Origin: Promethearchaeota archaeon
GTDB lineage: Archaea > Asgardarchaeota > Lokiarchaeia > Sigyniarchaeales > Promethearchaeaceae
Assembly: GCA_016933055.1 (NCBI GenBank)
Contig: JAFGBS010000001.1
Span: forward strand, 210,001 to 242,000
Reading direction: 5' to 3'
Length of the DNA stretch: 32,000 nt
How positions within the stretch are numbered: the first letter of the stretch is position 1; each line of letters starts with the position of its first letter. A model generated the notes under the pieces. It did no database searches and had not been told where the DNA came from. It saw only the letters and a program-made list of their open reading frames with translations. Of the stretch, positions 1 through 32,000 are shown piece by piece. Made by a program: the position numbers and the translations under genes.

Positions 1-310
1 AGGATGGCTAACAGCGGGTGCTAGTATATTGGTTCCTATTGTCCCGGGATTAGTTGCGGCGATTCTAGCGGGAAAAGTGGGTAAACGAACCATCAATGGC
101 TTTTTTGGGATGTTTTTAACCGGAATTATTTGTTCTGTAGTTCCTATTATTATTTACTTTATCAGTCCAGTATCTGTTGCCCCTTATCTAAGTTTCATTT
201 TGAGTGAATTTTCGGGAACAGCCATTATTCTCACAATGACAGGCGTGATTGGTATTTTTATTGGAACTTTTTGGGCAGCTATTGGTGCTTTCTTCGGAAA
301 AATGGACTAA
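1..310 (+). CDS. Membrane protein, 5'-truncated by the window edge
   Basis: The frame of ORF 29..310 is open back to the window start (GWLTAGASILVPIVPG...). It has about three hydrophobic Gly-rich helices. Confidence 0.6.
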   Translation, partial: GWLTAGASILVPIVPGLVAAILAGKVGKRTINGFFGMFLTGIICSVVPIIIYFISPVSVAPYLSFILSEFSGTAIILTMTGVIGIFIGTFWAAIGAFFGKMD

Positions 311-350
311 AGGAACAAGACTAAATTTTACCCCTTCTTTTTGTTTTTAT

Positions 351-809
351 ATGTGGCGGAAGTTTCGAGATAGTGTTACGACAAAGCAAGTTAAGCGGAT
401 AAAAGGACGAAAGACCTCATTACTATACCAAAATCAAATACTAAAAGTACAACAAATCTTCACATATTCCTCACGTAAACGAATTTTTTATCAGTTTTTT
501 GTCAAGGGGAATCTCCCCCATATTCAAAAAAATAAGAAGCAAACGCAATTTTTAGGAATCCAGCTTAGTAAAGGATCTTCCCTTCTCCTCACTCATCTTA
601 TTCGAGAAGTGCTGAAATGCAACGGATCCAGGGAGTTTTTTTTTATTCAGTATCCTGTCTATTCGCAAACCAATATTCAATACTTAATTTTATTAATACG
701 TCTTTATGAAGATAGTCCGATTCATGAATATGAACAGAAATTAATGAAACTTCAAGATGAATTTACTAATACAATCAAATCATTAGTAAAGAGTGCTTTC
801 AGAGATTAA
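351..809 (+). CDS. Hypothetical basic protein (~152 aa)
   Basis: The ATG at 351 (MWRKFRDS...) is in frame with ORF 249..809 and avoids overlap with the upstream gene. No motif recognised. Confidence 0.5.
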   Translation: MWRKFRDSVTTKQVKRIKGRKTSLLYQNQILKVQQIFTYSSRKRIFYQFFVKGNLPHIQKNKKQTQFLGIQLSKGSSLLLTHLIREVLKCNGSREFFFIQYPVYSQTNIQYLILLIRLYEDSPIHEYEQKLMKLQDEFTNTIKSLVKSAFRD

Positions 810-839
810 AACCTACATTAATATATCAATCTTGTTTTT

Positions 840-2327
840 ATGATCTCGACGATCATGGGAAAATTAATTGAATCTAAAATTGTATGCACATTGGGTCCTG
901 CAACCGATACAAAGGAAAAAATACGGGAATTAATTGATGCTGGAATGAATATAGCTCGATTGAATTTTAGCCACGGATCGCATACATATCATGAGAATGT
1001 AATAAAAACTATTCGTGAGATTTCCGATTCCACTGCAATCCTATGTGATATACAAGGTCCAAAAATTCGGATCGGAAAATTACTTGAACCAACAATGTTG
1101 ATACAAGGAGATTTTATTAAAATCACAACTGAAGAAAACTGGGTCGGAACTAAGGAGAAAATACCCATATCATACAGAGGTTTTTTGAATGATGTAAAAC
1201 CGGGGGACATTGTATATATAAATGATGGTTTGGTCAAGCTTGTTATTAAAGAGATCAAAAAAGAAGGTAAGTATGCATTATGTGAAGTACTTTTGGGAGG
1301 ACTAATTTCAGACGGTAAAGGCGTTAACATTCCCAGTGGAAAATTAAGTACTGCTAATCCGACTGAAAAAGATATTAAAGATCTTCGCTTCATTGGAACA
1401 CTGAAACCTGATTTCGTAGCTGTCTCCTTTGTGTCTCAAGCTTCCGAAGTAGAAGATGTAAGACGAATGTTAGCTAACGAGGGTTCTCAAGACACAAAAA
1501 TCATAAGTAAAATCGAACGTGCCGTTGCTTTAGATAATTTCGAAGAAATTTTAGAAGTATCTGACGGAATAATGATTGCTCGCGGGGATCTAGGCGTAGA
1601 AATCCCTTATAAAGAACTCCCCGTTAAACAAAAAGAACTTATCAGGCAGTGCAATATTCATTCCATACCGGTCATCGTTGCCACCCAAATGTTGGAATCC
1701 ATGATTTTTCAACCTCGACCTACTAGGGCGGAAGTGTCTGATGTATTTAATGCAATATTTGAAAGATCCGATGCAGTAATGTTATCGGGAGAAACCTCAG
1801 TGGGAAAATATCCCATTCGCACCGTTCAAACAATGCGTGAAATTGTAAATCTCGCCGAGGAATATATTATTCCTTTAAATCCTGATGAATTAGATTCTCC
1901 TAAACAAGAAATTTACGAAACAATAGGACATGGGATATTTACATTATCAGAAGAATTCAATCAACTGAATTATCGAGGTAAAATCATATGCTTTACACGT
2001 GGTGGAAAATCTGCACGAATGATTTCCAAATATCGTCCTCCTCTCCCCATTATTGCTATAACGGATAGTAAATCTATAGCAAGGCAATTAAACCTAATAT
2101 GGGGTATCAATCCTGTATTCATGGAAAATTTGAATATATCTCAACATTCTACTGGTGAGTTTTACAGTCCAGAGCGAATAATCAGTGAGGGTTTGCAAAT
2201 TTTGCATAATGATGGGCTTATTGAGAAGAACGAACATGTAATTATTTCGATTCCCTCTCGAATTGCTCCCGAACGGTCTGCTTTAATTGGAATGTATTAT
2301 GTAAAGGATATTCTCAATTATTCTTAA
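840..2327 (+). CDS. pyk: Pyruvate kinase
   Basis: Motifs KIVCTLGPAT, ARLNFSHG, DIQGPKIR, KIER, IMIARGDLGVE, ATQMLESM, PTRAEVSDV and DAVMLSGETSVG. Confidence 0.97.
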   Translation: MISTIMGKLIESKIVCTLGPATDTKEKIRELIDAGMNIARLNFSHGSHTYHENVIKTIREISDSTAILCDIQGPKIRIGKLLEPTMLIQGDFIKITTEENWVGTKEKIPISYRGFLNDVKPGDIVYINDGLVKLVIKEIKKEGKYALCEVLLGGLISDGKGVNIPSGKLSTANPTEKDIKDLRFIGTLKPDFVAVSFVSQASEVEDVRRMLANEGSQDTKIISKIERAVALDNFEEILEVSDGIMIARGDLGVEIPYKELPVKQKELIRQCNIHSIPVIVATQMLESMIFQPRPTRAEVSDVFNAIFERSDAVMLSGETSVGKYPIRTVQTMREIVNLAEEYIIPLNPDELDSPKQEIYETIGHGIFTLSEEFNQLNYRGKIICFTRGGKSARMISKYRPPLPIIAITDSKSIARQLNLIWGINPVFMENLNISQHSTGEFYSPERIISEGLQILHNDGLIEKNEHVIISIPSRIAPERSALIGMYYVKDILNYS

Positions 2328-2345
2328 ACTATCCATAGATTCTCT

Positions 2346-3014
2346 CTACCATTGAATTAAGTGGGGAATACCTAGTTGGATAGGTTTAATTATTGCACTG
2401 GGTATTACATAATCGAAAATAGATTGAAGGACATTTGCAAATATAACGGTAATCACAATAGCAGTCCACCCATCGATTGAATCTAGCCATAGAAATGCCA
2501 ACGTGTGAGTATTCCAAAGTTGAAAATCGGAATAGATCGTAAGCATGGCGATGACATTTAATGGAACCATCAACACAAGACGAATAATCACGCTAAAAAT
2601 CCAATTGAACGCTAGATATTTTGTCTTGAGAGAGGTTGTATTGTTTATTGGATGTTTTCGTATTTTTTCAATAATATAGGGGACGATAATTAAAGGAATT
2701 GTTGCCGTAAATTTGAATATAGGTCCGAATGGAGCAAAAGGATCAAATGGAAATAAAAGAAACATCCCAATCACTGAGGTTAGAATACCTGCTTCATATC
2801 CAAATACAAAAAATGATAAAATCCAAATGACAGAAACGGGATCAAACCATGCTAAGCCCCAAGCGAATCTTGGTAAAAACTCAGTGGTAAGTAACGAGAT
2901 GACAAGCGAGATAGCACTGAAAATTGCCCCTCCCGAAATCTTGATGACGAGAGAGTATTTTTTCTTTTGATTGGTTGTGTCTTCTACTCGTGTTTCTGGT
3001 TTGGATGTAGCCAT
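2346..3014 (-). CDS. ECF transporter S-component (vitamin-uptake type, RibU/PanT-like); substrate uncertain
   Basis: About six TM helices. The FDPVSVIWILSFFVFGYEAG and GPIFKFTAT patterns are typical of S-components. Confidence 0.7.
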   Translation of the reverse strand: MATSKPETRVEDTTNQKKKYSLVIKISGGAIFSAISLVISLLTTEFLPRFAWGLAWFDPVSVIWILSFFVFGYEAGILTSVIGMFLLFPFDPFAPFGPIFKFTATIPLIIVPYIIEKIRKHPINNTTSLKTKYLAFNWIFSVIIRLVLMVPLNVIAMLTIYSDFQLWNTHTLAFLWLDSIDGWTAIVITVIFANVLQSIFDYVIPSAIIKPIQLGIPHLIQW

Positions 3015-3036
3015 ACTATAAAAATTAAGGAATTAA

Positions 3037-3044
3037 TTTATAAA
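3037..3044 (-). promoter_or_regulatory. Putative archaeal TATA box (TTTATAAA) for the ECF S-component gene
   Basis: TTTATAAA lies 23-30 nt upstream of the ATG at 3014, a spacing that fits a near-leaderless transcript. Confidence 0.4.
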
Positions 3045-3098
3045 GTTAATCTATTTTGGAGCAGTGAACTTCATTTATAAGTAATGTTTACAGAAACG

Positions 3099-4139
3099 TT
3101 AAACTAAATCTCGAGTAATATCATATACTGCACAGTTCTCAAAACTGATCTGGTGGCAATCCTTGCAAAATATCGTAGCACGCGTAGTGATTTGGTTATT
3201 AATAATTTGAAATTGCCCCCTTTCTTGGTCCCATTTCTTTAATATATTTTCCGAATGACATAACGGACAAGCCTTAATTTCTTTAAATTCTTGCATTCGA
3301 AAAGCGGGATTAAAAACTTTTTCAGCCTCATCATATACATGGTTCATCGCCTCCGCTTCCTCCGAAATACCATTTCCATCAGATTTGCCTTTATCAATAT
3401 TTTGTTTTCCTAATTCCCGTATGATCTGACCATCTTTCAGAATTAACGTACGATCTGCAATTTTGCGTAAATTTGCATTATGAGTTACAATTACGAGAGA
3501 TTTCTCCGAATTTAAATCTATATAGTTGCGGAAGATTTCCATTACTTTTTTTTCTGCAATAGAATCTATATTTCCAGTGGGTTCATCTGCCAGTAAAATT
3601 AAAGGGTCATTAGCAATGGCAGAGGCAATCGCTACTCTTTGTTTTTCACCCCCACTAAGACTAAAAGGGCGGTGATTAGCTCTATCCTTAATATCCACTT
3701 CTTTTAGCAATTCTTCTACTCGCTGTTTCCGATAACTTGTAGGAGCATCCGAAATAATTAATGGGAGTTCAATATTTCCTTTAGCAGTTAAGCTCGGGAC
3801 TAAATTAAAAAATTGAAATACTATACCAATCTTCTTTTGAAGATGCTTTTGGATTTCGTCATCCCTAAGTTTAGTTACATCCCGTCCATCCACATAGATT
3901 TTTCCCGCGGTAGGTTCCACCATTCCTGATATCAAGTTTAATAATGTGGTTTTCCCTGATCCAGAGGGCCCCATTACAACAACGATCTCTCCTTGGTTAA
4001 TTTTGATATTGATATTTCGTAGTGCAACTACTTCAAGATTTCCTTGTTTGAAGATCTTGTAAACATTTTTACATTCAATATTGACTTTTTTTTCTTTGAA
4101 TTGCATACTATCTGTTTTATTGATGCTCACGATATTCAC
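3099..4139 (-). CDS. ABC transporter ATP-binding protein (LolD/MacB type) with C-terminal zinc-ribbon-like extension
   Basis: Walker A GPSGSGKT, Q-loop VFQFFNL, signature LSGGEKQR, Walker B LLADEPTGN and H-loop VTH. The C-terminus has CPLC...CKDC. Confidence 0.92.
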   Translation of the reverse strand: MNIVSINKTDSMQFKEKKVNIECKNVYKIFKQGNLEVVALRNINIKINQGEIVVVMGPSGSGKTTLLNLISGMVEPTAGKIYVDGRDVTKLRDDEIQKHLQKKIGIVFQFFNLVPSLTAKGNIELPLIISDAPTSYRKQRVEELLKEVDIKDRANHRPFSLSGGEKQRVAIASAIANDPLILLADEPTGNIDSIAEKKVMEIFRNYIDLNSEKSLVIVTHNANLRKIADRTLILKDGQIIRELGKQNIDKGKSDGNGISEEAEAMNHVYDEAEKVFNPAFRMQEFKEIKACPLCHSENILKKWDQERGQFQIINNQITTRATIFCKDCHQISFENCAVYDITRDLV

Positions 4140-4142
4140 TTT

Positions 4143-7100
4143 TTAAAATTTATATAAATATTCCGATATGGATTTGCGTGTGTCATAAAGAAATTCGATG
4201 AGAAAGATGACTAAAGAAATTCCGATCACGGAAGAAAGAATTACTATCAAATCGATTGGGTTTGTAAACATGCGGAATCTTAATCCAAAACTATAAGGAT
4301 TCATTTTCTGTCCAAGTAACAATGTCAAAGTTGAACTCAAAAAACCTATGAGAGCTCCTCCGATAATGGAGAAGAAATAAATCACAAATAATTCACCCAT
4401 AATAAATCGAAATATCCCACGTTTACCAATACCACGTGACATCAGAATTCCGTAAAATTGATGTTCTTTTTTCCGCACAGAAGTTAGAAGAATTGGAAGT
4501 CCCAATGCTACTTGTATTAATACCACGATAAAGATAAGATAGGACATTTTGTAAATTAGTAGGGGATTTATGCTACTTGAAACATCTTTTTGGATTGATT
4601 TCCATTCGTGATTATAGTGGTGGTAATCAGAAACATAAAAGGGAGAATACGATTTAGTTTTGTTGTCTAGATACTCTTCGACAAGATCTAAATCCCCCTC
4701 TACTAAATCCATATCAATTTCAACCAAAGACAGCATTTGAGGAGCGTGTAACATATAATCTAAACCTTGGAATGGTAATGCACTAACATCTATGACAATG
4801 AATTCTGCGGGGTCTAAATACGACTCTTCTACGGGCCGGATATATAATCCGGGAAAATATTCCGCCACGGCAACAATTCTAACAGGGATGTAAAAACCAT
4901 TCGTAAAAGCCGTAAGGATATTCAATCGAGAGTCATAATAACGATAATCAATAAATACGATTTCACCTTCACTCACACTATTACTGCTTAAATATCGTTC
5001 ATTTACAATTGCTCCGGGTATTCCGTCACCGTTGGGATCCTGAAGATTGAATTCAATGACTTCAACCAGTTTTGAAATAAAATCTTTATCGGGTAGCATT
5101 TTATCTGCATTTAACATCATTGTTACATAGCTACTCAAATCAACGTAATACTGAAATAATTGGATATAAGATGAGGAACGGTGTCGATAAACTACTAATG
5201 CTTCTTCAACGAGAGGATCACCCTCATTCGTGGTGATGGATTTTAATCGTTCTATTAAAAGCTCGACATCACCACTATTGGTTAAATTTGTACTAAAGGT
5301 CGTACTTTTTTGGATATCCGTACCAATCTGAAAATTCTCGTACATATTATCTATACTATAAAGCGAATACGTCATCACGTTCATATGGACAAATATCGAA
5401 GTGAAAATGCCCAATAATAGTATAACAGAGATATATTGCTTCTTTTTAATCATCTGTAAACCGAGTAAATAAGACTTTTTTTTCAAGAAAGGCTTAGCTA
5501 AGAAACGAGATATGCGCGCTAAAAATTTAGGAGATTCCTTGGTAAAAATGCGGATAATCCCCACTGTAAGAAAAATCGGTACAATTATTAACAGCAGACT
5601 AACAAAACCATAAATAATGGAAGATATTGAGAATTCTGCGATAGATAATAGCCAATATAAATTCGAACGCTCCGCAAATACCATAAATATATAATAATAA
5701 ACAGGGAGTAAACCGATTGTAATAAACAAAATACTCCATTTTTGAATTTTTCTCTGCTTTTCGGTTATCGCATCCTTATATTCCCTTTTCTCTTCTCGAA
5801 CATGCTTCCGCAATTCTGCTGATGATTTATCTGTAGACATATATATAGTTTGTTCATCAAATTCCATATCCATTTCTTCAGTACCGATTGCAGTCAGCAA
5901 TTCAGATGTTTTAAGTTTCGAGACATAATACATACTACTAATACTTGTTAATAATGAGAGAATGATTCCTAATGCGATAGAGATGATGATAGATGATTGT
6001 TTTGCGAATAAGGTAATTTCTAAAGCAACAAATTGAGTGTATACCATGGGTCTTACCCAAAGATCATGCCCATAAAAAGTTGCAAATCCTAATAGAGATC
6101 CCAATACAGAGGATACCACGCCATTAACTAATGCCTCCAAGAAGATTTGATTACGGACCATGCGTTTTGAGACCCCTTTACTTCGCAACAATAAAAATTC
6201 ATCGATTTTATTCTGGGTAGCCGATTTCGATGCAAACGATCCTACTATCAAAGCCACAATGAGAATTGGGAGATTAATAATTTGAGATAACAATCTCATT
6301 CGATTGGAGGTTTCAAATAAAATTTGAAGCGGTTCACTAATCATGTCATAAAGAAGTACTTGACTGGGTAAATCACGATAAAGTGTATTTTTTTCAATTG
6401 CAATAGAACGATCTGGAGGAAAAATGTTGAAAAATGAGGTGAAATCTCTGTTTATATTCACTCCATAACCCGATAAAGAATAGAAATAGGGAGCTCCCGT
6501 ATTATTCAAAGCGTCAAGAACATTTCCATAATACATTTGAAATGGATGGGAGTTATTAGTAAAATCAGAATAGGATAATACGGGAACTTTACGTGCCCGT
6601 AAAGTTAAGCGAGATACATCTGCAGGTGTTTTTAGCTCAGCTATTTCTTCTTGTGTCATACCATAATAGAAGGTCTCATAATCAAGGGTAGTATTTACAA
6701 TTCGATATTCTTCAAAAGCTACTTGGGGGATGTAAGTTCCCACAATAGTTATGTTAGGAATATCTATAAAATACGGGTCTTCGAAATAACTGGGTTGGTA
6801 AAAGGTGTGAAGATCAATAGTCGATCCCACTTCGATCTGCATCTTTATGCTGACAATATGGTCAATAAGAATTTCATTCTGATTTTGTGGGGTATCTCCT
6901 TCTACGATTTTATAGAATTGGCTAAATCTGGAGGAGTTATAAAAATTTTGGTCGAATATTATTGTATAAAGCGAGAAATATTCATATTCATTATAAAAAT
7001 ACGCTCTATCAGCACCGATTGTTAAGTATCTATAAATATTTTGCACTTCCAAATTCGTCGCTGCAAAACTCTCAATAACGGATGAATCAGTCATTTCAAA

Positions 7101-7328
7101 TACAGCCGAACAATTGACTTGCTGATAATTTTTATTATGACTTACGGTGAAATCAGCAAACATATCAAATTGGGAGGAGGATCGCAATGCATCTCTTTCA
7201 AATGCATCAAAATAATAAAATAAACCAGCAATCATAGAAATTGCAATCGCTAGTGTTAGAATCGTCATCAAAGAACGGCGAACATTGTACATTGCTTGCC
7301 GAAAATTAAAATTAAATTTTTTAAACAT
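4143..7328 (-). CDS. Large FtsX-like ABC permease (two FtsX repeats, large extracytoplasmic domains)
   Basis: Repeated FtsX signatures (EFLLLRSKGVSKRMV...IFLEAL and QFYGILMSRGIGKRGI...IMGEL), multiple TMs, and position next to the LolD-type ATPase. ATG 7328 is preferred over GTG 7337. Confidence 0.88.
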   Translation of the reverse strand: MFKKFNFNFRQAMYNVRRSLMTILTLAIAISMIAGLFYYFDAFERDALRSSSQFDMFADFTVSHNKNYQQVNCSAVFEMTDSSVIESFAATNLEVQNIYRYLTIGADRAYFYNEYEYFSLYTIIFDQNFYNSSRFSQFYKIVEGDTPQNQNEILIDHIVSIKMQIEVGSTIDLHTFYQPSYFEDPYFIDIPNITIVGTYIPQVAFEEYRIVNTTLDYETFYYGMTQEEIAELKTPADVSRLTLRARKVPVLSYSDFTNNSHPFQMYYGNVLDALNNTGAPYFYSLSGYGVNINRDFTSFFNIFPPDRSIAIEKNTLYRDLPSQVLLYDMISEPLQILFETSNRMRLLSQIINLPILIVALIVGSFASKSATQNKIDEFLLLRSKGVSKRMVRNQIFLEALVNGVVSSVLGSLLGFATFYGHDLWVRPMVYTQFVALEITLFAKQSSIIISIALGIILSLLTSISSMYYVSKLKTSELLTAIGTEEMDMEFDEQTIYMSTDKSSAELRKHVREEKREYKDAITEKQRKIQKWSILFITIGLLPVYYYIFMVFAERSNLYWLLSIAEFSISSIIYGFVSLLLIIVPIFLTVGIIRIFTKESPKFLARISRFLAKPFLKKKSYLLGLQMIKKKQYISVILLLGIFTSIFVHMNVMTYSLYSIDNMYENFQIGTDIQKSTTFSTNLTNSGDVELLIERLKSITTNEGDPLVEEALVVYRHRSSSYIQLFQYYVDLSSYVTMMLNADKMLPDKDFISKLVEVIEFNLQDPNGDGIPGAIVNERYLSSNSVSEGEIVFIDYRYYDSRLNILTAFTNGFYIPVRIVAVAEYFPGLYIRPVEESYLDPAEFIVIDVSALPFQGLDYMLHAPQMLSLVEIDMDLVEGDLDLVEEYLDNKTKSYSPFYVSDYHHYNHEWKSIQKDVSSSINPLLIYKMSYLIFIVVLIQVALGLPILLTSVRKKEHQFYGILMSRGIGKRGIFRFIMGELFVIYFFSIIGGALIGFLSSTLTLLLGQKMNPYSFGLRFRMFTNPIDLIVILSSVIGISLVIFLIEFLYDTRKSISEYLYKF

Positions 7329-7411
7329 GCAGAGCACACATTGAATTCTTAGCTAGCTCTTTAGTCGATTATTTTTAAGAATTCTCTTACTTTTGTTTAA
7401 AAAAGTGTAAT

Positions 7412-8677
7412 TTAATTAACAAATTTTTTTAATTCAGCAGAATTTATGTCTAATTCTGTAGCGATTTGTACCAGTCTCTTGTTCCTTGTAGGTTCATCGT
7501 AAATGGATAAAATCTCATTAATCTGAGGAATTATTTGATTTACAATATCGAGCTTGGATTTGTAGAAAAAATTCTGCAATTCTTCAAGTAGTGTTTCGCC
7601 TGTAAACCTAAATCGAAGGTTTCCTAAATTTGGCATTTTGAACTTTTTATAACCTTTTGAAATTGTTTGTGTAACAGAAACGATCACTCCCCCTGAAACC
7701 AAATCAAAAAAGTAGGATAATAATGAAAAATCCATCCTAGTCATAATTTGATTCATTAAGTTATCTGCATCCAATAAGGTGTTGAATATTTCTTTTCTAT
7801 CTTTTCTATCTAAAATTACTGCTTTCATGTTAGCGTGGATAATTTTATGGATAATTTTGTAGTCAAAATCAATATTGGATAGGATGTCTCTGGCTTTCCG
7901 AATGGTTTTTTGTTCAAACATCGATTGAAGGAAGCTGAATATTTTCTCTTGAATATCACGATGCATATCTAAAAATTCCATATCGGTAAAGACACCTTGT
8001 GAGAGGGCTTGCAAATCATTAATTGCCGAGCGCATATCTCCTCCAGAATTCATCGCGATTGCTTCAACGATCTCATCATCTACTTTCAAGTTTTCTTTTT
8101 CCGCAATTTCCTTCAATAAGTTTGAAATTGTTGCTTTTTGTAGGGATCTACATGGTATTTTTGTAGAAATATCATATAATGATTTGAATTTGGAATCATA
8201 GAAATTACATGTCAAAATTATCGGATTTTTTGTTTTTTTAATCAGCGAGACAATAGCTTTTACACCACCCCGATCACTTTTTCCACTAATTCCATCTACT
8301 TCATCGATTAAAATAATTTTTTTGCGGTTTAATTTTTCTGGCATGAGGTAGGACAATAAATCTGTGGACGATATACTTTCTTCAAGTGTTTCTACAATAG
8401 CATTTTCTGTTCTTATGTCTGATGCATTCATTTCCACTACGCTATATCCTAAATCATTTGCTACCGCGTAAACCACTGTTGTTTTACCGATCCCTGGAGG
8501 TCCTTCTAGCAATATTGCTTTTTGAGATCCACGTATTTTTCTCCCTGCATTTTGCTGTTCTTCGAAATTTTTTATAAAATCCTTTATCTTCTTTATATTT
8601 GTTGAGAAACCCACCATTTCTTTTGTGTTTTTTGGGCGATATTTTTCAACCCAAGGCAATTCTTGTGATTTTTTCAT
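7412..8677 (-). CDS. rfcL: Replication factor C large subunit
   Basis: PWVEKYRP, Walker A GPPGIGKT, EMNASD, Walker B ILIDEVDG and GDMRSAINDLQ. No SRC motif, as expected for the large subunit. Confidence 0.92.
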   Translation of the reverse strand: MKKSQELPWVEKYRPKNTKEMVGFSTNIKKIKDFIKNFEEQQNAGRKIRGSQKAILLEGPPGIGKTTVVYAVANDLGYSVVEMNASDIRTENAIVETLEESISSTDLLSYLMPEKLNRKKIILIDEVDGISGKSDRGGVKAIVSLIKKTKNPIILTCNFYDSKFKSLYDISTKIPCRSLQKATISNLLKEIAEKENLKVDDEIVEAIAMNSGGDMRSAINDLQALSQGVFTDMEFLDMHRDIQEKIFSFLQSMFEQKTIRKARDILSNIDFDYKIIHKIIHANMKAVILDRKDRKEIFNTLLDADNLMNQIMTRMDFSLLSYFFDLVSGGVIVSVTQTISKGYKKFKMPNLGNLRFRFTGETLLEELQNFFYKSKLDIVNQIIPQINEILSIYDEPTRNKRLVQIATELDINSAELKKFVN

Positions 8678-8687
8678 GAGATTCCCC

Positions 8688-9731
8688 TTAAGAGTATTTT
8701 GCTCCTAAATCAATCAAGCCGTAAATTAGATTATCATACATTAGATCCTGACTCGTAGAATCGATTGTGCGAAAATCGATCTGGGATAAAAGATTCACTA
8801 TATCACATTTTATTAATTCTACAACTGGCAGCTTAAACACTTCATCGCACATTATATCAATTATTTCACTGAACACACGGTTGTATTTTTGAATATTAGA
8901 TAGATTATCTTTTACTCGATTGGATTGCTGAGATAATGCATGTCGCAATAATAAACCTACTTCTTCACGCAAATCATTTTTAACCAAACGAAATATTATA
9001 TCGGGATCTATTTCCTCAGAAATAGTTGCCGCTGCTTGAAGGTGTGATATGGAATCTGCAAGACTTCCCTTGGTAGATAGATAAAGAATTTTCGAAATAT
9101 TTCCCTTTAAGATTAGATTTTCTTTTTTTGCAATGAACTCAATCCTTTCTTTAAAGGAAGGAAAATCAATTTGCTTGAAAAAAATAATATTGCAGCGGGA
9201 TATTATGGGATCGATAATCGAAGATATTTGATCGGTTAACAATATCATGCGACAATAGGAAGAATATTTTTCCATTAACCTTCGTAAACCTTGTTGTTGA
9301 TCTTCCAATAGGTGAAAATCATCAATAATCAGGAATTTAATTGGATGGAAGGAAATAGGTTTGATTTCTACAAAGGGTTTTATCCGAGAAAAAATGAATG
9401 CAGGCCATGTAAATCTTCTCCCTGCTGTACTTCCTATTCTCTTTGTGGGTATATAGGAAAGTCGTCTTGTTTCATCCCTTTCTTCTTGGGTCAAGGGATC
9501 AGAAGCATAAACGATTTTACAATTTGTACTAGAACCTTTCCCTAAAACATAATGGGTAAACAATCGGGCTACTTCCATTTTCCCATAGCCTTTTGGTCCT
9601 GTAAACAAAAGATGGGGGATATCTTGTGTCGCTGCAATTTGAGTTAAATTTGCGATCATTTCCTCCCTACCTGGTATCTCATTCAGTGATTTCGGTTGAT
9701 ATTTCAATCTCCAAAGAAAACTTTCATTCAT
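8688..9731 (-). CDS. Divergent second RFC small subunit, probably ATPase-inactive
   Basis: WRLKYQP, PHLLFTGPKGYGKM, IIDDFH, LRRLMEKY and PIISRC. It lies between rfcS and rfcL, and its start overlaps the rfcS stop by 8 nt. Confidence 0.85.
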   Translation of the reverse strand: MNESFLWRLKYQPKSLNEIPGREEMIANLTQIAATQDIPHLLFTGPKGYGKMEVARLFTHYVLGKGSSTNCKIVYASDPLTQEERDETRRLSYIPTKRIGSTAGRRFTWPAFIFSRIKPFVEIKPISFHPIKFLIIDDFHLLEDQQQGLRRLMEKYSSYCRMILLTDQISSIIDPIISRCNIIFFKQIDFPSFKERIEFIAKKENLILKGNISKILYLSTKGSLADSISHLQAAATISEEIDPDIIFRLVKNDLREEVGLLLRHALSQQSNRVKDNLSNIQKYNRVFSEIIDIMCDEVFKLPVVELIKCDIVNLLSQIDFRTIDSTSQDLMYDNLIYGLIDLGAKYS

Positions 9732-10719
9732 TTAGATTTTTCTCCCGTACATTTTCACACAATAATGCGACTAAGGATTCCAATTGAAGAGCCATATCTG
9801 AGCCTAATGTTAAACGAAAATCGATCACACCTATTCCTTCTAATATATTAGAAATGTTTTCGATAGGAATGGATTGAGAGGTAAGAATCCAATCTAACAA
9901 CTGATACAAAAAATTACGTCCGGAAAAATGAAAATCCCTTTGTAAAACGTTCACGCTTTTCTGAAAATTGGATTTAAGAACCTCATCAGCAAACTCAGAA
10001 AAATTTTTAGGATTCAAATACCCGGCAATCTCATATAATCCCGATGTATCATTCGTATCCAATTGTGAAAATATTTGAAGAAAATTAATAGCCTTGCGTA
10101 AATCTCCCATACTTATAAGATATAGCACTTCGAAAGTGTTTTGGGGCAAGTTCAAATCTTCCTTAATCGCAATATCGCGTAATTTGTTTAATACAATTTC
10201 TTTTGGAAGAGGTGAAAATCGAAATAATGCACAACGAGATAAAAGGGGGTCAATTAATCGGTTTTCATAATTACACATTAATAAAAACCGGACATTTGGA
10301 GGAGAACGTTCAATTATTCGTCGTAATGCATGTTGGGGATCTTTTGGAATATTATCAGCTTCGTCTAAAATAACAAATTTAAGAGTGTCAGGTGGTAGGG
10401 AAATATTTTGAGTGATAGAAAATGATTTTATTTCATTCCTAACTGTATTCATTCGCACATTATCACTTGCGTTTAATTCCAAAATCAGTTCAGAAGAGAA
10501 ATTCTGTCCTAAAATGTCTTTTACAAATGCTACGGCACAAGATGTTTTTCCAGTTCCCGCGGGTCCTGAAAAAATCATATGCGGTATCTTTCTCTTCTTA
10601 GCAAAACTTTGAAGTGAAGCAACAATCCAACCTTGACCTTCAATTTCTTCCAACGAAGAGGGTCGATATTTTTCAACCCAAGGTAATGATTCTGTATATT
10701 CTCTTCCTCGACTAAACAC
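9724..10719 (-). CDS. rfcS: Replication factor C small subunit (canonical)
   Basis: PWVEKYRP, GPAGTGKT, ELNASD, ILDEADN, ALRRIIE, LLSRC and GDLRKAIN. Confidence 0.95.
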   Translation of the reverse strand: MFSRGREYTESLPWVEKYRPSSLEEIEGQGWIVASLQSFAKKRKIPHMIFSGPAGTGKTSCAVAFVKDILGQNFSSELILELNASDNVRMNTVRNEIKSFSITQNISLPPDTLKFVILDEADNIPKDPQHALRRIIERSPPNVRFLLMCNYENRLIDPLLSRCALFRFSPLPKEIVLNKLRDIAIKEDLNLPQNTFEVLYLISMGDLRKAINFLQIFSQLDTNDTSGLYEIAGYLNPKNFSEFADEVLKSNFQKSVNVLQRDFHFSGRNFLYQLLDWILTSQSIPIENISNILEGIGVIDFRLTLGSDMALQLESLVALLCENVREKNLNE

Positions 10720-10724
10720 GTGAA

Positions 10725-11210
10725 TTAATCCTCAAATTTTAGTTCCATAACTGTGTATGTAGGTCGAAATTTAAATTCATCAAACTCGAATTCATCATTG
10801 ATTTTATCGTGCAAAGCCGGATCTTGAGGGAGATTCACCTTCACCAGCCGAATATTAGATTTTCGTAATGATTCCAATGCCATCGTTAACAATCGTTTTC
10901 CTAATGATCTCCCTCTGTATTCTTTATCCACATGTATTTGTTTAATATAAGCCTCTGATGTACCAAAAGGATCCACTCGTAATTCGCTAAAGATCATTCC
11001 TGCAAGGTTCCTTGTCTTCTTATCTACAGCAACAAACGTACCATGCCGTTGTAAGGGATCAAAAATCCTTCGCATTATTCCCCAATCAAACCGTTTTTCG
11101 TCAAAAGGCTCATTTTTTTCTTTCTCTTTCACAAGATTGCGTGTTAATCGCTCAATTTCATCTTTATCTTCGGGTAATACCATTCGTAATTCGAATTCTT
11201 CCTTGTCCAT
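10725..11210 (-). CDS. GNAT-family acetyltransferase
   Basis: Acetyl-CoA-binding motif A IHVDKEYRGRSLGKRLL; 161 aa. Confidence 0.85.
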   Translation of the reverse strand: MDKEEFELRMVLPEDKDEIERLTRNLVKEKEKNEPFDEKRFDWGIMRRIFDPLQRHGTFVAVDKKTRNLAGMIFSELRVDPFGTSEAYIKQIHVDKEYRGRSLGKRLLTMALESLRKSNIRLVKVNLPQDPALHDKINDEFEFDEFKFRPTYTVMELKFED

Positions 11211-11364
11211 TATGATTTCACAGATGAATATGGGTTGACATCTTTTTTAAAATTACTTAAGAGTGAACTAAAATGGCATACTTTTAATATGAAACACTGC
11301 CAATCTTATCCCAGAGATTACTTTGTGTACAAATTAGCTCCTACTCCTTGCTCCGACAAAATTC

Positions 11365-13116
11365 GTGAAAGAAATGAAAAAATTCTTGAAAAACCTTAGG
11401 ATTATTACCTTTCTCTGCCTAATTAATGGTGGTTTGATTTATCTTGCAATATATATTCGTTCACCTACTTATGAAATACTTGCTCCTTTTGATTCAGTTT
11501 TCGAAGGAACCGCACCCGGTCAGCAAGTAGTGAATTTTTTTCGACAAGTATTTGATTTTGATTGGGAATTAGGATTAGATTATGATTATGATCCTCTTGA
11601 GGAAATGGAACCACAATCCTATGAGCGATTTGGTTCCTCTTATACACCTTTTAAATCCAAACGTATCCAACAAATCATGAATATTACCCCTATTTTATCA
11701 CCGGATAATTCAGAAGCACTCTTATTAGGATTAATTAAAAATTCAACCTCAAAATTGTATATTGAACAAATGTATATTTATCATGAACCCGAAACTAGTG
11801 GTATCATCCAAGCTATCATCGATGCTCAAGCACGTGGTGTGGAAGTAAAAGTAATTGTGGGAGAAGGAAATGATAAATCACGAGAAACTGCAACAAATTT
11901 AACCAGTTATGGAATAAACGTTCGAATATCTGTCGAAAAAGCTGCAAACGGTAACTATTTCGATGTGATGCACAATAAAGGCGTTATATCAGATGATCGA
12001 GTGTTGATAACTAGTATCAACTGGTCCCCCACTTCTATTTTTGACAACCGCGAAACTGGTGTTATAGTGGAATCATCCTTAGTAGCAGCTTATTATAAGA
12101 TGCTATTTGATTATGATTGGATTGCAAGCGAAGTATATGATCCCCTAGTACATTTCACTGATTCACACCCAATCCCCCAAATTTCTTCATCCCTACTACC
12201 ACTTGATTATAAACCACAATTTACTACTCCTTACACCTTTACTGGGGGCTTTGAGGTAGATGTGATGACCTCACCTGATAACTGTTTCGAGATTATTGAG
12301 AAAATTTTGCTCAATGCTCAACAATCAATTTATATCTCCGTTTATACCCTTAGTTCCCCATATTTATTAGAAGTATTGCGAGATCGTGTGGCGAAGGGTT
12401 TGGATGTCCGCATTTTATTGGAAGAAAATACAACATCTGCTTGGGAGAAGAAATATAACCGTCATGCCCTGTATAATCTTAGTGAAATCGGGGCGGATGG
12501 AAGCTTCGCTCAAGGCAAATGGGCAGGTGCTAAAAATGAATTTCGCTATCAGCATTCTAAATATGCAATTATTGATAATAAGACCCTGATAATATCTAGT
12601 GGTAACTGGGCACGTTCTTCTTGTCCTAAACCACAAGACGACGGAGATGTAGATGGAAATCGAGACTGGTGGATCATTATTTATGGAACTGGAGATCTAG
12701 CGGTAACATTAACCACATCTACGGATACTAAGACGGAAGAGCAAACTCATTTATCTTTGGATGTGGAAAATCCCCAAGATTATACTATAAGGGAAATCTC
12801 CTTAAATATTCAACCCCAATCGTATCTTGAGATTGTACAGAATCTTCGTATGGCGAATGGATCAACAAGTGTGAATCTAGCAGCTTATGATATACAGCAA
12901 TTCATCGGGTCCGTCCGTTTTACTAAATTTGGCATCCATAATGTCGCCATAGATATTCAATATATATTGAATGGTTCACCCGCAGTACAACATACTCAAT
13001 TTGAATTCAGCGTTTTAAAAAATGAAAAAGAAATTTTTCTTTATTATATTCTTCCTACTATTGGAGGAATAATTGTCGTGGGAGTAGTGATAGTAATTTC
13101 AAAACTGAAAATGTAA
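11365..13116 (+). CDS. Phospholipase D-superfamily protein (two HKD motifs) with N- and C-terminal TM segments
   Basis: HNKGVISD (His codon at 11971) with downstream SINWS, and HSKYAIID (His codon at 12553) with downstream SGNW. Hydrophobic stretches at aa ~13-31 and ~557-579. Confidence 0.88.
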   Translation: MKEMKKFLKNLRIITFLCLINGGLIYLAIYIRSPTYEILAPFDSVFEGTAPGQQVVNFFRQVFDFDWELGLDYDYDPLEEMEPQSYERFGSSYTPFKSKRIQQIMNITPILSPDNSEALLLGLIKNSTSKLYIEQMYIYHEPETSGIIQAIIDAQARGVEVKVIVGEGNDKSRETATNLTSYGINVRISVEKAANGNYFDVMHNKGVISDDRVLITSINWSPTSIFDNRETGVIVESSLVAAYYKMLFDYDWIASEVYDPLVHFTDSHPIPQISSSLLPLDYKPQFTTPYTFTGGFEVDVMTSPDNCFEIIEKILLNAQQSIYISVYTLSSPYLLEVLRDRVAKGLDVRILLEENTTSAWEKKYNRHALYNLSEIGADGSFAQGKWAGAKNEFRYQHSKYAIIDNKTLIISSGNWARSSCPKPQDDGDVDGNRDWWIIIYGTGDLAVTLTTSTDTKTEEQTHLSLDVENPQDYTIREISLNIQPQSYLEIVQNLRMANGSTSVNLAAYDIQQFIGSVRFTKFGIHNVAIDIQYILNGSPAVQHTQFEFSVLKNEKEIFLYYILPTIGGIIVVGVVIVISKLKM

Positions 13117-13135
13117 AATAATTTGTGACTTTCTT

Positions 13136-13411
13136 TTATCCGCCACCACGGTTTATCCATTCCGCGATATCCTCATTTTTCGTGCCACATGAGGGACAGG
13201 TATCACGTACTCCCCACACATCCAAGTTAAGATGTACACGAGTTAAGAGTTCTCCACAATTTGTGCACACTACATATTTCGCCCCACAGTTCTCACACAT
13301 CTTAAGTGAAGATTTTTCCACAAAAGGGTATCTCCTTTTTAGAATTGAATCAATCACCGTTCTAAACGCCGTACCACCACATTCATCACAAGTTGACATA
13401 ATACCTACCAT
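13136..13411 (-). CDS. Small tandem zinc-ribbon protein (4x CxxC)
   Basis: Cys at 8/11, 39/42, 49/52 and 72/75. An SD-like AAGGAG lies 8 nt upstream of the ATG. Confidence 0.8.
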   Translation of the reverse strand: MVGIMSTCDECGGTAFRTVIDSILKRRYPFVEKSSLKMCENCGAKYVVCTNCGELLTRVHLNLDVWGVRDTCPSCGTKNEDIAEWINRGGG

Positions 13412-13435
13412 ATCTTAATCTCCTTTATTTCTTTT

Positions 13436-13843
13436 CTAAACACTGGTTAAATCTTGATACAGTCGGGGAATTAACTCTTTATATTCATCATTTTCGATAT
13501 TACTGAGAATATTTGCTGCTATTTTGTTCAGAATTTCACGGTAATTATTAATCCTCTCATCTCGGCGTAACAATAATGCCACAATATAATTTTCTACTTC
13601 AATATGCTTTTCTCCTAATCCCGAGAAGAAAGAAACTACCTTGTTATTCTTCAGTGTTAATGATGAAAATCCGGGTTCGAGAGAGGAAGAAACTCCACGA
13701 TGTGAACCATAGATTTGTGTTAATAAATTATTTGTAATCTTTAGGGATTCCGGATAACTAGCTATTAAGATAGGACCGATTTCATTATCCCATTGCAAAA
13801 CCATAATTCCTAGAGGCATGTCTATATTGTCACCTTTACTCAT
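13436..13843 (-). CDS. Stand-alone uDENN/longin-like protein
   Basis: N-terminal IMVLQWDNEIGPILIASYP matches the (F/W)D-x3-GP-x5-YP pattern of uDENN/longin-type domains. It is followed by beta strands and a C-terminal helix (IVALLL...YREILNKIA). Confidence 0.6.
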   Translation of the reverse strand: MSKGDNIDMPLGIMVLQWDNEIGPILIASYPESLKITNNLLTQIYGSHRGVSSSLEPGFSSLTLKNNKVVSFFSGLGEKHIEVENYIVALLLRRDERINNYREILNKIAANILSNIENDEYKELIPRLYQDLTSV

Positions 13844-13940
13844 TAGTCACTAGTATTATAATAATTTAGAAGGATTTAACCTAACAATCTACTGGTTTTC
13901 TAATATTCTTCAATTCTTCATCTCTTCTCTTCTTCATTTA

Positions 13941-14303
13941 TCAACAGGTAGTATGAAAAACTGCAGCTACATTCTTTCTTTCCGAAAATATTTGGTTGAA
14001 CTTATCGATTAAATTTGGGGTAGTTTCCATGTGGATTTCAATATCGAGACTCTCCAACAAAACCTCTGCTTCGGGTTGAATGGGTAATACACCGGTTTGT
14101 CCTTTTCCAATAAATAAAATTTCTGGTTCGTAGGAAAGCAAGTACTTTATTTCTTCAACCCCTAATGACCGATGACCATGAATTCGGGGACTTTTCTTCT
14201 TGTTTCTTTTTTCTGTTTTACCAGACGGAAGAATATACACATCATGTGAATATAATTGCCCATCTATAGTGATTGATCCAAAACGAGTGTCATCAATTAT
14301 CAT
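13941..14303 (-). CDS. Mth938-like domain protein (DUF498/DUF598 family)
   Basis: FGSITIDG..Y.HDVYI, PEILFIGKGQTG, ETTPNLIDKFN and the C-terminal AAVFHTTC pattern. Confidence 0.85.
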   Translation of the reverse strand: MIIDDTRFGSITIDGQLYSHDVYILPSGKTEKRNKKKSPRIHGHRSLGVEEIKYLLSYEPEILFIGKGQTGVLPIQPEAEVLLESLDIEIHMETTPNLIDKFNQIFSERKNVAAVFHTTC

Positions 14304-14344
14304 CGCACAGAATGTAAAGAAAAAAAAAATATAAAGAATTTGAT

Positions 14345-15400
14345 TTAGCTAACTAAGTGGACTTTTTTCGTTTCCGCATCGATTTCCATGATGCCTTCGT
14401 TGACGTATTCTTCCACATATTTCTTACAAGTAACTAATGGAATTCCTACAGCTTTCGACATGTTAGCTATATCCATGTTTCCGATATCCCTTACTATGAA
14501 AAAAATTTTAAAAATAGGTTCCTTTTCCATGAATTTTCGTAGTTTATCAAAATTTTTGAGAATTGGTTCACTTTTTTTCTTAAATTCTGCTACAGATGAT
14601 TGATTAAACATTAATTGTTCATAATTTTTTACAGATTCATCCAATTCCGTTTGAACTTTATCGAATTTTCGAATTAAATCCTCATACTTTGTTTTTAACT
14701 CATCATACGCATGAGATTTCCTTCTCGCATCGGTTAATTCTTCTTTAGTATTCATGTCTTTTTCCAATAATTGAGTTTCGAGATCTTTAATTTTGTTGAA
14801 TGCCCCATCTCGTTCCGAAAAAATTTGCTGCTTTAAATCTGCCTCAAGTTTTCCTTTTTCTTCGATTAGTAACAAATCCTTCTGACGGACTTCATCTTGC
14901 AATCTGCCACTTAATTTTTTCTCCTCTTCAATGACTTTATTGAGTTCTTGGAGGCGAATTTTTAAACCTTGAATTTCATTTTCCTTCAATTGTATTTCTG
15001 AGCGTTTTGTGGTAAGTTCTGCTCTTAAATCCCCCATTTGGGTAAAGGATTCTTCGAATTTTTTATTAATTATTTCTTGGGTTTTTTCACTCCCGATTAA
15101 ATCTTGCTCAAGCTCCGCAATTCTCCCATATGTCATCTCTAAATTATGGTCTTTCTCCTTTAAATCCGTTCTTTGTTTAGCAATCATTCGTTTTAATTCT
15201 TCTACATCTGCGGGAACATCAAACATATGATCAATTTTTTGCTTTTGTTCCTGAATTACCTTCTGCAGATCTTCAATCATTTTGTTTTGTTTCTGAATAT
15301 GTTCTCTTAAGCGATCCATTTGATTCTTTTGTACTGCCGCTTCTTTTTCAGTTGCGGAAATATTAGCAAGAACTTTTTCCAATTCTTCTTTATCACCCAT
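14345..15400 (-). CDS. Long coiled-coil protein with C-terminal winged-helix-like domain
   Basis: About 290 aa of E/K/Q/L heptad-rich sequence, then IANMSKAVGIPLVTCKKYVEEYVNEGIMEI (HTH plus wing pattern). Confidence 0.7.
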   Translation of the reverse strand: MGDKEELEKVLANISATEKEAAVQKNQMDRLREHIQKQNKMIEDLQKVIQEQKQKIDHMFDVPADVEELKRMIAKQRTDLKEKDHNLEMTYGRIAELEQDLIGSEKTQEIINKKFEESFTQMGDLRAELTTKRSEIQLKENEIQGLKIRLQELNKVIEEEKKLSGRLQDEVRQKDLLLIEEKGKLEADLKQQIFSERDGAFNKIKDLETQLLEKDMNTKEELTDARRKSHAYDELKTKYEDLIRKFDKVQTELDESVKNYEQLMFNQSSVAEFKKKSEPILKNFDKLRKFMEKEPIFKIFFIVRDIGNMDIANMSKAVGIPLVTCKKYVEEYVNEGIMEIDAETKKVHLVS

Positions 15401-15513
15401 TATAAATGCACTCCATTACAAAAGTAATATTGATTGTGAAGTTGATTAGGTAGGATCTGCATTTTATTTCCTAAATAATCTATGCTAAATATGCACTCCA
15501 CTCCACGAAGGGA

Positions 15514-15533
15514 AAAAAAAGAATTCTTTTTTT
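15514..15533. terminator. Perfect 20-bp palindrome A7-GAATTC-T7; probable U-tract terminator of the GTPase gene
   Basis: On the minus strand it gives a U8 tract starting ~30 nt past the stop at 15550. Archaeal terminators are oligo-U tracts. Confidence 0.45.
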
Positions 15534-15549
15534 ATCTGTTCTTCCAAAC

Positions 15550-17397
15550 CTATTCTTTTTCTGACCGGTTTTTTAATTCTTCTTTTAATTGTTCTTGCAG
15601 CTGTTCTAAATTTTCGATTTGACTCTTTATGGAGGGTTCTAATTCCTCCAATTTTTTCTGTTTTTGCTCGAATTCTTCGTTAGAAATTGTTCCCAAGATG
15701 TTTTCCATGTCTAAATCAATTATATGTTTGGAGATATCGGTTAATCTCAATTTTAAATCCATGATTTGCATTCCAATTTCATTGATCCTCTGGCGTAACG
15801 ATTGATCAGAGCTAATCTCCGAGGTTTTCTCAACAGTTGTTGGTGTGTTGGGGAGAGGAGGTGAACTTTTCAATTTTTGTATGGAGGGTCTTAAGTTTGG
15901 TGGTGGTATGGGTTTAGGAGGAGCTTGAGGATCGTTTGACACTGAGGGAGGAACGGATATCGATGCGTCCGTATGAGTATTTTCTTTGGAATTAGAAGAT
16001 AGGGTGAGATCGGGACTATGATCAGTAGGGGGAATTGGTGGTTTTGCAACTGGTTTCTTAATTTTCGGTTTTGGTAACACAGAGGAAGAATTCAAGCCCT
16101 TTAGCATCATGTCCAGTTGGTCTAAGTTTGAAGATGGTTTTGGTTTCGTTCCTTGAGGAATTGATGCAGTTTTTGGTGGAATTTGAGGCGGAATTTTATT
16201 AATTGTGGATTTGATTGAACTTGGTAAAGTATCACGTGCGGGAATTTCTTCTTTTATTTGTTCTTCTCCCGGTTCAGACGAGACTTCGATGACTGGAGGA
16301 AATATATCAGAGTTGGTCTCTATTTGTGTGGATGACACCGTTATCGTTTCTTTCTCGACATTTTTCAAGATATTTTGGATTTTTAGAGCTTTCTCTTGAA
16401 ATTCTTGAGAAACCACATCATCACCCAAGGTTAAACATAAATCTGCCACATCCATAAAAATTGTAACAGCTTGTTCGAAATCACCGTTTTCTAGTGCATA
16501 TTCCGCAGCAGCTAATTTTTTATCCCTATCGATGAGAGGCTTTAATAAAGGAGATACTTCTGCGGACATTTCTAGAATATCAGCAATTATGGTGATCATT
16601 TTATCTCGGTTTGTGGGATCCGTAGCAACCATTGAATATGCTTTCACATTCAACATACGTTCTAAATCTGAAATTGGGAGTGCATTGGGGAGATCTTGTT
16701 TATTCCCAATTACTGCTTGGTGAGCAAATGGTGCTTCCTTTCTGATCAATTCTGTGAAAAACTTGCTCTTTTCAACATTTTCAAGTGTAGAATCGGTAAT
16801 AATAAGCACAGCATCGGATCCATGAACGAAATTATTCCAAAGAAACGAAAATTGTTCTTGACCTGCAAAATCCCATAGGTGAAAATGAAGATTTCCGATT
16901 TTTATTGTCGCAATATCTCCTGTAATGGTAGGAATGTGCTTTGTTGGTATTTCTTCTGCTCGAATCAAGCGAGTTATTGTCGTTTTTCCTACTCCGCTGA
17001 ATCCAACTAAAGAAATTTTCGGTCGCAAACTTTTATGGATAGTTTCAACTGTTGGATCAAATATTGCAAATGTTTTCGGATCAATATTATGTCCAAGAAC
17101 GCCTGCAAACATAGACAAGAATTCCTTTTTGCAGCGAGCAATTTCTTTTTCTATATTCTCGAATTTATCTGATAAATCAGAAATGAATAAAAACAACAGA
17201 TATTGATCCGATATCGGTAAATAAGTTATCCGGTATTTGTAGAAATCGTGGTATTTTATTTCTTCTAGGGGATATCTAAATGCATCTTTCATTATATTGC
17301 GTAATATCCCATCAAATGACTCCTCGTCCAAACTTTTTCCGTAGTTCTGGTCATAAATTAATTCCCCTTGTATGTAAATTTTAACGGCACGTAACAC
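15550..17397 (-). CDS. Multidomain small GTPase: longin-like N-domain, Arf-like G domain, helical hairpin, proline-rich linker, C-terminal coiled coil/SHOCT-like region
   Basis: G1 GFSGVGKT, G2 PT, G3 WDFAGQ, G4 NKQD (NKQDLPNA as in Arf) and G5 VAT. The N-terminal ~124 aa follow a longin-like beta/helix pattern. Confidence 0.85.
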   Translation of the reverse strand: MLRAVKIYIQGELIYDQNYGKSLDEESFDGILRNIMKDAFRYPLEEIKYHDFYKYRITYLPISDQYLLFLFISDLSDKFENIEKEIARCKKEFLSMFAGVLGHNIDPKTFAIFDPTVETIHKSLRPKISLVGFSGVGKTTITRLIRAEEIPTKHIPTITGDIATIKIGNLHFHLWDFAGQEQFSFLWNNFVHGSDAVLIITDSTLENVEKSKFFTELIRKEAPFAHQAVIGNKQDLPNALPISDLERMLNVKAYSMVATDPTNRDKMITIIADILEMSAEVSPLLKPLIDRDKKLAAAEYALENGDFEQAVTIFMDVADLCLTLGDDVVSQEFQEKALKIQNILKNVEKETITVSSTQIETNSDIFPPVIEVSSEPGEEQIKEEIPARDTLPSSIKSTINKIPPQIPPKTASIPQGTKPKPSSNLDQLDMMLKGLNSSSVLPKPKIKKPVAKPPIPPTDHSPDLTLSSNSKENTHTDASISVPPSVSNDPQAPPKPIPPPNLRPSIQKLKSSPPLPNTPTTVEKTSEISSDQSLRQRINEIGMQIMDLKLRLTDISKHIIDLDMENILGTISNEEFEQKQKKLEELEPSIKSQIENLEQLQEQLKEELKNRSEKE

Positions 17398-17554
17398 AAT
17401 TATTCACTGTATGATTAGTTGGTTTTGAATTTTGGACTTTCTTTTTCCATTATTGAAGATACTCAGCACAAATGCTAATATTATGAAAAAGATAGTTATT
17501 TTGTTCGTAAATACGTTTGTAGGAATAATTCTGGGATTGATGGATTTGCTCTTT

Positions 17555-18049
17555 TCATAATTCATTTATGTGTTTAACGATGTCCGTGAAAATAACGTAT
17601 TTCTTTTCGTTTCGGGTGGTCTCATCTTCAATCTCTTTTTCGATTTTAATTAACTCATCAGAAATATCGAATTCTTTGAAATCTTCAATCTCGATTGAAG
17701 ATGAACTTTTATCCAATATTGTGATAAAGCGATTAATACTGGGAAGAAATTCAGAAAGGTCCACATGATCGGGGATTTTGGTCATAATAAACAGCTGTTT
17801 TCCATAGGTAAATACGAAATTGGTCCCTGAGATGGTTAATACCAAGGAATTTATTTCTTCAGAATTTAGCTCTAAAGCAACTCGAGAACGAGCATTTATA
17901 AAATCAAGCAAAGTGGTGGAAAGAACTCCACCTTTTTTAAAATCAATGAGAGAGGAACTCAAGATGAATCCATATTTATCTATGATTGCCACATCTGTGT
18001 TTAAACTCTCCTTAAGTTGTTTGCCAATTTCTTCGATGTTAACACTCAT
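17555..18049 (-). CDS. Roadblock/LAMTOR2/MglB-like protein with acidic C-terminal extension
   Basis: VAIIDKYGFILSSS, a long helix ending RVALELNSEEINSLVL, and a beta hairpin follow the Roadblock pattern. ATG 18049 is preferred over GTG 18079. Confidence 0.7.
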   Translation of the reverse strand: MSVNIEEIGKQLKESLNTDVAIIDKYGFILSSSLIDFKKGGVLSTTLLDFINARSRVALELNSEEINSLVLTISGTNFVFTYGKQLFIMTKIPDHVDLSEFLPSINRFITILDKSSSSIEIEDFKEFDISDELIKIEKEIEDETTRNEKKYVIFTDIVKHINEL

Positions 18050-18091
18050 TTTTCCTATAAGAAAATAGGAAAAAATCACCTTATAATTTTG

Positions 18092-18802
18092 TTACTCAGA
18101 AATAATTAATTCGGGAATCTTTCCTACTTTTGCTACCAATTCTCCGCAAGTAATGAACACTCCCTTAATAAAGTCCATTGATTTTGCTAATTCGAGGGTG
18201 GGCTCTAAGATACACCTGGTCTCATTTCTTTTTACGCTGTTTGCAATCTTAGTAGCAGCTGCATCTGCAATACCGGCCGAAGATGCACACACAGTGACGG
18301 TATCTGCCTCTCCTAAACTCGTTGCATGACCAAATGTTCCCGAACTCGTAGCAATCCCTAATGGATCACTCCCCCCTCGAAACAAAAAACTCACTGTATT
18401 TTTTAAATTGGTTGTTTTCGAGTAGAGATTGATAAAAATATCTTCGATTGAATGTATCTTAATCTCTCCTCCATTTTCAACGACTGCTATTTGTGCACCG
18501 TGACGAATCATTTCGTCACACATCGCATCAGCAAATACACCTGCCACAGAAGCCATAGGTCCAACATTTGCGAGAATTGCAGCATTCTGCATCTGGACAA
18601 CCACATCAAAAGTAGTTTCAATAGTAATGGGAGAGAAAGAGGTTTTAAATTCGGGATGCTTACGAATCACCTCTTCAAGTTGGGATCTAATACGAATCAA
18701 GTAATTCCTAGCAATTTTTACGTATTTTTCAGAATCTGTAATTATGGTGATATCTGATTCTTTTATTCGAAAGTGTTTTTTAATTCGGGGGAAAGATCGC
18801 AT
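18092..18802 (-). CDS. UPF0280 family ApbE-like protein
   Basis: VGPMASVAG, VVENGGEI, GIATSSGTFGHATSLGEADTVTV and ADAAAT. Confidence 0.9.
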   Translation of the reverse strand: MRSFPRIKKHFRIKESDITIITDSEKYVKIARNYLIRIRSQLEEVIRKHPEFKTSFSPITIETTFDVVVQMQNAAILANVGPMASVAGVFADAMCDEMIRHGAQIAVVENGGEIKIHSIEDIFINLYSKTTNLKNTVSFLFRGGSDPLGIATSSGTFGHATSLGEADTVTVCASSAGIADAAATKIANSVKRNETRCILEPTLELAKSMDFIKGVFITCGELVAKVGKIPELIISE

Positions 18803-18851
18803 TATAATATCCTATATATTATTATGGAAGTAGAAGAAACCAAGTTATCAT

Positions 18852-20492
18852 ATGAAATTTAACGATGAAAATCTTTTCTCTTTTAATTCCCATCGTTCTT
18901 GTTTATATACAAAGCATGGTGTCGTGGGAGCGAGTCAGCCACTAGCAGCTGAAGTGGGTTTATCAATTTTAAAATCTGGTGGAAATGCCGCTGACGCAGC
19001 TGTGGCGAGTGCCGCAGTATTAAATGTTGTAGAACCAATGAGTACAGGTGCTGGTGGGGATTGTTTTTGTTTATTTTATGACAATTCTCATAAAAAGGTG
19101 GTAGGTCTCAATGGGTCAGGACGTGCTCCAAAATATCTAAGCTTTACCTATCTTCAAGAAGTGGGAATCGATAGTATTACCATACCAAGTACTAGTCCCC
19201 ATGCAATCACTGTTCCTGGGGCAGTTGCTGGGTGGATTGATACTCTATCACAGTTTGGCACAATGGATATTAGTGAAGTTCTTAAACCAGCGATAAAAAT
19301 TGCTGAAGAAGGCTTTCCTGTCAGCCCTTTCATTTCCATCATTTGGAAGTTACAGGAATTCAAATTAAAGAGGGCAAAATACGGCTTTGAATTGCTGATA
19401 AATCGCAAGTCCCCGAAAATAGGCCAGATATTTAAAAATCCACATTTGGCAACTGTATTTCGTGAGATTGCTGAGCATGGGAAAGCGGGATTTTATTCTG
19501 GCTGGGTAGCAGAAGAAATTATAAACATAATCAACGAAGCGGGAGGAGTAATGACCCAAGAGGATCTGAAAAATCACTCATCGAAATTCGTGGATCCCAT
19601 TTCTACTACCTACCGTGGATTAGAAGTACATCAAATTCCTCCGAATGGTCAGGGATTAACCTTGCTAATTGCATTGAACCTTCTAGAACAGTTTAATCTT
19701 GTTTCCATGGGACCTGATAGCATTTCATATCTTCACTTACTGATTGAGTGTTTACGACTTGCATTTGCTGATTCACGGTATTTTGTTTCAGATCCAGATC
19801 ATCAAAATATTCCCATTCAACAATTACTTTCAAAAACCTATGCACTTGAGCGAAAAAGTTTGATAGATCAAAATAAAGCTTCATTGTTTTTTTCTCATGG
19901 ATTAGAGGAAATGCACTCTGATACTGTGTACATTGCAACGGCAGATTCCATGGGAAATGCTTGTAGTTTCATTAATTCGAATTATGAATCATTTGGAACG
20001 GGTATTATTCCTAGAGGTACTGGATTTGTGCTGCAAAACCGCGGAAGTTGCTTTACTCTTATCCAAGACCATCCAAATGTCGTAGCTCCGGAAAAACGTC
20101 CTTATCATACAATTATTCCGGGCATGGTCACTAAAAACAAAGAACTATTTGCGTGCTATGGAATTATGGGCGGATTTAATCAACCACAAGCTCACTTACA
20201 AGTACTTTCTAAACTGATTGATTTTCATTTTGATCCTCAATCGGCGTTGGATGCGTTGCGCTTCAGTATTCTAGGAGGAAATCCGTCTGGAATTGTTGCT
20301 GTGGAAAAAGGTGAGGCAATTAGCTCTCTAACTATTGAAAAATTACAAAAAATGGGGCATGAAATCAAGGTTGTCGATGGAATTGGACGAACAATATTTG
20401 GAAATGGGCAGGTAATAATGCGTGATGATCAAAATGATATTTATATTTCAGGAAGTGATCCCAGATCCGATGGCTGTGTGATTGGATATTAG
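18852..20492 (+). CDS. ggt: Gamma-glutamyltransferase (Ntn hydrolase)
   Basis: GGNAADAA, TVPGAVAGW, PPNGQG, nucleophile Thr in SDTVY, LQNRG, KRPYHTIIP, GGFNQPQ and SDPRSDG. Confidence 0.95.
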   Translation: MKFNDENLFSFNSHRSCLYTKHGVVGASQPLAAEVGLSILKSGGNAADAAVASAAVLNVVEPMSTGAGGDCFCLFYDNSHKKVVGLNGSGRAPKYLSFTYLQEVGIDSITIPSTSPHAITVPGAVAGWIDTLSQFGTMDISEVLKPAIKIAEEGFPVSPFISIIWKLQEFKLKRAKYGFELLINRKSPKIGQIFKNPHLATVFREIAEHGKAGFYSGWVAEEIINIINEAGGVMTQEDLKNHSSKFVDPISTTYRGLEVHQIPPNGQGLTLLIALNLLEQFNLVSMGPDSISYLHLLIECLRLAFADSRYFVSDPDHQNIPIQQLLSKTYALERKSLIDQNKASLFFSHGLEEMHSDTVYIATADSMGNACSFINSNYESFGTGIIPRGTGFVLQNRGSCFTLIQDHPNVVAPEKRPYHTIIPGMVTKNKELFACYGIMGGFNQPQAHLQVLSKLIDFHFDPQSALDALRFSILGGNPSGIVAVEKGEAISSLTIEKLQKMGHEIKVVDGIGRTIFGNGQVIMRDDQNDIYISGSDPRSDGCVIGY

Positions 20493-20527
20493 AAACATCT
20501 TTATTTTATTGGATTTAATACAATTTT

Positions 20528-21400
20528 ATGGTACTATTAGATCAACTAACCGTGATCACTGACGAACTTACACAAGATTTTCGCACAGCTTTGAATATTG
20601 CCTCCTCCATTGGATTGAAAACCGTGGAAATTCGAAAGATATGGAATAAAAATATCGCTCTTTTCACCGACGAAGAATTACAACGGCTAAAAAATCATCT
20701 GAATAAAAAAAATATGAACGTTAGTGTCGTTGCGTCTCCCTTTGGAAAATGCGTTCTTCCGAGTTCTATCTGGGCGACCAATAAAAATGCATCGCTATCC
20801 ATGAATCCAAATTACAATATGAGTTATTTTGATAGAATCGTAGAAATTTCTGATTTTTTCAACACACCCTATATCAGATTCTTTAATTTCTTAAAGATGG
20901 GACCCATCACTGAGAAGAAATGGAGAGAAATGATCACTCTTCTCAAACCATACGCTGACAAAGCTAAAGAAAAAAAGAAAATCTTGGTGCTGGAAAACGA
21001 ATCGGTATGTTTCTCGGACACTATTGCTAACACTATTCGTTTCTTGAATGAGATAGACTCTCCCGCCGTAAAATTGAATCTAGATCCTGGGAATTTCTTT
21101 TCAATGCATCAACCAACAACTCCCGAAGCTTATGAAGTATTTTATACAAACGGATGGGTGCAACATATGCACATAAAAGATGCCCGAACACGCATATTGA
21201 AGCTTCTTAGTCTCTTTGATGTTGTGGGTACGGGTAAAATCGATTATAAAGCGCTAATCCAACAAGCAGTAGATCACGATTATACGGGATACTTTTCGTT
21301 GGAAACACATGCGAATTCGAATTTAATGCAAAAATCCGTCGATAGTCTCAAATATTTAAAGAATATAATTGATGAGTTAGATTCTACTGAGGAAGAATAG
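20528..21400 (+). CDS. Sugar phosphate isomerase/epimerase (xylose-isomerase-like TIM barrel)
   Basis: Metal-ligand motifs LVLENE, NLDPGN, HMHIKD and SLETH. Confidence 0.85.
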   Translation: MVLLDQLTVITDELTQDFRTALNIASSIGLKTVEIRKIWNKNIALFTDEELQRLKNHLNKKNMNVSVVASPFGKCVLPSSIWATNKNASLSMNPNYNMSYFDRIVEISDFFNTPYIRFFNFLKMGPITEKKWREMITLLKPYADKAKEKKKILVLENESVCFSDTIANTIRFLNEIDSPAVKLNLDPGNFFSMHQPTTPEAYEVFYTNGWVQHMHIKDARTRILKLLSLFDVVGTGKIDYKALIQQAVDHDYTGYFSLETHANSNLMQKSVDSLKYLKNIIDELDSTEEE

Positions 21401-22141
21401 ATGGAAAAATATCATAAGTCTACTGTATATGATCGTTGTAAGATGAATGGTAGTAGTCCGGATATTCTTAAGCCTGATCTTTATAAAAAATATCCTAATT
21501 CTGATAAAGTTCCACTTCCTAAACCCAAATCAACAAATCCAGTCCTTTTAGACGATGCTTTACGTAAAAGACGAAGTTTTCGTGAATATCTTCAAAAATC
21601 TATAGACCTAGATACCCTTTCCTATTTACTCTGGGCAACATCAGGTATCAATAAATTAATACAATCATCATGGGGGGAAATAGGATTACGAACTGCCCCT
21701 TCAGCGGGAGCATGTTATCCCATCGAAACGTATATAATAGTCAACAAGCTTAAAAATCAGATCGGTGTGAAAGGATTAGATATGGGGGTCTATCATTATG
21801 ATGTAGAGTATCACCAATTAGAAGTGGTGATTCCTGGGGACTTCAGAGAACCATTGATGAAAGCTTGTTTAGAACAACATTATTGCGGTACCGCACCTGT
21901 TGTTTTTATCTTCACTGCTATTTTTAATCGTACAAAATATAAGTATGAAGATCGAGGATATCGATACATTTTTCTAGATGCTGGACATCAAGTACAGAAT
22001 TTGGCACTAGCAATTACGGGTCTTCATTTAGGAGGAGTGCCAATTGGTGCATTTTATGACGATGAGATGAATTCAATAATAGCTGTCGACGGTATTTTTG
22101 AAAGTACAATCTACGTATATCCCATAGGATGTATAAAGTAA
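21401..22141 (+). CDS. SagB/ThcOx-family nitroreductase-like (FMN) protein
   Basis: RRSFREY, LSYLLWA, LRTAPSAGACYPIETY, LDAGHQVQN and IGAFYDD. Confidence 0.9.
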   Translation: MEKYHKSTVYDRCKMNGSSPDILKPDLYKKYPNSDKVPLPKPKSTNPVLLDDALRKRRSFREYLQKSIDLDTLSYLLWATSGINKLIQSSWGEIGLRTAPSAGACYPIETYIIVNKLKNQIGVKGLDMGVYHYDVEYHQLEVVIPGDFREPLMKACLEQHYCGTAPVVFIFTAIFNRTKYKYEDRGYRYIFLDAGHQVQNLALAITGLHLGGVPIGAFYDDEMNSIIAVDGIFESTIYVYPIGCIK

Positions 22142-22196
22142 GTGGTTCCATAATTTTTTTAATACCAACATCACACTGTTATGTGGTGATGGTTTG

Positions 22197-22988
22197 ATGG
22201 ATGAAATTAGTTCTGCCCAAAAACAATGGATAGATGAATGGGAAATTGAGATTGATCCTCCGCATTTCTTAATTGCAGCAACTCATCCATCTTATCATGC
22301 AATTGATCCTACAGCAACCGACTACGAAAGATTTGAGTTTGTAGGAGATGCTTGTTTGGATTTACTTGTCGCAGAATTCCTCTATAATTCTGATATGGCA
22401 ATGACCGAAGGAGAAATGACACGTAGACGTACAAAAATGGTGAAAAATGATCAACTCGCTCAATTATTTGATATATTACAACTTCAACAAGTGATAATTA
22501 CTGCCCCTAATTACCATCCCAGTATTAAAGATAAAGCAAATTTTGTTGAAGCTTTATTTGGGGGGATTTTTCTCGCAAATGGTTATGAATCTTGCAAAAA
22601 ATTATGGAATAAATTAAAATACAGAATGGGAAATAAACAGAATGTTCCCTCCTTATCGGAAGATGAAATTCATCCTAAAATTCGGAATGAAAAAGAACAT
22701 TTAAAAAAATTATATCGTCAATTAGGACTTATTCCAAAGGATCCTATAACTATTTTACAAGAATTAAGCTTGAAAAATAAAAATCCTCTTCCAAAATATA
22801 AATTACTCCAAAGACGAGGTCCGGACCACCACCCTTTATTCGCATATCAGGTTTCTATCTCTCCTTTCCAAAATATTGTAAAAGAAGAAATTTCGGCAAT
22901 AGGTACGGGTTCTAGCAAACAGAAAGCAAAATTTGATGCTGCTGCGAAATTATGCGAAAAAATTTATCTTCCATTTATCCCGGTGTAA
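22197..22988 (+). CDS. rnc: Ribonuclease III with C-terminal dsRNA-binding domain
   Basis: ATHPSY, ERFEFVGD, EGEMT, ANFVEALFGGIFL, and dsRBD elements DPITILQE, GPDHHPLF and GSSKQKAKFDAA. An SD-like GGTGAT at 22185-22190 precedes ATG 22197. Confidence 0.88.
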   Translation: MDEISSAQKQWIDEWEIEIDPPHFLIAATHPSYHAIDPTATDYERFEFVGDACLDLLVAEFLYNSDMAMTEGEMTRRRTKMVKNDQLAQLFDILQLQQVIITAPNYHPSIKDKANFVEALFGGIFLANGYESCKKLWNKLKYRMGNKQNVPSLSEDEIHPKIRNEKEHLKKLYRQLGLIPKDPITILQELSLKNKNPLPKYKLLQRRGPDHHPLFAYQVSISPFQNIVKEEISAIGTGSSKQKAKFDAAAKLCEKIYLPFIPV

Positions 22989-22999
22989 CTGAAATATGG

Positions 23000-25387
23000 T
23001 TAATTTCCTTGTTCAGCAGCCTTAATGACTTCTTTGAGATCTTCAATTAAGTAGGGTTTTGGTATACGACCAATGAAACCATACTCTTCATAATTACTGA
23101 GGACGGGATCTGATGAATAACCACTTGACACAATCACCTTAACGGTATTATCTATGCGTTTAAGAGCTTCCATGGTCTCTAAGCCATTCATTCCATCAAT
23201 AATATTCAAATCCAAAATGATCAAATCATAAGGTTTGTTTATAATCCGAGCTTGTTTGAATTTCTCTAACACCTCTTGACCATTTACAGCTTGATGGGCT
23301 TGATAACCTAATTTTGAAAGTAGCTTTACAATGATACTCAAAATGACGGGATCATCATCCATAACTAATATCCGTTGGAATTTTCTAGAAGATATTTCCG
23401 AAGCTTTTTCCTCCTCAAAATTACCGCTAGCGGGTAGATAAATGTGAAAGGTTGAACCTTTACCCAATTCTGTGTCCACATCAATAGTACCTCCATGATT
23501 TTCAGCAATGGATAAACTTACGGGTAACCCCAATCCTAATTTATCTTCCTTTGTTGTGAAAAATGGATCAAAAATCCTTGATAATATCTCTGATTGAATT
23601 CCTTTACCACTATCTGTTAAGGAAATTTTTACATATTTTCCCGGCTTGAGATGACGAGTATTTTTATGTTTAATTGTTATGTTCTCTAATTTTAAATGGA
23701 TATTTCCCCGATATCTGGATGCTTCTTGAGCGTTTTCTACGATATTTTCTAACATTTGAATCACTTGGTCTTTATCGATTTCAGCATTCCAGACTCGAGG
23801 ATCAACATCATCTTTATAGATGATATTAGATCCAATGAGTTTCTCTGTAACGGCGTATCGAACAAATTCTGAAATATCTGTCAATTCTTTGAGGGGGACT
23901 CCACCCTTAGCGAAACATAATAATTTGTTCGTAAGTTTTCTTGCTCGTAAAATCGAATCCTCTGCTTCAATCAAATGACTCTTTAAAATGTCGATATCTG
24001 ACTCCATTTTCGCTAAATTTACATTACCTAAAATGCTAGTAAGCAGATTATTAAAATCATGAGCAATGCTGCCTGCGAGAGTCCCAATCGACTCCAATTT
24101 TTCTGAACGTTGATATTCTGCTTCCTTACGTTGTCGTTCTTCAATATTTTGAAAATAAATCATAGACACAATTCGACCACGTAAGGGAATTAGGGTTGCT
24201 CTTAATTCCACTGGAATTTCTATTTCAGTTTTTGTTAAAATAATAGTTTGGATTAAGTTTGTTGAATGTGCTAGTTCTTTGTAAAAATTGGATAATTTTT
24301 TCCTTTGATTTTTTTTAAATAGATGAACTGGATTGATTCCAATCAACTCATCTAATTCATACTCAAGCATTTCAGCCGCAACTACATTCACATCCAAAAT
24401 TTTTTTAGGTTGATTGTTTTTGTCCAATGAATGAACAATTAAAGGTTCAGAAAATTTGTTAAATAAGATCCGATAACTTTCAACGCTTTCTCTCAGAGTA
24501 TGTTCTTTCTTTTTAATTTCTGTTATATCTACGTAATTTAATAATGTAGCGAACCTATCTCGGAAGGTGATCTCTCTTGATGTAAGTTCCATCCAGAATA
24601 TATCACCATTTATTTTAATACCGCGAATTTGGTTCTTCATGATAACATTATTGTGATCAAATTGCCGATAGTATTTTTCCCTAAATTTTTCTCGATCATC
24701 GGGATGAACGATCTTAAGCCCATCATCTATTTTCCAGTTATAAATTTCTTCGGGAGTATATCCTATAATTTCTGTCAATCGATCGTTAATATATACAACT
24801 TCTCCATTCTGAACAACCATCATACCTACTGGACTTTTTTCGCAAACTGAATGGAAAATTTCATCAGATTCCTCTTGTTTTGATTGTGCAAGTTGAAAAA
24901 TTTGGAATTTCGCTTTCATGTTCTGGGTTTCATTCTGGAAATGCTGTAATTCTTCACTGAGGATCCGATATTTGGTGGAATCCAAAATTTGTGCTAGATA
25001 TCCGTTTACTGTGCTATTTTTTCGTAAGGAAAAGGGATAAATATGAAAATCCAGATATATGCTGCCGGTACGAGCCGTATTAAAGAAATCGTGGTTCCGA
25101 ACTTTATCAAAATCATATTCTGCAGAAAAATGTACTTCTTTTTTCTCACGTAATTGATTTTTATACGGTTCAGGAATATTAGGATCATTGAATAAAACAA
25201 CATCCTTGAACTGTGAGGGTTTTGTAAAACCAAGTAGTTTGCGAACACGATGATTTGCTTCGATCAATACACCTTCAGCATTAAAGATCAGCAGCCCCAC
25301 AGGACTTTCACTAAATAGAAGCCGATACTCTTCTTCGGATAAAATACTCACGTTTGATCCCTTGATTCCTTTGAACTGATTAGACAA
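23000..25387 (-). CDS. Hybrid sensor histidine kinase (about 3 PAS, HisKA, HATPase, receiver)
   Basis: H-box LAGSIAHDFNNLL, N-box ENIVENAQEA, DSGKGI, FDPFFTTK and GLGLGL. Receiver motifs ILVMDDD, IILDL and IPKPY. Confidence 0.93.
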   Translation of the reverse strand: MSNQFKGIKGSNVSILSEEEYRLLFSESPVGLLIFNAEGVLIEANHRVRKLLGFTKPSQFKDVVLFNDPNIPEPYKNQLREKKEVHFSAEYDFDKVRNHDFFNTARTGSIYLDFHIYPFSLRKNSTVNGYLAQILDSTKYRILSEELQHFQNETQNMKAKFQIFQLAQSKQEESDEIFHSVCEKSPVGMMVVQNGEVVYINDRLTEIIGYTPEEIYNWKIDDGLKIVHPDDREKFREKYYRQFDHNNVIMKNQIRGIKINGDIFWMELTSREITFRDRFATLLNYVDITEIKKKEHTLRESVESYRILFNKFSEPLIVHSLDKNNQPKKILDVNVVAAEMLEYELDELIGINPVHLFKKNQRKKLSNFYKELAHSTNLIQTIILTKTEIEIPVELRATLIPLRGRIVSMIYFQNIEERQRKEAEYQRSEKLESIGTLAGSIAHDFNNLLTSILGNVNLAKMESDIDILKSHLIEAEDSILRARKLTNKLLCFAKGGVPLKELTDISEFVRYAVTEKLIGSNIIYKDDVDPRVWNAEIDKDQVIQMLENIVENAQEASRYRGNIHLKLENITIKHKNTRHLKPGKYVKISLTDSGKGIQSEILSRIFDPFFTTKEDKLGLGLPVSLSIAENHGGTIDVDTELGKGSTFHIYLPASGNFEEEKASEISSRKFQRILVMDDDPVILSIIVKLLSKLGYQAHQAVNGQEVLEKFKQARIINKPYDLIILDLNIIDGMNGLETMEALKRIDNTVKVIVSSGYSSDPVLSNYEEYGFIGRIPKPYLIEDLKEVIKAAEQGN

Positions 25388-25551
25388 TTCTATGAGTTAT
25401 CATTGGTTGGTCCAGATTCGCATAAATAATTAATGTTGAATATTACTTCGACAAATATAGAATATTAAAGTGGCTTGGAACCTATCTGTTTTTCGGAGAA
25501 TACCATTACAACCAGTAGAGTGAAACTAAAAATATCCCATTTGTCCTCCCT

Positions 25552-26352
25552 TTATTTTGGTTTTCTCCAGCGAAATATTATAAATAGCGCTACTATTCGT
25601 TCCGTCCAAAAACTAGGATCCATTTTCAAGAGTTCATCGCTAGGATTGGGCTCTACCACTTCTTCCAGAATATTGAATCCAGCTTGGATGCATGCATTCA
25701 TCCATTCACTAAGAGTGTGATCAAATCGTGGTACTTCAAATTGTTTCATAGTCTTTTTCCATTCTTTTGGGGTGGCTCCAAATATCCATTTTTCAATTTC
25801 ACCCTGCTTTTTTTCAAAATAACCTGAAACAACCTTGGCTTTTCGTTTTCCTTCTTTATCATGGATCCATTCATTTCCTAAATTGAAACATGGATGAGTG
25901 ATAGAAAATTGAAAAAAACCGCCTGGTTTAGTGACCCGAAATGCTTCTGCTATTGCCTTGTCATATTCGGGTATGTCCATTAGAGACATTGTACCAATTG
26001 TAAAGTCAAATGCATCATTTTCAAACGGAAGGGACACAGCACTTGCGACTTTATACTCTATTCCCAACGGGTCTTTGTGTTCCCATTCTCTTGCATATTG
26101 AATGAATTTTTCAGAAATATCAATTGCTACCATGTTTGCTCCGAGTTTTTGGATTGCACGGGTGTTCAATCCTTCTCCACACCCTATATCTAAACCAGAT
26201 AATCCTTGAACGTCTGGGAGCATTTCGAGAAAGGCTGGAAAGGTCAGATGTACACGAGTCCTATCATACCCTAATCGAACTAGCTTTGTCCAATTTTCCG
26301 CGTTATCGTCCCAATACTCTCCTACTTTGCGATGATCCATTTTATTTTGCAT
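25552..26352 (-). CDS. Class I SAM-dependent methyltransferase
   Basis: LDIGCGEG, AIDIS, LPFENDAFD, RVTKPGG and SITHP. Confidence 0.92.
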   Translation of the reverse strand: MQNKMDHRKVGEYWDDNAENWTKLVRLGYDRTRVHLTFPAFLEMLPDVQGLSGLDIGCGEGLNTRAIQKLGANMVAIDISEKFIQYAREWEHKDPLGIEYKVASAVSLPFENDAFDFTIGTMSLMDIPEYDKAIAEAFRVTKPGGFFQFSITHPCFNLGNEWIHDKEGKRKAKVVSGYFEKKQGEIEKWIFGATPKEWKKTMKQFEVPRFDHTLSEWMNACIQAGFNILEEVVEPNPSDELLKMDPSFWTERIVALFIIFRWRKPK

Positions 26353-26488
26353 CTGGTTTTGTTGGATAACTGATAATGATCAATTAAAAATAATAATTGT
26401 GGATAGCTCTCCTCTTTTTTATATCCAATAGGGCAAAGGTATATTATACGTCGATCCTATTAAAATATAAAGAAGTGGATTACACACA

Positions 26489-26977
26489 ATGAGCGATAAG
26501 ATCGATTTAGACCATGATTTAATTCTGACTTATTTTGATGTTAGATATGGACCTAAAATCATCCTAGGCTCTCTGAAAACCAAAAATGATGGAGAACAAC
26601 CATTAACAGAAATTGAATTAACTCGTTTAATGGATATCCATGAGTCAGGTGATTTTTTTATCCATTATTATAAACATAATTTCATCGCAAATTATCTATT
26701 CTCAGTAAAAGATTATACCGAACCACGTGGATTTGTCAACCGCTTTATGACATCAATTGTGTTCCACCGAGATTCCAAGATATCTGATGAGGATTGGTTT
26801 CATTTAGTGTTTAAAAATATAGATCGAATAGAACAGTCCATTAAAAAAATCAGCGAAAATCTTCATAAAAATCCATTAATTAAGAACCTCATCAAAGTGG
26901 ATCCGAACAACCGATCGAAAAACGTATTTGTAGAACAAAAAAGTGAGTTGCTTGAGGAACTCAAGAGTTATCTTTAA
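26489..26977 (+). CDS. Stand-alone uDENN/longin-like protein
   Basis: ILTYFDVRYGPKI, RLMD, FFIH, ANYLF and RG...TSIV follow the uDENN-like pattern. Confidence 0.6.
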   Translation: MSDKIDLDHDLILTYFDVRYGPKIILGSLKTKNDGEQPLTEIELTRLMDIHESGDFFIHYYKHNFIANYLFSVKDYTEPRGFVNRFMTSIVFHRDSKISDEDWFHLVFKNIDRIEQSIKKISENLHKNPLIKNLIKVDPNNRSKNVFVEQKSELLEELKSYL

Positions 26978-27017
26978 TTCACAAATGAATCTTTTTTTAG
27001 GAACTATCGATGTATCT

Positions 27018-27062
27018 ATTGGGATCTCTATTGATCAACTTTTGATAATCCCAATCTTTTTT
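27018..27062 (+). terminator. Possible stem-loop followed by a T-tract downstream of the uDENN-like gene
   Basis: Inverted repeat ATTGGGAT (27018-25) / ATCCCAAT (27048-55), an inner ATCAA/TTGAT stem, then T6. Confidence 0.3.
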
Positions 27063-27107
27063 CAGATGCAGTCTAATTCGAGAAATTAAAAGTTGATATG
27101 AAGAATA

Positions 27108-27746
27108 ATGAAAAAATTAATTTTAATTCGACATGGTCACTCCCTTCTTTTTGAGAAAAACCTTACAGGAGGATATACTGACGAAAGTTTAAGTGATTTA
27201 GGTCGACGACAAGCCCATTTGACAGGAAAACGACTCGCAAAAATGGTACCAGATCCTTCAGCATGCGGATTCTTTTGTAGTGATCTTAAAAGGGCTTCAG
27301 AAACGGCGAAAATCATAGGTTCTTATATAAACCTTAACCCTATCGAAACTTCTGTTCTTAGGGATTTAAATAATGGTGTTGCAGCTAATAAAACTAAAGA
27401 CGAAGCCAAGAGTTTGGAATTACCTATGAATGAACCCTTAATGGATTGGGTACCTTATCCAGAAGCAGAAAGTTGGAGGGTTTTTTATACGAGAGTCAAA
27501 GATTTCATGAATTTCTTGCGATTAAAAGATTTTGATGTTGTGATAATTGTGTTTCATTTTTCGACTAATTGGAATATTGTTCACTGGTGGTTTGATTTAC
27601 CTGAAAATTTTCTGACAATGATGGGTTTTAAACAAGATCTTTGCGGTATTCACGTACTAAGCTTAGGAACATGGGATATCGGACATAAAGTAATTATTAA
27701 AATCAATTCCACAGCACATTTAGAAAATTTTGATGTGAGGGTATAG
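27108..27746 (+). CDS. Histidine phosphatase (phosphoglycerate mutase family)
   Basis: LIRHG, SDLKRASETA, ESWRVFYTRV and a second His in IVFH. Confidence 0.88.
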   Translation: MKKLILIRHGHSLLFEKNLTGGYTDESLSDLGRRQAHLTGKRLAKMVPDPSACGFFCSDLKRASETAKIIGSYINLNPIETSVLRDLNNGVAANKTKDEAKSLELPMNEPLMDWVPYPEAESWRVFYTRVKDFMNFLRLKDFDVVIIVFHFSTNWNIVHWWFDLPENFLTMMGFKQDLCGIHVLSLGTWDIGHKVIIKINSTAHLENFDVRV

Positions 27747-27747
27747 G

Positions 27748-28521
27748 TTATTTACTTCTTATATCCTTTAGTATAAGAGGTAGAATGATGCCAGTTTTAT
27801 GATTGATGACAAGTTCTGCTGCATCATCTAACCATGTATTAGTATCATTCAAGATTATGAGGTTTCCTCCATTTCCAATAACAATATCTGACAATAAATT
27901 CACAGGTGAAACTTCCAAGGCAGATCCGGCAACCAGAAGGAGATCGGCTTTATTTATAGCTTCACGAGATTTTTCTATTTCTTCTTCAGGTAGCATTTCA
28001 CCAAACAACACAACATTTGGCTTCAAGTATCCATTGCATAGTTTGCATTTTGGAATTATCGCCCTTAAAATACTCGATACTATATATTCTTGAGTATATT
28101 CTGTATTGCATAGGGTGCAAGTAAATTTCCTTAATGATCCATGCACTTCATACACAGTTTTCGATCCTGCTTTTTGATGTAATCCATCAATGTTTTGCGT
28201 AATAATAGCTTGTATTATCCCTATCTTTTCCAGTTCCGCTAATGCATAATGTCCTGGATTGGGTTTCGCATGTAATAATGTAGGGGCAATTTTTTTTGCC
28301 AACCGCCAAAAAAGTTGGGGACTTTTCTGAAATGCATAGATATTTCCATAAATAGAGGGAGCAAATTGTTCCCATATCCCTCCTGAACCCCGAAAGTCTG
28401 GAATACCTGATTCCGTTGAAATCCCGGCACCAGTTAAAGCAATAGCATATTTGGCATTGAGAAGCAATTCTTTTGCTCGAAAAATATCCTGTTGAATGTC
28501 TTGAGGTATATCTGTATTCAT
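27748..28521 (-). CDS. cobB: Sir2-family NAD-dependent protein deacylase
   Basis: GAGISTESGIPDFRG, TQNIDGLH, EVHG, Zn site CTLC/CKLC and KPNVVLFGE. Confidence 0.93.
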   Translation of the reverse strand: MNTDIPQDIQQDIFRAKELLLNAKYAIALTGAGISTESGIPDFRGSGGIWEQFAPSIYGNIYAFQKSPQLFWRLAKKIAPTLLHAKPNPGHYALAELEKIGIIQAIITQNIDGLHQKAGSKTVYEVHGSLRKFTCTLCNTEYTQEYIVSSILRAIIPKCKLCNGYLKPNVVLFGEMLPEEEIEKSREAINKADLLLVAGSALEVSPVNLLSDIVIGNGGNLIILNDTNTWLDDAAELVINHKTGIILPLILKDIRSK

Positions 28522-28528
28522 TCCTACA

Positions 28529-29041
28529 TCACGCGAAAGTGCCTACCGTTCGTTCAACTAAAGTAGAGAAGATATCCTCGATTTTCTCACCCATTGCACT
28601 AGTCTCAAAATACATATTTCCTGAGGATTCGACTAAATTACGAAATTTATTGCGCTTTTCTGAATAGATTCCTTCAATTCTTTCCATATGATTTCCTACA
28701 TATGCAATGGGTATTTTTCCTACATATTTTGTTATCTCGTTACACCATTCCTTAACTTCATCCCATGTCGTATCTTTGGTGAGATCAAACACGAGAATTG
28801 CACAAGATGCACCGCGATAAAACGTTGAGCGCATGAATCTGAATCTACTAGATGAACCAATATCCCAAATACTTAGAGTACAGGATTTATTATTTTTGAG
28901 TTCCACATTTTTGGTGAAGATGTCAACCCCAACATTTGTTTTATAATTATGATTGAATTTGGATTGAACAAATCGGTTAACCAATTTTGTTTTTTCTCCA
29001 TACGGTGACCCGCACAATAATACTTTTAGTTTGTAGTTCAT
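28529..29041 (-). CDS. Rab-like small GTPase homologue with degenerate G-boxes (pseudo-GTPase)
   Basis: Rab-like scaffold (KVLL..., VGVDIF, IWD, FYRGA, LVFDLT, IPI..VGN, YFETSA). ATG 29041 is preferred over GTG 29047. Confidence 0.85.
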   Translation of the reverse strand: MNYKLKVLLCGSPYGEKTKLVNRFVQSKFNHNYKTNVGVDIFTKNVELKNNKSCTLSIWDIGSSSRFRFMRSTFYRGASCAILVFDLTKDTTWDEVKEWCNEITKYVGKIPIAYVGNHMERIEGIYSEKRNKFRNLVESSGNMYFETSAMGEKIEDIFSTLVERTVGTFA

Positions 29042-29214
29042 CCACACACCAGAAATCGATCGTTTCTAATATATATTGTGGTATAAAAGTGTTTATTTAG
29101 ATTTCGCCCCGTACTATTTTGAAGCTATGTAATTCCTTCTCTTCTCAAAAGCCAATTCATTAAATTGCCCTATCATTAATTATTCAGTGAAATTAGTTCT
29201 TACAGAGTGAATTT

Positions 29215-30306
29215 ATGAACAAAGCGCATTTCCCTCATTATAAAGCGATATTGAACAATATCGATTTAGCATATTATCTTATATGTAAAAATATTCCTGT
29301 AGAAATCCCAGAAAATGCGACAGTGGAAGAACTTTGGGACCTACACAAAAAGATTGCTAAGCTTTTCAAGGAGAATCTTAAACATGGAAACCTTGGCAGA
29401 AAATCAGAAATAGATACATCCTATTTAGATTTAAAAGTTAAGATTTCCCAAAAAATGCTGCAAGAATGCGAATTTTGCGAAAATCAATGCCACATAGATA
29501 GGAGATCTGGTGAATTAGGATATTGCGGAATTCCTGTAATTAGTCGAGTATCTTCCGCATTTTTGCATCATGGAGAAGAACCTCCTCTTGTTCCAAGCGG
29601 TACCATATTTTTCAGTGGATGTACTTTTGGATGTGTATTCTGCCAGAACTGGGATATTTCGACTATTGGTAAACATCATCAACCACCCTTAAGGAATGGG
29701 TATGAAAATGAAATGAAGCGATCTAATGGGACTGCTGTGGATGGCAAACAGCTAGCTTTATTTGCGGATATGCTTGCACGGCAAGGTGCTCGTAACGTGA
29801 ATTATGTGGGTGGCGATCCCACCCCAAATCTCCATACAATCATCGAATCCATGAAACATCAGACTCAGAATATAACCCAGCTCTGGAATTCGAATTTTTA
29901 TAACTCGATTAGTGCATTAGATTTAATAATAGATCTTATGGATTTTTGGTTACCTGATTTCAAATATGGAAATAATGAATGTGCTAAGAAATACTCGAAT
30001 ATTAACCATTATTGGGAGATTTTGACTCGAAATCTCAAATTTCTTTACGAGTGGGGATCACGGGAGATCATTATCCGTCATTTGGTGATGCCGGGTCATT
30101 TTGAGTGTTGTACAAAACCGATCTTAAAGTGGATTTCGAAACAGATTCCAGGGACAGTAACTAACCTTATGTCACAATACCATCCAGAACATAGAGTAAC
30201 TTCCCTTCATTATCCTGAAATCAATAGGAGAGTATCACACTCAGAAATGATTGAAGCCTTTTCTCTTGCGGAACGTCTGAATATACCTTATCGATTTGTT
30301 TCATAA
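29215..30306 (+). CDS. Radical SAM protein, PflX-like
   Basis: CTFGCVFC (CxxxCxxC), HHGEEPPLVPSGTIFFSGC, GGDPTPN, PDFKYG and IIRHLVMPG. Confidence 0.88.
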   Translation: MNKAHFPHYKAILNNIDLAYYLICKNIPVEIPENATVEELWDLHKKIAKLFKENLKHGNLGRKSEIDTSYLDLKVKISQKMLQECEFCENQCHIDRRSGELGYCGIPVISRVSSAFLHHGEEPPLVPSGTIFFSGCTFGCVFCQNWDISTIGKHHQPPLRNGYENEMKRSNGTAVDGKQLALFADMLARQGARNVNYVGGDPTPNLHTIIESMKHQTQNITQLWNSNFYNSISALDLIIDLMDFWLPDFKYGNNECAKKYSNINHYWEILTRNLKFLYEWGSREIIIRHLVMPGHFECCTKPILKWISKQIPGTVTNLMSQYHPEHRVTSLHYPEINRRVSHSEMIEAFSLAERLNIPYRFVS

Positions 30307-30311
30307 TAATA

Positions 30312-30776
30312 TTATGTCTTTTTTTCCTCATTCATGAGATTCTGAATAATTTTGGGGAGAACTCTCTCAATCCATTTTTGTTCTTCTTGGGATAAATCCC
30401 GATAATAGGCAGCAGTCATTTCCACGAGAATTTCCTTATAGACCGATAGAAATTTATTGAAAGAACTTTCTTTTTTTTGGATATGGATTTTTCTTCTATC
30501 TGAAGTGCTAGGAACTCGTTCGACAAGATCTTTTTGAACCAAACTGTCAATCAATTCAGTAAATGAGGAATTTGGAATTTTTAATTCATCTATCAAATCT
30601 TGTATGGATTTTTGTGCAAGTGTAGTATTGTCCATTTGTTGAAGGTAAAACAATACTCTTCCTTGGGTGGCATTGAAATCTTCTAAGTTATGTGCCTTAA
30701 GTTTGGATTCCATAAGACGATCCGATAAATTATGAATTGTGGCAATCCAAAGTCCTATTTCGGAAATTTTTACCAT
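30312..30776 (-). CDS. MarR-family transcriptional regulator
   Basis: FNATQGRVLFYL, LIDSLVQKDLVERVPSTSDRRKIHI and an LSQEE tail. The true start is taken as Met77 (ATG 30776) of the 30312..31004 ORF. Confidence 0.88.
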   Translation of the reverse strand: MVKISEIGLWIATIHNLSDRLMESKLKAHNLEDFNATQGRVLFYLQQMDNTTLAQKSIQDLIDELKIPNSSFTELIDSLVQKDLVERVPSTSDRRKIHIQKKESSFNKFLSVYKEILVEMTAAYYRDLSQEEQKWIERVLPKIIQNLMNEEKKT

Positions 30777-30819
30777 AAGAATTATATATGGGAATAGCCA
30801 TAAATATTTCGCGATAGAA

Positions 30820-30837
30820 TATTTCGGATACGAAATA
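30820..30837. promoter_or_regulatory. Putative MarR operator TATTTCG-N4-CGAAATA
   Basis: Perfect 7-bp inverted repeat in the 80-bp divergent marR/nmrA intergenic region, with extra TATTTCG half-sites at 30805 and 30756. Confidence 0.55.
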
Positions 30838-30856
30838 AATTTGGATGAGATGACAC

Positions 30857-31720
30857 ATGGAAAAATTTTTAGTAACAGGAGCGACAGGGAGAGTAGGTTC
30901 GGTGGTCTTCCAACAGCTGAAAAATCATGCACCAGAAGGAAGTGAGATAATTGCGGGAGATATAGATGAGTCCTTGGTGAAGAAAATGCATGGAAATGAT
31001 GCACTTTTTCGTGAACTAAATTATGAAAAACCTCAAACTATAAAATCCGCTATCAAAGGTATAACTAAAGTATTTCTTATGCGGCCTCCCCAAATTGAAA
31101 AAATCAAGAAGTATATGGCTCCATTCATTATAGAAATGAAAGATGCAGGCGTTAAGCATGTCGTTTTTCTCTCTATAATTGATGCTAATCCGATGGTGCC
31201 ACATTTCCATGTTGAAAAATTCATCAAGAGGTATAACATTCCTTATACAATGCTTCGTTGCAGTTTTTTCATGCAAAACCTAGATATGGTGCATGGAGAC
31301 ATTATAAAGAAAGAGTTAGACATTTGTATTCCGGCAGGAACTGGAAAAACCTCATTCATTGATGCTCGGGATATCGGTGAAGCTGTAGCAATTTGTCTTA
31401 CAAATTCAGAAAAATATATTGGAGCAACGATTCCACTAACAGGGTCAGAATCTTTAGATTATAATGAAGTCTCCGAGAAAATGACTGAGATTCTTGGTTT
31501 ACCGATAAAATATTCTAATCCCGATCCTAAAGATTTTGTGGAAAAAATGACGAATGAATACGGATTTCCCAAAGATTATGTTCAAGTAATGAAAATGATA
31601 TGTTGGGTTGTTCGATCCGGTAAAGCTGGTAAAATCTATCCCGATCTTGAGAAAATATTAGGTAGAAAACCGAGATTAATGGACGACTATATAAAAGATT
31701 ATCAAAATTCATGGAGATAA
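30857..31720 (+). CDS. NmrA-like/atypical SDR NAD(P)-binding oxidoreductase
   Basis: LVTGATGRVG, KHVVFLS, YTMLRCSFFMQN, IDARDIGEA and LTGSESL. Confidence 0.9.
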   Translation: MEKFLVTGATGRVGSVVFQQLKNHAPEGSEIIAGDIDESLVKKMHGNDALFRELNYEKPQTIKSAIKGITKVFLMRPPQIEKIKKYMAPFIIEMKDAGVKHVVFLSIIDANPMVPHFHVEKFIKRYNIPYTMLRCSFFMQNLDMVHGDIIKKELDICIPAGTGKTSFIDARDIGEAVAICLTNSEKYIGATIPLTGSESLDYNEVSEKMTEILGLPIKYSNPDPKDFVEKMTNEYGFPKDYVQVMKMICWVVRSGKAGKIYPDLEKILGRKPRLMDDYIKDYQNSWR

Positions 31721-31747
31721 AAAAAGGGTTTTATCCTGAATTAGCCG

Positions 31748-32000
31748 TCATTGATTTTTTTTTCCTGGAACAACCACTCCCAAGTACATAGTGAGATATC
31801 CGATAAAGAATAGAATATCTAAACCATATACAAATATAGCATCGTATTGGGAGGGGATAGATATAGCTTCAATGAACAAGAAATCAAATAACCGACCAAA
31901 GAATACTAATCCTAAAATTAATCCGGTTATCCCAAGCAAGAACAGTCCTGCACGTAATCTTTTTTCTTCAACTTTTGCACGTAAACGAAAAGCGTTGCGC
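31748..32000 (-). CDS. Membrane protein C-terminal part, truncated by the window edge
   Basis: The frame is open to the window end (...RNAFRLRAKVEEKRLRAGLFLLGITG...) and encodes two TM helices. Confidence 0.6.
   Translation of the reverse strand, partial: RNAFRLRAKVEEKRLRAGLFLLGITGLILGLVFFGRLFDFLFIEAISIPSQYDAIFVYGLDILFFIGYLTMYLGVVVPGKKNQ

Follow-up and report, generated by a model that had tools for sequence, protein, structure and literature searches.

The window, by which we mean the whole stretch of 32,000 nucleotides of Promethearchaeota DNA that was analysed, carries on its minus strand four genes that run head to tail, namely GNAT, rfcS3, rfcS2, and rfcL. The four genes are tightly packed: the GNAT gene ends 5 nt before rfcS3, the stop codon of rfcS3 overlaps the start of rfcS2 by 8 nt, and rfcL starts 10 nt past the rfcS2 stop. 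The gene under study, rfcS2, encodes a paralogue of the replication factor C (RFC) small subunit with a set of altered motifs. The genes and the features within rfcS2 are as follows.

10725..11210, minus strand: GNAT acetyltransferase, 161 aa, first gene of the co-directional cluster (Pfam Acetyltransf_1; weak RimI match)
9724..10719, minus strand: rfcS3, small-subunit paralogue with intact catalytic motifs, 331 aa
8688..9731, minus strand: rfcS2, 347-aa open reading frame, putative ATPase-dead RFC small-subunit paralogue with an arginine finger, probably of E-position type
7412..8677, minus strand: rfcL, RFC large subunit without SRC, 421 aa (NF003229, 313 bits; cut-off 280)
9576..9599, minus strand: degenerate Walker A of RfcS2, GPKGYGKM, in which Met replaces the Mg-coordinating Thr (direct translation)
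9393..9497, minus strand: 35-aa insertion after the box IV ASD, in place of the ERGID loop; constant in length and strongly conserved
9312..9332, minus strand: degenerate Walker B, LIIDDFH, compared with hhhDEAD (direct translation)
9192..9239, minus strand: sensor-1 LTDQ (Asn lost) to the intact SRC, S178-R179-C180 (direct translation)
9051..9068, minus strand: degenerate sensor-2, GSLADS, compared with GDLRKA (Arg lost; direct translation)

Motifs, fold, and neighbouring RFC genes

The sequence-only reading of this DNA had described the degenerate GKM, DDFH, TDQ, and GSLADS motifs together with an intact SRC, and direct translation bears this description out; the segment of 9192-9239 on the minus strand, from sensor-1 through SRC, is translated as LTDQISSIIDPIISRC. 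RfcS2 reaches 176.9 bits, in two stretches, with the canonical archaeal RfcS model NF001679, and this score below the cut-off of 303, combined with the degenerate motifs, rules out that RfcS2 is a canonical archaeal RfcS. The euryarchaeal RfcS2 model NF009067 matches the protein in one end-to-end stretch at 144.8 bits, which is below its cut-off of 317, and the generic clamp-loader AAA+ domain PF13177 gives 37.5 bits. Within its own genome, RfcS2 shares 27% identity with RfcS1 and 30% with RfcS3.

The AlphaFold2 model of RfcS2, obtained with the family alignment as input, adopts the three-domain fold of an RFC small subunit with a mean pLDDT of 84.9, and the insertion is modelled as a helix (residues 82-91) followed by a low-confidence loop (residues 95-104). 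Among the 50 best Foldseek matches in the PDB are 1iqp, 2chq, and the B-D chains of yeast and human RFC, with E-values from 9e-22 to 4e-16, and E chains were not favoured over B-D chains in this search. The predicted structure is that of a clamp-loader small subunit, but it does not discriminate between subunit positions; the global fold is silent on this point because the Foldseek matches are generic and the E chains are not preferred. A complex prediction with RfcS3 and RfcS2 yielded a score of 0.00, which gives no verdict and counts neither for nor against binding.

The gene next to rfcS2 had been taken for a canonical rfcS. This holds for its catalytic motifs, which are intact (GPAGTGKTS, ILDEADNI, MCNY, LSRCAL, and GDLRKA), but not for its identity: with NF001679 the protein scores 293.9 bits, below the cut-off of 303, and the actual rfcS1, the third small-subunit gene, was found on another contig by a profile search of the same genome (G000:C27:124382-125332), scoring 424.9 bits as the sole small subunit of this genome above that cut-off. 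RfcS3 and RfcS1 share 36% identity. With RfcS3 as a query, the best 120 database matches consist only of Asgard RfcS3-type proteins, and all of them are closer to RfcS3 than to the RfcS1 of its own genome. Because these matches sit nearer to RfcS3, sequence comparison identifies the neighbour of RfcS2 as a paralogue in its own right, despite its canonical catalytic motifs. In the alignment, RfcL shows YDIS at the expected site of SRC. A search of sequencing runs matched one DNA set, a sediment metagenome from which the sequence probably derives, and zero RNA sets.

Several observations were made on related small-subunit genes. Of the best 150 representatives found with the RfcS3 profile, about 40 have lengths of 500-1371 aa and match in two or three stretches (P0308-P0445), as is expected for intein-bearing archaeal RfcS. 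The eukaryotic proteins among the best 150 representatives are of RfcC and RfcD types only, with no RfcB. In a genome of another Asgard family (G041:C3:112922-113902; L033, L044), an RfcS1-like match runs across two TAA codons in frame, and only residues 73-317 lie in the open frame, which could reflect a small intron or a broken gene.

Conservation of RfcS2 and the published Lokiarchaeales system

The RfcS2 family comprises 46 homologues, all of which come from metagenome bins of Promethearchaeota or Lokiarchaeota, and beyond them the next matches are ordinary RfcS proteins at 27% identity. SRC is invariant in the family (46/46), as is the box VI region, and a DExD Walker B occurs in none of its members (0/46). 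The form of Walker B differs by subclade, being [DE]DFH in the nearest, mostly [RK]DFH in the middle, and mostly KNFE in the far subclade. The P-loop Thr is replaced by Met, Leu, or Ile (GKM, GKL, or GKI) in 26 of the 28 members of the two nearer subclades, two members of which read GPKEFDKM, and every member of the far subclade that has the region carries GKT (GIGKTT or similar). The Walker A Lys is invariant throughout and most of the P-loop glycines are conserved. The insertion has the same length of 35 residues in every member and belongs to the best conserved parts of the protein, with P79, G100, G104, and F112 being invariant. As judged from the alignment, the degeneration of RfcS2 is neither due to chance nor a one-off event, since all 46 homologues keep SRC and none has a DExD Walker B. 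All Loki RfcS2 also have a one-residue deletion right after the degenerate Walker B, in the region of residue 142, compared to the other aligned small subunits.

Among 150 further genomes sampled from the phylum, full-length RfcS2 orthologues are confined to the order of the window genome, where they are present in 25/25 genomes of the sister family, at about 36-42% identity to the window protein, and in one of the two other genomes of its own family. The order rfcS3-rfcS2-rfcL is kept in all 26 genomes with a full-length RfcS2, which corresponds to 26 of the 27 others searched in the order. In a sister genus of the same family (G089; L045:2851-3690, minus strand), an RfcS2 open reading frame of 279 aa matches residues 4-209 of the window protein, and its C-terminal collar domain appears to be shortened or replaced, for which an assembly or frame error is a possible cause.

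A four-subunit RFC of Lokiarchaeales was described by Feng et al. 2025 (Nat Ecol Evol 9:2333, published October 2025; PMC12680538), and its findings are repeated in a 2026 review. [quoted passage not shown] When the four RFC proteins of Ca. Harpocratesius repetitus are co-expressed in E. coli, all of them purify together, and AlphaFold3 models with 1:2:1:1 and 1:1:2:1 compositions place RfcS2 across the cleft from RfcL, which is the E position, with its insertion filling the DNA chamber at the location of the eukaryotic E-plug (PMC12680538). The authors regard RfcS2 and RfcE as related, with topology tests favouring an Asgard origin, and propose RfcS3 as the group next to RfcC/D (PMC12680538).

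The window gene is the RfcS2 of this four-gene clamp loader, and the window holds its RfcS3, RfcS2, and RfcL. RfcS2 of the window and that of Ca. Harpocratesius repetitus share the operon, the lost Walker B, the kept SRC, and an insertion in the stretch that separates Walker A from Walker B. In the tree of Loki RfcS2 sequences they belong to the same clade, and the window protein lies within the Loki RfcS2 clade with support of 100/100. The two differ in that the orthologue has a consensus Walker A, whereas the window protein reads GPKGYGKM and has lost sensor-1 and sensor-2 as well. We read this difference in the P-loop as variation within the RfcS2 family and not as grounds for exclusion from it. 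Because Feng et al. 2025 describe the same system, the finding is already known in print with its biochemistry, including its bearing on the origin of the eukaryotic heteropentamer. The additions made here are the loss of the P-loop Thr in this sublineage and the conserved GNAT gene directly upstream.

Relationship to eukaryotic RfcE and archaeal S2 paralogues

The system bears on the question of how an archaeal loader made of one large subunit and four copies of a single small subunit could have given rise to the eukaryotic heteropentamer. RfcS2 and eukaryotic RfcE (yeast Rfc5 and human RFC3) have in common an inactive ATP site and a kept SRC. Both also carry an additional element close to the DNA chamber and face the large subunit, the placement of RfcS2 being a predicted one. 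They differ in the state of the P-loop, which is GKKT and still binds nucleotide in RfcE but GKM in RfcS2, and in the extra element, which follows ASD in RfcS2 whereas the E-plug precedes the ELNPSD strand in RfcE. The Walker B Glu, sensor-1 Asn, and sensor-2 Arg are likewise retained in RfcE. With euryarchaeal RfcS2 of Methanosarcina and haloarchaea, the common features are a degenerate Walker B, the loss of the sensor-1 Asn, and an insertion after NASD; Walker A and SRC are mostly kept in the euryarchaeal proteins, which cluster with the Loki and Thor S2 in the tree. The window protein stays far below the cut-off of the euryarchaeal model (144.8 bits on NF009067 compared to 317), and the euryarchaeal complexes have two types of small subunit, not three.

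In Thorarchaeota, an RfcS2-like paralogue, about 370 aa long, is encoded by a stand-alone gene that does not lie beside rfcL (L036-L043, for example L036:2986-4110 on the plus strand, and the record titles of L046-L115). Walker A, DEAD, SRC, and the sensor-2 Arg are mostly intact in these proteins, most copies keeping all motifs but sensor-1, in which the Asn is lost, and an extra insertion of about 50 aa is found at the site of the Loki RfcS2 insertion. This paralogue branches closest to Loki RfcS2 in the tree (94/82).

The tree was calculated from 99 sequences, comprising Loki RfcS2 (11), Thorarchaeal stand-alone S2-like paralogues (4), euryarchaeal RfcS2 above the NF009067 cut-off (11), eukaryotic RfcE (10), RfcS3 and close relatives (16), eukaryotic RfcC (9) and RfcD (13), other archaeal RfcS (22), and RfcL (3); RfcC and RfcD came from the search of representatives, and RfcB is absent. 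A careful IQ-TREE search was run under LG+C20+F+G4 (PMSF) on 322 columns from which the insertion columns had been dropped, and support is given as ultrafast bootstrap / SH-aLRT. A quick tree proved misleading, in that a constraint uniting all eukaryotic subunits scored 11 lnL better than the quick tree itself; the careful search then beat the constrained tree. Rooting with RfcL places the root among the eukaryotic subunits, a position that Chia et al. 2010 found as well, and the root was not relied on. Support for the relevant groupings is as follows.

Loki RfcS2: 100/100
Loki and Thor S2: 94/82
Loki, Thor, and euryarchaeal S2: 80/60
Loki, Thor, and euryarchaeal S2 with RfcE (stem length 1.41): 79/81

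RfcE is separated from RfcC/D by splits with support of 98/94 and 97/90, and the archaeal neighbour of RfcC/D in this unrooted tree is the RfcS3 clade (99/92). When all eukaryotic subunits were held together, with RfcB absent, the AU test did not reject the resulting tree (delta lnL 5.8, p 0.364). None of six fixed placements of RfcE was rejected either, and their p-AU values are listed below.

Sister to all archaeal S2: 0.70
Sister to Thor and Loki S2: 0.56
Sister to Loki S2: 0.12
Sister to Thor S2: 0.31
Sister to euryarchaeal S2: 0.33
With RfcC/D: 0.41 (0.406, bp-RELL 0.34)

The sequence-only reading had suggested a possible kinship of RfcS2 with eukaryotic Rfc5 rather than convergence and had asked for a phylogeny. 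The phylogeny is compatible with either: RfcE joins the S2 superclade (79/81), RfcS2 is joined by the Thor and euryarchaeal S2 first, and the AU test rejects no placement. The competing explanation, which is a real contender though we hold it to be rather doubtful, is that Loki RfcS2 belongs to an archaeal S2 lineage along with the Thor and euryarchaeal S2, whereas RfcE has its own origin in a duplication of eukaryotic small subunits; their resemblance would then be convergent, an analogy at the E position. It agrees with the order of branching, in which RfcS2 joins Thor S2 (94/82) and then euryarchaeal S2 (80/60) before RfcE, and with the survival of the trees that unite all eukaryotic subunits (p-AU 0.364) or RfcE with RfcC/D (p 0.406). 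The decay patterns of RfcS2 and RfcE also differ, and so do the sites of the extra elements; in the alignment of the Walker A-B region, the insertions of all three archaeal S2 groups (Loki, Thor, and euryarchaeal) follow NASD, whereas the E-plug precedes the equivalent ELNPSD strand. On the other hand, the maximum likelihood tree puts RfcE inside the S2 superclade and splits it from RfcC/D, RfcB is missing from the data set, and Feng et al. report relatedness of RfcS2 and RfcE with topology tests for an Asgard origin (PMC12680538). The plug-like elements are probably independent acquisitions because the insertion sites and decay patterns differ, and this would apply even if the subunits share descent. 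As for the subunits themselves, the tree data are compatible with the published kinship of RfcS2 and RfcE without establishing it, and caution is needed in that the placement of RfcE is fragile in the 99-sequence analysis.

Proposed role of RfcS2 in the clamp loader

Within the spiral of a clamp loader, the ATP site of a subunit is completed by the SRC finger of the subunit that follows it, and the site of the E subunit faces the gap. A dead site combined with an invariant finger fits position E and no other position, and with a probability of roughly 0.85 we regard RfcS2 as the E-position subunit of an RfcL/RfcS1/RfcS3/RfcS2 loader, with a dead site of its own and an SRC finger that serves its neighbour. 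RfcS2 most likely lies at the end of the pentamer spiral, beside the gap facing RfcL. Its invariant SRC arginine would reach the ATP site of the active D-position neighbour and help it fire. RfcL, at position A, would have lost SRC because its finger would point into the gap, and the nucleotide site of RfcS2, which would face the same gap, would be allowed to decay since the loss of SRC from RfcL leaves it without an incoming finger. The B-D positions would be shared by RfcS1 and RfcS3 in a ratio of 2:1 or 1:2. The earlier proposal of a dedicated, catalytically inert E-position subunit with SRC is supported by the orthologue, which co-purifies with its partners and is placed at E by AlphaFold3 (PMC12680538). 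For this reading, the motifs, their conservation, the operon, and the fold come from the present analysis, and the co-purification and the AlphaFold3 placement come from the orthologue.

The eukaryotic loop after the NASD box carries DNA-contacting arginines that line the DNA chamber, as known from yeast RFC mutagenesis. Because this is the loop that is replaced in RfcS2, the insertion probably projects into the DNA chamber and plays a role similar to that of the E-plug there; this location is also that of the published model.

The sequence-only reading had further proposed an L:S1x3:S2 complex, which is not supported because the genome has three small-subunit paralogues, of which the earlier reading missed the third, and the adjacent one is RfcS3. 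This composition, in which RfcL combines with three copies of the adjacent small subunit and one RfcS2 as in Methanosarcina acetivorans, would suit the adjacent and co-directional rfcS3, rfcS2, and rfcL genes, and euryarchaeal RFCS1:RFCS2:RFCL complexes are indeed known (PMC2880001). We consider it improbable, however, in light of the more canonical rfcS1 in the same genome, the second small-subunit match in 25/25 sister-family genomes searched, and the co-purification of all four proteins in the orthologous system (PMC12680538). That RfcS2 acts outside the replicative loader, in an alternative RFC-like complex or as a regulator, is very improbable: the extreme decay of its motifs and the extra paralogues leave room for several complexes, but the linkage of rfcS2 to rfcL and rfcS3 is tight and conserved, the SRC finger and box VI region are invariant, and the orthologue co-purifies with RfcL and RfcS1 (PMC12680538).

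Within the four-gene loader, the GKM form of RfcS2 has particular consequences for the E position. With the P-loop Thr lost, Mg-ATP binding is probably weakened or gone, and the protein would then resemble E. coli delta-prime more than Rfc5. Residual nucleotide binding could nevertheless persist, because the Walker A Lys and most of the P-loop glycines are conserved. E. coli delta-prime (HolB) is an E-position stator that binds no nucleotide and donates its SRC arginine to an active neighbour. It belongs to the bacterial lineage and is linked to RfcS2 in sequence only via the generic AAA+ domain PF13177; in function, by analogy, it would be the best counterpart of the GKM-type RfcS2. We tentatively suggest, with less than even confidence, that RfcS2 of this sublineage has decayed beyond the state of eukaryotic Rfc5 into a pure stator of the delta-prime kind without Mg-nucleotide binding, and that the GNAT protein may link acetylation to the clamp loader. 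If so, Lokiarchaeales would offer a natural gradation of E subunits, from those that bind nucleotide to those that do not, and the more decayed member, in which the P-loop Thr is lost, could be used to probe whether the E subunit needs nucleotide binding. Feng et al. 2025 make no mention of the GNAT gene in their text (PMC12680538); it lies directly upstream of rfcS3 in 24 of 25 sister-family loci, where its product is 39-48% identical to that of the window.

Follow-up and report, generated by a model that had tools for sequence, protein, structure and literature searches.

Small GTPases are cradled by platforms of the Roadblock or longin fold in MglB-MglA, Ragulator-Rag and SRX-SRβ, and the Roadblock-fold partners in MglA-MglB and Rag-Ragulator act as platform, GAP or GEF. 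The complex of C9orf72 with SMCR8 (CSW) is an ARF GAP, and its ARF1 GAP activity is lost in the C9orf72 W33G/D34K mutant (PMC8213707). In C9orf72, W33-D34 precedes a GP motif (G38-P39) that has been reported in GAP longins only and that lies at the end of the β1-β2 loop or the start of β2 (PMC12290439). A 2025 survey of longin GAPs raised the question of the Asgard GTPase served by the GP-motif longins. The GTPases of MK-D1 include some in which, according to AF2 models, a longin precedes an Arf/Rag-like G domain in the same chain. As a rule, GTPase genes of MK-D1 do not share operons with Roadblock or longin genes, and gene order usually gives no means of matching Asgard GTPases to their regulators (Tran et al. 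2024, PMC10933270).

The locus examined here is in a window of 32,000 nt from a Promethearchaeota archaeon (GCA_016933055.1), where six consecutive ORFs occupy positions 13136-18049 of the minus strand. From the zinc-ribbon end to the Roadblock-like end, the gaps between them are 24, 97, 41, 149 and 157 nt, and both the six co-oriented genes and the range of 24-157 nt given in the earlier note are present as stated. The fold labels that it assigned also largely hold, except that the protein called uDENN-like is a longin lacking a DENN module. Gene order in other genomes lends no support to a single six-gene module and instead reveals two deeply conserved gene pairs set side by side, here named pair A, which encodes a Roadblock-like protein (Rbl) and a longin-Arf-like GTPase, and pair B, which encodes a coiled-coil/winged-helix protein (CCwH) and a stand-alone longin (p135). 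The U-tract noted earlier at about 15515 is a T8 tract (15513..15520, minus strand) directly past the GTPase stop, at a distance of 30 nt. It is a candidate archaeal terminator and would part the pair A transcript from that of pair B. The earlier caution that several transcripts may be involved fits the presence of T-tracts and of AT-rich spacers, putatively promoters, after the GTPase gene and after the coiled-coil gene.

The GTPase gene (15550..17397, minus strand, GTG start) encodes 615 aa. In the AF2 model, residues 2-123 (17029-17394) have the β-β-α-β-β-β-α-α topology of a longin domain, with a pLDDT of 81-92. The G domain that follows (residues about 126-275, 16573-17022) matches Pfam Arf (PF00025) over residues 126-253 with 69.6 bits against a cut-off of 22.3 (E 3.1e-19), and its best Foldseek matches are Arf1/Arl1, at 26-28% identity. 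Behind the G domain come a short helical segment, a disordered linker rich in Pro (about 15838-16365) and, at the C-terminus, a conserved coiled-coil helix (15553-15837); this tail architecture is common to the orthologues of a sister family (f4). The G1 (GFSGVGKTT), switch I (PTITGD), G3 (WDFAGQE, including the catalytic Gln) and G4 (NKQD) motifs are invariant in 18 orthologues, among which mean column identity is 75%; the MK-D1 orthologue is 53% identical. As G1-G4 and the catalytic Gln are intact, the protein should be a functional nucleotide switch. Canonical Arf proteins have an N-terminal amphipathic helix, often myristoylated, for membrane binding. This helix is absent from the AF2 model, where the 123-residue longin stands in its place, and we therefore describe the GTPase as Arf-like rather than as a canonical Arf. 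Its architecture class is that of the longin-fused members among the longin- or Roadblock-fused Arf/Rag-like GTPases of Asgard archaea (PMC10933270). A longin is likewise paired with an Arf-family G domain in SRX-SRβ of the SRP receptor (SRα SRX, PDB 1nrj), but here the two are part of one polypeptide and there is no SRP-receptor context.

Directly upstream of the GTPase gene, the first gene of pair A (17555..18049, minus strand) encodes Rbl, a 164-aa protein whose C-terminus carries an acidic, helical extension. It had been called a Roadblock gene, and this label stands on remote homology but not on Pfam, as Rbl has no match to Roadblock/LC7 (PF03259) and the best result among its 18 orthologues was one match at E 0.085. 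When PF03259 was used in a six-frame search of the genome, 17 other genes scored above the cut-off and Rbl was not among them. The two best matches in a PDB profile search were both Roadblock/LC7 proteins, 7yh1_D (E 1.4e-3) and 9jue_D. Alignment of Rbl by hhalign with 12 Roadblock proteins encoded in this genome gave a probability of 62% (E 7e-5, 82 columns), and in the control comparison with longins the probability was under 2%. These remote matches suggest that Rbl is a diverged Roadblock-like protein. It is single-copy and was found in this order only, in 55 of 251 genomes of the phylum. The earlier note had proposed a comparison of gene order, and for this pair the order was kept across the order of archaea concerned: Rbl adjoins the GTPase gene, on the same strand and with gaps of 12-157 nt, in 26 of the 27 genomes that could be resolved. 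The GTPase is an exception to the operon rule described for MK-D1 (PMC10933270), since the gene conserved upstream of it is Roadblock-like, although missed by Pfam. As in MglA-MglB and Rag-Ragulator, a small GTPase is encoded with a Roadblock-like partner and, as in mglBA, the gene of that partner is immediately upstream. However, the G domain is Arf-like, not MglA- or Rag-like, and has a longin in cis in place of a C-terminal Roadblock domain, and Rbl is highly diverged and bears its helical extension. A gene for a PRK04334-family conserved hypothetical protein (18092..18802, minus strand; NCBIfam NF003321, E 7.5e-64, under the equivalog cut-off) is found 42 nt upstream of Rbl. It is co-oriented with Rbl here and in the same-genus genome G001 and divergent from it in all of the loci examined in a further family, f3; we regard it simply as a neighbour of Rbl.

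Within pair B, p135 is encoded by an ORF spanning 13436-13843 on the minus strand, in which the probable start is the ATG at 13819, with GGTGA 11 nt upstream, giving a 127-aa product (13436..13819). The AF2 model has a pLDDT of 90.5 and its DSSP order, E E H E E E H H, is that of a longin, which takes up all 127 aa; the tripartite DENN module (uDENN-cDENN-dDENN) is absent. The label uDENN-like was thus right for the fold only, and the protein is closer to the GAP-type longin of C9orf72 and NPRL2. A Pfam search returned no match for p135, and in sequence searches no eukaryotic regulator was matched significantly by either p135 or Rbl. The nine best Foldseek matches are all to NPRL2/NPRL3 of GATOR1/SEAC, and 1nrj_A is also among the matches. 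Structure comparison gave VIA Z scores of 12.6 to residues 6-143 of NPRL2 and 12.8 to the Loki longin 8yqg, within a range of 10-12.8 to many solved longins; DENND1A/B scored 11.2, through their N-terminal longin only. Pfam NPR2 is found in 19% of the members of one neighbouring Atlas cluster.

The 83 orthologues of p135 share a WDxxxGP signature, in which W10, D11 and G15 are invariant and P16 is at least 95% conserved. H40, R41, R85, D87 and E88 are likewise invariant. G15-P16 is at the start of the modelled β2 (residues 15-22), and W10-D11 is five residues before it, the same spacing as in C9orf72. Hence p135 shares with the longins of C9orf72-SMCR8, FLCN-FNIP2 and GATOR1 NPRL2-NPRL3 the fold and the GP at the start of β2, together with a WD at the C9orf72 spacing, and by fold and motif it would fall into the GAP-type class. 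Unlike these, p135 is a stand-alone longin of 127 aa with no DENN, TINI or C-terminal domain; longins of the GAP type form heterodimers, and p135 would presumably pair with a second longin. It also differs from the eukaryotic GAP longins in that there is no Arg in its β4-β5 loop (residues 66-77), which we take to be the site of the catalytic arginine finger, next to the GP motif, in FLCN, NPRL2 and SMCR8. R41 is at the end of α1 and R85 at the end of β5, and R41 is conserved among p135 orthologues only, not across the wider WD-longin family.

The other gene of pair B (14345..15400, minus strand) encodes CCwH, which has a coiled coil of about 280 aa and, at its C-terminus, a predicted winged helix-turn-helix fold (residues about 293-351, 14348-14524). 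Its N- and C-terminal blocks are conserved and its middle is variable in length. CCwH adjoins p135 in 76 of 80 species loci, where any other neighbour family reaches at most 44 of 80, so the comparison of gene order bears out this pair as well. In f3 the two genes are convergent and hence are not co-transcribed there.

Pairs A and B adjoin one another only in the Promethearchaeum/Lokiarchaeum family (f1), where they are neighbours in every genome with contigs permitting the test. These genomes span five genera and show two arrangements, but members of one family are related by descent, and the independent events are fewer than the synteny counts suggest. The arrangement is divergent in most genera, with pair B upstream of pair A in MK-D1, L. 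ossiferum and Harpocratesius, and collinear here, with pair B downstream. In f4, p135 comes straight after the GTPase gene. Paralogues show similar pairings: six f3 genomes have a 370-aa WD-longin gene convergent with a gene for a 345-aa paralogue of the GTPase, and in the genome studied here four of the eight WD-longin genes have a small-GTPase gene less than 5 kb away (P 0.003 by permutation). Because of the linkage in f1, the gene order in f4, the paralogue pairs and the p135 motif, the pairs probably share one switch. On balance we lean towards the view that the two conserved Lokiarchaeal pairs act on a single GTPase switch; the genes, folds, motifs and synteny are observed, and all physical contacts, as well as whether regulation is of the GAP, GEF or effector kind, are inferred.

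The strongest competing explanation is that the pairs are functionally unrelated, with pair A a self-contained Roadblock/GTPase switch, pair B acting elsewhere and the adjacency in f1 simply inherited order. In families f3 and f2, which make up most of the order, pair B lies apart from pair A in all of the genomes examined, and the GTPase is within 8 kb at only 5 of 80 p135 loci, leaving 75 unlinked. The f1 genomes are related, so that their adjacency could stem from one ancestral event, and in the present locus the T8 tract and promoter-like spacers are found between A and B. However, the adjacency survives in two arrangements within f1, p135 directly follows the GTPase in f4, and pairing is also seen between other paralogues of the two families, which makes this explanation unlikely, though it deserves serious weight. 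The trafficking- or polarity-like module proposed in the earlier note is therefore upheld in part: pairs A and B are each kept, adjoin throughout f1 and are echoed by the paralogue pairs, but B is unlinked to A in f3 and f2 and the DUF498 and zinc-ribbon genes accompany the cluster in one genus only.

If both pairs act on one switch, the cis longin of the GTPase, probably with Rbl, would form a Roadblock/longin platform for the G domain, and the Pro-rich linker and C-terminal coiled coil may recruit partners. The WDxxxGP face of p135 would dock on the switch regions of the GTPase and modulate GTP hydrolysis, with CCwH as a possible scaffold for p135. The locus offers a concrete four-protein candidate set of switch and regulators (Rbl, GTPase, CCwH and p135), and since MK-D1 and L. 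ossiferum, the two Lokiarchaeia in culture, both have orthologues, direct biochemistry is possible. The GP-motif Asgard longins were published without a link to a client GTPase (PMC12290439), and gene context here proposes one; as the CSW is an ARF GAP, it fits that the GTPase adjoining p135 is likewise Arf-like. Were p135 the GAP of this GTPase, the client of Asgard GP-motif longins would be identified and the longin-GAP mechanism for Arf/Rag-type GTPases would predate eukaryogenesis; if it is not, the conserved order of the genes would be a false lead here. A more far-reaching proposal, which we rate as a long shot worth stating, is that pairs A and B represent a prokaryotic forerunner of lysosomal longin-GAP/Roadblock circuitry (Rag-Ragulator-GATOR1/FLCN, ARF-C9orf72/SMCR8), in which p135 on CCwH would be a minimal longin GAP of a longin-fused Arf-like GTPase and Rbl a Ragulator-like platform.

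CCwH and p135 could also be a DNA- or chromosome-associated system in which CCwH would bind DNA by a winged helix borne on its long coiled coil and p135 would be its regulatory subunit and not a GTPase regulator. In the Atlas model, the C-terminus of CCwH has TM scores of 0.66-0.83 to IclR/HTH_24 winged helix-turn-helix clusters, over the short stretch of about 60 residues at 293-351, and thus resembles IclR/MarR-type DNA-binding domains; a Pfam search of this region returned no match. The only matches to the coiled coil, to SMC, Rad50 and ATG16, are sub-threshold, and the Atlas cluster of CCwH is auto-named Smc family. However, the SMC/Rad50 matches are far below cut-offs and reflect coiled-coil composition, CCwH is without an ATPase head, and the WDxxxGP signature and GTPase neighbourhoods point to GTPases. 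Winged helices can, moreover, be protein-binding modules in longin GAP subunits, as in the C-terminal domains of NPRL2 and NPRL3. We consider a DNA-associated role improbable and retain the shared GTPase switch as the preferred reading.

That all six genes form one dedicated switch module is very improbable, as the co-orientation, the short gaps, the translational closeness of the zinc-ribbon gene to p135 and the one distant locus (L110) with a DUF498 gene within 1.3 kb of p135 are outweighed by the occurrence of the zinc-ribbon gene at one of 80 p135 loci (it is absent from the other 79) and of the DUF498 gene at two, and we know of no link between either family and GTPases. Both genes are genus-specific passengers of the cluster. 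The first (13941..14303, minus strand), between CCwH and p135, encodes a 120-aa protein that was correctly called Mth938-like, matching the full DUF498/Mth938 profile (PF04430, positions 1-109) with 62.5 bits against a cut-off of 33 (E 4e-17); its place in the cluster is limited to G001, L013 and L055, all of this genus. The second (13136..13411, minus strand) encodes 91 aa with four CxxC pairs, which suggest a double zinc ribbon, in keeping with the earlier label, although all Pfam scores are sub-threshold (DZR 24 bits against 27.3, and other ribbon families also below their cut-offs). A gap of 24 nt separates it from p135, it has an AGGAG site, and in G001 the reading frames of its homologue and p135 share 8 nt; the two genes are probably co-transcribed, though in this genus only.

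The locus lies in a 3.76-Mb genome that is 91% complete, in which contig C16 carries the window at positions 210001-242000; the MAG AMARA_1 belongs to the same genus, and among its other relatives are Promethearchaeum syntrophicum MK-D1, Lokiarchaeum ossiferum B35 and Harpocratesius repetitus. The six consecutive minus-strand ORFs that the earlier note described at 13136-18049 are real, with intergenic gaps of 24, 97, 41, 149 and 157 nt. The U-tract reported near 15515 is likewise there, as a T8 at 15513-15520, 3' of the GTPase stop codon, and a T10 tract lies 3' of the coiled-coil gene. No Rfam families were found within 12900-18900. The locus is of a kind already known, namely a small GTPase with Roadblock and longin candidate regulators. 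Longin-GTPase fusions have been described in MK-D1, where GTPase genes generally lie outside operons with Roadblock or longin genes (PMC10933270), and GP-motif Asgard longins have been described without a client GTPase (PMC12290439). We found no description in the literature of the two-pair gene arrangement reported here.

Orthologous loci were retrieved for 20 of the order's genomes, and all window proteins were mapped onto them. When these 20 loci were combined with further genome coordinates, the Roadblock-like gene (Rbl, 17555-18049) and the longin-Arf-like GTPase gene that follows it (15550-17397), together pair A, were found adjacent on one strand, 12-157 nt apart, in 26 of 27 resolvable genomes. 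Pair B consists of p135 (13436-13819), which encodes a stand-alone 127-aa longin, and CCwH (14345-15400), a coiled-coil/winged-helix gene. Across the p135 loci of a species-level collection of genomes, CCwH was the immediate neighbour at 76 of 80 (66 convergent, 10 on the same strand; median gap approximately 90 nt), and any other gene family neighboured p135 at no more than 44 of the 80. The main alternative holds pairs A and B to be unrelated, neighbours through gene-order history. The GTPase gene lies within 8 kb of p135 at only 5 of the 80, each belonging to the Promethearchaeum/Lokiarchaeum family. All members of this family whose contigs permit the test have A next to B, divergent in MK-D1, L. 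ossiferum, Harpocratesius and several MAGs, and collinear in the window and AMARA_1, with pair B on the opposite side of pair A. Pairs A and B have been placed side by side repeatedly, not universally. The earlier proposal of one co-encoded module stands in that each pair is kept, but A beside B is not universal, and the DUF498/Mth938 gene (13941-14303; above the Pfam cut-off) and the zinc ribbon gene (13136-13411; four CxxC pairs, all family matches sub-threshold) are passengers, found in the cluster only within this genus.

Upstream of Rbl, on the same strand and across a 42-nt gap, lies a PRK04334-family gene (18092-18802). It is the divergent neighbour of the Roadblock-like gene in all loci examined from f3, another family of the order, and is not beside it in MK-D1-type loci, so arrangements within the Promethearchaeum/Lokiarchaeum family differ at both junctions. 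Two other flanking genes were identified with Pfam and set aside as unrelated to the module, an aspartokinase gene downstream in f3 and a JAB/MPN protein gene upstream in the sister family, f4.

The GTPase is an intact Arf-like switch with a longin domain in cis. Its G domain is above the Pfam Arf cut-off, 18 orthologues show no variation in the P-loop, switch I, WDFAGQE and NKQD motifs, and Arf/Arl proteins (26-28% identity) account for all of its closest solved folds. In the AF2 model, residues 2-123 have longin topology (pLDDT 81-92) and precede the G domain. The G domain is followed by a short helical segment, then by a Pro-rich linker that is disordered and by a C-terminal helix that is conserved; this layout is common to the most distant orthologues. 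A fusion of CCwH to the f4 GTPase was considered and rejected, since in f4 the tail matches that of the GTPase itself and nothing else. In 12 f3 orthologues (L017-L032; for example L019:7545, L020:8895 and L024:9704), ATT or ATA aligns with the ATG/GTG start used in the Promethearchaeum/Lokiarchaeum family, and a GGTGA-like site precedes most of these codons. Nine of the 12 have an in-frame TGA three codons 5' of this position, which leaves no canonical start from which the conserved first beta-strand could be made; in L017 and L018, a GTG is found three codons upstream. Read from the sequence, these starts suggest that the GTPase is initiated non-canonically or controlled at translation.

Rbl has no match in Pfam or NCBIfam, and its assignment comes from remote homology. 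The two best PDB matches of an 18-orthologue profile are Roadblock/LC7 chains. With hhalign, Rbl aligned to 12 bona fide Roadblock proteins encoded elsewhere in this genome with 62% probability (E 7e-5), and to two longin alignments with less than 2%. We therefore treat it as a probable diverged Roadblock. Rbl is single-copy, and sampling 251 genomes across the phylum found it in 55, every one from this order; four f4 genomes, 63-88% complete, gave no Rbl match, which we do not equate with absence.

p135 is a conserved GAP-type longin with a coiled-coil/winged-helix partner gene. It had no match in Pfam or NCBIfam, and PDB sequence-profile searches with 7- and 52-row alignments gave no significant match; its model is a longin (pLDDT 90.5), for which the first nine Foldseek matches are NPRL2/NPRL3 chains of GATOR1/SEAC. 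In VIA, the model matched a Lokiarchaeal longin (Z 12.8) and NPRL2 residues 6-143 (Z 12.6), with SNARE longins and DENND1 approximately one Z unit lower, and 19% of the members of an Atlas neighbour cluster carry Pfam NPR2. Among 83 orthologues, W10, D11, G15, H40, R41, R85, D87 and E88 never vary, and at least 95% retain P16. The same-genus proteins have a GV insertion at residues 42-43 (window 13691-13696), right after the invariant His-Arg, that is missing from at least 95% of the 83. The beta4-beta5 loop, which we take to be where the arginine fingers of FLCN, NPRL2 and SMCR8 are located, contains no Arg in p135. The spacing of the WDxxxGP motif is that of W33-D34/G38-P39 in C9orf72; the GP motif has been reported from GAP-type longins only (PMC12290439), and ARF1 GAP activity requires the C9orf72 WD pair (PMC8213707). 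No homology between p135 and the cis longin was detectable (hhalign probability 0.2%). CCwH has conserved N- and C-terminal blocks around a middle of differing length, and its final ~60 residues match winged-helix regulators structurally.

From the precedents of MglB-MglA, Ragulator-Rag, SRX-SRbeta and C9orf72-SMCR8-ARF1 we infer a set of contacts in which Rbl and the cis longin would form a platform for the G domain, and p135 would dock via its WD/GP face and modulate GTP hydrolysis. Complex prediction of p135 with GTPase residues 1-300, GTP and Mg returned an ipSAE of 0.00 in two runs, which counts neither way. The value of the locus is mainly as a candidate set open to direct testing.

Longin and GTPase genes are paired elsewhere too, in counts that are not independent events because the genomes are related. 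p135 is the gene directly 3' of the GTPase in f4. Six f3 genomes, spanning four genera, have a 345-aa paralogue of the GTPase convergent with a gene whose 360-375-aa product carries a p135-like (WD-longin) domain N-terminally; that WD-longin gene is preceded by one for a 1200-1450-aa protein. Of eight WD-longin genes in the window's own genome (G000), four have a small-GTPase gene less than 5 kb away (P 0.003 by permutation). Pfam yielded nothing usable for the 370-aa proteins or their giant upstream partners.

A two-gene cassette, in which the gene for an N-terminally hydrophobic protein of 1200-1600 aa immediately precedes that for a protein of 360-375 aa with the WD-longin at its N-terminus, recurs at L045-L051, G000:C2:270622-275807 and G000:C11:120830-126779, and in f3 is convergent with the short longin-GTPase paralogue. 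Some database relatives are single 1300-2500-aa proteins with the WD-longin near the C-terminus. At L032:9053-15970 in G037, an f3 genome, the GTPase orthologue lacks an upstream Roadblock-like gene and comes after a 2305-aa ORF containing a p135-like domain; the Roadblock-like gene is elsewhere, near a diverged GTPase copy. At G000:C10:21030-23162, the gene for a 207-aa Rab-like GTPase is followed after 178 nt, on the same strand, by that for a 443-aa WD-longin protein, making a candidate for another longin/GTPase pair. At G000:C2:262150-267143, a 571-aa longin-GTPase paralogue is followed by two same-strand ORFs and then by a 345-aa protein with a longin of the WDxxxGP type at its start.
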